Shown: piece by piece, positions 1 through 36,928 of the stretch
How positions within the stretch are numbered: position 1 is the stretch's first letter
Layout of the letters: the number at the start of each line of letters is the position of its first letter
IMG/VR virus record: IMGVR_UViG_3300026283_000001
Reading direction: 5' to 3' (one strand)
Source: a virus
Length of the DNA: 36,928 nt
Notes under the pieces: model-generated
Databases searched by the model: none
Told to the model about the DNA's origin: nothing
The model's input: the letters and a program-made list of their open reading frames with translations, nothing else
Translations under genes and position numbers: made by a program

Positions 1-980
1 CTCAGGTCGAGCGATCCGCCGATGCTTGTCGGCAGCGTGATGCCGGTGAGGTCGCACCCGCTCAGGTCGAGCGATCCGCCGATGCTTGTCGGCAGCGTGA
101 TGCCGGTGAGGTCGCACCCGCTCAGGTAGAGCGATCCGCCGATGCTTGTCGGAAGCGTGATGCCGGTGAGGTCGAACCCGCTCAGGTAGAGCGATCCGCC
201 GATGCTTGTCGGAAGCGTGATGCCGGTGAGGTCGCACCCGCTCAGGTCGAGCCATCCGCCGATGCTTGTCGGCAGCGTGATTCCGGTGAGGTCGCACCCT
301 CTCAGGTCGAGCCATCCGCCGATGCTTGTCGGAAGCGTGATGCCGGTCAGGTCGCACCCGCTCAGGTAGAGCGATCCGCCGATGCTTGTCGGAAGCGTGA
401 TGCCGGTGAGGTCGCACCCGCTCAGGTTGAGCGATCCGCCGATGCTTGTCGGCAGCGTGATGCCGGTGAGGTCGAACCCGCTCAGGTTGAGCGATCCGCC
501 GATGCTTGTCGGAAGCGTGATTCCGGTGAGGTCGCACCCGCTCAGGTAGAGCGATCCGCCGATGCTTGTCAGCAGCGTGATGCCGGTGAGGTCGCACCCG
601 CTCAGGTAGAGCGATCCGCCGATGCTTGTCGGCAGCGTGATGCCGGTGAGGTCGAACCCGCTCAGGTTGAGCGATCCGCCGATGCTTGTCGGAAGCGTGA
701 TGCCGGTGAGGTCGAACCCGCTCAGGTAGAGCGATCCGCCGATGCTTGTCGGAAGCGTGATGCCGGTGAGGTCGCACCCGCTCAGGTCGAGCCATCCGCC
801 GATGCTTGTCGGAAGCGTGATGCCGGTCAGGTCGCACCCGCTCAGGTAGAGCCATCCGCCGATGCTTGTCGGAAGCGTGATGCCGGTCAGGTCGCACCCT
901 CTCAGGTAGAGCGATCCGCCGATGCTTGTCGGAAGCGTGATGCCGGTGAGGTCGCACCCGCTCAGGTTGAGCGATCCGCC
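1..980. repeat. Tandem array of a 60-bp unit (16.3 copies here; the array continues at 36687..36928)
   Basis: Unit ctcaggtHgagcSatccgccgatgcttgtcRgMagcgtgatKccggtSaggtcgMacccK repeats head-to-tail in exact 60-nt phase from 1 to 980. Only 8 of 60 positions vary among copies. There are no spacers. Confidence 0.98.
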
Positions 981-1016
981 GTCATACGCCTCAATAATTT
1001 TTTGTGCTGTTTTCAT
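1..1016 (-). CDS. 5' part of a repeat-solenoid protein gene (20-aa LRR-like repeats); runs off the window start and continues at 36928..36498
   Basis: Minus-strand ATG at 1016-1014 is preceded by AGGAGG (RC of 1021-1026, 4-nt spacer). It reads MKTAQKIIEAYDGGSLNLSGCDLTGITLPTSIGGSLYLRGCDLTG... with no stop through all repeats. It is missing from the ORF track only because no stop lies inside the window on this side. Confidence 0.85.
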   Translation of the reverse strand, partial: MKTAQKIIEAYDGGSLNLSGCDLTGITLPTSIGGSLYLRGCDLTGITLPTSIGGWLYLSGCDLTGITLPTSIGGWLDLSGCDLTGITLPTSIGGSLYLSGFDLTGITLPTSIGGSLNLSGFDLTGITLPTSIGGSLYLSGCDLTGITLLTSIGGSLYLSGCDLTGITLPTSIGGSLNLSGFDLTGITLPTSIGGSLNLSGCDLTGITLPTSIGGSLYLSGCDLTGITLPTSIGGWLDLRGCDLTGITLPTSIGGWLDLSGCDLTGITLPTSIGGSLYLSGFDLTGITLPTSIGGSLYLSGCDLTGITLPTSIGGSLDLSGCDLTGITLPTSIGGSLDL

Positions 1017-1144
1017 GATTCCTCCTGTTTATTTTTGCCAGTTGTATCGCCTTCGCCACATCTGCTGTAGTAGCGTCTTGTCTGTGCTGATTGGCACACT
1101 CGGGGCTTTTGCTGGCCGCCGCGTTGTGTTGCGGCTTGGGTTTA

Positions 1145-1173
1145 ACTATACGGATGCCCTAACTGCGCGTCAA
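1145..1173 (-). promoter_or_regulatory. Sigma70-type promoter for the leftward early transcript
   Basis: Minus strand TTGACG (1173-1168), 17-nt spacer, TATAGT (1150-1145). This predicts a ~120-nt leader before the ATG at 1016. Confidence 0.6.
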
Positions 1174-1216
1174 CAACTTTATTCGGGCAGGAGAACTAAA
1201 TACAAACAGAAGACGC

Positions 1217-1245
1217 TTGACAAGTAATTGTGCAATCCGTACATT
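1217..1245 (+). promoter_or_regulatory. Sigma70-type promoter for the rightward early transcript (cro-like gene)
   Basis: TTGACA (1217-1222), 17-nt spacer, TACATT (1240-1245). The ATG at 1253 lies 8 nt after the -10 with no Shine-Dalgarno sequence, so the mRNA would be leaderless or nearly so. Confidence 0.65.
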
Positions 1246-1252
1246 ACCCGTC

Positions 1253-1495
1253 ATGAAAAAACATCAAGTGATCGAGGCCTTCGGGACTCAAGCAGAAGCG
1301 GCCAGGGCTCTGGGGTGCTATCCGTCGACGATCCATGAGTGGGATGAGGTGCCGGATGGCCGTCAATACCAGATCGAGATTGCGACGCGAGGCCGGCTCA
1401 AGGCAGACCTGCCAGCAGACCGGCGGGCGCTGCTAAAAGTCAAAAAATCGGGGCGTTCCGTTAAGTCGGTCAAGTCGCGCGCCGGCCTTCGCTAG
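1253..1495 (+). CDS. Cro / YdaS-like HTH regulator (80 aa)
   Basis: Internal ATG of ORF 1217..1495. MKKHQVIEAFGTQAEAARALGCYPSTIHEWDEVPDGRQYQIEIATRGRLKAD matches the Cro/YdaS pattern (G.q..lAraLG...s.i..W...P......ie..T.G.Lk). It is the first gene after the promoter and is followed by a terminator. Confidence 0.8.
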   Translation: MKKHQVIEAFGTQAEAARALGCYPSTIHEWDEVPDGRQYQIEIATRGRLKADLPADRRALLKVKKSGRSVKSVKSRAGLR

Positions 1496-1517
1496 CCCTT
1501 CGGGGCTGGCTTTTTTT
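1491..1517 (+). terminator. Rho-independent terminator directly after the cro-like gene
   Basis: 8-bp stem 1491-1498 / 1503-1510 (gctagccc / gggctggc, one G-U pair), UUCG tetraloop 1499-1502, then T7 run 1511-1517. Confidence 0.85.
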
Positions 1518-1535
1518 CGTTTTTTGGTGTGGACA

Positions 1536-1742
1536 ATGAGCAACGTCATGCACCAACACCCGCGCCAGCAAGCCGCTTACCGGGCCGACACGGACGGATT
1601 AACGATGGTCGGTGTCGTCCATTGCGGCTGGCGTTGTCGCGTCTGCGGCGGTCAGCAAACAGGGACGTCGGGTCGGAAAAAGATGCCCGGAGAGGGCTGG
1701 AAATGCGCCGAGTGCGCGAAATCAGGAAAGGGGAAATCATGA
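1536..1742 (+). CDS. Small zinc-ribbon protein (68 aa)
   Basis: ORF 1524..1742 taken from the internal ATG. CGWRCRVCGG...WKCAECAK gives two Cys pairs. The stop overlaps the next ATG (ATGA at 1739). Confidence 0.6.
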   Translation: MSNVMHQHPRQQAAYRADTDGLTMVGVVHCGWRCRVCGGQQTGTSGRKKMPGEGWKCAECAKSGKGKS

Positions 1743-2002
1743 TCTGCAGTCTTGAGAGGTTAGAAGCTCCGAAATCGGCAGCGATCAATGCCGGACGGCC
1801 GTACTGCGTTGCGCAGGAGACAAGCGAATCAGGCGCGACAGTTCGAGAATTCAGCAGCACGTTGGCGAACGTCCACCTCGCGTCCGAGAACGAGCGCGTA
1901 CGCGCCGAGAATGCAAAGCTTCGTGCCGAGAATGCGGCCATGCGGTCGGCGCTCGAGGTTATCGACCGGACGCTGATGACTGTTCGGATGTCGCAGTCAT
2001 GA
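1739..2002 (+). CDS. Small coiled-coil protein (87 aa)
   Basis: Distal part of ORF 1529..2002 starting MICSLERLE. ATGA coupling at both ends. Heptad-like ENERVRAENAKLRAENAAMRSALE. Confidence 0.6.
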   Translation: MICSLERLEAPKSAAINAGRPYCVAQETSESGATVREFSSTLANVHLASENERVRAENAKLRAENAAMRSALEVIDRTLMTVRMSQS

Positions 2003-2175
2003 CCCCTCAGCAGAAGCGCCTAATCCGCCCGCTGACGCGCCAGCACCAGGCAGCTCAAGCGGTGCTGACAACCGGAGCGCTGGCCATCGGCCCGCTGCTG
2101 TTCGTGTGCGCCTGGCTGCGAATCTACGGCGAGACGTTCGCCGAGGTGATGCGGCCAGCCGGGAGATCGCTATGA
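1999..2175 (+). CDS. 58-aa single-pass membrane protein (below the ORF-track size cut-off)
   Basis: Hand translation: MTPQQKRLIRPLTRQHQAAQAVLTTGALAIGPLLFVCAWLRIYGETFAEVMRPAGRSL. ATGA overlap with the upstream stop (1999-2002) and with the helicase start (2172-2175). Hydrophobic core GALAIGPLLFVCAWL. Confidence 0.55.
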   Translation: MTPQQKRLIRPLTRQHQAAQAVLTTGALAIGPLLFVCAWLRIYGETFAEVMRPAGRSL

Positions 2176-3548
2176 GTTACGAGCAATTTGTCTCTCGCAA
2201 GCTCGGAATTGTCGAGTCGGTCGGAATTGATGCGCCGATGCGCGACTACGGACTGTTCCCTTTGCAGAAGATGCTGACACCATGGGCGCTTCGTCGCGGG
2301 CGTGCTGCCATCTTTGCGGATACTGGACTCGGCAAAAGCCGGATGCAGCTTGCTTGGGCCGATACCGTTCATGCAGAAACCGGACTCGACGTGCTGATCC
2401 TGGCTCCTCTGGCAGTCGCACAACAGACGGTCGAAGAGGGTGCGCGGATAGGCGTGTCGGTGAATCACGCACGCGAAGCGGACCAGATCCGGCCGGGCTT
2501 GAATATCACGAACTATGACAGGGTCCACAAGTTCGACGCCTCGCGCTTCGGCGCGATTGTGCTCGACGAGAGCAGCATCATCAAACACCACGCGGCGAAG
2601 ACATTGCAGACGCTGCTCGAAATGTTCCGCAGCACGCCTTACCGGCTGGCTTGCACAGCAACGCCATCGCCAAACGACTGGACAGAGCTAGGCAATCATG
2701 CCGAATTTCTTGGCGTCTGCTCTCGCGCCGAAATGCTCGCGGAGTTTTTCGTTCATGACGGCGGCGATACGCAGACGTGGCGTCTAAAGGGTCACGCTCG
2801 AAAGTTGTTCTGGGCATGGGTCGCGTCGTGGGGCGCGATGGTGCGCAGTCCCGAGGATCTCGGGCTTGACGCCAGCGCATACAAGCTTCCTCCGCTTAAC
2901 GTGCATCAGCACACGGTAGAGATTGCGCACAACCCGGATCACGGCCTGTTCGCGCTAGAAGCTCAGACGCTATCAGAGCGTCGTGGAGCACGCAAAGAAA
3001 GCCTTGTTGATCGTGTTCGCGCATGCGCTGAAATAGTCAATGCGTCGTCCGATACGTGGCTTGTCTGGTGCGACCTGAACGCCGAGGGCGATGCTTTGGA
3101 GTCAGCAATACCGGGATCTGTCCAAGTTGCCGGATGCGATACCGAGGAATTCAAAGAGCGAACGCTGTTGGATTTCGCGCATGGAAAGCTGCGCGTCTTG
3201 ATCAGCAAGCCGAGCATTTGCGGATTCGGTTTGAACTTCCAGGCAGCAACAAACCAAGCATTCGTTGGCGTGACGGACAGTTTCGAGGCGTATTACCAGG
3301 CTGTCCGTAGGTCGTGGCGATTTGGCCAAAAGTCCGAGGTCAACGTGCATGTTTTCGCCAGCAACCAGGAAGGCGCGGTAGTCGCAAACCTTCGCAGAAA
3401 AGAGGCAATTGCAAATGCGATGGCTGACGCAATGGCTGCAGAGACGCTTGAAGCCGTGCTGTCGCAGGTAATCGGCGCGAAGAAAAACACAAACATCTAT
3501 CAACCATCGCGGCAGATCGTTTTGCCGTCATTTTTGGGGGTCGCATGA
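2172..3548 (+). CDS. SF2 (SNF2/DEAD-like) helicase
   Basis: ORF 2106..3548 from the internal ATG (MSYEQF). Motif I ADTGLGKS, motif II LDESS, motif III CTATP, motif VI QAVRRSWRFGQ. Confidence 0.85.
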   Translation: MSYEQFVSRKLGIVESVGIDAPMRDYGLFPLQKMLTPWALRRGRAAIFADTGLGKSRMQLAWADTVHAETGLDVLILAPLAVAQQTVEEGARIGVSVNHAREADQIRPGLNITNYDRVHKFDASRFGAIVLDESSIIKHHAAKTLQTLLEMFRSTPYRLACTATPSPNDWTELGNHAEFLGVCSRAEMLAEFFVHDGGDTQTWRLKGHARKLFWAWVASWGAMVRSPEDLGLDASAYKLPPLNVHQHTVEIAHNPDHGLFALEAQTLSERRGARKESLVDRVRACAEIVNASSDTWLVWCDLNAEGDALESAIPGSVQVAGCDTEEFKERTLLDFAHGKLRVLISKPSICGFGLNFQAATNQAFVGVTDSFEAYYQAVRRSWRFGQKSEVNVHVFASNQEGAVVANLRRKEAIANAMADAMAAETLEAVLSQVIGAKKNTNIYQPSRQIVLPSFLGVA

Positions 3549-4414
3549 ACTGCATTGATCAAACGGCAGGAGAGGGCTTTGTCCTCTATCACGGAGATTG
3601 CGTCGACGTTCTGCGCGGCCTTCCAGACCAATCTATCCACTACAGCATTTTCTCGCCGCCGTTTGCGAGCCTCTACACCTACAGCAACAGCCCTCGCGAT
3701 ATGGGCAACTGCCGAAGCAATGAAGAGTTTTTCGAGCACTTCGCGTTTCTCGTTGCAGAACTGAAGCGCGTCATGCGGCCCGGTAGAAACGTGTCTTTCC
3801 ACTGCATGCTGTTCCCGGCCAGCAAAGAGCGCGATGGGTTCATCGGCCTGAAAGACTTTCGCGGGGACTTGATTCGGGCATTCCAGGCGCAAGGGTTCAT
3901 CTTTCATGCCGAGACAGTCATCTGGAAAGATCCGGTCACGCAAATGCAGCGGACCAAAGCGCTTGGTTTGCTCCACAAGTCGGTGCGTGAAAACTCCGCA
4001 ATGTGCCGCATGGGAATTCCTGATTACCTCGTGACGATGCGCGCGCCTGGCGATCAACTGGACCGCGTGACGCACACGAGAGATGACTATCCCGTCGATC
4101 GCTGGCAAAAGGTAGCCAGCCCGGTCTGGATGGACATCAACCCGTCCGACACGCTGCAGTATCAATCGGCTCGAGAGCACGACGACGAGCGCCACATCTG
4201 CCCGTTGCAGCTTGAAGTCATTCGCCGCGGCGTCGAACTTTGGACCAATCCCGGCGACGTGGTTCTTTCCCCTTTTGCTGGCATCGGTAGCGAGGGATTC
4301 GTCAGTGTGCAGATGGGAAGGAAGTTCGTCGGAGTCGAGCTGAAAGATTCGTACTACAGGCAGGCGAGCCAGAACTTGGGCGCAGCGCTGCGCACGACTG
4401 GCGAGCTTTTCTGA
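3545..4414 (+). CDS. Beta-class DNA methyltransferase (N4-C or N6-A), no cognate restriction enzyme seen
   Basis: Catalytic motif IV SPPF (nt 3653-3664) precedes the AdoMet motif I FAGIG (nt 4274-4288), the order typical of the N-4/N-6 methylase family. The ATG overlaps the helicase stop (ATGA). Confidence 0.85.
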   Translation: MNCIDQTAGEGFVLYHGDCVDVLRGLPDQSIHYSIFSPPFASLYTYSNSPRDMGNCRSNEEFFEHFAFLVAELKRVMRPGRNVSFHCMLFPASKERDGFIGLKDFRGDLIRAFQAQGFIFHAETVIWKDPVTQMQRTKALGLLHKSVRENSAMCRMGIPDYLVTMRAPGDQLDRVTHTRDDYPVDRWQKVASPVWMDINPSDTLQYQSAREHDDERHICPLQLEVIRRGVELWTNPGDVVLSPFAGIGSEGFVSVQMGRKFVGVELKDSYYRQASQNLGAALRTTGELF

Positions 4415-4415
4415 C

Positions 4416-4820
4416 ATGGCCGGCCGCACAAGCACAACCAAAGGCGCAGCCGGAGAGCGCGAGCTTTTCGGCCTGCTGTCCGACCAGCTCGGGTTCGTCG
4501 TCAAGCGCGAACTGTCCGCGTCACGCGATGGCGGATGTGACGGCCTCGACGTGCCAGGGTGGGCGATCGAGGTCAAGCGCACCGAGCAGGCGCTGGCGGA
4601 GCACTGGTGGCAGGCGGTCGAGCAGGCGGAGAAAGCGGGCAGGAAGCCGGTTCTGTTCTGGCGCAAGAATCGCGCTGAGTGGCGCGCTTTTGTTTCTCCG
4701 AACGACGTGGCGCCCGAGCTATTTCAAGAGGGCGGTGACGCGCTGTCGATGTCATTGCCGCGCTGGTGCGAGCTTGCCAGAAGCCAGATGGCGAAGCCTG
4801 CCGCCGAGGGCTGCGAGTGA
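4416..4820 (+). CDS. PD-(D/E)xK nuclease, Holliday-junction-resolvase-like
   Basis: GERELF...DGGCDGLD...AIEVKRTE gives the E...D...E-x-K arrangement. It starts 2 nt after the methyltransferase stop. Confidence 0.65.
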   Translation: MAGRTSTTKGAAGERELFGLLSDQLGFVVKRELSASRDGGCDGLDVPGWAIEVKRTEQALAEHWWQAVEQAEKAGRKPVLFWRKNRAEWRAFVSPNDVAPELFQEGGDALSMSLPRWCELARSQMAKPAAEGCE

Positions 4821-5692
4821 GCGTTGAGGCGATCAATTGGGCATTCGCGCAGCCGGTCGAAAGGTCGGCCGCGAAGTTTGTTCTGGTCGCAATGGCAAGG
4901 CGATGCAACGACGCAAACCTGGTCAATGGAAAGTGGGCATGCTGGCCGTCAATTTCTGCAATCGTTGAAGACACCGGCATGAACAGAAAAACGGTGTTCG
5001 ACTCACTCGCAAGGCTGCAGGAATCCGGCTTCATTTCTGACGTTGGCATGCGCAAAGGCGGAACCGGGAGGGTTGCAGTCTATGCGCTAAACAGTACCAA
5101 AAACGGGACTATTAAACAGTCCCAAAAACGGGACGATTGCGATATTGAAATAGTACCGAAAACGGAACCATTGCCGGGGCTAATAGTACCGATTTCGGAC
5201 ACTAATAGTCCCGAAAACGGTACTGAAATAGTCCCGAAATCGGGACACGGAACAGATAAGGAACAGGAAGGAACAGGTAAACCTAAAAACATTACGCCAC
5301 GCAGCAAGCCGGAAGGGTTCGATTTCAACGGCCGGCTACTGGCCGAGGGTGTCGCAGAAACAGCCGCCCGGGATTGGGCAACCATCCGAAAAGTGAAGAA
5401 GCTCCCGGCAACCCAAACGGCATTTGAAGGGCTTCTGCGAGAAGCGTCGAAAGCGGGCGTCACGCTGCAAGCCGCAGTGACCGAATGCTGCGAGCGAGGG
5501 TGGGGCGGATTCAAGGCCGAATGGCTGGCGAACAGCAAGGCGAGGGCGGGTCCATCGGCGACACCGGCAAAGATCAACGGCAGCACACGGCAATCGAGAA
5601 TCGACAGCTACTGGAACCAGCGCTATGGCAACGAACAGCATCAAGGCAGTGAAGAGCGAGACATCACCGGCGAGTCGGAGCGCGTTGCCTGA
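4817..5692 (+). CDS. Replication initiator, lambda O-like (N-terminal winged-HTH)
   Basis: ORF 4766..5692; I prefer the GTG at 4817 (GTGA overlap with the upstream stop). AINWAFAQP...KFVLVAMARRCN...CWPSISAIVEDTGMNRKTVFDSLARLQESGFI is the HTH pattern of phage/plasmid initiators. Iterons lie inside the gene. Confidence 0.75.
   Translation: MSVEAINWAFAQPVERSAAKFVLVAMARRCNDANLVNGKWACWPSISAIVEDTGMNRKTVFDSLARLQESGFISDVGMRKGGTGRVAVYALNSTKNGTIKQSQKRDDCDIEIVPKTEPLPGLIVPISDTNSPENGTEIVPKSGHGTDKEQEGTGKPKNITPRSKPEGFDFNGRLLAEGVAETAARDWATIRKVKKLPATQTAFEGLLREASKAGVTLQAAVTECCERGWGGFKAEWLANSKARAGPSATPAKINGSTRQSRIDSYWNQRYGNEQHQGSEERDITGESERVA
5094..5246. repeat. Six palindromic iterons AGTMCCRAAAWCGGKAC (candidate origin of replication)
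   Basis: Copies at 5094-5109, 5119-5134, 5153-5168, 5186-5200, 5208-5223 and 5231-5246, each with inverted half-sites GT(A/C)CC...GG(G/T/A)AC. They are followed by 3x GGAACAG (5249-5276), and an A+T-rich patch lies at 5141-5152. Confidence 0.75.
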
Positions 5693-6230
5693 CGCATGGG
5701 TGCGGAGGATTTTCGAGCGCATGGAGGACCGCTACGGCGACCAGTGGGCGCAGAAATTCGGGTCTGTGCCGACGCATCGCATGGCGGCAACGTGGGCTGC
5801 AGACCTCGCGGACATGAGCGGGCCGGAGATTGCGCGAGGGCTCGACGCCTGCAAGGACTCGCGGTTTCCACCTGGAGTCGCTGACTTCCGGGCGATGTGC
5901 CGGCCGCAACTCGATCACTCGGCGGCACTGCTTGAGGCGATCGAGCAGATGCAGCGCAGGGCCAGCGACAGCGACACGTGGAGCCACCCGGCGATCTATT
6001 GGGCGGCAGCCAGCATCGGGTCTTACGAGCTGCTGAACCGATCGACGAAAGAGCTTGAGCCGCTGTGGCGTCGGGCGTTTGTTGCGCAGATGGCCAAAGG
6101 CGAATGGCCGGCGGTACCGAAGCGGGCGCCCGCGCTTCCTGCTCCGGGGCAGCAGCACACCGAGGCACACGCAAAGAAGGTGATGGCCGAGATGATGGCG
6201 AAGCTACGCGGAATGGAGTCGGAGAAATGA
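5625..6230 (+). CDS. Lambda P-like replicative-helicase loader
   Basis: The central and C-terminal parts align by eye with lambda P (W..A....M....I..G...C......FPP..A.F...CR....HPAIYWAA......L......EL......F...MA.GE.P.VP). The start is uncertain: ATG 5625 overlaps the O-like gene by 68 nt, with alternatives at GTG 5700 and ATG 5721. Confidence 0.7.
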   Translation: MATNSIKAVKSETSPASRSALPDAWVRRIFERMEDRYGDQWAQKFGSVPTHRMAATWAADLADMSGPEIARGLDACKDSRFPPGVADFRAMCRPQLDHSAALLEAIEQMQRRASDSDTWSHPAIYWAAASIGSYELLNRSTKELEPLWRRAFVAQMAKGEWPAVPKRAPALPAPGQQHTEAHAKKVMAEMMAKLRGMESEK

Positions 6231-6598
6231 AAAAAACACTCGGAGCGGTGATGTGCGAAGCGCTGGTAGACGGATGGGTTTCGGATTGGAAAATGGGCCG
6301 CGTGGTGACTCACGCATGGCTGCTGCTGGAAAAAGAGCCCGAAGACCTGCGCGACAAATTCGCAAAAGCGGAAGCAGCGCTGAAGGTAAAGCGCATCGAC
6401 GCGGGAGCGACAGCAAAGACATGGATTGCCCGCCACATGCCGAGGCTAAACGAAGCGCTTTGGGCTGGCCGGAAAAAAGAGACGGCAATTGCCGTGGCGA
6501 AGAAAGAGGTCGGCATCGGAAGCCGAGTGCGAATGACCGAGGCATGCGTGAGCGCGCGAGCTGGCGACAAGCGGAGCGATTGGGGGACGGTGAAGTGA
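6227..6598 (+). CDS. Hypothetical protein (123 aa)
   Basis: Distal part of ORF 6065..6598 starting MKKTLGAV. ATGA overlap with the P-like stop. Confidence 0.6.
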   Translation: MKKTLGAVMCEALVDGWVSDWKMGRVVTHAWLLLEKEPEDLRDKFAKAEAALKVKRIDAGATAKTWIARHMPRLNEALWAGRKKETAIAVAKKEVGIGSRVRMTEACVSARAGDKRSDWGTVK

Positions 6599-6600
6599 GC

Positions 6601-6849
6601 ATGCAGATTGCTGAAAATTCCGGGCTCGACCCCTTGCTTTGGGCCAAGCGCCCGCAGTCGCAGAACGCATGGGATCTGATCGCAAAGGAAGCGCTGGTCG
6701 ATCCGCGCTTCCGCGAAATCGTTGAGAAGCACGTCGCCGATGGCGTCTGCTCGGCGGATTTGCAGCTAGAATATGTCTGGAGTTTCGCGGCGCAGAAGTT
6801 CGTTCGGCCGCCGTGGTATTCGCGGGCGAACGCTGAGAGGGCGGCATGA
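6601..6849 (+). CDS. Hypothetical protein (82 aa)
   Basis: Distal part of ORF 6253..6849 starting MQIAENSG, 2 nt after the upstream stop. Confidence 0.6.
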   Translation: MQIAENSGLDPLLWAKRPQSQNAWDLIAKEALVDPRFREIVEKHVADGVCSADLQLEYVWSFAAQKFVRPPWYSRANAERAA

Positions 6850-7085
6850 TGCACAAAACCGACACGAAAACACTAGCCAGCGCCATGCGCATTCTGGCTA
6901 TCGAGATTGAGAGCGAAGACGGAATCGCAAAAGCGGCGATTGCTGAGGCGGCAGACCGGCTGGACGAACTCGCAGCAATCGCGCTGGAGTTGCTCAAGAG
7001 CACGCGATGTGAGCAGTCGTTGCCGGACGGTTGCCCGAGGTGCGCGTTGAGCGTGCGCCTTGCCGCTATCGGAATTCGGTCGTGA
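6846..7085 (+). CDS. Hypothetical protein (79 aa)
   Basis: ORF-track entry. ATGA overlap with the upstream gene. Confidence 0.6.
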   Translation: MMHKTDTKTLASAMRILAIEIESEDGIAKAAIAEAADRLDELAAIALELLKSTRCEQSLPDGCPRCALSVRLAAIGIRS

Positions 7086-7300
7086 TGTGCGGCGCGTCCC
7101 CGTGCGACAAGCTGGACTGTACGCATAGCGAGCAGCATAGAGCGGCGTGCGAGGCGCGAACGGTTATGCGCTGGCATCGTGCCGCGAGGCAGGATTACTA
7201 CGCCAGAGTGAGCCTGGCGAGGGGAGAGAAAGCTGCGCTAGAATTGGCGGCGGCAGTATCGGAGCAATGGAAAAAAACCGGCGCGGCGGTCCCGCGATAA
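7085..7300 (+). CDS. Hypothetical Cys-rich protein (71 aa)
   Basis: Distal part of ORF 7031..7300. ATG 7085 (or GTG 7082) overlaps the upstream stop. Confidence 0.55.
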   Translation: MCGASPCDKLDCTHSEQHRAACEARTVMRWHRAARQDYYARVSLARGEKAALELAAAVSEQWKKTGAAVPR

Positions 7301-7319
7301 TCACGAAAGGAGCATTAGC

Positions 7320-7616
7320 ATGGCGACATATCAGGACCTGGTAGCACAGAAAAAAGAGCTTGACGCGCTGGTCGAGTCGGCGCGTAAGGCGGAAGTGTCG
7401 GCGGCTGTCGCTGAGGTCAAGCGTCTGGTCGGCGAGTACGGGCTGTCGGCTGTCGATTGCGGATTCGGCGCCCCGGCAAAGAATACGAGGTACAAAGTGC
7501 CGGTCAAGTACCGCGGGCCGAACGGTGAAGCCTGGACAGGGCGCGGGAAAACGCCGGCGTGGGTCATCGCGCAAGAAGCGGCCGGACGCACGCGAGAATC
7601 GCTCATGGCAAACTGA
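7320..7616 (+). CDS. H-NS family nucleoid-associated DNA-binding protein
   Basis: N-terminal coiled coil (YQDLVAQKKELDALVESARKAE) plus the C-terminal H-NS DNA-binding signature KYRGPNGEAWTGRGKTPAW. Confidence 0.85.
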   Translation: MATYQDLVAQKKELDALVESARKAEVSAAVAEVKRLVGEYGLSAVDCGFGAPAKNTRYKVPVKYRGPNGEAWTGRGKTPAWVIAQEAAGRTRESLMAN

Positions 7617-7617
7617 C

Positions 7618-7962
7618 ATGACGACCCGGGCGCATGCGGCGATAGCTGAAAAACTCGACCAGGTGGCGGACGAGATGCGAGCTGCGTCAGATGTCATCCG
7701 GGCTCGATCGTCTCGCACGCCAGAAAAGCCGCACCTCGTGGCGCTGGCAAGAAGCGCTCGCGTTGCGGCTCTGATGCTGCGCGCTCACATGCCGGACTCA
7801 GATCGGGCGATGCATCTGGCAGTGGAGCTGATTGGCGTCGGATGTGGGCTGCGCGAGTGGGCCGATTACGCGCCATGCGCATCGGTCGACAAGATGCGGG
7901 CAGAGAATTTGCAGGCGGTCGCCGGGTTCGTTGCGGCGCGGGCGCAGGAGCTGAGGTCATGA
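7618..7962 (+). CDS. Hypothetical protein (114 aa)
   Basis: Distal part of ORF 7360..7962 starting MTTRAHAAIAEK, 2 nt after the H-NS-like stop. Confidence 0.6.
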   Translation: MTTRAHAAIAEKLDQVADEMRAASDVIRARSSRTPEKPHLVALARSARVAALMLRAHMPDSDRAMHLAVELIGVGCGLREWADYAPCASVDKMRAENLQAVAGFVAARAQELRS

Positions 7963-8126
7963 CACAAGATCGCATTGAGCAGTTCGAAGAGCGCGCCGCA
8001 ATCATCGAATTCGAGTCCGGCGAGCACATCTCGCGGCAGGCATCAGAGAAATTGGCGGCCGAGTATTTGCAGCTCACGGAAGACGAAATCGAATTCCTGC
8101 AAGGGGCCGGCATTGCGAGATTTTGA
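7959..8126 (+). CDS. Hypothetical acidic protein (55 aa)
   Basis: Distal part of ORF 7842..8126 starting MTQDRIEQFEE. ATGA overlap. Confidence 0.5.
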   Translation: MTQDRIEQFEERAAIIEFESGEHISRQASEKLAAEYLQLTEDEIEFLQGAGIARF

Positions 8127-8180
8127 GCGGTGGGAAATTGGCGACCAGGAAGCGGTTGCAATCAGGCGAGAGGAGCAGAC

Positions 8181-8651
8181 ATGCAAGTGATGCCAATCAA
8201 TCGAGACGATAATGGCCTTTGGTGCGGAGCACGAAATCTGCGACGACGGAAAGCCGAAATCGCGGCGGTGTCGGAAGTGCAAGGCCAAGGTTTTGACGAA
8301 ATGAAGCGGGCTCAGGTCGACAAGGTTGTGAGCATCCTTGAGGATTGGGCCATGTGGCAGCGGGCTTATTCTGTATTCCTCGGTGCTCCTCGCCGATCTC
8401 TGGGGTTCGACCTGGGAGGGTCGGCGGTTACTGCTGAGTCTGGCGAGCAGAACAGGGAAGTGGACGACCGGGATCGGTGCAGGGTTGTGGATGCGTGCAT
8501 AGACAGTTTGAAGGTGCCTGCACAGAGGGCGGCTATCCATAGACGGTATCTGTCGGCGGTCTATCGCATGCGCGATTACGAGCAGGCGCTGTGCGCGGCT
8601 CACGAGGCGCTTCTGGTGGAGTTTTTGGATAAGCGGTTGCTAGTGGCTTGA
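8181..8651 (+). CDS. Q-like late-gene antiterminator
   Basis: ORF 8130..8651 from the ATG preceded by GAGGAG. ILEDWAMWQRA ... DDRDRCRVVDACIDSLKVPAQRAAIHRRYL..VYRMRDYE resembles the prophage QuuQ-type Q pattern (LERWGAWA ... DDDAM.I..C...L......L...YY). It is the last gene of the early-right block. Confidence 0.65.
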   Translation: MQVMPINRDDNGLWCGARNLRRRKAEIAAVSEVQGQGFDEMKRAQVDKVVSILEDWAMWQRAYSVFLGAPRRSLGFDLGGSAVTAESGEQNREVDDRDRCRVVDACIDSLKVPAQRAAIHRRYLSAVYRMRDYEQALCAAHEALLVEFLDKRLLVA

Positions 8652-8654
8652 AAG

Positions 8655-8680
8655 AAAAAACCGCCCGAAGGCGTTTTGTT
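8655..8680. terminator. Weak A/T-flanked hairpin between convergent genes (possible bidirectional terminator)
   Basis: aaaaaaccgcc-cgaa-ggcgttttgtt: 4 G-C pairs (8662-8665 / 8670-8673), extendable by A-T pairs. A-run upstream and T-run downstream. Confidence 0.4.
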
Positions 8681-8721
8681 GTGACAGGTGGATGGTGGGA
8701 TGCTGCTTTCAGATCGCCTGC

Positions 8722-9150
8722 CTAAATCCTTTGTTTTCTGTCAGTTTTTGATTGAAAAACTTCTAGATTGGACGGTTCGTTGTTTTGCTTATTTCCATCT
8801 TTGTGCCGAACAATTTCTGATCGAGAAAGCTCTCTTCCGATGATCTCTTCCATCACCATGCGATGCTCTGCAGCGTAACTACCAGACCCGGATAAATGGT
8901 GGTTTGGAGCGTACAAGAAACAACAGCCTTTGCGATAAATCACCCCTCCGTTCCAGTTTGGATGGAACCGTCCACGCCGCGGGCCGCTTTTTTGGGTGAC
9001 TAGCTTAAGTCTCTTACAGGATCGGCTAACCCAGCTTAACGAAACGCCTAGAATTTTGGCCGCTTTATGCTGCGGCATCTTTTGCACTTCTATTAAATGG
9101 CGGAGTTTCGCTTCTAGGTCGTCGCGATCCCGCTTTGCGATCTTTCTCAT
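8722..9150 (-). CDS. HNH (HNH_3-type) homing-like endonuclease with N-terminal HTH
   Basis: YAAEHRMVMEEIIGRELSRSEIVRHKDGNKQNNEPSNLEVF gives the H-x-DG-x3-NN-x3-NL signature. The N-terminus MPQHKAAKILGVSLSWVSRS is HTH-like. G+C is visibly lower than in the flanks. Confidence 0.85.
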   Translation of the reverse strand: MRKIAKRDRDDLEAKLRHLIEVQKMPQHKAAKILGVSLSWVSRSCKRLKLVTQKSGPRRGRFHPNWNGGVIYRKGCCFLYAPNHHLSGSGSYAAEHRMVMEEIIGRELSRSEIVRHKDGNKQNNEPSNLEVFQSKTDRKQRI

Positions 9151-9380
9151 CTAAATCTCATTGTTTGTTCGATGACGCATTGTGCGCCATCGTGGTTTTG
9201 TTTTTCGTCTGCGGAAAGCTTTCCGTCCAGCCAATCCCGCAGCGCCCGTGGCCCTCCGCGCCTCACGTACTCTGCGCGCTGCTGCTCGCTGACGCGGGCG
9301 GTGATCTTGGCCACCTGCCCGCGTGGCGCGATGGTCGGCTGGCGCCCCTGGCCTGGGGCGTTGCCTTTGCGACTTGTCAT
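9147..9380 (-). CDS. Small DNA-binding protein, ribbon-helix-helix-like (77 aa)
   Basis: KITARVSEQQRAEYVRRGGPRALRDWL fits a beta-strand/helix/helix RHH core. ATGA coupling to genes on both sides. Confidence 0.55.
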   Translation of the reverse strand: MTSRKGNAPGQGRQPTIAPRGQVAKITARVSEQQRAEYVRRGGPRALRDWLDGKLSADEKQNHDGAQCVIEQTMRFR

Positions 9381-9670
9381 GCTTCAGCCTTGTTGTTTGC
9401 GCGAACCATCGCCCGATACTCGCGCCGGATTAGTGCGGGCAGTTTGTCGATACTGGAGCAGTGCAGCGTGCTGCCGCGGCTGGACAGCCTTTCGCACACC
9501 TGCGCAGTATTGCCACGGCCAATGTGCTCGATCACGTAACCTCCGTCGCGCGGGCATGAGAATGTGCGCGTCTTGCGGATTGTCTCGTAATTGTCGAAAT
9601 CAGGAGACTCGGCGTCGAATTCAACTGAAACGCTTGCGTCGAACTTGTCGGTGGTGAATTTTGCTTTCAT
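9377..9670 (-). CDS. Hypothetical protein (97 aa), first gene of the inverted cassette
   Basis: ORF 9377..9718 from the internal ATG (MKAKFTTDKF), preceded by AAGGAGA. Confidence 0.65.
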   Translation of the reverse strand: MKAKFTTDKFDASVSVEFDAESPDFDNYETIRKTRTFSCPRDGGYVIEHIGRGNTAQVCERLSSRGSTLHCSSIDKLPALIRREYRAMVRANNKAEA

Positions 9671-9703
9671 GGTGGTTCTCCTTGGTTGTTGTGTGTCGAT
9701 AGC

Positions 9704-9734
9704 TGTATTGTACGACAATACAAAGAAGAGTCAA
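9704..9734 (-). promoter_or_regulatory. Promoter of the inverted cassette with an overlapping 19-bp palindromic operator
   Basis: Minus strand TTGACT (9734-9729), 16-nt spacer, TACAAT (9712-9707). A perfect inverted repeat TGTATTGT-acg-ACAATACA (9704-9722) covers the -10. Confidence 0.6.
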
Positions 9735-9760
9735 GAAGAATTTTGACAATCATCAGGCGC

Positions 9761-9789
9761 TTGACAATGGCCAGAGGCTGTCGCAGAAT
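9761..9789 (+). promoter_or_regulatory. Candidate late promoter (PR'-like)
   Basis: TTGACA (9761-9766), 17-nt spacer, CAGAAT (9784-9789). TTGACAAT is duplicated 18 bp upstream (9743-9750). It lies just upstream of a terminator and of terS. Confidence 0.55.
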
Positions 9790-9821
9790 CAGCACGTCGG
9801 GGCAGAGGTGCGCCCAAAGAG

Positions 9822-9846
9822 AGCCAGCAGAGATGCTGGCTTTTTT
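9822..9846 (+). terminator. Promoter-proximal Rho-independent terminator (tR'-like) in front of terS
   Basis: Stem AGCCAGCA (9822-9829) / TGCTGGCT (9834-9841), GAGA loop, T6 run 9841-9846. It sits ~50 nt downstream of the predicted late start site. Confidence 0.75.
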
Positions 9847-9874
9847 CGTTCACGGAGGTGTTGGAGGTAACGCA

Positions 9875-10318
9875 GTGGCGCTCAATCGTCGGCAAGCGCT
9901 GTTCGTGGCTGAGTACCTCAAGGATTTGAACGCTAGCGCCGCGGCAAGGCGGGCCGGGTACAGCGAGAAAAGCGCGTTCCGAAGCGGCGTGCAGAATATG
10001 CAGAAATCGGCAATCACCGATGCAATCGCAGCGGCGATGAAAGAGCGCGCGGAGCGCGTGCAGATCACCGCAGACAAGGTGCTTGCCGACATTGAGGCTA
10101 TCAAGGCAGACGCGATGCGCGAAGCTGCCGACAAAGAAGGTAAGCGGGCGATGGTCAATCACGCCGCGGCGCTAAAGGCGTGCGAGCTTCAAGGGCGGCA
10201 CCTTCAGATGTTCGTCGATCGGGTCGCAATGACAATCGAGCAGGTGCCGGACGAGGAGCTTGATGGGCGCATCGCTGAGCTTGCACGAAAAGCGGGAACT
10301 GCTCGCGCTACTGACTGA
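9875..10318 (+). CDS. terS: Terminase small subunit
   Basis: ORF 9686..10318 from the GTG at 9875 (GGAGG at 9863-9867). LNRRQALFVAEYLKDLNASAAARRAGYSEKSAFRSGVQNMQKSAITDAI...ITADKVLADIEAIK is the Terminase_2 pattern. Confidence 0.85.
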   Translation: MALNRRQALFVAEYLKDLNASAAARRAGYSEKSAFRSGVQNMQKSAITDAIAAAMKERAERVQITADKVLADIEAIKADAMREAADKEGKRAMVNHAAALKACELQGRHLQMFVDRVAMTIEQVPDEELDGRIAELARKAGTARATD

Positions 10319-11705
10319 GCAGGATCGGCGCCGGTCCCTGCTCAAGTGGTTGAGCTTCTACCCGGAAGGCGGCCCGCTTCGTCGCGAGCTGTACAAGAAG
10401 CACATTGCTTTTTTCGAGGCTGGCGCTCGATACCCGCAGCGGATGATGATGGCCGCGAACCGTGTCGGAAAAACCGAGGGAGTCGGCGCATACGAGGTCG
10501 CGCTGCACCTCACCGGCAATTACCCGGAATGGTGGCCAGGAAAGCGATTTACTCGGCAGACGCGCGGATGGGCAGCCGGCGACACACGACAGACGGTTCG
10601 CGACATCCTTGTCGAAAAGCTGCTCGGGCCGAAGTCTGCGCGCGGCACTGGCATGATTCCCGGACGCCAGATTGTGCGAATTGTTCCGCAGCCAGGCGTG
10701 CCAGATGGCGTGGAGTTGGTAGAGGTAAAGCACGCGAGCGGAAAGATTTCTCGCCTCGGGTTCAAGAGTTTTGACCAGGGTCGAGTCTCTTTTCAGGGCA
10801 CGGAACAGGATTTTGTTTGGTTGGACGAAGAGCCGCCCTCTGACGTCTACGAGGAGTGCCTGACTAGGACGATGACGACTGGAGGCCTGCTTCTGCTGAC
10901 CTTCACTCCGCTGTCGGGGCTGTCGGACGTGGTGATGATGTTCCTGCCTGGAGGAGACATCCGAGAGCAGGCGGACGAGAAAAGCGGCCGATTCGTAGTC
11001 ATGGCGACATGGGACGATGTGCCACATCTCGACGAACGCACGAAAGAAATGCTGTTCGCGAGCTACATGCCGTTTCAGCGCGACGCGCGCACCAGGGGCG
11101 TTCCGGCGCTCGGTAGCGGGGCGATTTACCCGGTGCCAGAGTCCGACATCGTGGTTCCGGATTTCGCGCTTGCGGAGCACTGGCCGCGATGCTACGGGCT
11201 CGATGTGGGGTGGAATCGCACCGCGGCAATTTGGGGCGCTGTCGATCGAGAGACGGGCACGACGTACCTCTACTCGCAGCACTACCGCGGCGAGGCAGAG
11301 CCGATCGTGCATGCGCAGGCGATCAAAAACCGCGGCGAGTGGATACCTGGTGCTATTGACCCGGCGAGCCGCGGCAGGTCGCAGAACGACGGACAGCAGC
11401 TCATGGATTTGTACTGCGGCATGGGGCTCGACTTGGCGCCAGCCGATAACGCGGTCGAGTCAGGCATCTACGACACGTGGACGCTGCTCTCTGCGGGCAA
11501 GCTCAAGGTCTTTGCGAGCTGCCAGGACTGGATCAACGAGTACCGGATTTATCGTCGAGACGACAAAGGGCGCGTGGTGAAAAAGCACGATCACCTGATG
11601 GACGCCTCTCGGTATCTCGTGCGCACAGGGCGAGACCTGGCGCGCTGCAAGCCGGTCGACAAACAGGACGAGCAGGACTACGGGAGCGGCGGATGGATGG
11701 GCTAA
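10263..11705 (+). CDS. terL: Terminase large subunit
   Basis: ORF 10260..11705. Walker A-like AANRVGKTEG, DFVWLDEEP (Walker B) and a C-terminal nuclease region; synteny terS-terL-portal. The exact start is uncertain because it overlaps the terS end. Confidence 0.9.
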   Translation: MGASLSLHEKRELLALLTEQDRRRSLLKWLSFYPEGGPLRRELYKKHIAFFEAGARYPQRMMMAANRVGKTEGVGAYEVALHLTGNYPEWWPGKRFTRQTRGWAAGDTRQTVRDILVEKLLGPKSARGTGMIPGRQIVRIVPQPGVPDGVELVEVKHASGKISRLGFKSFDQGRVSFQGTEQDFVWLDEEPPSDVYEECLTRTMTTGGLLLLTFTPLSGLSDVVMMFLPGGDIREQADEKSGRFVVMATWDDVPHLDERTKEMLFASYMPFQRDARTRGVPALGSGAIYPVPESDIVVPDFALAEHWPRCYGLDVGWNRTAAIWGAVDRETGTTYLYSQHYRGEAEPIVHAQAIKNRGEWIPGAIDPASRGRSQNDGQQLMDLYCGMGLDLAPADNAVESGIYDTWTLLSAGKLKVFASCQDWINEYRIYRRDDKGRVVKKHDHLMDASRYLVRTGRDLARCKPVDKQDEQDYGSGGWMG

Positions 11706-12037
11706 GCGTGCGCGAGGTTCGAGCAGGCGCGGCAAGCGCCATCGTCGCCGAGAGCGTCGCAATTCCTCCGCGCATCCGATCAAAGGTGCTCGAAGTGCGC
11801 AGCGTATTTGTCCCAGAGAACAGCCGCAAAGCTGGCCTCGGAAATGCGTTGCTGCGCAAGCTCTGCGCCGACGCGGACATCGCCGGAAATGCGCTGTTCC
11901 TGATGCCTGACGGCGGCGACGACGCAGAGACTGCGCGCCTTGAGCGCTGGTACGCAACGCACGGATTCGAGCGCATCCAGGGCGACCCGGTTGTGGTCAT
12001 GCTCCGCAAGCCGCAACATCCGCTGATCAAACACTGA
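11693..12037 (+). CDS. Minimal GNAT-type acetyltransferase (114 aa)
   Basis: Distal part of ORF 11477..12037 starting MDGLSVREV. Acetyl-CoA motif A RKAGLGNALLRKL, and a C-terminal WYATHGFERI typical of the GNAT beta-bulge region. Confidence 0.6.
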   Translation: MDGLSVREVRAGAASAIVAESVAIPPRIRSKVLEVRSVFVPENSRKAGLGNALLRKLCADADIAGNALFLMPDGGDDAETARLERWYATHGFERIQGDPVVVMLRKPQHPLIKH

Positions 12038-12043
12038 GGACGC

Positions 12044-14155
12044 ATGAAGCAGAAAAGCAAAGCCGACGACGACATCATCGCCGAGGCCAACGCTCGGTAC
12101 GCCCGCTGCTTGGCGTTCGAGGCGGACAATCTCAAGGAGGCGCGAGACGATTTTCAGAAGCTGGCGGGCAATCACTGGCCCGCAGAAGCTGCGCAGCAGC
12201 GCGCAATCGAGCGCCGTCCGTGCATCACGATCAACAAATTGCCCGCGTTTTTGCACACGGTAACGAACGACCAGCGACAGAACAAGCTCGGCATCAAGGT
12301 GCATCCGGTCGATGATGGCGCGGACATCAAAACCGCCGACGTGCTGCAGGGGCTGATTCGCCACGTGGAGTACGAAAGCGGAGCCGATGCGGCATACGAC
12401 ACCGCAGGATTCCATGCTGCCGCCTGTGGTTTCGGGTTTTTCCGCATTCGCACCGAGTACGACCGCGAAGATTCATTTGACCAAGTCGCAAGGTTCGAAC
12501 GCTTCCGCTCTCCGTTTTCGGTGCATCCGGATCCGGACGCAAAAGAGCCTGACGGAAGCGATCAGGATTTTTGTTTTGTGGACGGCACGATCGCGCGATC
12601 CGAAGTCAAGCGCGACCATCCCGGCGCGTCGGCGGCAGTCTCGAACGAGAGCGACGGCACGGACGACGTGATGCTGCTCTGCTCGGAATATTACCGGGTC
12701 GAGCAGTCGCCGGCCGCGCTTGTGCGCCTGAGCAACGGCGAAACGGGCTGGAAAGATGACGTGATCGAACTGCCGTTCGGCGTCACGATTGTCGATGAGC
12801 GCAAGAGCAGGCGCCGAAAAGTCATGTGGTACAAGCTCTCGTCTTCTGAGTCTGTCGAGCGCGGCGCGGTCGGCATGCCAGGCAGCTCAACGACGTTCAC
12901 GGATGTGCTTGAGCGCGCCGAGATTCCCTGCCGATGGATCCCGGTTTTCCCGGTCTATGGCGAGGAACTGGAGATCGACTCGAAAGTCGTTCGCTCCGGG
13001 CTGATTCGGCACGCCAAAGGCCCGTCAGTGATGTACGACTACTGGATGACCGCGGCGACAGAGGAAGTCACGCTGCGCCCCAAAACGCCATTCATCGGCG
13101 CCGAGGGACAGTTCGAGGGTCACGAGAAGAAATGGCGCGCGGCGAATGTGCAGACGTTCGCGTATCTGGAATACAAGCCGCGCACGATTGGAGGTAGTCT
13201 CGCGCCTCCTCCGCAGCGACAGCCGATGGCCGACATCCCGTCTGGCGTGCTGCAGATGGCGATGCACGCCGCGGACGAAATCAAATCAACAACCGGCATT
13301 TTCGATTCGTCTCTCGGCGCCCGCGGTACGGCCACAAGCGGCATTCAGGAGCGCGAGCAAAAGCGCCAGGGCAACGTCGCAAACTTCCACTTCTCGGACA
13401 ACCTGACGCGCGCGGTGCGCCATGCAGGGCGCTGCCTCGTGGACATGATCCCGCGGATTTACGACACGGAGCGCGTCGTCCGCATTCTCGGCGATGACGA
13501 GAAGGTATCGCACACGACGATCAATCAGCCGCTCGAGCGTCCGGAGATTGATGAGAAGACCGGCGCCATTCGCACGGTATTGAACGATCTGACGGTCGGC
13601 AAATACGACGTGACCGTATCCGCAGGCGCCAGCTACTCGACACGCAGGCAGGAAGCCTCTGATGCGATGGTTTCGTTTGGCCAGTCCTGGCCGAAGCTGA
13701 TGGACGTTGCAGGTGACAAGGTTGTCACGGCGATGGACTGGCCAGGCGCCGAAGAAATCGCGGAGCGCATCAAGCGCACGATCCCGCCCGAATTGCTCGG
13801 CGATGATGGCGAAGAGGGCGGCGAACAATGGAAACAACTGCCGCCGCAAGTGCTGCAGATCGTCCAGCAAGCGCAGCAGCACATTCAACAGCTCGAAGCC
13901 GAACTGCAGGACGCAAAGACCGGCATCGAAAAGGCGCGCATCAGCGCCGAGTCGTCCGAGCGAGTCGCACAGATCAACGCCAACGGCCGGCAGGACGTGG
14001 AAGAGCTGAAAGGCTGGATTTCGATGCTCATGCAGAGCATGCAACCGCCGCCAGCACTCAACGCCGCGGCGATGCAGACCCAAGAACAGCAGCAAGAACC
14101 AATCGCGCAGGGGCCGGGCCAGCCTCCTGAATTCGCGCCCGGCCAGCAGTTTTGA
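12044..14155 (+). CDS. Portal protein (P22-like)
   Basis: 703 aa, directly after terL. The N-terminus (ARYARCLAFEADNLKEARDDFQKLAGNHWP...RPCITINKLPAF) fits the P22-type portal pattern. GAGGA RBS. Confidence 0.9.
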   Translation: MKQKSKADDDIIAEANARYARCLAFEADNLKEARDDFQKLAGNHWPAEAAQQRAIERRPCITINKLPAFLHTVTNDQRQNKLGIKVHPVDDGADIKTADVLQGLIRHVEYESGADAAYDTAGFHAAACGFGFFRIRTEYDREDSFDQVARFERFRSPFSVHPDPDAKEPDGSDQDFCFVDGTIARSEVKRDHPGASAAVSNESDGTDDVMLLCSEYYRVEQSPAALVRLSNGETGWKDDVIELPFGVTIVDERKSRRRKVMWYKLSSSESVERGAVGMPGSSTTFTDVLERAEIPCRWIPVFPVYGEELEIDSKVVRSGLIRHAKGPSVMYDYWMTAATEEVTLRPKTPFIGAEGQFEGHEKKWRAANVQTFAYLEYKPRTIGGSLAPPPQRQPMADIPSGVLQMAMHAADEIKSTTGIFDSSLGARGTATSGIQEREQKRQGNVANFHFSDNLTRAVRHAGRCLVDMIPRIYDTERVVRILGDDEKVSHTTINQPLERPEIDEKTGAIRTVLNDLTVGKYDVTVSAGASYSTRRQEASDAMVSFGQSWPKLMDVAGDKVVTAMDWPGAEEIAERIKRTIPPELLGDDGEEGGEQWKQLPPQVLQIVQQAQQHIQQLEAELQDAKTGIEKARISAESSERVAQINANGRQDVEELKGWISMLMQSMQPPPALNAAAMQTQEQQQEPIAQGPGQPPEFAPGQQF

Positions 14156-14169
14156 TCGTGGAGCCATCC

Positions 14170-15003
14170 ATGCAGGAAGCACAAGAGCAGCAAACATCGT
14201 CGCCGGCAGACGCAAGCAGTGAAGCGCCGGAAACCGTAACCGAGGAACTACAGCAGTCCGAGCAGCAGGAAGCCGCAGAGAAGCCCGAAGAGGGCGACGA
14301 AGGCGACGACCAAGGCGGCGAGGAAAAGCCGCAGGAGAAGCCAAAGCGCAGCGCTCGTGAGCGTATCAACGAGTTGACGAAGCGGGCGCACGAGGCAGAG
14401 CGAGAGGCGCAGCGCTGGCGCGAAGCCGCCGAGAGAAAGACGGCTGATCCCTCCGAGAAGCCAAACCCTGACAAATTCGGTTCGTATGACGAGTACGTCG
14501 AGGCGTTGGCGGACTGGAAAGCTGATCAGCGGGTCGCCGAGTCGTTCAAGAGGCGCGATGCCGAGCGGTCGCAGGCGGCAGAGGCGCGGGCGGCAGAAGC
14601 CAAGGCGCAAGCCTGGGCAGAGCGGCAGAGCGAATTCCGCGAAGCCACGCCGGACTATGACGCAGTTGTAGGAAAGTCGGCTGTGCAAATTGCGCCGCAC
14701 GTCGTCGACACGCTGCTCGACAGCGAATCGGGGCCGGAGCTTGCTTATCACCTCGCCAAACGCCCGGAAACGGTCAAGCGCATCAATGCACTGTCTCCGC
14801 TCTCGGCAGCGCGAGAACTCGGACGGATCGAGGCAACGCTATCGAATCCGGCCGCGCCACAATTCAAGCCGGCCAGCAAAGCGCCTGCGCCGATTACGCC
14901 AGCTCGCTCTTCCGCGCCTGCGGCAGTCGACTTGGCATCTGCAAACATGGACCAGTACATCGCCGCACGTCGCAAACAAGGCGCGACATTCAGGCGGCGG
15001 TAA
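14170..15003 (+). CDS. Scaffolding protein
   Basis: ORF 14152..15003 from the ATG at 14170 (GGAG 6 nt upstream). Acidic, Ala/Glu/Arg-rich helical protein between portal and coat. Confidence 0.75.
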   Translation: MQEAQEQQTSSPADASSEAPETVTEELQQSEQQEAAEKPEEGDEGDDQGGEEKPQEKPKRSARERINELTKRAHEAEREAQRWREAAERKTADPSEKPNPDKFGSYDEYVEALADWKADQRVAESFKRRDAERSQAAEARAAEAKAQAWAERQSEFREATPDYDAVVGKSAVQIAPHVVDTLLDSESGPELAYHLAKRPETVKRINALSPLSAARELGRIEATLSNPAAPQFKPASKAPAPITPARSSAPAAVDLASANMDQYIAARRKQGATFRRR

Positions 15004-15029
15004 TCCACATCATCACGGAGCAATAAAAC

Positions 15030-16244
15030 ATGAGTAATACACTGCTGACCAGCAGCATTCTGGCCAAGGAGACCCTGGCCGTCATTGAAAATAACTGTGC
15101 GTTCGGCGGCATGGTCAATCGCGATTATGAAACCGTACAGAGCGCGTCGATGCGGGACGGCTACGAGCCTGGAGCGACGATCAACATCCGCAAGCCGTCG
15201 CGCTATACGTATCGGTCCGGGCGCGTCTCTGTGCCGCAGGCATCCGCCGACAACTCTGTTCCGCTGAGGCTTTCGCAGGGCGGCGCGGATTTGAACTTCA
15301 ACCTGTTCGAGCGCTCGCTGCAGATCACCGATCGGCGCATCCAGAAGAAGATCAACGCCGCCGCGGCGACCATCGTCAACGAGATCGACCGAGTTGGCCT
15401 GCTGCTCGCCAAGACGGCCGTCTACAACTGCCTGAACCCGACCGGCGCGCTGCCGACGACGCAAGCGCTGTCGCTGGCGGCCATCACCGGCATCAATCAG
15501 CGCCTCGACGAAATGGGCGCGCCTCGCGACAACATGCGCGGCCTGATCATGAACCCGGCCATGAACGCGGCGACGGTTGGTGGTTTCGCCGGGCTGTTCA
15601 ACGGCCAGGCAAAGCTCGGGCGGCAGTTCGACTCGGGGCTGATGGTCGATAGCCTGGGCCTGTCGTATGCGATGGACCAGAATGTCGCGGTGCATACCAA
15701 CGGCGCAGCCACTGCCACGAACATCAACGGCGCCGGCCAAACGGGGGCGGCGATTACGGTCGTTGCAGTCGCTGGCGGCACGCTGGCGGCCGGTACGGTC
15801 ATCACCCTACCGGGCGTCTATGCGGTCAATCCGCAGTCGCGCGTGAGCACTGGCGTTCTGGCCGATTTCGTGGTGACTGCGGACGTTTCCGCCGCGGCCA
15901 CGTCGATCCCGATCAGTCCGGCAATCGTCACCAGTGGGCCATATCAGAACGTCACGGCTTCGCCGACGACTGGCCAGCCGTATGTGATCAAGGGAGCGGC
16001 TTCGACTTCCTACGGCTGCAATGTGGGATTCCACGAGGACGCGTTTACCCTCGCCATGGTTCCGATGGCAACGCCTCCGGACGGCACCGGCGCGCGCGTT
16101 GAGCAAATCTCGCACAACGGTTACACGATCAAGGTGACGGACTTCTACGACGGCACGAACGACAACGTAGTCACTCGTCTAGATGTGCTGTTTGGGTGGG
16201 CCGCGACGTATCCCGAGCTGGCCTGCAAGTACTACACAGTCTAA
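15030..16244 (+). CDS. Major capsid protein (P22 gp5 coat-like)
   Basis: 404 aa. The N-terminus ILAKETLAVIENNCAFGGMVNRDYE......GATINIRKPSRY matches the P22 coat-family pattern, and the position after the scaffold fits. Confidence 0.9.
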   Translation: MSNTLLTSSILAKETLAVIENNCAFGGMVNRDYETVQSASMRDGYEPGATINIRKPSRYTYRSGRVSVPQASADNSVPLRLSQGGADLNFNLFERSLQITDRRIQKKINAAAATIVNEIDRVGLLLAKTAVYNCLNPTGALPTTQALSLAAITGINQRLDEMGAPRDNMRGLIMNPAMNAATVGGFAGLFNGQAKLGRQFDSGLMVDSLGLSYAMDQNVAVHTNGAATATNINGAGQTGAAITVVAVAGGTLAAGTVITLPGVYAVNPQSRVSTGVLADFVVTADVSAAATSIPISPAIVTSGPYQNVTASPTTGQPYVIKGAASTSYGCNVGFHEDAFTLAMVPMATPPDGTGARVEQISHNGYTIKVTDFYDGTNDNVVTRLDVLFGWAATYPELACKYYTV

Positions 16245-16264
16245 ACGACGGACTTAACCATGGA

Positions 16265-16290
16265 GCGCCGGGGTTCTCCCCGGCGCATTT
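16265..16290 (+). terminator. Stem-loop after the coat gene (attenuator / RNA stabiliser)
   Basis: GCGCCGGGG (16265-16273), TTCT loop, CCCCGGCGC (16278-16286), then only ATTT. Strong stem but short U-tail. Confidence 0.5.
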
Positions 16291-16302
16291 GGAGTATAGA
16301 GA

Positions 16303-17772
16303 ATGGCTAATGTTGCTGTTACTTGCATAAAAAACGGTAGATCAGACTCTTTCGGCCGGCCGCTTGTTTCTGGAACGTATTACCCGTCTGTCGAGATTGA
16401 GACGGCAAAAGCTCTGTGGAATTCCGGGTATGTTTCCGTGGCAGATGCGTCCGTGTTCGACCAAGACCCGCTGGCCGGAACGAGCCCGCTTGACGATTTC
16501 AATATCTCCAGGGCTTTATCTTTAACGCGCCAACCGAGCCAAACTGCAGCCAACATCTCTGCGGAGCTTGCGGCGGTTGGGTTTGGGTCTGGTCCGCGCA
16601 AAATCTACGCAGGGGCAAGCATTGTTGATTGCGGTACGCTTCCACTGGTATCAGGAACCGGCGTTACAGTGGAAATGGTTGTAACACCTCCAGGCGGCGC
16701 ATCCGCCAGGAAGACTAATCACGGACTTTCTGCGAAAGTAGTTAGTCCACCAGGGGCGTCAGCGCAGATTTATGGGGCAATTGCTAACCCAACTTTAGTT
16801 AATGAAAGATTCGATTTTTGGGTATATTCATCAAGTGATAACGAAACTCCTGCAAGCGTCTCGCTCTATTTTGTGGTCGCGTCGGCGTTCGCAGGCAATT
16901 ATTACCTTAAAACGTGGCCTTTAACAAAGAGGGCAGGATGGCATCATCTGTCGTGCTTGAAGTCGGATTTTGAAGCCACGGGGTCTCCGACGTGGGCAGG
17001 AGTGACGCACTACCGGGCATATTTCTTCGACGCATCAGTAACGACATCACTGACGATAGACAGGATAACTGGCGGCGCGAACGAAACACCGTTGGTCGCC
17101 CTTTGTTTTGATGCTTGTTGGGCGGGGCAATATAAATACGCCGTGCAGCTACTGAATAAATATCGCCTAATCGGCAACATCTCCGTAGTGCCTACCGCTG
17201 TAGGCCAGGCATCTTATATGTCTGCAGAACAGCTCAAGGAAGTTGCAGGAATGGGACACAGACTCATCTGCCACGGCAGCAACACGGCAAGCTCTTTTGG
17301 AACACTACAGCTGGCGAAGGACGACTTGGACGCAACAAAAACATACCTTGACTCGTTGGGAGTTCCTGTCGATTCCGATGTTCATCTATGGCATTCCGGC
17401 GAAAGCTGGCATGGGGCAGATTATGAATCCCTCCCGAATTATCTACGTGACACGGGGAGAGTTGGGGCGTTCCATTCTGGGTTGAACATATCAACTTCCG
17501 AGATGCGAGGCAGGGCATACCGAATCCCTCGGATGGACGACAGCGGAAATGGATCAACGTCTTCAGCGACTGTGCTCGCACAGATTGATGGGTTTTTAAC
17601 CGCCGGATACAGTTTTGCGACAAAGACCCATGACGTCGTCGCTAGTGGAGCGACGGTAAGCCAGGCGAATGTAGCCACACTCGAAGCAGTTCTATCGGGG
17701 ATTGCTGACAGGCAGGCAGCGGGGAAATGCCTTGTTGTGAGTGCAAGGGAGTTCGCTATTAGAAATACATAA
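16303..17772 (+). CDS. Low-GC protein: jelly-roll/CBM-like middle region plus C-terminal NodB (polysaccharide deacetylase)-like domain
   Basis: 489 aa with its own RBS (GGAG). From aa ~262, PLVALCFDACWAGQYKYAVQLLNKYRLIGNISVVP...YMSAEQLKEVAGMGHRLICHGSN parallels NodB motifs (TFDDG ... L.k..ikaTfF ... eql.el...GheigsH). Aa ~165-255 look like a carbohydrate-binding beta-sandwich. Confidence 0.7.
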   Translation: MANVAVTCIKNGRSDSFGRPLVSGTYYPSVEIETAKALWNSGYVSVADASVFDQDPLAGTSPLDDFNISRALSLTRQPSQTAANISAELAAVGFGSGPRKIYAGASIVDCGTLPLVSGTGVTVEMVVTPPGGASARKTNHGLSAKVVSPPGASAQIYGAIANPTLVNERFDFWVYSSSDNETPASVSLYFVVASAFAGNYYLKTWPLTKRAGWHHLSCLKSDFEATGSPTWAGVTHYRAYFFDASVTTSLTIDRITGGANETPLVALCFDACWAGQYKYAVQLLNKYRLIGNISVVPTAVGQASYMSAEQLKEVAGMGHRLICHGSNTASSFGTLQLAKDDLDATKTYLDSLGVPVDSDVHLWHSGESWHGADYESLPNYLRDTGRVGAFHSGLNISTSEMRGRAYRIPRMDDSGNGSTSSATVLAQIDGFLTAGYSFATKTHDVVASGATVSQANVATLEAVLSGIADRQAAGKCLVVSAREFAIRNT

Positions 17773-17818
17773 TGCACCTGATGTAGCAAGCATTCGTCAG
17801 GCTGAAAGAGCCCCCTGC

Positions 17819-17830
17819 TTGTAACGTCAA
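17819..17830 (+). repeat. 12-bp direct repeat TTGTAACGTCAA, copy 1
   Basis: Exact 12-mer also present at 18061-18072. The pair brackets most of the 323-bp non-coding gap. Confidence 0.9.
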
Positions 17831-18060
17831 CCCACTCGCCTTATCCGCTTGACACCGCCCGCGTAAAACGACCCCATGGATCCCAACGCCACATGATAAC
17901 CCGCCGCCGAAACATCGATCGATGGCCGCTGGCAAATGACCACAGTCTCACAAGCCTCCGAATACCTCTCGCGCCGGATCGAGCAAGGATTCAGCGACTA
18001 TCAAATCAAGATATGCACCTCGGAATTGAATCTCTACGCCATAGAGGTAGCGAGCGAGGT

Positions 18061-18072
18061 TTGTAACGTCAA
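18061..18072 (+). repeat. 12-bp direct repeat TTGTAACGTCAA, copy 2
   Basis: Exact copy of 17819-17830, located 24 nt before the gp4-like start. Confidence 0.9.
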
Positions 18073-18095
18073 ATGACACAAGAAGGCGATAAAAC

Positions 18096-18821
18096 ATGAC
18101 AACTGCGCTACAGCTTGTAACCGCATCCTTGCGCAAACTCGGAGCAGTCGCGGCCGGAGAGGCGCCAGACGCGAGCGAGCAGTCGGATGCGCTGGCCGCT
18201 TTGAATCAGCTTATCGAAAGCTGGAATCTCAAAGGGTTGGCGCTGTACCGGCGCGAGAATGCCTCCTACACGCTCACTCCGAGCCAGCAGGTATATACCA
18301 TCGGCAGCGGCGCAGACTTCGACGGCGCGCGCCCGGTTACGCTGCATGGGGCTTTTGTGACGCGCGGCGGGATCGACCATCCCCTTGATCCGCTGACGCA
18401 AGCGCAATGGAACGACATTCTGCAGAAATCGACGAAATCACATATCCCGGAATCCATCTATTACGAGCCGACCTTTCCTGATGGCACGCTTCGATTCTGG
18501 CCGGTGCCGCTTGAAGCTCTGACGGTTACACTCGCTATCGACATGCAGATTTCTGCAATTGCAGCCATCGGAGACACCATATCCCTGCCGCCAGGATACG
18601 AGCGAGCGTTGATCTACGCGCTGGCTGTCGATATTGCGCCGGAATACCCTGCTGTGACGCTGAGTCAGACCGTGATCGACGCCGCAGATGATGCGCTGGC
18701 AGACATCAAGCGGGCGAACAACACACAGAACCATCCTGCGAGGTTCGACATTGCGCTGTCCGGCGGATTGGGAATCGGCCAAGGAAGCGGGTCGTTAGCG
18801 CGCTTCATGGCTGGAATCTGA
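18096..18821 (+). CDS. Head-to-tail adaptor, P22 gp4-like
   Basis: QLVTASLRKLGAVAAGEAPDASEQSDALAALNQLIESW parallels P22 gp4 [40 protein letters not shown]. Position downstream of the coat gene fits. Confidence 0.8.
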   Translation: MTTALQLVTASLRKLGAVAAGEAPDASEQSDALAALNQLIESWNLKGLALYRRENASYTLTPSQQVYTIGSGADFDGARPVTLHGAFVTRGGIDHPLDPLTQAQWNDILQKSTKSHIPESIYYEPTFPDGTLRFWPVPLEALTVTLAIDMQISAIAAIGDTISLPPGYERALIYALAVDIAPEYPAVTLSQTVIDAADDALADIKRANNTQNHPARFDIALSGGLGIGQGSGSLARFMAGI

Positions 18822-18824
18822 CCA

Positions 18825-19202
18825 ATGAGAATCCCACTCGCTGCCGACATCGAAAGCCGCGACGGCACGATGTCGGCAGGGGCGTTGCTCGTCAATGCAG
18901 CAGCGCAGATTGAGGGCGAGGCAGAAACGACAGTATTCAAGCGGGCTGGAGTCGTTTCGCGCGGGTCGGTAACGGCTGGCACTGCGCAGTGCTTCACAGG
19001 ACTGGCCGGGAAGGCCGTTGCGGTCGTTGGCGATCACGCCTTCACGCTGACCGTTGGTGAGCCGATAATCGAGGATGCAGACGACGACCTGTCGCCGATA
19101 TTTGCCGGACTGCAAGTGTCCGCGCGCGAGGCGGGCCAGGCAAGCAACGCGCGATCGCTGATGATCAAGACCGGCCGCGAAGCGTGGATACTGACGCCGT
19201 GA
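18825..19202 (+). CDS. Virion protein (125 aa) carrying a gp10-type N-terminal motif
   Basis: MRIPLAADIESRDG...LLVNAAAQIEGEAETTVFKRAG resembles the N-terminus of the next gene and of P22 gp10-family proteins. Confidence 0.65.
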   Translation: MRIPLAADIESRDGTMSAGALLVNAAAQIEGEAETTVFKRAGVVSRGSVTAGTAQCFTGLAGKAVAVVGDHAFTLTVGEPIIEDADDDLSPIFAGLQVSAREAGQASNARSLMIKTGREAWILTP

Positions 19203-20215
19203 GACTGCCGCTCGCCACTGACCTGAAAACCTCGATCAGCGATACGACGAAAGACGCGCGCCTGATCAATGCACACACGGAAACGCGCGGAGGAGTCACG
19301 AGAGTCAAGAAACGGCCCGGAGCGCTTGCTACCGGGTGGGATTTCACGACGCCCATACAGAGCGGGTTCGGCGGATCGCTGCTTTATCTGATCTACGGCG
19401 ACGAATTCAGCGTGATTGACGTCAGCAGCCCTCCTCCTGCGTCCGTGGCGATAGGCGATCTTGTCGGCGGCTATTACGCGATGATCGACAACCCGCCAAC
19501 GTCGCCTGGTGGTGGCGACGCGTATTGGAGCGCATCGCCCCCTGGAAGTGCCAGGTATGTGGCGACGTTCAAGCCCGGCTATGGAATGGGCGACATCTAT
19601 GGCGGCGCGAATATGTACCTGCCGCCAAGTTCTCCTGGACCATGGTCGGGCGAGCTGCGCGGGGCTGTCGCGGCGAGTACCGCAGCAACCGTCAAAAGTT
19701 TTGACGAAACGATTACCGCGCTTGGTGGAGTTATCTGCTGGGGATCTTCTGGAGGAATACCGCCGAACGGGTCCGGGCCAACGGCGCGATATCTTCCGAC
19801 GGGAATGTATGAATCTGGCGGGTTCATCTTGGCTGCAGACAGTCGAGTGTCGAACGCAACTGTCAACTGGACGGCTGGCTATGTCCCTTCAGCAATCCCA
19901 GCTGTCGGCTCTCCGCTCGGCTATGATATTTTCTCTGGGCCGGCAGCGATCTTAACAAGGAAAACGAAGACGTCGGCAACGATTACCTCTTCTGGAACGG
20001 TCGCAACCATTGGCGTTGGGGTTTTGAGCCCGGCAGCGATCAGCAGGCGAATCGAGGTTTCTGGCGCAAACGAGCCAGAATACAACGGGGTTTTCGACGC
20101 CTACCTGAACGCTAACCCTCTGGCCAGCTCGGCCACTGGCGCGCTCTATTACGACATGACCGGAACGCCAGCGGCAAGCCCTGCGACTGGATCGGTCACG
20201 GTCAAATACTTCTGA
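19199..20215 (+). CDS. Tail hub-associated protein (338 aa): gp10-type N-terminal motif plus C-terminal ~70-aa repeat domain
   Basis: ORF 19184..20215 from the GTG at 19199 (GTGA overlap). VRLPLATDLKTS...ARLINAHTETRGGVTRVKKRPG. Aa ~262-341 of the listed ORF form copy 1 of the EYNG domain. Confidence 0.7.
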   Translation: MRLPLATDLKTSISDTTKDARLINAHTETRGGVTRVKKRPGALATGWDFTTPIQSGFGGSLLYLIYGDEFSVIDVSSPPPASVAIGDLVGGYYAMIDNPPTSPGGGDAYWSASPPGSARYVATFKPGYGMGDIYGGANMYLPPSSPGPWSGELRGAVAASTAATVKSFDETITALGGVICWGSSGGIPPNGSGPTARYLPTGMYESGGFILAADSRVSNATVNWTAGYVPSAIPAVGSPLGYDIFSGPAAILTRKTKTSATITSSGTVATIGVGVLSPAAISRRIEVSGANEPEYNGVFDAYLNANPLASSATGALYYDMTGTPAASPATGSVTVKYF

Positions 20216-20225
20216 GCAGACAACG

Positions 20226-21800
20226 ATGCCAGTCCTCGCCGTGACCGTTGCTGGACAGCCATTCGACATGATGGGGTATGTCGCCGAGCAGTCAGTTTTC
20301 GGCCTGTTCTTCAAATCTGCATACGATGCATTCAATTTCGAGAATAACGTGCTGACAAAAATCACCGACGCAGATTATCCCGGATGGAGCACGGTCACGC
20401 CGACAAGCATAACGCGAACTGGGTCGACTGCGACGGTCACGCTGCCTGCGCCAGTCAACTGGCAATCTGGATCGACCGTGACAATCGCTGGCGCTGCACA
20501 AGCTGAATACAACGGCAGCGTTCTGATTACCGTCACTGATGCGACGCACTTCACTTACGCAGTCACCGGGACTCCGACGACGCCGGCAACGGGCACGATA
20601 ACCGCGAAGGGCGGGCGAACTACGGTGCCAGGGGTCGCCTATCTGGACGGGTATTTCTTCGTCATGGACCAGAATGCCGTTATCTACAACAGCGGGCTGA
20701 ATGACCCGACAGCCTGGGGCGCGCTGGACTTCATAACTGCGGCTATCGAGCCTGGCGGCGGAGTTGCGCTGGCCAAGACGCAGAACTACATCGTCGCGTT
20801 CAAGGAATGGAGCACAGAATTTTTCTACGACGTCGGCAATCCAACGGGGTCCCCGCTGTCGCCTGTGCTGTCCGCATTTACGCTTGTTGGCTGCGCTTCC
20901 GGCGAGTCGGTCGCGGAGCTTGATGAGACGGTCTATTGGATCTCGAAGGCGCGGCAGAAGGGGCGGGCGGTCCACAAAATGGTCGGCCTGCAACAGCAGC
21001 TTGTCAGCACGCCGGACATTGACCGCATCCTGGCAACGTCGGACCTATCGAGCGTCTACGCCTATGGCGTCAAGCTGTCCGGGCATTCGTTCTACATCTT
21101 GGGCCTGCGCGACATTGACGTGACGCTGGCCTATGACGCGACGGCTGGAACCTGGGCGCAATGGTCGAGCTTGACGGCGCAAACGCCGAAGTCATGCACG
21201 CTCACGCAGTCGGGCGGCGTGGCGACCGCGGCATGCACGGCGCACGGCTACGCAGACGGGGCGGCGGTCACGATCGCGGGGGCAACGCCAAGCGACTACA
21301 ACGGCCTGAAACAGATTCGCGTCACATCCGCCGACGCCTTCATATTCAGCGTCGCCAGCGGCGCCGCAAGCCCGGCGACGGGCACGATTACGGCGACCGG
21401 GTACGACGAGGGCTACTTCCGGTACACGCACTATGTGTCTGCGGCCGGCCGCGACCTTGTTCTGCACGAAACGACCGGAGCGCTTGTCGAAATCACTCCG
21501 GCCGCCTACACCGACGACGGCGCCCCGATCGCGCTGAAGCTCCGCACAGGCAAGCTCGACAGCGGCAACGAGAACTACAAGAGCATTGGTCAGATTCGCG
21601 TCATCGGCGAGAAGCAGGGCGGCGAGGCGATGCTGCGATGGTCGGACGACGACTACACGACGAACTCGGCCTGCCGTCCTGTTGATCTGTCGTCGGTGCA
21701 GGCGCGCATTCGGCGGTGCGGGGCGTATCGGCGCAGAAGTTTTGAAGTGCTGCACATCGCCGCATTGCCGGTGCAGCTTGAAGCGCTCGAATTGGACTGA
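20226..21800 (+). CDS. Tail hub protein, P22 gp10-like body with two inserted ~70-aa domains
   Basis: NYIVAFKEWSTEFFYDVGN parallels P22 gp10 DFIVCFGSSTIEYFSLTG. The C-terminus ARIRRCGAYRRRSFEVLHIAALPVQLEALELD parallels KRVGRIRRLIGFKLRVITKSPVTLSGCQIRLE. Confidence 0.8.
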   Translation: MPVLAVTVAGQPFDMMGYVAEQSVFGLFFKSAYDAFNFENNVLTKITDADYPGWSTVTPTSITRTGSTATVTLPAPVNWQSGSTVTIAGAAQAEYNGSVLITVTDATHFTYAVTGTPTTPATGTITAKGGRTTVPGVAYLDGYFFVMDQNAVIYNSGLNDPTAWGALDFITAAIEPGGGVALAKTQNYIVAFKEWSTEFFYDVGNPTGSPLSPVLSAFTLVGCASGESVAELDETVYWISKARQKGRAVHKMVGLQQQLVSTPDIDRILATSDLSSVYAYGVKLSGHSFYILGLRDIDVTLAYDATAGTWAQWSSLTAQTPKSCTLTQSGGVATAACTAHGYADGAAVTIAGATPSDYNGLKQIRVTSADAFIFSVASGAASPATGTITATGYDEGYFRYTHYVSAAGRDLVLHETTGALVEITPAAYTDDGAPIALKLRTGKLDSGNENYKSIGQIRVIGEKQGGEAMLRWSDDDYTTNSACRPVDLSSVQARIRRCGAYRRRSFEVLHIAALPVQLEALELD

Positions 21801-21809
21801 GAGGAAAAA

Positions 21810-22550
21810 ATGCAATCAGCGATGGATTTTCACGGGCTCGGGGCGAAATACCCTGGCAGCGGCGGCGGGCTCGACGAAGCGGCGCAGGCGGCCGGCTATC
21901 GGGCGCTCGGCAATGGCAACTACATCAACCAATCGCGATGGTGGGAAGCGCCGATAAGCGGCCAGGACCTGCAAGGCAAGCTGTCGTCTCAGGCGCTCGC
22001 AAAGCAGCAATCGAACCCGTCAAATCTGATCGGCAGCACCGATTACTTGGCGCAGATTCAGCAGTACCTGAACCCGCAGGCATCGTCGGCAGCGGGTGGC
22101 GCAGCAAGCGGCACGCAAACGTCAAACCCGTACGAACAGCGACTGCAGCAGCTAGTCAATGACCCGAACTCGATCAGCGACAGCAATGCGTACAAGTTCC
22201 GCTTCAACCAGGGCCAGCAGGCGCTGGAGCGCGGCGCGGCAGCCAAGGGCATGCTTGGCAGCGGAAACACGCTGGCGGCGCTCGCGCAGTACGGGCAGGG
22301 GCTGGCATCGGACGAATACGGGAACGAGGTCAGCCGCCTGGGCGCGCTATCCGGGCAGCGCGACCAGTACAACCTTGGGTTGAAGGGGCTTGCAAACAGC
22401 GAATATGGGCTGCGCGCAGGAACAGACCAAAACCGAGGATCGCTCGCGCTTTCGGCGCTGACGACGGCGAATGACCAGAGACTGAAGGCGAACCAATTGG
22501 CTTCCAGCACGGCGACGTCAACCGGGCTCGTTCGCCCGAATATCTGGTAA
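21810..22550 (+). CDS. Virion protein (possible tail needle / plug or ejection protein), 246 aa
   Basis: Strong RBS (GAGAGGAAAAA-ATG). Gln/Asn/Gly/Ala-rich. Its position after the gp10-like gene matches P22 gp26/gp7. Confidence 0.6.
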   Translation: MQSAMDFHGLGAKYPGSGGGLDEAAQAAGYRALGNGNYINQSRWWEAPISGQDLQGKLSSQALAKQQSNPSNLIGSTDYLAQIQQYLNPQASSAAGGAASGTQTSNPYEQRLQQLVNDPNSISDSNAYKFRFNQGQQALERGAAAKGMLGSGNTLAALAQYGQGLASDEYGNEVSRLGALSGQRDQYNLGLKGLANSEYGLRAGTDQNRGSLALSALTTANDQRLKANQLASSTATSTGLVRPNIW

Positions 22551-22559
22551 GGGGCGGCC

Positions 22560-23561
22560 ATGTACGACCAAGGTTCCATGGACAGAATCGGCCGACTGAT
22601 GAGCTTGCGCGACCTCGTGACGGCCGGCCAGATGGCGCCCGACGCCGCTCCTTTGCCAATGAATACGCTGCGCAACAACACGACTGGCGCAGAGTATCAG
22701 TTCGAGTCCTCTCCGCAGGGCGGCGCGGGCCGGCAAAGCCCGCAGCTCGACTACTCGCAGCCGATCGAGATTTTCGGCCAAGGAAAGGGCTACGCGATCA
22801 AGGGCCAGCCGTTGTCGGCGATGATCAACGGTCGGCGCGTTGATTACGGAGTAGATGACGCAGCCAGCAAGCTCGCGACGCAGCGCGCGCAAGACCTGGC
22901 CATCAAGCGCGCCGAGCAGCAGCAGGGGCTTGACTCTGGCGCGCTGGACATCGACAAAAAGCGGGTGGAGCTCGCCGCGCTGCAATCGACTGGCGGAGCA
23001 AAGCCGCTTACCGAATCGCAAGGTAAGGCGGCGGGGTTCGGGGTTCGGGCGAACGACTCCGACGCAATCATTCGCGAGATCGGCGGCAATGGGGAAGTTC
23101 AACCAGGGTTGATCAAAAGGTCGGCAGAGGCGGTGCCGTTCATGGGCGACGCTCTCGGGACGCTGGCCAACTGGACGCAAAGCGAACCGCAGCAGAAGGT
23201 GGAGCAGGCGCAGAGGAACTTTATCAATGCCGTTCTTCGTCGAGAGTCTGGCGCGGTGATTTCTCCCGAGGAGTTCGACAACGCGAGAAAGCAGTATTTC
23301 CCGCAGCCAGGAGACGAACAAGGGACAATTGCTCAGAAGCAGAGCAACCGGCAGGCTGTAATTGCTGCGCTGAAGACAGAAGGCGCGCACGGCTACGAAC
23401 AGGCGCGCGCAGAATTCGAGGCGCGCAAGGCGGCCATTTCCGGCGACAGGAAAGCCACGGCCGGCGCTGGCGGAAACACAGTAGCTCTGCCTGATGGCCA
23501 AGTGCTGACATTCCCGAGCGCAGCGCACGCGGACGGATTTCGGAAGGCAGCCGGTCTATGA
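22560..23561 (+). CDS. Internal virion / ejection protein (333 aa)
   Basis: ORF-track entry with RBS AAGGGG. Synteny with the P22-like ejection-protein block. No recognisable catalytic motif. Confidence 0.6.
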   Translation: MYDQGSMDRIGRLMSLRDLVTAGQMAPDAAPLPMNTLRNNTTGAEYQFESSPQGGAGRQSPQLDYSQPIEIFGQGKGYAIKGQPLSAMINGRRVDYGVDDAASKLATQRAQDLAIKRAEQQQGLDSGALDIDKKRVELAALQSTGGAKPLTESQGKAAGFGVRANDSDAIIREIGGNGEVQPGLIKRSAEAVPFMGDALGTLANWTQSEPQQKVEQAQRNFINAVLRRESGAVISPEEFDNARKQYFPQPGDEQGTIAQKQSNRQAVIAALKTEGAHGYEQARAEFEARKAAISGDRKATAGAGGNTVALPDGQVLTFPSAAHADGFRKAAGL

Positions 23562-25624
23562 GCGGATACGGAGAAGTGGCCAAGCAGTTCGGAGGGCAAC
23601 CGGCCGCGCCTACCGCGGCGCCGTCGCCAGACTACAGCGGACTGGCGGCAAAGTTCGGCGGCAAGGTTGACACGGCAAAGCAAGCGGCTACCGACGCCTA
23701 CCAGGGCGCGGCCAATTGGTTCGCCGAGACGTTCGGCCCGAGCGGCAACCTCCGCGGATCGGCGATCGGCGGCGTGATGCAGGGCATGGCTGACCCGGTT
23801 GTTGGAGCGGTGCAGTTCGCTGCAAATCTGCCAGTCATCCGGTCGCTGGCCGGCGATAGCGTGAATTCTGGAATCAAAGCCAAAGAGGCAGAGTACGAAG
23901 CTGCTCGGGCCAGCGCTGGCCGCGACGGGTTCGACGCTGCGCGCTTCGCCGGAAACCTCGCGGCGCCGAGTAATGTTGCGCTCGCTTCGCGCATCCCGGC
24001 CGCTGCGGGATTCATTGGTCGGGCCGGAACAGGCGCAGCGGCCGGCGCAGTCGGCTCGGCAATGACACCCGAAACCGACACGGAAAACTATTGGAGCAAG
24101 ACGGCCGGGAAAGCTGCCGTTGGCGGCGCCGCTGGGGCTGTGCTGGCGCCCGTTGCCGGCGCAGTAGGGGATAGGATCGGGCGCATGTTTCAAGGCTCTG
24201 GCGCCCCTCCTGCGGGCGGCCTTCCGCCGATTGCCGGAGCGCCAGGCACGCACGCTGCAGACGAGGCCATCGCGCGCGCAGCGGCGGAGGCCGGACAGTC
24301 GATTGACGACATCCCGCAATCGGTCTTGTACCAGCTCCGCGCGCAGGCGCAGCACGCGCTGTCGCAGAATCAGGTGCTCGACACGGCCGCGGCGCTGCGC
24401 AAGGCGGACTTTGAAGCGCTCGGGCAGCAACCTCTGCTCGGGCAGATCACCCGGGATCCGATGCAGTTCGCCCGCGAGAAGAATCTGCGCGGCATTGCCG
24501 GTGCTGGCGAGCCGATCGCCGCGCGCTTGGCAGGGCAGACAAGGGGGATTCGTGACAGGCTTGGCGCATTTTCGAGCGGGGCAAGAGAGATATTTGACGC
24601 CGGACAGCAGATATCTGGCGACCTTTCCAATATCGACAGGGCCATGCAGCGTGCCGTATCTGCTGAATATGGCGTATCACGTGCCAGCGCCGGGAAGTCG
24701 CTAAATCTGCCTCTTCAGGGGTTATCGCAGGATTACGCTGATGTCCTATCAAGGTTTGGTGACAAAGTGCCGACCGGGGTGCGTAATAGCTTCGAGGCCC
24801 TTGGCCTGAACAATGGAACGCAACGCCGCATTTTCGACTTTGAAGAGGCTGACAAGCTGCGCAAGGTGTTGAGCGACAACGCGGGGCATGACCCGGCCAC
24901 AAATCGCGCGCTGTCTGAATTGCGCGGCGCTCTGAATCGGGCGCAGACCGATGTCGACGTTACCGGCGGCCCGTTCGCGCCAGCGGTGAAAATGGCGGCT
25001 GAGCGATTCAAGCTACTAGATGCTATTCCTGCAATTAAGGCCGCCGCAGACGGAAGCGTTCCTCCTGACAAGTTCGTCAATCGCTTCATCATCAACGGCA
25101 ACGTTCTTGAACTACGAGGGTTGGCAAAGCTTCTCAAACAGCATGCGCCAGGCTCCTACCAGCAGGCGCGCGCGCAAATCGGCGAAGAGTTGCGCAGAGC
25201 ATCGACTGGCGAGAACATTACCGGTGATAAAATCTTCTCACCAGAGAGATTCAATAAACGGCTGCGGCAGATCGGCACAGCGAAACTTGAGCCCTTTTTC
25301 TCGCCAGCAGAGATTGCCGAAATGCGCACCATTGGCCGCGTTGGCGCGTACATGGAAACGCCCCCGTCAGGGTCGGCCGTGAACAACAGCAGCTCTGCCT
25401 CCGGGGTTGCGAACTGGGCTCTTGAGATGTCGCCGAAGATCGTTCAAAAAGCGGTAGGGGCGGCCAGGTGGGCGTCAAAGCAGGCAGAGAATGGCGCCAA
25501 CTTGTCGGCAGCCATGCGCGCCGACGTGCCGAGAACCGCCGGCGGAACGCCAGCCAGGTCGCGGCGCCTGAACGAACTGTTGCTGCTCGGTAGCGCAGCG
25601 ACAGGGGCCGCCGCAGGGCGCTAG
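23558..25624 (+). CDS. Large internal virion / ejection protein (688 aa)
   Basis: ATGA-coupled to the previous gene. Ala/Gly-rich with several hydrophobic stretches. Size and position resemble P22 gp16/gp20-type proteins. Confidence 0.65.
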   Translation: MSGYGEVAKQFGGQPAAPTAAPSPDYSGLAAKFGGKVDTAKQAATDAYQGAANWFAETFGPSGNLRGSAIGGVMQGMADPVVGAVQFAANLPVIRSLAGDSVNSGIKAKEAEYEAARASAGRDGFDAARFAGNLAAPSNVALASRIPAAAGFIGRAGTGAAAGAVGSAMTPETDTENYWSKTAGKAAVGGAAGAVLAPVAGAVGDRIGRMFQGSGAPPAGGLPPIAGAPGTHAADEAIARAAAEAGQSIDDIPQSVLYQLRAQAQHALSQNQVLDTAAALRKADFEALGQQPLLGQITRDPMQFAREKNLRGIAGAGEPIAARLAGQTRGIRDRLGAFSSGAREIFDAGQQISGDLSNIDRAMQRAVSAEYGVSRASAGKSLNLPLQGLSQDYADVLSRFGDKVPTGVRNSFEALGLNNGTQRRIFDFEEADKLRKVLSDNAGHDPATNRALSELRGALNRAQTDVDVTGGPFAPAVKMAAERFKLLDAIPAIKAAADGSVPPDKFVNRFIINGNVLELRGLAKLLKQHAPGSYQQARAQIGEELRRASTGENITGDKIFSPERFNKRLRQIGTAKLEPFFSPAEIAEMRTIGRVGAYMETPPSGSAVNNSSSASGVANWALEMSPKIVQKAVGAARWASKQAENGANLSAAMRADVPRTAGGTPARSRRLNELLLLGSAATGAAAGR

Positions 25625-25785
25625 ATTCCGGCCTTTTTCCTGCGGCGCTCCTCGCGCTTCTGCTTTTGATACCAGAGCGCGTCGTCGTTGAGCGAGTTCC
25701 CGGTCAAGATGCGATACAGAGCGTGCACCACGACACCAAGAACGAAGACGATCGCCAGACGAATGAAAACATGCTCCCAGTTCAT
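25621..25785 (-). CDS. 54-aa membrane protein encoded antisense to the late operon (below the ORF-track cut-off)
   Basis: Hand translation: MNWEHVFIRLAIVFVLGVVVHALYRILTGNSLNDDALWYQKQKREERRRKKAGI. One clear TM helix plus a basic tail. It fills an otherwise non-coding 184-nt gap. The RBS is weak. Confidence 0.4.
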   Translation of the reverse strand: MNWEHVFIRLAIVFVLGVVVHALYRILTGNSLNDDALWYQKQKREERRRKKAGI

Positions 25786-25808
25786 GTGCTTGCCTACGAG
25801 GTAGAAAA

Positions 25809-26024
25809 GTGACGGTCATTGTATCCCCGCCAGTGCCGAAATCAGATCAGAGGTTTGACGACTGGATGTTCATCTTTTGGAAACGATCGTTCGAGGCGAT
25901 CGCCGCGGGCGGAGGCGGAGGGGGCGGGGTGCCAGAATATGCGGACAACGCGGCCGCTATTTCTGGCGGGTTAGCGGTTGGCCACATTTACCGCACTGGC
26001 GGCGACTTGAAGATCGTCATCTGA
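25809..26024 (+). CDS. Hypothetical protein (71 aa) with a Gly7 linker
   Basis: GTG start with GAGGT 6 nt upstream. FDDWMFIFWKRSFEAIAAGGGGGGGVPEYADNAAAISGGLAVGHIYRTGGDLKIV. Confidence 0.55.
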   Translation: MTVIVSPPVPKSDQRFDDWMFIFWKRSFEAIAAGGGGGGGVPEYADNAAAISGGLAVGHIYRTGGDLKIVI

Positions 26025-26497
26025 TGACAAGCGAACAGGAGGAAATGCACCGCATGTTGACGGTGCGCGTAAATGCTCTTTCTGACGACGTCGACAGGTT
26101 TCGGGCAGAGCTTTGCAAGGTCGCCGACCGCGCAGAGCAGGCAGACAGAAAGCTGGCCGACGAAATGGCTGACGCTCTTGTCAAAGTTCACGACAAGCTC
26201 GACCAGACCATAGCGCAGCAGGCGGCCAGGCACGCAGATCAGGCAATCCAGATGTCACGGCTGCAGTCGTCTATTGACAAGCTCGACATGGACTTGAAGG
26301 AACCTATGGAGGCGTGGAAAACGGCCAAGTACGGGTCGAAGGCGGCTGCGTTTCTGGCGTCAATTGCGAGGGCGATAGGACCAATACTGATTGCCGCGAT
26401 TGTCGGCATTGGCGCGCTGCAGACGAAAATGCTTGTCGACATCAAGACAGAAATCCAGCCGAATCAGGGCGGCCAGACAAAGGCGATTGGAGAATGA
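26024..26497 (+). CDS. Coiled-coil protein with a C-terminal transmembrane helix (157 aa)
   Basis: Distal part of ORF 25877..26497 starting MTSEQEEM (the TGATG overlap shares one base). TM helix AAAFLASIARAIGPILIAAIVGIGAL. Confidence 0.6.
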   Translation: MTSEQEEMHRMLTVRVNALSDDVDRFRAELCKVADRAEQADRKLADEMADALVKVHDKLDQTIAQQAARHADQAIQMSRLQSSIDKLDMDLKEPMEAWKTAKYGSKAAAFLASIARAIGPILIAAIVGIGALQTKMLVDIKTEIQPNQGGQTKAIGE

Positions 26498-27117
26498 GAA
26501 TGAAGGCGCTATTTGTTGGGATGCTGCTCGGGCTAATTCTGTCGCTCGCCACAATGATAGCATTCGCCGCAGACGCGCCCGCAGGATTGAATGCTGGCGC
26601 CTGGGCGGCTTCGCAAGCGGCGGCGGCATCATCGGCAGGGGCTGCCGTGAAAACGGCGCAGACGGCCGCGCAGCAAGTCGCGGTGACGGTGAATCAGCCG
26701 GCGCCCGCGGCATCTGGTGGCGGCGGCAAGACGACAACGCTGCGCACAGTGCCAGACGCCTACGCGCCGACGATGAACGCCACTGCGCCATGTAGGATTT
26801 CGGTATCGGCCGGCGTGGCGGTCATCGGCATCGGGGTGTCGGGTGGCGGGAGCGTCGAAGACGACCCGTGCAACCTCCGCGAGACTGCGCGCCTACTCGA
26901 CGGTATCGGGCAGCGGGAAGCGGCTGCGCGGGTCATGTGCAACGATCGGCGGGCGGCTGAGGCTCTTGGCGAAAGTATCTGTCCGTCGATCGGCGACCGG
27001 GAGCGCTCGACCTCTCCACTTCAAAGCCAAGCCACAACAGGCCGTGGCCAGCCAATCTGCGATCAGGCGGCCCGGTTCGACGATCCGGTGTTGGCGGCTC
27101 GGAATGGCTGCCGGTAG
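26494..27117 (+). CDS. Secreted / membrane-anchored Cys-containing protein (207 aa)
   Basis: Distal part of ORF 26314..27117 (ATGA overlap). N-terminus MRMKALFVGMLLGLILSLATMIAFAADAP looks like a signal peptide or anchor. No lipobox. Confidence 0.6.
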   Translation: MRMKALFVGMLLGLILSLATMIAFAADAPAGLNAGAWAASQAAAASSAGAAVKTAQTAAQQVAVTVNQPAPAASGGGGKTTTLRTVPDAYAPTMNATAPCRISVSAGVAVIGIGVSGGGSVEDDPCNLRETARLLDGIGQREAAARVMCNDRRAAEALGESICPSIGDRERSTSPLQSQATTGRGQPICDQAARFDDPVLAARNGCR

Positions 27118-27586
27118 TCGCTGCCTCATACTGATCGCCGGTTATTTCGTAGTACCTTGGGCTTGGCGACGTTTCCATCGCGCACAATCTGCCTGTTTCG
27201 CCGTGCTGCCAATATCTCATCACGAAATCACTTTCTCTAGCATTTTCTGCGCCTTGCTTGGCTTCGTCCACCAGTGATGGTGAGTCGGTCGCCATCCTCG
27301 TAACCATAGGGCGATCCGCGCAACCTGGCTGTCGGGGGTCTGCGCAAAGGCGCGTCCGTACCGCCCGATCCTGATATGCCACACATTCATTACGGCTAGA
27401 CTTCGCCGCCCGCATTTCGTCATCATCGACGCTCTCCACAACGTGCTGCGCGAAGTCCGCGAGCAAATCCAGCCGGCGCCGCATGCTCTTGCTCTCATCT
27501 CCACCAGGAGGGGCGATCATCAGTAGATCGCCAAGCGTCGACTTGTGCGCCAGTGCGCGGACTGTCTCTAGCCATTCTTTGTTCAT
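26933..27586 (-). CDS. Hypothetical protein (217 aa), last gene of the leftward operon
   Basis: ORF-track entry, ATGA-coupled to the upstream gene. The first ~160 aa look protein-like. The last ~60 aa (Pro/Arg-rich) are encoded antisense to the end of the convergent + gene. Confidence 0.55.
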   Translation of the reverse strand: MNKEWLETVRALAHKSTLGDLLMIAPPGGDESKSMRRRLDLLADFAQHVVESVDDDEMRAAKSSRNECVAYQDRAVRTRLCADPRQPGCADRPMVTRMATDSPSLVDEAKQGAENARESDFVMRYWQHGETGRLCAMETSPSPRYYEITGDQYEAATTGSHSEPPTPDRRTGPPDRRLAGHGLLWLGFEVERSSAPGRRSTDRYFRQEPQPPADRCT

Positions 27587-27807
27587 CCCGTCACCACTCT
27601 GCCTTGGCGCATCTCGTCGCCGATAATTTCCTCGGCATCTGCCCGAGCCTCTGCGATCCTTTCACATTGACAATTCGGCAGTCCGGTAGCTGCTTGGATG
27701 TCGTGGTCGTGCGTGCGGTCCATCACTGCCGACAGCGCCCTTGCCATACGAAGGCAGCGCGCTTTCCACAGGTCCTTCTCGTTCGCGAATTGACTCATCG
27801 TTTCCAT
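27583..27807 (-). CDS. Hypothetical protein (74 aa)
   Basis: ORF 27583..27897 from the internal ATG (METMSQFANEKD) with GAGGA 7 nt upstream, 5 nt after the upstream stop. Confidence 0.6.
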   Translation of the reverse strand: METMSQFANEKDLWKARCLRMARALSAVMDRTHDHDIQAATGLPNCQCERIAEARADAEEIIGDEMRQGRVVTG

Positions 27808-27811
27808 TTCG

Positions 27812-28084
27812 TCATTCCTCGCATCTGCGCTGCCACTGAGCGCGTGACCGGCGGTTAAATTCGGCAATGATCTGCTCTGCCAGTTCATGAGGCACAAGGT
27901 CTTTTATCACCCTGGCGGCAAGGATCGAGTCGCCGAAACCTCTGGCAGCCTCGAAAATTGTTGCCGCCATCTTTGGCGGGTTCCGGCGCTCGTGGCAATG
28001 GCCGTGAGCGTGCCCGCCGTCACCGTCCGAGACGAACAGCTTCTGATCGTCTATCGGCTTCCCGCAAATGCTGCAATCGTTCAT
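27812..28084 (-). CDS. Hypothetical Cys/His-rich protein (90 aa)
   Basis: ORF-track entry. N-terminal CSICGKP...HAHGHCH suggests a metal-binding knuckle. Confidence 0.6.
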   Translation of the reverse strand: MNDCSICGKPIDDQKLFVSDGDGGHAHGHCHERRNPPKMAATIFEAARGFGDSILAARVIKDLVPHELAEQIIAEFNRRSRAQWQRRCEE

Positions 28085-28123
28085 TTCATCACCTTTGCAA
28101 TTTGCTGTTATGGTTCTTCGCCA

Positions 28124-28432
28124 CTACTCGTCGAACAAATAGGCAAGCTCTCTGCCAATCTCGGCGTCTTCGTTTGCCCTAATACGCCATTCAGCCACCA
28201 TGTCTTCATCCTTTCTGTTGTTGTCCTCGGTAATCTCGCAATACTCTATTCTGTCTGCAACAAGCTGCGCAATACTATCTGCTGCCGACGATATGGCGGC
28301 GTCCCATACCTTTCTTCCGTATGTGACATGATCGCAGGCAGCAACGCCAGTTGTCTGCGTTACTATCCACTTGTCGAACGACATATTCTGAGCGCGGCTT
28401 TTTCCGTGGATCACCTGCAATCCTTTCGTCAT
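28124..28432 (-). CDS. Hypothetical protein (102 aa), low-GC
   Basis: ORF 28124..28435 taken from the ATG at 28432. Preceded by the triple TTACTGAAA element. Confidence 0.6.
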   Translation of the reverse strand: MTKGLQVIHGKSRAQNMSFDKWIVTQTTGVAACDHVTYGRKVWDAAISSAADSIAQLVADRIEYCEITEDNNRKDEDMVAEWRIRANEDAEIGRELAYLFDE

Positions 28433-28439
28433 CAAATCG

Positions 28440-28470
28440 TTTCAGTAACTTTACTGAAAGGTTTCAGTAA
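28440..28470. repeat. Three copies of the 9-mer TTTCAGTAA in alternating orientation (intergenic)
   Basis: tttcagtaa (28440-28448), ttactgaaa (28451-28459), tttcagtaa (28462-28470). They fill the 36-nt gap between two minus-strand genes. Confidence 0.9.
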
Positions 28471-28471
28471 C

Positions 28472-28735
28472 CTAGCCGCCCCTTGCTCTGATTTCTACTG
28501 CTAGCGCACGAGTCTCATAAAACATCGGAGAGCCTTTGTAAAAAGACCCGTTGGATGTTTTAATCGCTGGCTTCCAATCCATTGTGGTCGGTACGCCATC
28601 AACAATCTTCGCGCACGCCTCAGCAACCAGCTTCGCGAACCGACGCAGATTGTCGTCAGCCCCTGTTACGTTGACCCACTTGCTGCCGTTGTTCAGGCTG
28701 AATCCAGCCTTTTTTGCCATTGCTTCGATGTTCAT
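28472..28735 (-). CDS. Hypothetical protein (87 aa)
   Basis: ORF 28472..28861 from the internal ATG (MNIEAMAKKAGF). ATGA overlap with the upstream gene. Confidence 0.6.
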   Translation of the reverse strand: MNIEAMAKKAGFSLNNGSKWVNVTGADDNLRRFAKLVAEACAKIVDGVPTTMDWKPAIKTSNGSFYKGSPMFYETRALAVEIRARGG

Positions 28736-28938
28736 TTGTCTGCCCCCGTTTTCCTTCGTCGTTGCGCTGTCGCCCGATTGTTCCTGTTCGCCGTAACACT
28801 TATCGGCTCGCCGTCTGTGCTGACAAAAAGCATGTCGTGAACCAGCCCGCAGTCGCAGCAAGAAATCCTGTGAGTCTCGCCGCTGGCTACGCTGAATGGC
28901 TCTCCGTCGTAGCGCTGAACGTAGCGCCTTGTTTTCAC
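28732..28938 (-). CDS. Hypothetical protein (68 aa)
   Basis: ORF 28732..29157 from the GTG at 28938 (GTGA overlap with the upstream stop). VKTRRYVQRYDGEPFSVASGETHRISCCDCGLVHDM. Confidence 0.5.
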   Translation of the reverse strand: MKTRRYVQRYDGEPFSVASGETHRISCCDCGLVHDMLFVSTDGEPISVTANRNNRATAQRRRKTGADK

Positions 28939-29171
28939 TTTCCGCGCTCCCTGATGCTGTTCATTGCATCCCGTAGCGCTTGGTTGTAGGCCCTGTCGCC
29001 GTCGTTGTCGCAATCGTCGTGCACATCCTCGCCTACGTGCTCGCGCTCGCAAGCGTCGGCGCACGCCTCGCGCTCGATCCTTGTTGCTGCGTCCCATCCG
29101 GCACGCATCATTTCTATATCGTATGCGCCGCCGTTTGGCCCGTGTTTCTGTTGCCATTCTTCAAAAGTCAT
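28935..29171 (-). CDS. Small acidic protein (78 aa)
   Basis: ORF-track entry with RBS AGGGGG. 19 Asp/Glu versus 10 Lys/Arg by hand count (EREACADACEREHVGEDVHDDCDNDGD). Confidence 0.7.
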   Translation of the reverse strand: MTFEEWQQKHGPNGGAYDIEMMRAGWDAATRIEREACADACEREHVGEDVHDDCDNDGDRAYNQALRDAMNSIRERGK

Positions 29172-29236
29172 TTCGCCCCCTAACCCTTTCTTTGCTCGTT
29201 GGTTTCAGTCGGTTGGTGGAAGGTTTCAGTAACCAT
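29172..29236. repeat. ~64-bp intergenic element, copy A (contains two ACTGAAACC direct repeats on the minus strand)
   Basis: tttcgccccctaaccctttctttgctcgttggtttcagtcggttggtggaaggtttcagtaacca is about 90% identical to 29759-29822. Confidence 0.9.
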
Positions 29237-29257
29237 CTGCGTCAGCCTCTTCGCGGA

Positions 29258-29758
29258 TCAATAGTAACCGCCAGCTTTTGATCGTAAAGGCAGCGGCTCG
29301 TTTTTCTGCTTCTCTTGTGCAAGTAGACCCAATGCAATACTTAGGTCAGCACGATTTCGCGCAATGCACTCGGCTGGCGTCTCGCCATCTTTCAGGTATG
29401 GCTGGCAGTCTTCCAGCGCCTTGTAGAGACGGCGGCGCATCTCAAAGCTTCCTTCGTTCCTTTTGGTGCGCTGAGCGACCAAAGCCCTTGCATACTCGTT
29501 CCAGAACTTCACAGCATCGGCAGCTCTGTGGCGGTGGAATTCATCGGGCGGCATGTAGAGCAAACACCCTTCGTTCACGAACCCTTCCTGTGGGCCGAAT
29601 TTCTCGCCGTTGGTGCACATCATCAGTTTGCTGATCGGTCCGTTCTCGAAGTCGTCGCTGAACAGCCAAAGCTCGGCATCTGACCCGCAGACCGGGCACG
29701 GCTCGATTGCGCACTTCGGAATTTCGCCCTTCTTGTACTCTCCATGTTCTGTTCTCAT
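29258..29758 (-). CDS. Lar-like zinc-ribbon protein, extended (166 aa)
   Basis: IEPCPVCGSDAELW...MMCTNGEKFGPQEGFVNEGC...AADAVKFWNEY follows the Lar-family layout (PCPFCG ... C..C ... A...WN) with a long C-terminal extension. Confidence 0.6.
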   Translation of the reverse strand: MRTEHGEYKKGEIPKCAIEPCPVCGSDAELWLFSDDFENGPISKLMMCTNGEKFGPQEGFVNEGCLLYMPPDEFHRHRAADAVKFWNEYARALVAQRTKRNEGSFEMRRRLYKALEDCQPYLKDGETPAECIARNRADLSIALGLLAQEKQKNEPLPLRSKAGGYY

Positions 29759-29822
29759 TTCGTTCCTAACCCTTTCTCTGCTCGTTGGTTTCAGTTGATT
29801 GGTGGGAGGTTTCAGTAACTAC
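29759..29822. repeat. ~64-bp intergenic element, copy B
   Basis: tttcgttcctaaccctttctctgctcgttggtttcagttgattggtgggaggtttcagtaacta. It also encodes the last 20 codons of the upstream gene 29766..30053. Confidence 0.9.
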
Positions 29823-30053
29823 CCTGCGATTCCACGAGTTGCGCACGAGCTGATGGTCGCTAAGTTCGTCGCTTTCCGTTGAGAGATCGACGCTCGGACC
29901 ACCTGTTGAGCACCGCTCACACTCAATCCAGCAAAGTTCGTGCGCGAATCCGTCTCCGTCGTATTCCGGGTCCGACGTATGCTCATAAAGCATTTCAGAC
30001 TCCCCGCAGAACGGGCAAGGTAGCAGGGTGCTGCTTGTAATGCGTTCGCTCAT
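29766..30053 (-). CDS. Lar-family restriction-alleviation-like protein (95 aa)
   Basis: LLPCPFCGESEMLYEH...CWIECERCSTGGPSV...LVRNSWNRR fits the Lar pattern (PCPFCG ... C..C...gp ... WNrR). Confidence 0.65.
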   Translation of the reverse strand: MSERITSSTLLPCPFCGESEMLYEHTSDPEYDGDGFAHELCWIECERCSTGGPSVDLSTESDELSDHQLVRNSWNRRVVTETSHQSTETNEQRKG

Positions 30054-30217
30054 TTCGTCGGCCTCACCTTCTCTCCAATCCGGCGATAAACTGCTTTCGT
30101 CATCTGCTCTTTGCTGTGCCCGAGCAGCCGTTGTGCGTCTTCCAGCTTCATTTCTGATGCCGCCTTCGGTCGAGCGTCACGGAACTGGAACTTGCGAATC
30201 TTGACGGCCAATTCCAT
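30050..30217 (-). pseudogene. Remnant of a phage tyrosine integrase (C-terminal ~55 codons only)
   Basis: The pattern F.F(H/R)D(L/A)R.KAAS......AQ.LLGH....MT..VY.R.....V.P matches the conserved HxLR...LLGH...Y end of phage integrases. No N-terminal or core-binding part exists anywhere in the window. Confidence 0.5.
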
Positions 30218-30469
30218 GTCTCCGCGGTGCTCTGCCTGCTCTGCGGCCTCCTTCCCGTCTCTCATGTTCCACCGAGCGATAGCCTGCGCCTTATCACGCC
30301 CAACACGCTCGATCATGCGCGACGGGCCAGGAATCTCCGCGCACCAGTGGCGCACGCTCCACGATGTCGGCTCGCCGTACTTCATCCCGGTCCATGTCCT
30401 GCCGTTTGGCATAATCTCCGTTGTGCCTGCGCCGCAAAACGGGCAGGGAAGCAGGCTTGTATTCATCAT
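30050..30469 (-). CDS. Chimeric ORF: Lar-like zinc-ribbon N-terminus fused to a tyrosine-recombinase C-terminal fragment (139 aa)
   Basis: N-terminus LLPCPFCGAGTTEI...RHWCAEIPGPS...AIARWNMRD is Lar-like. C-terminus FQFRDARPKAASEMKLEDAQRLLGHSKEQMTKAVYRRIGEKVRPTK is integrase box II-like. Confidence 0.65.
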   Translation of the reverse strand: MMNTSLLPCPFCGAGTTEIMPNGRTWTGMKYGEPTSWSVRHWCAEIPGPSRMIERVGRDKAQAIARWNMRDGKEAAEQAEHRGDMELAVKIRKFQFRDARPKAASEMKLEDAQRLLGHSKEQMTKAVYRRIGEKVRPTK

Positions 30470-30669
30470 TAACCCACTTCCTTCAGCGCCGCATCAGCAA
30501 TCGCCCGGGCACGGTCGATGTTCGGCTCGTCAGCGGCAATGCGCAGCGCGGTTTCGAGTCTTTCGCACCGCCTATGACTTGCTACCAGAAATCCGCGCAA
30601 GCTGGCCAGCTCGACCTTTGCTGTCTCGCTTGTTGCTGCAACGTCATCCAGGTCCAAACTTCCCGCCAT
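30469..30669 (-). CDS. Hypothetical protein (66 aa)
   Basis: ORF 30469..30687 from the ATG at 30669 (MAGSLDLDD). A G9 tract lies 7 nt upstream. The stop overlaps the next ATG (TAATG). Confidence 0.55.
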   Translation of the reverse strand: MAGSLDLDDVAATSETAKVELASLRGFLVASHRRCERLETALRIAADEPNIDRARAIADAALKEVG

Positions 30670-30690
30670 TACCGTACCCCCCCCCAAAAA

Positions 30691-31212
30691 TCAGACCGAC
30701 CAGACAACCGTATGCGTTCTCGTGCTCGTTTTCGCGTTCCAATACTCAATCCCGCCAGCGAGCGTCCTGCGGTGAAAAACGCCGAATTTGCCCTCGGTCA
30801 CGTCTTCCTTGGTGGCTTCCAGCTTTATAACGTCCGCCTTGTTGCGCCCGGCGATAAGCTGCGCTCGTCTTGCCGCCTTGTCGCGCTTCAGTCCGAGGTA
30901 TCCAGCGAACGTCCGAAGGTGTCCGCCCTCCATGTTCAGCCGCTCAGCAAGCTCCTTTGTGTCGCATGTCGCATATTCTTTCCGAATGATGTCCTTCTCG
31001 GCTTCAGTAAGAAAGCGCTGAGTCTTTCCCCTTCTCTGAAGCTCGCCGGATTTAACAAGGCGTGATATTTTGTGGTATGTGGTATCAAGCGATACACCAA
31101 TCTCTTGAGCAATTAGCTTGGTGTTTTTCCCTGCATTATATCCCGCAATGACAATGTGCATTTTGTCCGTCCAGTCAATCGCCTGGCGATTTTGTTTTGC
31201 TTTTGGTGTCAC
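30691..31212 (-). CDS. Low-GC DNA-binding protein with two HTH-like segments (173 aa)
   Basis: IDWTDKMHIVIAGYNAGKNTKLIAQEIGVSLDTTYHKISRL resembles by eye a GcrA-type N-terminal motif (WT.E....L.....G.S...IA..LG.......K..RL). The second segment is LTEAEKDIIRKEYATCDTKELAERLN. Confidence 0.6.
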   Translation of the reverse strand: MTPKAKQNRQAIDWTDKMHIVIAGYNAGKNTKLIAQEIGVSLDTTYHKISRLVKSGELQRRGKTQRFLTEAEKDIIRKEYATCDTKELAERLNMEGGHLRTFAGYLGLKRDKAARRAQLIAGRNKADVIKLEATKEDVTEGKFGVFHRRTLAGGIEYWNAKTSTRTHTVVWSV

Positions 31213-31223
31213 TGTCTTCGCTC

Positions 31224-31682
31224 CTAGAACGGGATATCGTCATCCATGTCTTCAAACGATGGTCGCTTCTTTGCCGCAGCCTGGCCGGTGCTGGCCGGTG
31301 CTGGCCTGCTTTCCTGCTTCCTTGGCGCGCTCTCGCCGCCGCTATCCTGCCGGCCGCCAAGCATCTTCATCTCGTTGCCGGTAATTTCTGTCGTGTAGCG
31401 TTCGATGCCGTCTTTGTCGGCCCATTTGCGCGTCGTCAGCTTCCCCTCGACATATACAGACGATCCCTTCTTCAGATATTTGCCGGCAATCTCCGCAAGC
31501 TGGCGGAAGAAAACGACGCGATGCCACTCCGTTGCTTCCTTCTTCTCTCCGGTCGATTTGTCTTTCCACTGCTCCGACGTAGCCACCTTGATGTTGCAAA
31601 CCGCGTCACCGTTTGGCAGGTAGCGCATTTCCGGGTCGGCGCCCATGTTGCCAATGAGTTGGACTTTATTCAAACTTGCCAT
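31224..31682 (-). CDS. ssb: Single-stranded DNA-binding protein
   Basis: [52 protein letters not shown]...[24 protein letters not shown], plus the acidic tail DMDDDIPF. Confidence 0.95.
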
Positions 31683-31913
31683 GCTGTATTTCCTTCGTTG
31701 TTGGTGTTGGGTGGCCAGTGTTGGATTTTTTTACCAACACAACAGGTTGCGGTCCTATCGCGCTAATTACGCTAACTGGCCTTTGCTTGGTGGGGCGGCC
31801 GGCGCTGATCCCCGGCATGTCAGGTCGACAGGGCTTCTCCTGTTCTCCGTTACGTCGCATGACCACCTGACGCTCATCGCGCGCATCAGCCTGCGCATTC
31901 GCCCCGTTGATCG

Positions 31914-32366
31914 TTACCGGCAGCGCTGCCCTGTTCCGCCACACCTGCTTGCGCACAGGGTTACGACGCGCATGCATGTGTCCACATCAAACTCTCCGAT
32001 ATGGCACTTTTCCGCATTGATACCAAGGCTGTCTGCCAGCCACTTGTATGCGGCATTTCTCGACATGTCGCCTTCTTGCCAGATTGGGTCGAAGCTTTCA
32101 TGCGCCGCGCTTTTTGCTTCGCGAAGTGCTGCATTGGCGAGGCGACCAAGCGGCCCCGTGCCATCGAGCCCCATGCGCTTATTCGGTTTGTGGCATCCGA
32201 CATAGGCGCCGCAAGGTGCGCACTTCCAAAAGTTCAGCGGGTACAGGCTTGGAATGCGCGGGTATATCTCCTTGCCAGAAGCCATCGCTGACTTCTCTCC
32301 GCAATACGGGCACAGCGGCGTTCTAGCAACCACCGCCGCCTTAAACGCATTGGTTATGACGTTCAT
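31914..32366 (-). CDS. Zinc-ribbon protein (DUF3268-like)
   Basis: ORF 31914..32372 from the second ATG. CPYCGEKSAMASGKEIYP....FWKCAPCGAYVGCHK......PLGRLANAALREAKSAAHESFDPIW......RNAAYKWLA matches my recollection of that family. Confidence 0.65.
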   Translation of the reverse strand: MNVITNAFKAAVVARTPLCPYCGEKSAMASGKEIYPRIPSLYPLNFWKCAPCGAYVGCHKPNKRMGLDGTGPLGRLANAALREAKSAAHESFDPIWQEGDMSRNAAYKWLADSLGINAEKCHIGEFDVDTCMRVVTLCASRCGGTGQRCR

Positions 32367-32563
32367 CTGCAATTCCTCCGATGCGCCTTGCGCCGCTTGG
32401 CTTTGAGTGCCTGGCGCTTGGCATGGGCAATGCCGCCGCGCTGGCCGTTGGTGCTGCTCGCTGTGCTGTCAGGAAGGGCCCACTGGCTCGGGTCGATTTG
32501 AGGCCTTGCCGTGATGGCCGAGAACATCATCCGCAACCAGCTTGAAATAAATGCGCCGCTCAT
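32363..32563 (-). CDS. Small basic protein (66 aa)
   Basis: ORF-track entry. ATGA overlap upstream; its stop overlaps the next start by 4 nt (or 10 nt if the downstream gene uses ATG 32372). Confidence 0.45.
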   Translation of the reverse strand: MSGAFISSWLRMMFSAITARPQIDPSQWALPDSTASSTNGQRGGIAHAKRQALKAKRRKAHRRNCR

Positions 32564-33702
32564 GCTGCCTCCTTCGTTTCGTCGTTGACGATCGCGACGA
32601 CCGCCGCGTAAATGTCGGCGAGCATTTGCAAGTCTTCTACCTGCTCGACGTGGAAAATGATCTGCTCGCGCCGGTTCGTGATGTCGCGGCTTCTGGCCGT
32701 TTCCTTCTCGTGCTTCTTGCGCTTCGCCGCTTCAAGCTTGTCGAGCTCAGCGCGCGCCTCGGCGTCTTTTGCCTCCTGCTCGGCGCGCTCCTGGGCTTCG
32801 CGCTCCTTGCTGGCAATTTCCCATATCAGCCTTGCGGCAGCCTCGTCCGCCTCGAACTTGGCGCGCTGCTCTTCCAGCGCTTTGCGCTCTGCCGCCAGCT
32901 TCTCGGCCTCGGCCCGGCGCAGTTCGTCGGCTTTGTCCTGTTCGGCCTTGCGGGCGGCAGCCTCGACGCGCTCACGCTCGGCACGCTCGGCAGCCTCGGC
33001 GTCTGCCTTTGCCTTGGCCGCTGCCGCCTCTTCCTTGCGGACCTGTTCGGCGACGCGGGCGGCCTCTTCTGCAGCAATCTTCGCCAGGATTCGTTCGTTC
33101 TGGGCCTTCGCTGCAGCCTCTTCAGCAGCCCGCTTGGCTTCGACGGTCGCTCGAATCTCGGCAACGGCTGCGGCATGAGCCTCTTTTGCTTCACCGAAAA
33201 ACTCCGCGAACGACGAGTCGATTTCGATGGCCTGCAGTTCGGCGAGGATTTCTCCTGCAACAGATGCCGGAACGTCGAAACGGGCCGCGTCGTTCGCGGC
33301 CGCAATGAACAGCGCGATGCGATGCGAGATTTCCAGTACGCGCAGCCGTTCCGCTTCAGCCTTCGCTGCTTTCTCGGCCTTCTCTTTTTCGTCCCATGAG
33401 TCGCGCAGCTCCTTCAGGCGGGATTCCTCCGGCTGGATGATTGCGACCAAGCGGGCCTCTTCGGCGATGACCGCTTTGCTGAACCTGGTTGCGTCGTCGC
33501 GCGCGGATTTGCCGGCCTGCACGATGCCAGTGCGCGCCTTCTGCGCCGCCATTGCCGCAGAGTGGCACTCTTCCCTTCCTGCCCGGTTGGTAATCGCCGT
33601 GATGCCCTTCGACGACTCGGCGAGGGCCTGAAGTTCGGCCGCCGCCTTGCTGGACTCCAGCGCAACCGCTGCGCGCTGCTGTACTGTCAATTCTGTTCCC
33701 AT
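32560..33702 (-). CDS. Long Ala/Glu/Lys/Arg-rich coiled-coil protein of the recombination module (380 aa)
   Basis: ORF-track entry whose start abuts the exonuclease stop. The central ~200 aa are nearly uninterrupted charged helix (AEEAAAKAQNERILAKIAAEEAARVAEQVRKEEAAAAKAKADAEAAERAERERVEAAARKAEQDK...). Confidence 0.75.
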   Translation of the reverse strand: MGTELTVQQRAAVALESSKAAAELQALAESSKGITAITNRAGREECHSAAMAAQKARTGIVQAGKSARDDATRFSKAVIAEEARLVAIIQPEESRLKELRDSWDEKEKAEKAAKAEAERLRVLEISHRIALFIAAANDAARFDVPASVAGEILAELQAIEIDSSFAEFFGEAKEAHAAAVAEIRATVEAKRAAEEAAAKAQNERILAKIAAEEAARVAEQVRKEEAAAAKAKADAEAAERAERERVEAAARKAEQDKADELRRAEAEKLAAERKALEEQRAKFEADEAAARLIWEIASKEREAQERAEQEAKDAEARAELDKLEAAKRKKHEKETARSRDITNRREQIIFHVEQVEDLQMLADIYAAVVAIVNDETKEAA

Positions 33703-34322
33703 TACGCCACCATCCTTTCAAGTCGTTGTTGTAGTTCGTCCGCCTCGGATTCGGCGGCCAGGACTGCCGATTCAATTGCCGCGATCACCGCTTCGTCACG
33801 CAGGACGGGGATGATCAGCAGCCTGTGAGACGGCGGCATGCGCGGGTCAAAGCTGGCGAAGTACCACTTCTTCCGGCCAGTGACCCACATGCAGCCATGA
33901 ATCTGAATTAGGTACTCGGACGGCACGCCTTCAATGAACCTGGAAAGATGCACAGAAGACGAATACGGGCTTTTCAGCTCCAATCCTTCGTCATCACCGA
34001 TCAACCCATCCGGAGAAGCGCCCGCGAACGAATACTGCGGATGCACCATGAACCCTGCCTGTTGAACGACCTTGCCAGTTTCAAGCTCGAACGCTTCGCG
34101 CGCCGCTGGCTCGACCTCGGTTCCCCACTGCAGCGCGAACCCGCCAGCGCTATCAGCGGGCTGCCCGGTCATGCGCTCGACGACGCAATTCCAGATGGCG
34201 TCGGCGCGAGACTTCAGCGGCTTGCCCGTTTTCTTGTCGGCAGCGATCAACCCTGCGAACCTGCTTGCCGTCCAGCGGCCCGCGCGCTCTGCTTTCCAGG
34301 CTTCTGACCCTTGCTCACTCAT
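33702..34322 (-). CDS. YqaJ / lambda-Exo-type recombination exonuclease
   Basis: GSEAWKAERAGRWTASRF...ALQWGTEVEPAAREAFE...ASPDGLI.....LELKSP is the YqaJ pattern. I prefer the ATG at 34322 (AAGGTGG RBS); GTG 34331 is the alternative. Confidence 0.85.
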   Translation of the reverse strand: MSEQGSEAWKAERAGRWTASRFAGLIAADKKTGKPLKSRADAIWNCVVERMTGQPADSAGGFALQWGTEVEPAAREAFELETGKVVQQAGFMVHPQYSFAGASPDGLIGDDEGLELKSPYSSSVHLSRFIEGVPSEYLIQIHGCMWVTGRKKWYFASFDPRMPPSHRLLIIPVLRDEAVIAAIESAVLAAESEADELQQRLERMVA

Positions 34323-35295
34323 CGTCGCCACCTTCTTGAGCCTCTTCAGCAGCCAGCTTGGCGTCGATCTCGCGCATCGCCCGCGTCGTCTCGGCTGCGA
34401 TCGCCTTCAGGCGCTTGTGCTCGTCTGCTCCGACCGTCAGCCGGCCCTCCTTCCCGAGATCCGCGAACGCGTCGGCATAGGCGACTTCGCCCTCTTCCTC
34501 GGCGATCTTCTGCAGCTTGGCGACCAGGCCGGAGCGCGCGTCGGCGTCAACCTCGGCGTCGGCCTGCTGCTTCGCCGCTTCAGCCGCTTGCTTGCCGGTC
34601 TGGCGCCTGGCCGGCGCCGGCATCGGGTTGATTTCCTTTTCGCCAACATCATCCGCTGACATTTCCTCGTCCGTATAGACGCCAAGGATTGCGCCAGGGG
34701 CGTACCGGCGCGCGAACTTTCGCACGGCCAGGTAGGTGATTTGCTGCTGCGGATCAGTCGCCCACTGCGTCGAGAAGCGCGGCCATGCCTGGGCCAGCAG
34801 CACTTCAATCTCGCGCGGCTCGGACTCCCCCTTGAGGCGCGCTATGCACTTCACGCCAAGCCCTGCTTCGGCGCTTCTGTCCCACGTCGACACGTAGTAT
34901 TTGCCGCCGCTTTTCTCGCTCGTCTTTTCGGCGACCTTCCCGAGAATCTTCGACCAGTCGCCGAAAAACTCGAATTCTGGCTGGCCGACGATTGCGCCGC
35001 AGGACACGATCACAGCGTTGACCAACTGCGCCTCGTACCCGAGCGTGCCGCCTTGCGTCAGGTGCGTCTTTTGCGCAACTGCGAACGGGTTCATCTTCCA
35101 TTGCGCCGCCTGCATGATCACCGCCAAACAGTCGCCTGTAGAGTTCTGCAAGTGCTTGGGAATGGTGACGCGCGCGGAAGCCATGAGCTTGGCGGCCGTC
35201 ATCATGCTTTCCATTGCGCCGTCGTCCATTACCAATGACATGGCGCTTCCGGTGCCATCATGGGCGACGGCGGGTAGGTTTTCGTGCTGGTCCAT
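34315..35295 (-). CDS. recT: RecT-family single-strand annealing protein
   Basis: ORF 34315..35406 from the ATG at 35295 (AAGGAA RBS). CLAVIMQAAQWKMNPFAVAQKTHL..G.LGYEAQLVNAVI fits RecT, and it is adjacent to the YqaJ exonuclease. Confidence 0.85.
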   Translation of the reverse strand: MDQHENLPAVAHDGTGSAMSLVMDDGAMESMMTAAKLMASARVTIPKHLQNSTGDCLAVIMQAAQWKMNPFAVAQKTHLTQGGTLGYEAQLVNAVIVSCGAIVGQPEFEFFGDWSKILGKVAEKTSEKSGGKYYVSTWDRSAEAGLGVKCIARLKGESEPREIEVLLAQAWPRFSTQWATDPQQQITYLAVRKFARRYAPGAILGVYTDEEMSADDVGEKEINPMPAPARRQTGKQAAEAAKQQADAEVDADARSGLVAKLQKIAEEEGEVAYADAFADLGKEGRLTVGADEHKRLKAIAAETTRAMREIDAKLAAEEAQEGGDDE

Positions 35296-35342
35296 CGTTG
35301 ATTCCTTTCTGCCGAGACTCTGCCGGCAATTGGTTGTGGCGC

Positions 35343-35579
35343 TCAGTCGTGGTAATCGAGCGCTTGCTGTATTTCGCCGACCAGAAGGCGCAGGTACGTC
35401 TTGCATCCGGCCTCGTTTTTCGCGGCCATCGCGTCGTTCGCCTTGGCGATCAGGCGATTGACCTCGTGCAGCAGGCCGGCCGTGGTGTATGCGTCGTCGT
35501 CCGGGCCGCCGCGATAATCTGCCGGGTCGCGGACGAACGGCCCGAACGTTGCTGCGTCGCCGAACCCTGGGCTATTCAT
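35343..35579 (-). CDS. Hypothetical protein (78 aa)
   Basis: ORF-track entry. ATGA-coupled to the upstream gene. Confidence 0.6.
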   Translation of the reverse strand: MNSPGFGDAATFGPFVRDPADYRGGPDDDAYTTAGLLHEVNRLIAKANDAMAAKNEAGCKTYLRLLVGEIQQALDYHD

Positions 35580-35842
35580 TGCAGGAACCCTCGCAGAACG
35601 TCGCCAACGGCAAGAAGCAACACAAGGATGACGCTGACGAAAAACACCTTCTCGCCAAGATGCGTATCGTCGCGAGGCGCAGCGAGTTCGCGCAGTTCGT
35701 CGGGCGTCAGCTCACACGCCTCGATTGTGTCTGCGGCGATTGACGCCCAATAGGCAGCGGCGCGCATGTCGCCGTCGTCGAGCGTAGAAAGCGCGCGGTT
35801 TAGCGCTTCGAGAGCGCCTTCTTGGTTGGTCGCGGCGCTCAT
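35576..35842 (-). CDS. Hypothetical protein with a C-terminal TM helix (88 aa)
   Basis: ORF 35576..35851 from the ATG at 35842 (ATGA overlap). C-terminus VFFVSVILVLLLAVGDVL. Confidence 0.55.
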   Translation of the reverse strand: MSAATNQEGALEALNRALSTLDDGDMRAAAYWASIAADTIEACELTPDELRELAAPRDDTHLGEKVFFVSVILVLLLAVGDVLRGFLQ

Positions 35843-36273
35843 GCTGCCCACCCGATGCGGTCTGCGCGCGCCTGCTCGGCGTTTTCGCGAAGTTGGCTTA
35901 TCAGGCTAGAGCGAAGCTCTGCAATCTGCCGGTCGCGTTCGCGAAGTTGGCTTACAAGCGAATCGTTCGCGACACACGCTTGCGCCAAGCCATCGTCTAG
36001 ACGCTTGATTGTTGCCTGCGCCTCGCAAAGCAACTCGCGCATAGCATCTTCGCGGGTGATCCCTTCGGAGATGGTGGCGAGCAACGAAAGTTTGCTGTCT
36101 CGCTCTTCTTCCAGCAGGCGGCGAAGCTCGTCGATCTGGACTCTCCGCGTGTCGCTGATGTCCATCTGCTCGCGCCACTGTCGGCGCAGTGCTTCAACTC
36201 GTGCGTTCAACAATGAGACGTGCGCAGCGGACTCTGCTGCTCGGGCCTCGGCGCACAGGCATTTCGTTTTCAT
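35839..36273 (-). CDS. Coiled-coil protein (144 aa)
   Basis: ORF-track entry with RBS CAGGAGGG. Internal duplication SLVSQLRERD / SLISQLRENA, mirrored by a 15-bp DNA repeat cgcgaagttggctta. Confidence 0.7.
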   Translation of the reverse strand: MKTKCLCAEARAAESAAHVSLLNARVEALRRQWREQMDISDTRRVQIDELRRLLEEERDSKLSLLATISEGITREDAMRELLCEAQATIKRLDDGLAQACVANDSLVSQLRERDRQIAELRSSLISQLRENAEQARADRIGWAA

Positions 36274-36497
36274 TGTTTTGCCCTCCTGTCGGTTATTAGG
36301 TGCCGTCTCTCCGGCGGTCGCGGTTCTTTCGTCTGGTGCCGCTACGCCAGCCGGTCGGCGCTGGTCCCGTTGCTGCTGTAAAGCCCTCGTCGGCAGCGTC
36401 GCGTCATGCTCTCGGCGCTTTAGACCGGTCTGGAAGGGAGAACGTGATATCCAGCCGGGTCCGGTTTTTTGGGGTCTTCACCGCCGAGGGTTGATGC

Positions 36498-36928
36498 TCA
36501 TTGCGCTATGTGCGCGCACAACCTCATCATCTCAGGTTTATTTTCTTTCCAAAACGCCAGCGCTCTTTGTTCCATTTCCGAGATTTCTGAGTCGCTGAAT
36601 TCAACCCATTCGACATGCGAGAAGGACTTGCAGCCAATCGTCATTCGCTCTTTGTCTATGGACACATCCCACGGCTTTTTATGCATGTAGAGCGATCCGC
36701 CGATGCTTGTCGGAAGCGTGATGCCGGTGAGGTCGCACCCGCTCAGGTTGAGCGATCCGCCGATGCTTGTCGGCAGCGTGATGCCGGTGAGGTCGCACCC
36801 GCTCAGGTCGAGCGATCCGCCGATGCTTGTCGGCAGCGTGATGCCGGTGAGGTCGCACCCGCTCAGGTCGAGCGATCCGCCGATGCTTGTCGGCAGCGTG
36901 ATGCCGGTGAGGTCGCACCCGCTCAGGT
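36498..36928 (-). CDS. 3' part of the repeat-solenoid protein gene (last repeats plus a unique 62-aa C-terminus)
   Basis: The frame of listed ORF 36498..36686 stays open upstream through the repeats (...TSIGGSLYMHKKPWDVSIDKER...). Once the 127-nt end overlap is applied it is in phase with 1..1016 (position 5 = 36926). Confidence 0.8.
   Translation of the reverse strand, partial: LSGCDLTGITLPTSIGGSLDLSGCDLTGITLPTSIGGSLDLSGCDLTGITLPTSIGGSLNLSGCDLTGITLPTSIGGSLYMHKKPWDVSIDKERMTIGCKSFSHVEWVEFSDSEISEMEQRALAFWKENKPEMMRLCAHIAQ
36687..36928. repeat. Continuation of the 60-bp tandem array (4 copies)
   Basis: Same unit as 1..980, in the same phase. 36802-36928 is identical to 1-127. Confidence 0.98.

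Follow-up and report, generated by a model that had tools for sequence, protein, structure and literature searches.

A tandem leucine-rich-repeat gene in the early left operon of the EBPR podovirus 1 lineage ends in a conserved phage protein domain

We analyzed a stretch of viral DNA of 36,928 nucleotides (the window) and found that the repeat array across its ends belongs to a real early-expressed protein gene. Its product is composed of a 12-residue N-terminal helix, at least 18 leucine-rich-repeat (LRR) coils, and an alpha/beta domain of about 65 residues, an assignment that is well supported. The structural and evolutionary description given here is very likely correct. The functional class, an early host-interaction or counter-defence protein, is drawn from gene position and rapid array turnover only and is put forward tentatively. 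Taken as a whole, we slightly favor the reading of an early phage protein that joins an LRR solenoid to a conserved domain and acts as an accessory in host takeover or counter-defence.

The gene starts on the minus strand with an ATG codon at 1016-1014, and a Shine-Dalgarno sequence, AGGAGG (1026-1021, minus strand), lies 4 nt upstream of it, in agreement with the ribosome binding site and start codon of the original prediction. From position 1016 the frame reads the N-terminal segment MKTAQKIIEAYD (981..1016, minus strand) and then 20-residue units down to base 1. Residues 2-9 form a helix in the AlphaFold2 model, and the same N-terminus is present in orthologues P0121-P0127. The two ends of the window share an exact 127-nt overlap (bases 1-127 equal 36802-36928), and joining them there yields a circle of 36,801 bp; because the array is periodic, end overlaps of 67 and 7 nt fit as well. 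The joined open reading frame comprises 439 residues: 18 complete units are followed by part of a 19th and by a unique C-terminus, with the stop codon at 36498-36500. A protein of about this length, continued across the joined ends, had been proposed beforehand; the overlap and the reading frame bear out the join, but the size stands only as a minimum. Three of the six frames are free of stop codons across the array, and an open frame is therefore by itself no proof of coding. As judged from the sequence, the true coding frame is set by the start site and by the homology of the C-terminus. The 439-residue product has a pI of 4.06 and a net charge of about -23, and it lacks a signal peptide and is thus expected to be cytoplasmic.

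The window is 97.8% identical in nucleotide sequence to EBPR podovirus 1 (EPV1, JF412294.1) over 89% of 24 kb, and the source phage is not new but belongs to the EPV1 lineage. The gene is also present in EPV1, where its N-terminus, units and C-terminus are those seen in the window. Its record, however, is linear, marked 'partial' and broken within the same array, and the order and number of units differ from those in the window. The repeat gene is unannotated in JF412294.1, where only a 48-residue gp1 fragment is called behind a 1-bp indel; the corresponding BFVD entry F8TUK3 (gp1, 48 residues) matches a part of the C-terminal domain at 100% identity. The paper on EPV1 makes no mention of the array (Skennerton et al. 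2011, PMC3097231). We also find that the supposed integrase of EPV1 is a Lar-type protein. The EPV1 genome closes through a repeat gene that had never been annotated, which corrects and completes the published record.

The promoter-proximal part of the array (1..980, minus strand) holds 16.3 units of 60 bp or 20 residues, described by Tandem Repeats Finder over 1-981 as a period of 60 with 16.4 copies and 95% matches. The distal part (36690..36928, minus strand) holds 4 units, reported as 4.0 copies. The unit consensus is GG[S/W]L[D/Y/N]L[S/R]G[C/F]DLTGITLPTSI, all units are in frame and keep their hydrophobic core residues, and the mean pairwise identity among units is 95.4%. Exactly 8 of the 60 nucleotide positions vary. 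Three sites are synonymous (codons 11, 13 and 16) and five change the residue (S/W at codon 3, N/Y/D at codon 5, S/R at codon 7, C/F at codon 9 and P/L at codon 17, the last a single case), and the variation counts given originally were reproduced. Five replacement and three synonymous sites are no evidence for positive selection. The S/W, D/Y/N and S/R alternation along a strand face, likewise noted at the outset, is present, but it was not born within the array and is family-wide: the same states recur at matching unit positions in unrelated proteins from Salmonella, Clostridia and Patescibacteria. The states found on the predicted beta-strand face probably represent unit types that were passed down from the wider family of LRRs. 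We thus rejected a diversity-generating process or other local hypervariation of the strand face, as the alternation also occurs in distant homologues; a diversity-generating mechanism is further disfavored by the lack of an adenine bias among the variable bases. In some units Cys9 is replaced by Phe or Tyr, a change not found in homologues.

An LRR was taken to be a tandemly repeated unit of 20-29 residues built on the core LxxLxLxx(N/C/T)xL. Every unit in the array matches this core in the form L4-x-L6-x-x-C9-x-L11-x-x-I14-x-L16-P17, with a period of 20. Position 1 of the classical LRR motif is a Gly here, and the hydrophobic residue sits one place earlier. Pfam LRR_1 scores 62.1 bits (cut-off 20.6), with no single stretch passing alone, and PF13306 (LRR_5) scores 44.7 bits (cut-off 27.7) at period 20, with alignments that are gapped in every unit; PF00805 (Pentapeptide), at 59.7 bits, is above threshold as well. 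AlphaFold2 predicts the solenoid with a pLDDT of about 88. For this predicted model, the best global Foldseek match is YopM, with a TM score of only 0.43 over 416 columns, and SspH1/IpaH3 superpose at an rmsd of 4-5 A; curvature and handedness of the solenoid were judged through Foldseek scores only. A profile of the units searched against PDB sequences returns LRR proteins first (LIC11098, E 2.7e-12; BspA-type 4fs7, E 1.5e-11). In hhalign, the units align in register with FlrP-like 20-mers over 113 columns (99.3% probability, E 4e-20), and these 20-mers in turn match the FlrP structure at E 3.6e-28; compared directly by sequence, the 439-residue protein matches FlrP only weakly (E about 1e-3 to 1e-4). 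The LRR solenoid suspected at first is supported by the predicted model and by profile comparison, and the units are homologous to 20-residue bacterial LRRs, their pentapeptide likeness being local only.

We compared the array to known LRR proteins; its coils fall into the 20-residue bacterial class, with FlrP as the solved example, and are also related to YopM, IpaH and SlrP. FlrP (Vibrio, PDB 8Z5U), YopM, IpaH, SspH and SlrP resemble the phage protein in their 20-residue period and their LxLxx(N/C/T)xL core, but they contain neither near-identical units nor the phage C-terminal domain. FlrP itself is a solved LRR solenoid and, unlike the phage protein, a secreted, basic component of the flagellar motor, whereas YopM, IpaH and SspH are type III effectors with different terminal domains. 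The BspA-type protein 4fs7 and the phage unit have a 'GC.L..I.LP.SV' pattern in common. BspA-type units, however, are about 23-25 residues long, and a gap is therefore needed in every aligned 20-residue phage unit; moreover, BspA-type LRR proteins are located at the cell surface, unlike the cytoplasmic phage protein.

The C-terminal domain (36498..36695, minus strand) spans about 65 residues with the pattern SLYMHKKPW...IGC...W..F..I..M..A..FW..K.... Given the family alignment, AlphaFold2 models it with a pLDDT of 92.5 and a pTM of 0.84, as four short strands that extend the solenoid, followed by three helices. The domain is slightly acidic, and the invariant family columns I-G-C, W, F, I, M, FW and K are all present in it. 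A profile search identified 2,722 representatives (about 2,700 clusters at 50% identity), which are small phage proteins. In 150 of the 150 matches listed the domain lies at the extreme C-terminus, and the listed relatives have 66-295 residues, each of them shorter than the 439-residue member in the window. PHROG 31567 matches the domain at E 3.1e-8, and PHROG 37032 was matched too, so the gene is not an orphan but belongs to the PHROG 31567/ST64T orf232 family. Models in Pfam, NCBIfam and PADLOC do not match the domain, and PADLOC relates the protein to no described defence or anti-defence family. A Foldseek search with a model of four units plus the C-terminal domain found no solved analogue, and in BFVD it returned only phage proteins that are unnamed or labeled 'pentapeptide' or 'LRR'. 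WD40 matches of the C-terminal profile in the PDB were rejected, since weak similarities to a highly repetitive protein had been added up and none passed alone, and they were gone with a broader profile. Scanning the representative genomes in GTDB for the EPV1-clade gene gave no relative.

Ahead of the domain, family members mostly carry pentapeptide arrays, others YdcK-type or Cys-rich repeats, and some none; in our survey of N-terminal repeat types, LRR 20-mers precede the domain in this clade only. Members from cultured phages include orf232 of phages L and ST64T and proteins of epsilon34, RapA and Barba. Long arrays occur in many independent branches: RapA carries about 30 pentapeptides and L/ST64T 14-15, and metagenomic members reach about 22 at most. 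ST64T orf232, the phage L 'pentapeptide repeat family protein' and epsilon34 gp42 (ACLAME 560; PHROG 31567 and 37032) have the same C-terminal domain, about 30-45% identical to that in the window, and are encoded in the early left operon, as in the window. Their arrays, in contrast, are 14-15 copies of a true 5-residue pentapeptide repeat instead of LRR units, and their genes lie downstream of N and ral, whereas the window's gene is the first in its operon. The literature on phage pentapeptide and orf232-type proteins yielded no function, only the difference in repeat number between L and ST64T: at an identity of >99.9%, the two phages still have orf232 genes that are unequal by a single 15-bp repeat (PMC8022706).

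A promoter-like site for leftward early transcription, TTGACG-17-TATAGT (10/12 matches), is located at 1145..1173 on the minus strand and implies a 5' UTR of about 120 nt. A second promoter-like site, TTGACA-17-TACATT, faces rightward at 1217-1245 (plus strand); two such sites were found where 0.4 were expected. Within the leftward 5' UTR, a stem search located the hairpin GCCGC-AACACAAC-GCGGC (1118..1135, minus strand), which could be a nut/boxB-like element. Rightward, a profile match identifies a cro gene of the P22_Cro family (1253-1495, plus strand), which lacks a Shine-Dalgarno sequence and is followed by an intrinsic terminator (1491-1520, plus strand). The gene had been placed first in the leftward transcript and divergent from cro, and the good leftward promoter and the opposing P22_Cro-family gene agree with this. 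No terminator lies behind the repeat gene, and its operon also holds RecT, Exo and two Lar-type restriction-alleviation genes. The family gene belongs to early operons, where it often lies opposite cro and close to anti-restriction genes; in four lineages it is transcribed away from a Cro/YdaS-type gene. Phage L has the arrangement N - ral - orf232 - 17, in Acinetobacter phage Acba_13 the family gene adjoins a methylase gene, and in some other phages it lies inside replication modules.

Exactly bases 1-127 of the window repeat with a perfect 60-nt period, and at the opposite end the corresponding run extends over 179 nt. There, a run of identical D-type units occupies 36750-36928, where the contig ends, and the break thus falls at the edge of an identical-unit run. 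A de Bruijn assembler with k=127 breaks in this way at a branching vertex. An exact 144-bp repeat (129-272 and 669-812) is also found, and 18 of the 127-mers in the array are repeated, all others being unique. Because the contig breaks in a periodic run and contains the 144-bp exact repeat, 18 units are a minimum and their order is insecure; both this number and the length of 439 residues are lower bounds from a short-read assembly. Both long arrays, in the window and in EPV1, come from short-read assemblies, and their unit orders are unlike. Orthologues of the gene carry 1, 2 or 5 units and many contigs break inside the array, in line with the variable copy number proposed for it. The array is a pitfall for short-read assembly and for circular-genome calling.

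Units are 95% identical in DNA within the genome and 87-93% between genomes, whereas the unique C-terminal DNA is only 78-82% identical between genomes. The expansion is recent, as judged from this 95% identity, and the greater likeness of units within than between genomes fits the recent expansion or ongoing homogenization suggested earlier. In a lineage whose relatives have 1-5 units, the array would have grown as 60-bp units recombined unequally or slipped during replication, and the same process may keep it homogeneous.

We considered several other explanations for the gene. The 20-residue unit could represent one coil of the four-sided beta-helix of pentapeptide (Rfr) proteins, and the protein a long acidic DNA mimic that, like Qnr or MfpA, blocks a host enzyme that acts on DNA, for instance gyrase, RecBCD or a restriction enzyme. 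The protein is acidic and rod-like, as are Qnr, MfpA and AlbG (PF00805), 20 residues correspond to four pentads, and the pentads LDLSG and CDLTG agree with the A(D/N)LXX consensus. The PF00805 score, the true pentapeptide repeats in most proteins with the same C-terminal domain, the pI of 4.06 with a net charge of -23, and the RecT/Exo and Lar genes in the operon all point the same way. The pentapeptide fold, however, requires unbroken A(D/N)LXX pentads with a central L/F and a small residue at i-2, and the units depart from this: only two of four pentads fit, the fourth has a Gly at its center, and two have Leu/Ile at i-2. No pentapeptide structure superposes on the predicted AlphaFold2 models (TM <=0.2, rmsd 13-18 A by Foldseek), which do not match the straight right-handed four-sided beta-helix of the Rfr fold. 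In hhalign, likeness to the family's own pentapeptide arrays is confined to 12 columns (51%), in contrast to whole units for LRR 20-mers, and the unit profile prefers LRR structures in the PDB by five orders of magnitude. Strong acidity is not general in the family (median pI 5.5), and although the window's member is very acidic, we discarded DNA mimicry as a family-wide trait. We consider the DNA-mimic explanation quite improbable. Similarly improbable is that the long array is mostly an assembly product, with few real units and an 18-unit path stitched together from strain variants or graph loops. The contig does stop precisely at the border of the periodic run, its two ends overlap by 127 nt, repeated 127-mers and the 144-bp repeat are present, EPV1 has another unit order, and complete orthologues hold 1-5 units. 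But an independent assembly of the same phage from 2011 has at least 11 units, several unrelated metagenome contigs enter the array and end there, and the 127-mers of the array are unique except for 18; a graph loop, moreover, leads to too few copies being reported, not too many.

If the array is real, its length might still be functionless, a tolerated runaway amplification of a self-folding repeat, with all activity in the C-terminal domain and perhaps one adjoining unit. Orthologues with one or two units exist and some family members are free of repeats; the single-unit orthologues indicate that a long solenoid is dispensable for basic function, and the expansion may therefore lack adaptive value. 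The recent origin of the expansion and the Phe/Tyr substitutions at Cys9 also fit this scenario. Against it, long arrays recur across many independent family branches, between genomes the DNA of the units has diverged less than that of the C-terminus, and every unit retains the frame and the hydrophobic core; we regard a functionless array as unlikely. An action of the 60-bp repeats as DNA, in the form of iterons, an origin or a recombination site with an incidental frame, is hardly credible. Tandem repeats do adjoin the early control region and half of the frames are open across them, but the frame with a start enters a domain that is conserved across thousands of proteins, other genes encode protein LRRs to which the units are homologous, some orthologues have just one or two units, and the variation tracks protein positions. 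Finally, the protein may regulate the early switch, acting like N in antitermination or as an antirepressor or immunity factor. It is encoded by the first gene after the leftward promoter and lies opposite cro in four lineages, cro has a terminator behind it, the 5' UTR carries a hairpin, and no cI-like gene was found beside cro. The protein, however, lacks motifs for DNA or RNA binding as well as an arginine-rich motif, its C-terminal domain is slightly acidic, in P22-like phages the family member belongs to the accessory ral-17 segment and is preceded by an N gene distinct from it, and elsewhere the gene lies in replication modules. A regulatory role is thus very unlikely.

We thus return to an early accessory protein of host takeover or counter-defence. 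The leftward early promoter would drive its synthesis at once, along with that of RecT/Exo and the two Lar proteins, and the protein would most likely bind a host or rival-phage macromolecule. The C-terminal domain may form the constant functional or oligomerization core, and the solenoid an evolvable binding or decoy surface. Rapid repeat turnover beside a constant domain is typical of proteins in host-virus conflict, and the family is therefore a reasonable candidate for counter-defence or takeover functions. It is a more speculative, rather doubtful extension that the C-terminal domain defines an undescribed class of early effectors, in which a constant domain of ~60 residues is combined with interchangeable, slippage-tuned arrays of pentapeptide, LRR, YdcK-type or Cys-rich repeats that would act as a decoy or binding rod of adjustable length, directed at host defence or DNA-processing machinery.

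An odd LRR gene is now tied to an early-protein family of about 2,700 clusters that has no Pfam model or solved structure. The family shows an unusual pattern, with one constant domain, several unrelated kinds of beta-solenoid repeat and a copy number that shifts very fast, and it is represented in the classic phages L, ST64T and epsilon34, where genetics is easy. If the effector class proposed above is real, its most extreme expansion would be the gene of EBPR podovirus 1, whose LRR coils are near-identical and number at least 18.

The repeat gene opens on the minus strand with an ATG at 1016-1014, behind the Shine-Dalgarno sequence AGGAGG (1026-1021, minus), and its frame reads MKTAQKIIEAYD, then 20-residue units as far as base 1. 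Tandem Repeats Finder reports arrays of 60-bp period at both window ends, counting 16.4 copies in 1-981 and 4.0 in 36690-36928. The ends share an exact 127-nt overlap; closed there, the window becomes a circle of 36,801 bp in which the ORF runs to 439 aa, with 18 units, part of a 19th, and then a unique C terminus. Exactly 8 of the 60 nucleotide positions in the unit vary, three synonymously and five with replacement (S/W, N/Y/D, S/R, C/F, and one P/L), and the mean identity among window units is 95.4%. The original prediction had described the frame, the joined ends, and the unit variation accurately. Three of the six frames are stop-free across the array; the coding frame is fixed by the start site and the sequence beyond the array, not by its openness.

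Sequence models alone are ambiguous on the fold of the units, because the Pfam models LRR_1 (62 bits), Pentapeptide (60 bits), and BspA-type LRR_5 (45 bits) all exceed their cut-offs. AlphaFold2 run without an alignment produced a confident solenoid (pLDDT ~88 across the repeats). In Foldseek comparisons YopM superposes on this model over 416 columns (TM 0.43) and the LRR domains of SspH1 and IpaH3 at 4-5 Å; pentapeptide proteins gave low E-values, yet no superposition (TM 0.2 or less, rmsd 13-18 Å). A profile built from six-unit segments of the window protein and its closest repeat homologues places LRR structures at the top (LIC11098, 2.7e-12; BspA-like 4fs7, 1.5e-11), with pentapeptide proteins at 1e-7 to 1e-4. 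A second 20-mer class, GG[S/W]L[D/Y]L[S/R]GTxITxLPDNLTV, shows in-register homology to the units (hhalign 99.3%, E 4e-20, 113 columns), and this class in turn matches the LRR solenoid solved for Vibrio FlrP (E 3.6e-28). Against the pentapeptide arrays of relatives sharing the C-terminal domain, the unit profile aligned over only 12 columns (51% probability), and of the four pentads in each unit just two agree with the pentapeptide consensus. It is thus likely, from profiles and models, that the units fold as LRRs. A DNA mimic of pentapeptide fold is improbable.

Unit positions 3, 5, and 7 flank two invariant leucines and correspond to exposed LRR-strand positions, as stated at the outset. We compared them with 96 units of unrelated proteins from other phages, Salmonella, Clostridia, an Ancylobacter PcfJ-domain protein, and Patescibacteria, and found the same S/W, D/Y (some N), and S/R alternation at the same positions, which rules out that this variation was generated inside the window array. 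Judged by these alignments, S/W, D/Y/N, and S/R are unit types inherited within the repeat family. Positions 10, 12, 15, 18, and 19 vary in homologues and are invariant in the window units, which fits recent amplification from few founder units. The changes of Cys-9 to Phe (window) and to Tyr (EPV1, EBPR podovirus 1) are lineage-specific and hit a conserved core position. The ratio of five replacement to three synonymous sites is close to the random-change expectation. The closest repeat homologues (P0001-P0010) are 62-76% identical over the aligned repeats and carry a different conserved N-terminal domain (NWMIR...CGGGLHG...NKIK) without Pfam match; related 20-mers are elsewhere joined to PcfJ or HNH_5 domains or lie in large Patescibacteria proteins. 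Given these different partners, the 20-mer array is a mobile module.

Bases 1-127 are exactly the perfectly period-60 stretch at the left end of the window, and at the right end the period-60 run extends over 179 nt. An overlap of 127 nt is what remains on a circular path after de Bruijn assembly at k=127. The path begins at the last k-mer wholly within the periodic run, for which the chance in an unbranched circle is ~1 in 37,000, and we infer a branching vertex at this k-mer; some reads would then extend the identical D-type unit past 179 nt. The 179-nt run falls within k to k+59, the range left by a minimal pass through a period-60 loop, and the array contains one exact 144-bp repeat (129-272 and 669-812). 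Because of the probable branching at the array edge and this internal repeat, 18 units are a lower bound, and the order of units is insecure. The terminal overlap (1-127/36802-36928), the basis of the circular call, lies entirely within the tandem repeat, where overlaps of 67 and 7 nt would fit as well; a circular contig is plausible, as frame and flanks agree, the overlap alone being no proof. The array itself is real. The EPV1 record (JF412294.1; 97.8% identical to the window), assembled in 2011 and labeled partial, breaks off within this array too, so that one end of the record holds ten units and the opposite end the gene start, and several metagenome contigs from other samples likewise end within it. 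Inflation of the array by assembly is an improbable account of its length. The array goes unmentioned in the EPV1 paper, and the EPV1 record annotates only a 48-aa fragment, gp1, from the gene.

Complete orthologues have one, two, or five units. EPV1 has at least 11 and the window, whose units are ordered differently from those of EPV1, at least 18. One- and two-unit orthologues are probably no collapsed loops, because their periodic sequence is shorter than the assembler k (k141 contigs). Units are ~95% identical within a genome and 87-93% between genomes, and for the unique C-terminal DNA identity between genomes is just 78-82%, a pattern that indicates concerted evolution, strong unit conservation, or both. 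Phages L and ST64T, of the pentapeptide branch, are >99.9% identical, and a single 15-bp repeat in orf232 is one of only two differences between them (PMC8022706). These comparisons together support the earlier proposal of a recombinogenic, copy-number-variable gene. One orthologue occupies the very beginning of a 60.5-kb contig (OEOF01000001.1) whose sequence starts within the array; far longer than the 36.8-kb phage, this contig may represent a larger relative or a prophage flanked by host DNA.

The last ~65 residues match no Pfam, NCBIfam, or PADLOC model and have no sequence relative in the PDB. Many more distant relatives of this C-terminal domain were found: among 1.84 billion proteins, its profile retrieves 2,722 cluster representatives at E 1e-3 or better, 1,813 of them at 1e-10 or better. 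The domain is C-terminal in all 150 matches listed, in proteins of 66-295 aa. In 194 members examined it is preceded by pentapeptide repeats (132 members, 3 to ~22 copies), Cys-rich CxxCxx repeats (3), the LRR 20-mer (7, all of the EPV1 clade), or other repeats or nothing (52, including YdcK-type β-solenoid (PF18836), GGTF/GGEW-type, and repeat-free proteins). Some relatives (L008 3672-4439; P0157, P0201, P0233) carry long Cys-rich three- or six-residue arrays, (C-S-[GDR])n or CxxCxx, in place of pentapeptides, and these arrays match no Pfam model. AlphaFold2 with the family alignment, run on four units plus the domain (pLDDT 92.5, pTM 0.84), predicts four short strands prolonging the solenoid and then three helices. 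Foldseek found no solved structural analogue of this model and, in BFVD, only unnamed, 'pentapeptide', or 'LRR' phage proteins and EPV1 gp1. The family corresponds to PHROG 31567 and 37032, with members in Salmonella phages L, ST64T (orf232), and epsilon34 (gene 42), in Caulobacter phage RapA (~30 pentapeptides), and in Rheinheimera Barba, Acinetobacter, Edwardsiella, Vibrio, and other phages. Barba phages have two 'pentapeptide' genes near each other (in Barba17S, 828-1805 and 2515-3192 of locus L029); the search matched gp045.

A promoter-like site (TTGACG-17-TATAGT, 1173-1145, minus) precedes the repeat gene, and a divergent one (TTGACA-17-TACATT, 1217-1245, plus) lies 5' of the P22_Cro-family gene cro (1253-1495, plus). 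Because the -10-like TACATT ends 7 nt ahead of the cro ATG (1253) and a Shine-Dalgarno sequence is absent there, the cro message may have little or no leader. Directly after cro, a strong intrinsic terminator (8-bp stem, then T7; 1491-1520, plus) suggests that the rightward operon needs antitermination or read-through, although no N-like gene is evident. No terminator was found behind the repeat gene, which thus heads an operon containing three unknown genes, RecT, exonuclease, a DUF3268 zinc-finger protein, SSB, and two adjacent Lar-type restriction-alleviation genes (PF14354; 29766-30469, minus). One of these (30050-30469, minus) corresponds to EPV1 gp13, called 'integrase' in GenBank and in the 2011 paper, the ground for calling EPV1 lysogenic; we saw no integrase signal in this protein. 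At 5088-5220, at least five copies of a ~21-bp motif, each with the palindrome GTCCC-AAAAAC-GGGAC or variants (25- and 34-bp repeats in Tandem Repeats Finder), look like putative iterons or a set of regulator binding sites.

The literature searched yielded no tested function for any member of the C-terminal-domain family. In three further lineages, too, the family gene diverges from a gene of Cro/YdaS type. In phage L it stands in the order N - ral - orf232 - 17 - cIII - kil - erf - abc, and in other phages within replication modules or beside a methylase gene; none of the contexts examined places it in a structural module. An early regulator is very unlikely. A role of the repeats at the DNA level is scarcely credible, as orthologues of 99 or 119 aa share the N and C termini and have just one or two units. 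Repeat expansion without function is unlikely. The gene has accessory, recombination, and anti-restriction genes as neighbours, turnover of its array is very fast, unrelated solenoid types are swapped ahead of one constant domain, and the product of this member is very acidic (pI 4.06, net charge -23). The best, if tentative, reading is a putative accessory host-interaction or counter-defence protein, predicted to be cytoplasmic and switched on immediately after infection, in which the C-terminal domain would form a constant core and the solenoid would offer an evolvable surface for binding or as a decoy. We hold the structural and evolutionary description with considerable confidence, much more firmly than this functional class. 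The phage was already known, and the repeat type and C-terminal family were catalogued but unstudied; what is new is the combination of LRR array and C-terminal domain, together with the array's size and uniformity. The 111 matching Barba records (80.2 to 82.7 kb) would permit a direct test of repeat-number variation among isolates, and the wider C-terminal-domain family is a worthwhile experimental target.

Follow-up and report, generated by a model that had tools for sequence, protein, structure and literature searches.

The nearest described systems are a capsid turret, a capsid decoration protein, the P22-type tailspikes, and the CE4/NodB enzymes. HFTV1 is a siphovirus of an archaeal host whose turret head protein (THP; gp31, PDB 8QPG) forms trimers on capsid hexamers, and the turrets have been proposed to provide reversible adhesion to host glycans (PMC12494034). 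Within one THP chain, a short N-terminal docking segment precedes a galactose-binding-like β-sandwich, which is followed by a CE4-like barrel carrying a Zn site. Dec, on the P22-type capsid of phage L, binds the capsid through N-terminal legs, forms a trimer, and extends a C-terminal stalk outward; a glycan-adhesion role has been suspected for it (PMC6449081). Tailspikes of the P22/Sf6 type combine conserved N-terminal docking and a recombination junction with exchanged, glycan-active C termini. The CE4/NodB enzymes (PF01522) include PdaC (6H8L), Bc1960 (4L1G), SpPgdA (2C1G), PgaB (4U10), and 6DQ3.

We compared these systems with a 489-aa protein encoded in a viral DNA stretch of 36,928 nt (IMGVR_UViG_3300026283_000001; "the window" denotes this whole stretch). 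Judged from its predicted structure, the closest known relative of this protein is the two-domain HFTV1 THP, neither a tailspike nor a generic deacetylase. Both proteins place a short N-terminal segment before the β-sandwich and the CE4-like barrel in one chain. However, the THP N terminus is a β-stalk seated in a turret base hexamer, whereas ours is modeled as a ββαβ unit plus helices and has no accompanying base gene; the capsid location of THP is proven, whereas our protein is known from its gene and a model. Dec is anchored by an OB-fold, to which the model of our anchor gives no match, nor to Dec itself, and Dec bears no enzymatic or CBM payload and takes no part in cassette exchange. With the P22/Sf6 tailspikes our protein shares the docking, junction, and exchange organization, the virion type, and the genomic company of P22-type portal, coat, gp4-like, and gp10-like genes, all present in the window. 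Yet a P22-type tailspike is a β-helix, which our protein lacks, and our anchor spans only ∼52–93 aa, with no similarity to the gp9 head-binding domain by Pfam, PHROG, PDB sequence, or Foldseek comparison. The tailspike gene of the relative PBR31 lies after the ejection proteins, whereas our gene follows the coat gene. The CE4 enzymes share the barrel fold, the base Asp, the first ligand His, and the motif-5 His, but our protein has Ala in place of the ligand Asp, has a deletion where the second His would be, and departs from the RxPY/YP motif.

The gene and its neighbors

The open reading frame lies at 16303..17772, as the sequence-only reading of this DNA had it; it is on the + strand and begins with ATG. 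The features of the region are as follows.

15030..16244, + strand: P22-type coat gene, always directly 5′ of the anchor-bearing gene
16265..16286, + strand: hairpin GCGCCGGGG-TTCT-CCCCGGCGC, identified by folding energy, with a 9-bp G+C-rich stem 3′ of the coat stop
16291..16294, + strand: ribosome-binding site GGAG, 8 nt from the ATG of the 489-aa gene
16303..16461, + strand: anchor core, aa 1–53, a small ββαβ unit in the model
16462..16581, + strand: linker and helical neck, aa 54–93, with two predicted helices and the conserved junction at its end
16582..17772, + strand: exchanged C-terminal cassette, aa 94–489 plus stop, bounded by blastn; G+C 0.512
16612..17073, + strand: CBM-like β-sandwich, ∼aa 104–257, galactose-binding-like
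17092..17769, + strand: NodB/CE4-like α/β barrel, ∼aa 264–489, from the AF2 model, Foldseek, and family profile
17773..18095, + strand: non-coding cassette tail, a 323-nt gap preceding the adaptor gene
18096..18821, + strand: gp4-like head–tail adaptor gene, in every case the first conserved gene behind the anchor-bearing gene
18825–19202: 125-aa gene, forming a variable island with the adaptor gene

The stem-loop that had been noticed after the coat gene is real: it folds at −25.8 kcal/mol (z = −3.44 against shuffled sequences, with 2 of 200 shuffles folding equally well). We rejected a canonical terminator as its identity because it lacks a U-tract, and it is probably an mRNA-stabilizing or attenuating structure. 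The gene has its own ribosome-binding site, as claimed, and sits within the late structural operon, where no promoter of its own was found. Inspection of the N-terminal sequence revealed neither a signal peptide nor a transmembrane segment. The lower G+C reported earlier also held up in a compositional check: the exchanged codons 94–489 have a G+C of 0.512 and a GC3 of 0.484, and the anchor part has a G+C of 0.534, against 0.624 (GC3 0.795) for the coat gene and 0.596 for the whole window.

The coat gene and the anchor-bearing gene are 58 nt apart in every relative, and in the window no further gene, and hence no turret-base gene, lies between them. The adaptor and 125-aa genes form an island with 75–87% amino acid identity between phages whose coats match at 97–100%. 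Family searches of the window found no other tailspike or fiber, in agreement with the sequence-only reading; the relatives PBR31, P26218, and VvAW1 carry fiber or spike genes at positions where the window has none. Two further products, p343 and p125, resemble neither the short tail fiber pair of P26218 nor any PDB chain, and among annotated phages they are similar to those of EBPR podovirus 1 only. Either could still be a true tail receptor-binding protein.

Cassette exchange on a conserved anchor

The gene had been described as an insertion between coat and adaptor genes. Instead, the slot is common to all relatives, and the exchange is confined to the cassette and the 323-nt gap behind it. 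Outside this one replaced segment, the window is 97–99% identical to EBPR podovirus 1. By blastn against that genome, the segment runs from 16581 to 18090, that is, from codon ∼93 to a point 5 nt short of the adaptor gene, with DNA homology ending at 16580 and restarting at 18091. The cassette tail contains a 12-bp direct repeat, TTGTAACGTCAA, at 17819 and 18061, and a 46-codon remnant ORF (17936–18076) that is the relic of an 89-aa gene preceding the adaptor in other cassettes.

More than 15 related phages carry a post-coat gene with a near-identical N-terminal anchor of ∼52–93 aa ending in AELAAIG, and ∼20 proteins are alike over aa 1–93 only (70–95% identity), their C termini being unrelated. 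The gene order of coat, anchor gene, variable DNA, and adaptor is invariant in 12 viral loci and in L025–L027. More than 10 payloads occur on this one anchor; their types include CE4 deacetylases, SGNH/SASA esterases, M14 peptidases, LamG lectins, and an 822-aa BNR-like protein (Pfam families PF01522, PF13472/PF00657, PF03629, PF00246, and PF13385). All nine cassettes compared are G+C-poor (0.505–0.540 vs. 0.57–0.62). A companion gene in the L014 locus encodes a DUF4376 protein that matches PHROG "tail fiber protein" families, and the P0004 cassette matches a "tail protein" PHROG, although a PHROG name is an annotation and not a functional test. In EBPR podovirus 1, the anchor protein gp34 is followed by a separate 463-aa CBM-CE4 ORF; the TAA stop of gp34 and a GAGG 11 nt upstream of the adjacent GTG fit stop–start coupling. 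Readthrough of the gp34 stop was judged unlikely on the same grounds.

Thus, these near-identical genomes have a modular anchor/cassette architecture with a sharp recombination boundary. Recombination at the AELAAIG junction swaps the distal payload, and the phages involved are 97–99% identical elsewhere. The conserved N-terminal module (the ∼52-aa core, helical neck, and junction) would attach each payload to a virion component that does not vary. The core, aa 1–53, is 100% identical across seven type-A phages; a type-B allele found on the same phage backbone is 61–63% identical to it, and type-B short forms lack ∼30 aa of the linker/neck region. The neck ends in the consensus AN(I/L)(S/A)AELAA(V/I)G. 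We presume the core to be the virion-docking domain, which would make it a minimal (∼52-aa) candidate anchor in a P22-type particle.

The anchor had no match in PDB profile, Pfam, or PHROG searches, and it did not resemble the small proteins encoded after the coat gene in P26218, VvAW1, and PBR31, nor the HFTV1 THP stalk, the Dec OB-fold, or φ29 gp8.5. Its model, of only moderate confidence (neck helices at pLDDT 52–56), gave no significant Foldseek match to known folds (best E 0.34) and no tailspike among the matches. GINS, L9-N, and λ gpFI-C came up as possible relatives at E 0.3–1.1 and were treated as chance. When anchor types A and B were compared with coat, portal, scaffold, adaptor, p125, p343, and gp10-like protein, no co-variation signal emerged; only two adaptor columns discriminate the types, and adaptor identities do not group by A and B.

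Payload fold, family, and active site

The AF2 model of the protein (pLDDT 82.8, pTM 0.83) exceeds pLDDT 90 in the barrel core and consists of a β-sandwich and an α/β barrel, with no right-handed β-helix. Both domain assignments of the sequence-only reading, a NodB-like C-terminal part preceded by a carbohydrate-binding β-sandwich, agree with this model. The sandwich matches CBM11, CBM61, and CBM16. In Foldseek comparisons, the barrel reaches TM scores of 0.62–0.66 to the CE4 enzymes PdaC, Bc1960, T48, and 5JMU. Against PF01522 the 489-aa protein scores 20.2 bits (E 6e-4), below the 23.1-bit gathering score, but the profile of its family matches CE4 structures at E values from 8.6e-16 to 1e-6, which places the homology at the family level. 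The family profile also matched polyubiquitins at E 1e-21 to 1e-26, an artefact in which nine repeats of ∼8–10 bits are summed; single ubiquitin scores E 0.07–0.3, and the matched region is β-sandwich in the model.

The top Foldseek match of the whole model is HFTV1 THP (8qpg_TA; E 1.2e-17, TM 0.56/0.55, 411 columns). It spans both domains and lies eight orders of magnitude above any single-domain match, and a BFVD match to HFTV1 gp31 (A0A410N6W3) agrees (E 2e-16). The likeness is structural only: identity in the structural alignment is 14%, and 8qpg is absent from the hmmsearch list of the family profile down to E 0.12.

The cassette belongs to a CBM+CE4 family of at least 450 sequence clusters. 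The family was found only by exhaustive search of representatives; word-index homology searches with the C-terminal part or the family profile returned only one to three proteins, and a search of genome contigs with alignment A4 yielded no confirmed relative. In seven unrelated lineages of long-tailed phages (L002, L004, L005, L007, L028, L029/30, and the cultured Gordonia phage Fitzgerald), homologues are encoded in the interval from the major capsid gene to the head–tail adaptor gene, upstream of the tape-measure gene. The module also occurs in tail-like blocks (Phistory gene 36 and L003); the Phistory gene, unlike ours, follows the lysis genes as part of a "minor tail" block. Gordonia genes annotated as "glucosaminyl deacetylase" or "minor tail protein" and gp673 of Bacillus phage G (BFVD TMq 0.73) are members of the same family, and the member P0060 matches the Gordonia-type genes by tblastn at ∼24% identity over ∼89% of its length (E to 1e-21). 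Fitzgerald gp24 sits directly upstream of the head-to-tail adaptor gene, as ours does. The Gordonia and phage G members differ in having canonical HxxxH motifs, other N termini, and long-tailed virions; we found no experimental localization of either in the literature. Thus, the two-domain HFTV1 head architecture has many bacteriophage counterparts, mostly in head/neck modules, contrary to the published (2025) view of the design as HFTV1-specific. Fitzgerald gp24 and phage G gp673 are candidates that can be tested in cultured phages.

The catalytic motifs had been read as CFDAC and CHGSN, and these readings are correct: motif 1 is C268-F-D270-A271-C272, and motif 2 is C323-H324-G-S-N. The suspected incompleteness of the metal site is confirmed. 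The catalytic base D270 and acid H443 are retained, and one of three metal ligands is left, H324, whose counterpart in alignments with 6DQ3 and PgaB is the first ligand His. Each of these three residues is 97–99% conserved within the family, with D270 present in 151 of 152 members and the motif 5 acid H443 in 148. The metal-ligand Asp of motif 1 is Ala at position 271 (Asp in 139 of 152, Ala in 2), and the proline of the YP motif, found in 135 of 152, is His at position 364. The stretch that would hold the second ligand His of H(S/T)xxH is deleted. The description of the motifs as degenerate therefore applies in part: D271A and P364H are, from the family alignment, lineage-specific lesions, but the loss of the second His is common to 73 of the 152 members. 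H319 was rejected as a replacement ligand, since the residue aligned with it in canonical CE4 enzymes does not bind the metal.

With base and acid kept and one ligand left, the protein is, on this sequence evidence, most likely a lectin-like adhesin or a weak, atypical esterase and not a Zn-dependent deacetylase. A working carbohydrate esterase with a non-canonical site, in which D270 would act as base, H443 as acid, and H324 would pair with water or another ligand, is rather unlikely. Such an enzyme, a matter of activity and not of location, would deacetylate the receptor polysaccharide as G7C-type esterase tailspikes do. Retention of D270, H324, and H443 is in its favor, as is the family half without the second His, which still strongly conserves DD, H, YP, and H and so implies selection for a catalytic or binding function. 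Metal-independent NodB-fold enzymes also exist, PuuE allantoinase being one. However, the protein departs from its family at both A271 and H364, and characterized CE4 enzymes such as SpPgdA become inactive when the metal-ligand Asp is replaced. A natural series for studying the change from enzyme to lectin leads from the canonical 463-aa CE4 protein of EBPR podovirus 1 through the subfamily with a single His to the protein of the window, which combines the single His with D271A.

Virion location and function

Our best explanation, in which we place about even confidence, is that the gene encodes an exchangeable, tail-proximal host-glycan-recognition appendage of EBPR-podovirus-1-like P22-type phages. 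The protein would be virion-borne and, as a low-confidence monomer model suggests, probably trimeric through its helical neck. Its payload would bind acetylated host surface polysaccharide (Candidatus Accumulibacter-type EPS or O-antigen), and the appendage would set host specificity as a glycan adhesin or an atypical esterase. The least certain element is its place around the tail-proximal adaptor/gp10 ring, where it may serve as a functional tailspike equivalent. This placement follows from the lack of another receptor-binding candidate in the genome and from sister cassettes that carry tailspike-type enzymes or tail-fiber-type companions; esterase tailspikes are reportedly an established class (Moo19/B2). 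The slot occupied by the gene, immediately behind the coat gene and ahead of the adaptor gene, argues against it, as this is a head-accessory position and not that of a P22-type tailspike. So do the best structural match, a capsid protein, the homologues in the capsid-to-adaptor slot of seven lineages, and the co-variation comparison, which did not point to the adaptor as partner. The two possibilities raised in the sequence-only reading, receptor binding or glycan modification on the one hand and capsid decoration on the other, are still the leading ones, but the anchor/cassette modularity had been missed.

Tentatively, the same phages may instead carry capsid turrets, with the 52-aa anchor docked on the P22-type coat lattice and interchangeable glycan-binding or -modifying heads, here CBM-CE4, projecting as in HFTV1. 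Docking would be at the hexon center or, as for Dec on phage L, at a three-fold or quasi-three-fold site; the turret would make a reversible first contact with glycans, and p343, p125, or gp10-like 70-aa domains would bind irreversibly. That a P22-type capsid can bear an N-terminally anchored trimer with a protruding stalk is shown by Dec (PMC6449081). The constant 58-nt distance from the coat gene, the THP match over both domains, and the position of homologues upstream of tape-measure genes all favor turrets, as does an anchor as invariant as the coat (97–100%), whereas the adaptor varies. The protein pair of EBPR podovirus 1 mirrors the HFTV1 base and head, except that its anchor is on the first protein. 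However, turrets would leave the phage without a recognizable tail receptor-binding protein, for which we know of no precedent among podoviruses. The payload diversity (SGNH, SASA, M14, BNR-like) and the DUF4376 companion are typical of tail fibers and spikes, and the module is also found in tail-like blocks. Moreover, the anchor resembles none of the HFTV1 THP stalk, Dec, and φ29 gp8.5; no base gene precedes the 489-aa gene; the gene is downstream of a strong hairpin and grouped with low-copy neck genes; and the THP likeness does not extend to the sequence profile (no 8qpg at E < 0.1). A non-structural accessory enzyme (a moron), that is, a cytoplasmic or released deacetylase or esterase that modifies host polysaccharide or aids lysis, is very improbable. 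Phages do encode CE4 and SGNH enzymes that are non-structural, morons are typically low in G+C, and PBR31 has, by annotation, a [quoted passage not shown] along with an SGNH esterase associated with lysis. Yet our gene lies inside the late structural operon between coat and adaptor with no promoter of its own, its product lacks both a signal peptide and a transmembrane segment at the N terminus and has a damaged metal site, and the nearest structural relative is a virion protein. An invariant N terminus on swappable payloads, including pure lectin folds (LamG), also suits a docking anchor and not a soluble enzyme.

If turrets are indeed present, bacteriophages would have in the CBM+CE4 head an ancient means of adhesion, widespread among them and borne on the head or neck, and podovirus host range would be tuned by swaps of a capsid-borne, not a tail-borne, module. 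As a tail-proximal appendage or otherwise, the protein is a candidate determinant of host specificity in the best-known lineage of phages from enhanced-biological-phosphorus-removal (EBPR) sludge, and this candidate coincides with a cassette-exchange hot spot. The cassettes could be used to track phage–Accumulibacter arms races in metagenomic time series, and fluorescent fusions of the payloads could tag uncultured hosts.

A conserved slot behind the coat gene

The 489-aa protein studied here, hereafter the query, is a modular protein in which a conserved N-terminal anchor carries an exchanged CBM–CE4 head. Its gene has neighbors that form a P22-type head and neck module.

Features of the head and neck region
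12044–14155, portal
14152–15003, scaffold
15030–16244, coat
16265–16286, G+C-rich 9-bp hairpin 3′ of the coat gene (−25.8 kcal/mol; z −3.44 versus shuffles)
8 nt 5′ of the query ATG, GGAG
16303–17772, + strand, query ORF, 489 aa
18096–18821, gp4-like adaptor
20226–21800, gp10-like protein
Downstream of the adaptor, two further module genes (125 and 343 aa; p125 and p343) and the ejection proteins

With lysis candidates and early genes also present, the window has the look of a complete phage genome (~37 kb). The sequence-only reading had picked out this ORF, the stem-loop after the coat gene, a separate RBS, and a lower G+C, all of which hold: the coat gene has a G+C of 0.624 and a GC3 of 0.795, against 0.534 G+C for query codons 1–93 and 0.512 (GC3 0.484) for codons 94–489. 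Its description of the gene as inserted between coat and adaptor is not borne out, since the slot is kept in relatives and only 16581–18090 is exchanged relative to EBPR podovirus 1 (JF412294.1). Outside two replaced blocks, the two genomes share 97–99% DNA identity, and this block runs from query codon ~93 to 5 nt before the adaptor ATG.

The query gene is thus a conserved slot with a swapped cassette. In a word-index search, ~20 proteins matched the query over the first ~93 residues only, at 70–95% identity; these proteins are 286–822 aa long and have nothing in common at the C-terminus. The homologous protein P0001 has a C-terminus 100% identical to that of the query and differs in the first ~60 residues. 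The order coat, ~60 nt, anchor-bearing gene, variable DNA, adaptor is the same in 12 viral contigs and 3 P0001 contigs, and cassette G+C was low in all nine examined (0.505–0.540 versus 0.57–0.62 for the backbones).

C-termini borne by the anchor
CE4 deacetylase: PF01522
GDSL/SGNH esterases: PF13472, PF00657
SASA sialate-O-acetylesterase: PF03629
M14 carboxypeptidase: PF00246
LamG-type lectins: PF13385
822-aa protein: two Asp-box motifs by sequence; weak Pfam score

The anchor has two alleles. The 52-aa core of type A is 100% identical across seven phages; type B is 61–63% identical to type A, and some of its forms lack ~30 linker residues. Both types terminate in the junction AN(I/L)xAELAA(I/V)G. 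The same junction occurs in an unrelated family member, P0035, behind quite a different N-terminus, as would fit a recombination joint used by both.

In EBPR podovirus 1 the anchor-bearing protein, gp34, is 317 aa long and stops at a TAA. Directly after it, an in-frame GTG, with GAGG 11 nt upstream, opens a 463-aa ORF (L001 12955–14346 = JF412294.1 19473–20864, minus strand of the record) whose product has a complete CBM-like domain and a canonical CE4 domain (TDDG, HGASH; PF01522 on record). GenBank “gp33” (338 aa) begins at an internal Met of this ORF, cutting the beta-sandwich, and is probably mis-started. The same pair of genes is found in contigs L013 and L025. Because anchor and CBM–CE4 protein are separate in EBPR podovirus 1 and directly fused in the window, this comparison of genes provides good evidence that anchor and payload act together. 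A parallel is the pairing of turret base protein and turret head protein (THP) in the archaeal Haloferax tailed virus 1 (HFTV1; PMC12494034).

In contig L025 (JGI Ga0078786_100008, 84.9 kb), moreover, the segment of structural genes is repeated (partial coat, anchor gene, cassette, adaptor, p125, p338); it contains a stretch of N, and the two tandem cassettes differ. This looks more like misassembly, a chimera of coexisting cassette variants, than a genuine tandem array.

Fold and active site of the payload

An exhaustive search with query residues 95–489 returned 450 representative clusters (E ≤ 1e-3); in many, the match covers all 395 residues and follows an N-terminus of the cluster's own. 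From a 14-sequence alignment of the window and locus-derived homologues, AlphaFold2 gave a confident model (mean pLDDT 82.8, pTM 0.83) in which an all-beta domain precedes an alpha/beta barrel. Its best structural match in the PDB is THP in the HFTV1 turret (gp31; 8QPG chain TA; E 1.2e-17, TM 0.56/0.55, 411 columns), which spans both domains and precedes the next match by eight orders of magnitude. The matches that follow are single-domain: CBM11, CBM61, and CBM16 modules and the CE4 enzymes PdaC, Bc1960, T48, and SpPgdA (TMt 0.62–0.66). BFVD matches include Bacillus phage G gp673 (TMq 0.73), an “esterase” of Arthrobacter phage Qui, and again HFTV1 gp31.

The family profile also matches CE4 structures by sequence (6DQ3, 8.6e-16; PgaB 4U10, 8e-13). 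Together with the structural matches, this makes the NodB assignment sound, although the query alone scores 20.2 bits against PF01522, below the Pfam cut-off of 23.1. The NodB layout and CBM-like beta-sandwich initially proposed are thereby confirmed. The profile did not find 8QPG at E < 0.1 in a sequence search of the PDB, so the link to THP is one of predicted fold and architecture only. Polyubiquitin topped the PDB hit lists because the start of the beta-sandwich (profile positions ~51–107; window ~aa 100–150, nt ~16600–16750; consensus ..IFSGKlleDfeTLTGwsv..gaTLaLV..) repeatedly and weakly matches ubiquitin residues ~30–76, at 8–10 bits each. A single ubiquitin reaches a nonsignificant E of 0.07–0.3, and we take this as chance local similarity.

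In profile-to-structure alignments, H324, an invariant family His, corresponds to the first of the metal-binding histidines in 6DQ3 (HTVNH) and PgaB (HTDNLH), and the position of the second falls in a segment deleted in the query. H319, in GH(D/R), was rejected as a ligand, since it aligns with a nonligand position.

Active-site residues across 152 family members
D270, catalytic base: family 151/152; query D
D271, metal ligand: family Asp 139, Ala 2; query Ala
H324, first ligand His: family 147/152; query H
Second ligand His: family present 74, absent 73; query absent
YP-motif Pro (364): family 135/152; query His
H443, catalytic acid: family 148/152; query H

The TFDD and H(S/T)xxH sites had thus been read correctly as degenerate. 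On these counts, however, loss of the second His marks a large subfamily, and D271A and P364H are specific to the query's lineage. With one of three metal ligands left, the established CE4 mechanism makes classical Zn-dependent catalysis unlikely. With base and acid retained, the protein may still be a weak or atypical esterase, which we consider possible but less likely than not.

Possible location in the virion and proposed mode of action

Is the anchor-bearing protein a capsid turret or a tail-proximal equivalent of a tailspike? Gene order points to the capsid or neck. The gene lies 3′ of the coat gene in every relative, and homologues of the cassette are found after the major capsid gene and before the head–tail adaptor gene, upstream of the major-tail and tape-measure genes, in L002, L004, L005, L007, L028, and L029/30. 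In the cultured Gordonia phage Fitzgerald the order is capsid 18 ... esterase 23, glucosaminyl deacetylase 24, head-to-tail adaptor 25 ... tape measure 31. In structure, the query is nearest to a protein of capsid turrets, trimeric on hexons, and phage L Dec is an N-terminally anchored trimer carried by a P22-type capsid (PMC6449081). However, the module also occurs in tail-like blocks of Gordonia phage Phistory and locus L003. The payload can therefore move between settings, and gene order in other phages does not settle its location here.

Other evidence favors the tail. As first surmised, no fibre or spike family besides the query was detected within the window, which leaves no other receptor-binding candidate; the related phages PBR31, Rhodoferax phage P26218, and Vibrio phage VvAW1 encode spikes, short fibres, or collar fibres at positions where the window has nothing or something else. 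The payload range is that of tailspikes. At annotation level, the companion gene of one cassette carries DUF4376 (E 2.9e-14) and hits PHROG families named “tail protein” and “tail fiber protein”; a second cassette hits a PHROG named “tail protein”. In a podovirus, moreover, neck and tail are practically one place. A search for docking partners found no anchor relatives by sequence or fold, and no co-variation of coat or adaptor with anchor type was found: L026 combines a type-B anchor with a coat 99.5% identical to that of the window, and the adaptor most similar to the window's own comes from a type-B carrier. We give the tail-proximal position about an even chance and regard a capsid turret as a possible, less favored location; a non-virion enzyme seems very improbable.

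A mode of action can be proposed. Residues 1–53 would insert the protein into the virion, and two helices (aa 62–93, in a low-confidence model) may drive oligomerization. Three CBM–CE4 heads would then be displayed and bind acetylated host polysaccharide, mainly as lectins. Recombination at the AELAAIG junction and the adaptor gene start would swap the head and retarget the phage. Modular receptor-binding proteins and CE4- or SGNH-bearing phage appendages are already known kinds. What is new is a minimal anchor without known fold, whose gene immediately follows that of a P22-type coat; a slot shown to be a hot spot of cassette exchange among EBPR podovirus relatives; and many bacteriophage counterparts of the THP architecture, mostly in head/neck gene modules. 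The HFTV1 authors described THP as lacking homology to bacteriophage proteins and homologues in other haloarchaeal viruses (PMC12494034).

Cassette ends, companion genes, and distant homologues

In the 323-nt gap 17773–18095, the exact 12-mer TTGTAACGTCAA occurs twice, at 17819 and 18061, as it also does in L026. A 46-codon ORF in this gap (17936–18076) matches, at its N-terminus, an 89-aa ORF that lies before the adaptor gene in L021 and L024 (61% identity, E 5e-13); it is what truncation has left of a small conserved cassette gene. Where the anchor-bearing gene of a cassette is short, small companion genes are present (L014 5890–6441, L017 7548–7994, L021 1675–2109, L022 6938–7369). The L017 and L021 products (148 and 144 aa) are alike, with GTELCTI..TYF in common, and may be assembly chaperones.

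The adaptor and 125-aa gene form a variable island (18096–19202): their products share 75–87% aa identity among phages that are 97–100% identical in coat, p343, and gp10-like protein. Their alleles follow neither the anchor type nor each other; between L026 and EBPR podovirus 1, p125 is 100% identical and the adaptor 80%. Both genes belong to the same variable island as the cassette, probably through linkage. The second block without EBPR podovirus 1 homology (8664–9729, ~1.07 kb) sits between Q-like/late-promoter territory and TerS, in flanking DNA 98–99% identical to that phage.

In siphovirus contigs, the CBM–CE4 homologue is compositionally odd (L028 1195–2622, GC3 0.64 versus ~0.9 in neighbors) and is often preceded by a small gene (L028, L004, L005, L002, L029). 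Examples are of 203 aa (phrog_1084), 142 aa (phrog_10473), 194 aa (phrog_2941, “virion structural protein”), and 122 aa (phrog_786); these genes are candidate analogues of the turret base protein. In Fitzgerald (L034), “esterase” 23 adjoins the CBM–CE4 “glucosaminyl deacetylase” 24 just upstream of the head-to-tail adaptor gene; as the phage is cultured, this glycan-active pair of the head/neck block could be localized experimentally.

Follow-up and report, generated by a model that had tools for sequence, protein, structure and literature searches.

Probable origin of the gp13 "integrase" of EBPR podovirus 1 by fusion of a Lar-like gene to an integrase relic

The gp13 gene of EBPR podovirus 1 (EPV1) is, with high confidence, a fusion that was generated by a deletion. 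It joins a Lar-like gene to the relic of an integrase gene from a temperate, tRNA-Ser-targeting lineage, and EPV1 itself would be non-integrating. The stretch of viral DNA that was analyzed, called the window here, is 36,928 nucleotides long, and its positions 29000-31300 are 100% identical to EPV1 (JF412294.1). In the window, gp13 is a chimeric ORF of 139 aa on the minus strand (30050..30469), and it is annotated as "integrase" in JF412294. Codons 1-77 (30239..30469, minus strand) are Lar-derived, as indicated by a match to PF14354 and by identity to a related contig, L002. Codons 78-139 (62 codons; 30053..30238, minus strand) are an integrase-derived tail that corresponds to residues 312-373 of the L002 integrase. 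The C-terminal end of gp13 reads ...KIRKFQFRDARPKAASEMKLEDAQRLLGHSKEQMTKAVYRRIGEKVRPTK, and the stop codon lies at 30050-30052 (minus strand). The original prediction had placed the integrase remnant at 30050-30217; this interval is integrase-derived and slightly short. A deletion relic joined to a neighboring gene is an ordinary kind of object.

L002 is a 10.9-kb contig from a sludge metagenome that is syntenic with the window. It contains, in order, SSB, a gp11-like gene of 173 aa, genes of 87 aa and 124 aa, a Lar gene of 77 aa that ends in a stop of its own, a DUF4224 gene of 58 aa, a full-length PF00589 integrase gene, int (373 aa), three small ORFs, and attP. A DUF4224 gene is also directly upstream of int in L021. 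This member of the integration module was not found in the window, where tblastn for DUF4224 gave nothing below E 0.3. Two blastn matches align the contig with the window on either side of a gap. L002 4290-4610 matches window 30559-30239 (93.8%), L002 5770-5970 matches window 30248-30048 (87.6%), and the 1,169 bp between the two matches in L002 are absent from the window. When three sequences were read side by side, the breakpoint was located at 30239|30238, just before the position of the Lar TGA. The deletion junction has an imperfect microhomology of 10 bp (30239..30248, minus strand), which reads GGCCGCAGAG at the end of Lar and GGCAGCGGAG inside int. The 1,169-bp deletion took out the stop codon of Lar, the DUF4224 gene, and the first 311 codons of int. 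DNA pattern scans found the identical junction in seven distinct fusion alleles from several metagenomes (class A, below).

Relatives show that the ancestor of EPV1 possessed Lar, DUF4224, a tyrosine integrase, a few small cassette genes, and attP, in a lambda-like arrangement at the far end of the leftward early operon. The deletion across the microhomology put Lar and the final 62 int codons into one reading frame. It had been proposed that an insertion or deletion put a Lar cassette in the place of int. Alignment with L002, which carries a full int at the syntenic position, bears out the deletion and the chimeric ORF and corrects the remainder; Lar was already the upstream neighbor of the integration genes, as a separate gene of 77 aa. 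The reverse course, in which int was built up from the tail, was ruled out by the wide distribution of full-length homologues and by the adjoining tRNA-Ser. EPV1 also encodes RecT and an exonuclease, which could possibly promote short-homology recombination.

Family models were too weak to prove the homology of the tail alone, and the matter was decided instead by close relatives. The tail by itself matched PF00589 with E 0.067-0.078 (13.2-13.4 bits, below the cut-off of 27.1) at the correct profile positions (143-167 of 172). It matched PHROG 1 "integrase" with E 0.002. The whole gp13 ORF had no PF00589 match in Pfam, and a PDB sequence search with gp13 gave spurious matches only (designed proteins, RING). 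Residues 75-139 of gp13 are identical to residues 309-373 of the L002 integrase at 60 of 65 positions (92%; BLASTP E 5e-39, tblastn E 4e-33). With this identity at a syntenic position, the C-terminal segment of gp13 descends from the PF00589 family. The reading of the last ~55 residues as the box II end of a tyrosine integrase is thus confirmed, through a full-length relative.

The L002 integrase, which ends in ...AAEQAEQRGDMDLAGKIRRFQFRDARPKAASEMKLEDAQRLLGHSKEQMTKAVYRRVGEKVRPTK, aligns with lambda Int (E 1e-7), the closest solved structure among the lambda-type tRNA-targeting integrases, via the RDxR and LLGH motifs. In this alignment, which has a local offset of a few residues, the first R of RDAR falls at about His308 and the second at about Arg311. 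The LLGH histidine aligns at lambda His333. The catalytic residues that are kept in gp13 are the R-x-x-R (R97-D-A-R100), H118, and Y128. Arg-II is encoded at 30170-30172 (R100), the LLGH histidine at 30116-30118 (H118), and the nucleophile tyrosine at 30086-30088 (Y128), all on the minus strand. The lambda alignment stops just short of Tyr342, and Y128 is called the nucleophile by its place, 10 residues past the His. On this basis, the LLGH histidine and the catalytic-Tyr position are where they had been predicted. Of a lambda-type integrase, gp13 holds only the last 62 residues, so it is a fragment and not a member of the family.

The RDAR of gp13 had been taken for a decayed HDLR, and this does not hold. 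The intact integrases of L002 and of L015, a second contig with a full-length integrase, both carry FQFRDARPKAAS, in which the motif is RDAR. RDxR is present in all 120 of the best 120 full-length homologues (RDIR in 73, RDAR in 25, RDSR in 13, and others). Whereas tyrosine integrases usually have HxxR, the whole EPV1-related clade has Arg for His. Judging from the sequences compared, the Arg at the usual His position is native to this integrase clade.

The N-terminal part of gp13 is better defined by family models. Residues 5-70 match Lar_restr_allev (PF14354; E 3.2e-7, 30.9 bits against a cut-off of 28.6, profile positions 2-57 of 58), and gp13 matches PHROG 599 (E 3.7e-10). The N-terminal 70 residues therefore pass the threshold of the family of Lar, the restriction-alleviation protein of the Rac prophage. 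At the nucleotide level, the Lar part is 93.8% identical to its free-standing 77-aa counterpart in L002, whose product ends in ...DGKEAAE before a stop of its own. Residues 1-77 of gp13 are thus a complete Lar-like zinc-ribbon protein that is missing its stop codon only. AlphaFold gives most of this part a pLDDT of 84-93, as a small, beta-rich, confidently folded module. A free-standing orthologue of 77 aa exists, whereas gp13 has a foreign C-terminal extension of 62 aa. Restriction alleviation by the gp13 subfamily is predicted from the family name only. The intact Lar-like domain probably retains the anti-restriction or zinc-ribbon role of the free 77-aa protein.

The gp13 gene stands in a row of three or four Lar-like paralogues, together with gp14, gp15, and, weakly, gp9. 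The second of these, gp14 (95 aa; 29766..30053, minus strand), matches PF14354 in Pfam with E 2.3e-11, and its product is given as "restriction allieviation" in JF412294. The start of gp14 overlaps the gp13 stop, and gp14 is the downstream cassette in the EPV1 genome.

EPV1 has lost attP as well as int. In L002, a non-coding stretch ~0.7 kb downstream of int, past the three small ORFs, holds the 3' part of a tRNA-Ser(CGA) on the opposite strand. The fragment includes the anticodon stem-loop, the long variable arm, the T arm, and the 3' strand of the acceptor, and it is without the 5' half. L015, which has a different backbone, carries the same tRNA-Ser fragment 0.3 kb downstream of int, with a compensatory T-stem change relative to the fragment of L002. 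Full-length homologues of the integrase (53-61% identity) adjoin an opposite-strand tRNA-Ser gene in nine of ten betaproteobacterial genomes. These arrangements indicate that the integrases of this clade target tRNA-Ser and that the attP core is the fragment itself, which comprises the 3' ~60 nt of a tRNA-Ser gene.

In L002, attP lies in a 241-bp segment between two 16-bp direct repeats, GGTTACTGAAACGATT. The window has an empty site in its place (28439..28472, minus strand). Two GTTACTGAAAC repeats are present, the 241-bp tRNA-Ser(CGA) segment of the relatives is absent, and the left repeat region is joined straight to the sequence that follows the right repeat. This site is ~1.6 kb from the int remnant, and in the relatives attP is 0.3-0.7 kb downstream of the int stop. 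The suggestion that the remnant itself marks the place of attP was therefore wrong, and the attP-like core or tRNA match expected near 29800-30700 was found neither there nor elsewhere in the window. Searches of the whole window for tRNA genes and for tRNA-Ser fragments detected neither, and no attP core matching the 3' end of a host tRNA was found in it.

The attP fragment is missing from the window and from every examined contig with the exact gp13 protein. It is still present in several relatives from which int has been deleted (L004, L009, L018, L020, L021, L023, L024, and L026). Thus, the loss of int and the loss of attP were separate events. The second loss removed the 241 bp between the 16-bp direct repeats and attP with it. 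Without attP, a helper integrase probably could not integrate EPV1 either.

The deletion in the window is one of many. There are at least eight independent junction classes of int deletions in sludge metagenomes, which include fusions to Lar, to the start of DUF4224, to a gp12-like gene, and to an 82-aa gene, as well as four internal deletions of int. In class A, Lar is joined to the last 62 codons of int (the window and its seven alleles). In class B, int codons 1-49 are joined to codons ~299-373, and Lar, DUF4224, and attP are kept (L008-10, L020, L021, and L026). Class C joins LPPR to MLRF... (L012-14). Class D joins the start of an 82-aa DUF4224-like gene to approximately the last 83 codons (L004), and class E begins with the first 24 codons of a gp12-like gene and is joined almost at the point used in the window (L011). 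A GCAG-rich stretch (GCAGCGGAGCAGGCAGAGCAGCG) accounts for the nearly coincident breakpoints of classes A and E. Class G joins DUF4224 codons 1-4 to the last 59 codons (L037), class H has ~35 N-terminal and ~33 C-terminal codons (L035), and class I has 12 N-terminal and 25 C-terminal codons (L029). A version of class E that is frameshifted by 1 nt (L016-19) is found on at least 10 contigs.

The right breakpoints are 76-273 nt from the int stop, and 25 to ~90 codons are retained. All eight classes have in-frame versions, for which the probability by chance would be ~1.5e-4 if the frame were free, a figure that is somewhat biased by discovery through predicted proteins. An additional homologue search with the 62-aa tail gave seven proteins and further deletion classes. 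The protein clusters are heterogeneous and include unrelated proteins, and their member counts are not fusion counts. L004, in which int is deleted, and L015, in which it is intact, have the same backbone and no differences in 186 nt at the 3' end.

The survival of the int 3' end can possibly be explained by what it contains. The last seven codons of int (EKVRPTK) and the stop form a 24-nt linker, GAGAAGGTGAGGCCGACGAAATGA (30050..30073, minus strand). It holds a Shine-Dalgarno-like sequence, AAGGTGAGG, an 8-nt spacer, and the gp14 ATG, which overlaps the TGA (ATGA). With up to four mismatches, the linker also ends an unrelated 92-aa gene (...LDKEKVRPTK, then the stop) and an unrelated 78-aa gene (...TSKERVRPTK, then the stop). 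At least eight different genes are found downstream of it in different genomes. It is thus a short sequence that lies beside non-homologous genes in several genomes, as is expected of a module boundary. Both alternative frames of the tail run into a stop 60-130 nt early. A promoter scan of 29600-30800 found no sigma-70-like site inside the tail, which leaves an embedded promoter unsupported.

The linker would supply the next gene with a ribosome-binding site and an overlapping start, and its loss would silence the downstream cassette. Reading through in frame to the ATGA would probably keep translation coupled. A need for in-frame translation to the linker stop would explain both the survival of the 3' end and the in-frame fusion, and the tail of gp13 would then be passenger sequence.

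In a model proposed for phage mosaicism, homologous recombination between gene modules is directed by conserved boundary or linker sequences (PMC3233612). The EPV1 linker resembles these in that it is a short conserved gene end that is common to unrelated genes and is followed by different genes. It differs in that it consists of the integrase's own last seven codons and an overlapping start. In a further departure from that model, the linker copies that end further cassette genes resemble mini-relics of int that have been duplicated. Recombination at linkers of the EPV1 type is suggested by their distribution.

Alternatively, the integrase tail could be kept for the function of its peptide, which would be dominant-negative, disturbing the assembly of related tRNA-Ser integrases from resident prophages or competing phages, or would modulate the Lar domain. 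In lambda-type integrases, the Tyr/C-terminal strand segment contacts the neighboring protomer, as is established for lambda Int and Cre. It is conceivable, if improbable, that the retained peptide (the Tyr helix and the C-terminal strand) acts in trans as a decoy against the tRNA-Ser integrases of resident prophages or co-infecting phages. The in-frame versions of all eight deletion classes are consistent with this, as is the retention of at least the last 25 codons, with the catalytic Tyr and the C-terminal strand segment, in every class. In the fusion alleles, 23 codons of the tail vary, with six amino acid changes, against 27 codons and 15 changes in the Lar part, a pattern that by itself looks like purifying selection on the tail. 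The pairwise dN/dS of the tail in these alleles is ~0.1-0.2, below that of Lar.

However, recombination exchanges tail alleles with a pool to which intact integrases belong, and a low dN/dS can be inherited from these and does not settle the question. Between the window and L022 there are no differences in Lar and seven in the tail; for L023 and L024 the numbers are 0 and 22. Multi-nucleotide haplotypes of the tail are common to several deletion classes and to intact genes. The use of dN/dS as proof of purifying selection on the tail was set aside for these two reasons, the flanking recombination and the haplotypes that are common across classes. The deletions could also be very recent, as the identical 3' ends of L004 and L015 indicate. 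No fixed domain is kept, since the retained length ranges from 25 to ~90 codons, and the frameshifted version of class E also argues against a functional peptide. Changes that are private to the remnants are ~6 non-synonymous to 4 synonymous, too few for significance, and include an R-to-L change and non-conservative ones such as G89V in the window and R-to-P beside the Tyr. The tail has an AlphaFold pLDDT of 38-67 and no confident fold, which is uninformative on its function.

A function of the tail peptide is possible but unlikely, and a purpose of this kind for its retention is doubtful. The in-frame versions of all eight classes do point to some selection for reading through the tail, which weighs, like the conservation of the tail, against the favored reading. 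In a less novel variant, the tail may be kept merely as a translated spacer or linker that couples translation and allows the downstream anti-defence genes to be swapped.

The favored reading of gp13 as a deletion relic also has to be set against the published one, in which gp13 is a working, unusually small integrase and EPV1 is temperate (JF412294; PMC3097231). The GenBank product is "integrase", and the tail does keep the Arg-II, His, and Tyr positions. The rest of the enzyme is gone. Only 62 of 373 residues are present, and the deleted part includes Arg-I (TAQRVAD), the catalytic Lys (QGKTSK), the core-binding domain, and the arm-binding N-terminus (MRPKS..LPPRL..KSGKVWTSYYY). The full catalytic set of PF00589 (Arg-I, Lys, H/R-x-x-R, His/Trp, and Tyr) and the arm-binding and core-binding domains are thus not found in gp13. 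They are not encoded elsewhere in the window either, as had been predicted. When two full-length integrases were compared with the window by tblastn, the significant matches began only at about residue 309 (L002) or lay in the last ~110 residues (L015), all were within gp13, and no other integrase-like segment was significant. The score of the tail against PF00589 is far under the cut-off, its structural confidence is low, and attP is absent. Among tyrosine recombinases, a fragment that is without Arg-I, the Lys, and the DNA-binding domains is unable to bind or cleave DNA. The gp13 tail would be incapable of recombining DNA because Arg-I, the Lys, and both DNA-binding domains are gone. A functional small integrase is accordingly a most remote prospect.

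It is just as improbable that the chimera is an artefact of assembly or annotation and that Lar and int are two genes in the real phage. The GenBank record of EPV1 is a metagenome assembly labeled "partial sequence", and samples of similar kinds also contain close relatives in which the two genes are separate. Against this, the exact gp13 protein is found on 14 independent contigs in assemblies from JGI, ENA, NCBI, and Logan. These come from different samples and assemblers, and most have the size of a phage genome (28-38 kb). Seven diverged alleles have the same junction. One contig that bears the exact protein is 84.9 kb long. Independent assemblies with the exact gp13 include contigs of 35.8-38.4 kb, which have no space for a 1.2-kb insert. 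Both ends of the window lie in a single tandem array of 60 bp, and the genome was called complete by its source paper (PMC3097231). The array at both ends and the 35.8-38.4-kb assemblies indicate that the EPV1 genome is closed and has no space for a hidden int, and no full-length integrase was found in it.

EPV1 appears, then, to derive from a lineage of temperate phages that target tRNA-Ser and to have become non-integrating. This had been predicted, and it agrees with the deleted int core, the absent attP, and the relatives that have both. EPV1 was listed as temperate in 2011 (PMC3097231) because of the "integrase" ORF, gp13. That gp13 is a relic and that attP is lost remove the only evidence for EPV1 as a temperate phage. 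Pfam scans of ~36 ORFs identified a methylase, a PDDEXK nuclease, RecT, a YqaJ exonuclease, SSB, a P22_Cro-type regulator, and HTH proteins. The scans revealed neither a recombinase nor a CI-type repressor, in line with the missing repressor of the original prediction, and the P22_Cro-type protein is the only immunity-type regulator that was recognized. EPV1 may still form lysogens in a non-integrated state, such as a plasmid prophage. EPV1 accounted for 70% of metagenome reads during a reactor crash (bioRxiv 10.1101/2022.10.01.510452). This bloom fits lytic growth, without proving it.

Deletion derivatives of temperate phages that are non-lysogenic are exemplified by mycobacteriophage D29 relative to L5. 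Like derivatives of the D29 type, EPV1 keeps a temperate architecture (divergent early operons, Cro, and, in relatives, a distal int), and part of its lysogeny apparatus is gone by simple deletions. Unlike them, EPV1 has lost the integrase and attP rather than the repressor only, and natural sludge populations show at least eight independent deletions of the same int.

Among the Accumulibacter phages of phosphorus-removal reactors, EPV1 is the reference, and the class of lifestyle to which it is assigned is affected by these findings. A non-integrating EPV1 fits its later bloom at the reactor crash. Short "integrase" calls that cover box II only can mislead the prediction of lifestyle, and several relics are named "integrase" in database entries. 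The intact, partly deleted, and fully deleted integration modules that coexist in sludge provide, through their repeated in-frame deletions anchored on the linker, a natural series for the change from temperate to non-lysogenic phages in engineered ecosystems. The series also informs how conserved linkers at gene ends constrain and channel deletion and gene shuffling.

Deleted forms of the integrase gene occur in three related metagenome contigs (L020, L021, and L026) as "mini-integrase" ORFs of 123-124 aa (for example, L021 2314-2742 on the minus strand). Each is an in-frame fusion of the N-terminal arm-binding part (49 aa) with the C-terminal 75 residues. Here the genomes that carry these ORFs share about 95% identity with the window. 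Lar, DUF4224 (the small gene directly upstream of int in relatives), and attP are all still present in them.

At the scar left by the missing attP segment, a perfect palindrome, TTACTGAAA-CC-TTTCAGTAA, is located at 28450-28472 (minus strand) within GGTTACTGAAAC repeats. Its motif is found four times between 28.4 and 29.8 kb, where 0.05 occurrences would be expected, and it flanks attP in relatives. The palindrome may be an operator or an integrase-arm-type site.

A run of Lar-like zinc-ribbon paralogues occupies 29258-30469 and 31914-32372 on the minus strand. It consists of the N-terminus of gp13 (the chimeric ORF with the integrase relic), gp14, gp15, and gp9. Of these, gp15 is a weak member and gp9 is a DUF3268 protein with a weak Lar match. 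The gp14/gp15 and gp15/gp16 joins each contain a copy of a second, longer gene-end repeat of ~75 nt (29755-29830 and 29168-29245, minus strand), which reads RGTTACTGAAACCTYCCACCAAYCRACTGAAACCAACGAGCARAGAAAGGGTTAGG..CGAAATGA. This element encodes the C-terminal ...VTETSHQSTETNEQRKG of gp14. Unrelated gp16-like proteins of other contigs end in the same tail as gp14. The exact gp13 protein (P0246) was also recorded on a contig that, at 84,932 bp, exceeds two genome lengths. This contig could represent a concatemer or host context.

Both ends of the window, 1-981 and 36690-36928, lie in a 60-bp tandem array of about 20 copies. Its minus strand is an open frame for a 20-residue repeat protein, which reads MKTAQKIIEAYDGGSLNLSGCDLTGITLPTSIGG followed by many units of (S/W)L.L.G(C/F)DLTGITLPTSIGG. 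The predicted protein resembles leucine-rich repeats. The array has the Cro gene on one side and the leftward early operon on the other. In lambdoid phages, the immunity region is found in this same place. The GenBank record, JF412294, begins within the array and carries no annotation of the ORF. At the equivalent position, contig L016, another relative with a deleted integrase gene, has three ORFs with faint LRR/pentapeptide matches. Short AT-rich tandem repeats are also present in the rightward early region at 5088-5174, with periods of 25 and 34 nt, about two copies per period, and the sequence TAAACAGTACCAAAAACGGGACGAT.

The window and JF412294 share 98-99% identity except for one replaced segment, at about 16514-18091 in the window and 19276-21607 in the record. 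The 2011 source paper for EPV1 (PMC3097231) described a region that varies among genotypes and lies between the coat gene and the stabilisation genes, and the replaced segment agrees with it. Because of this match, the window and the GenBank record may be different EPV1 genotypes.
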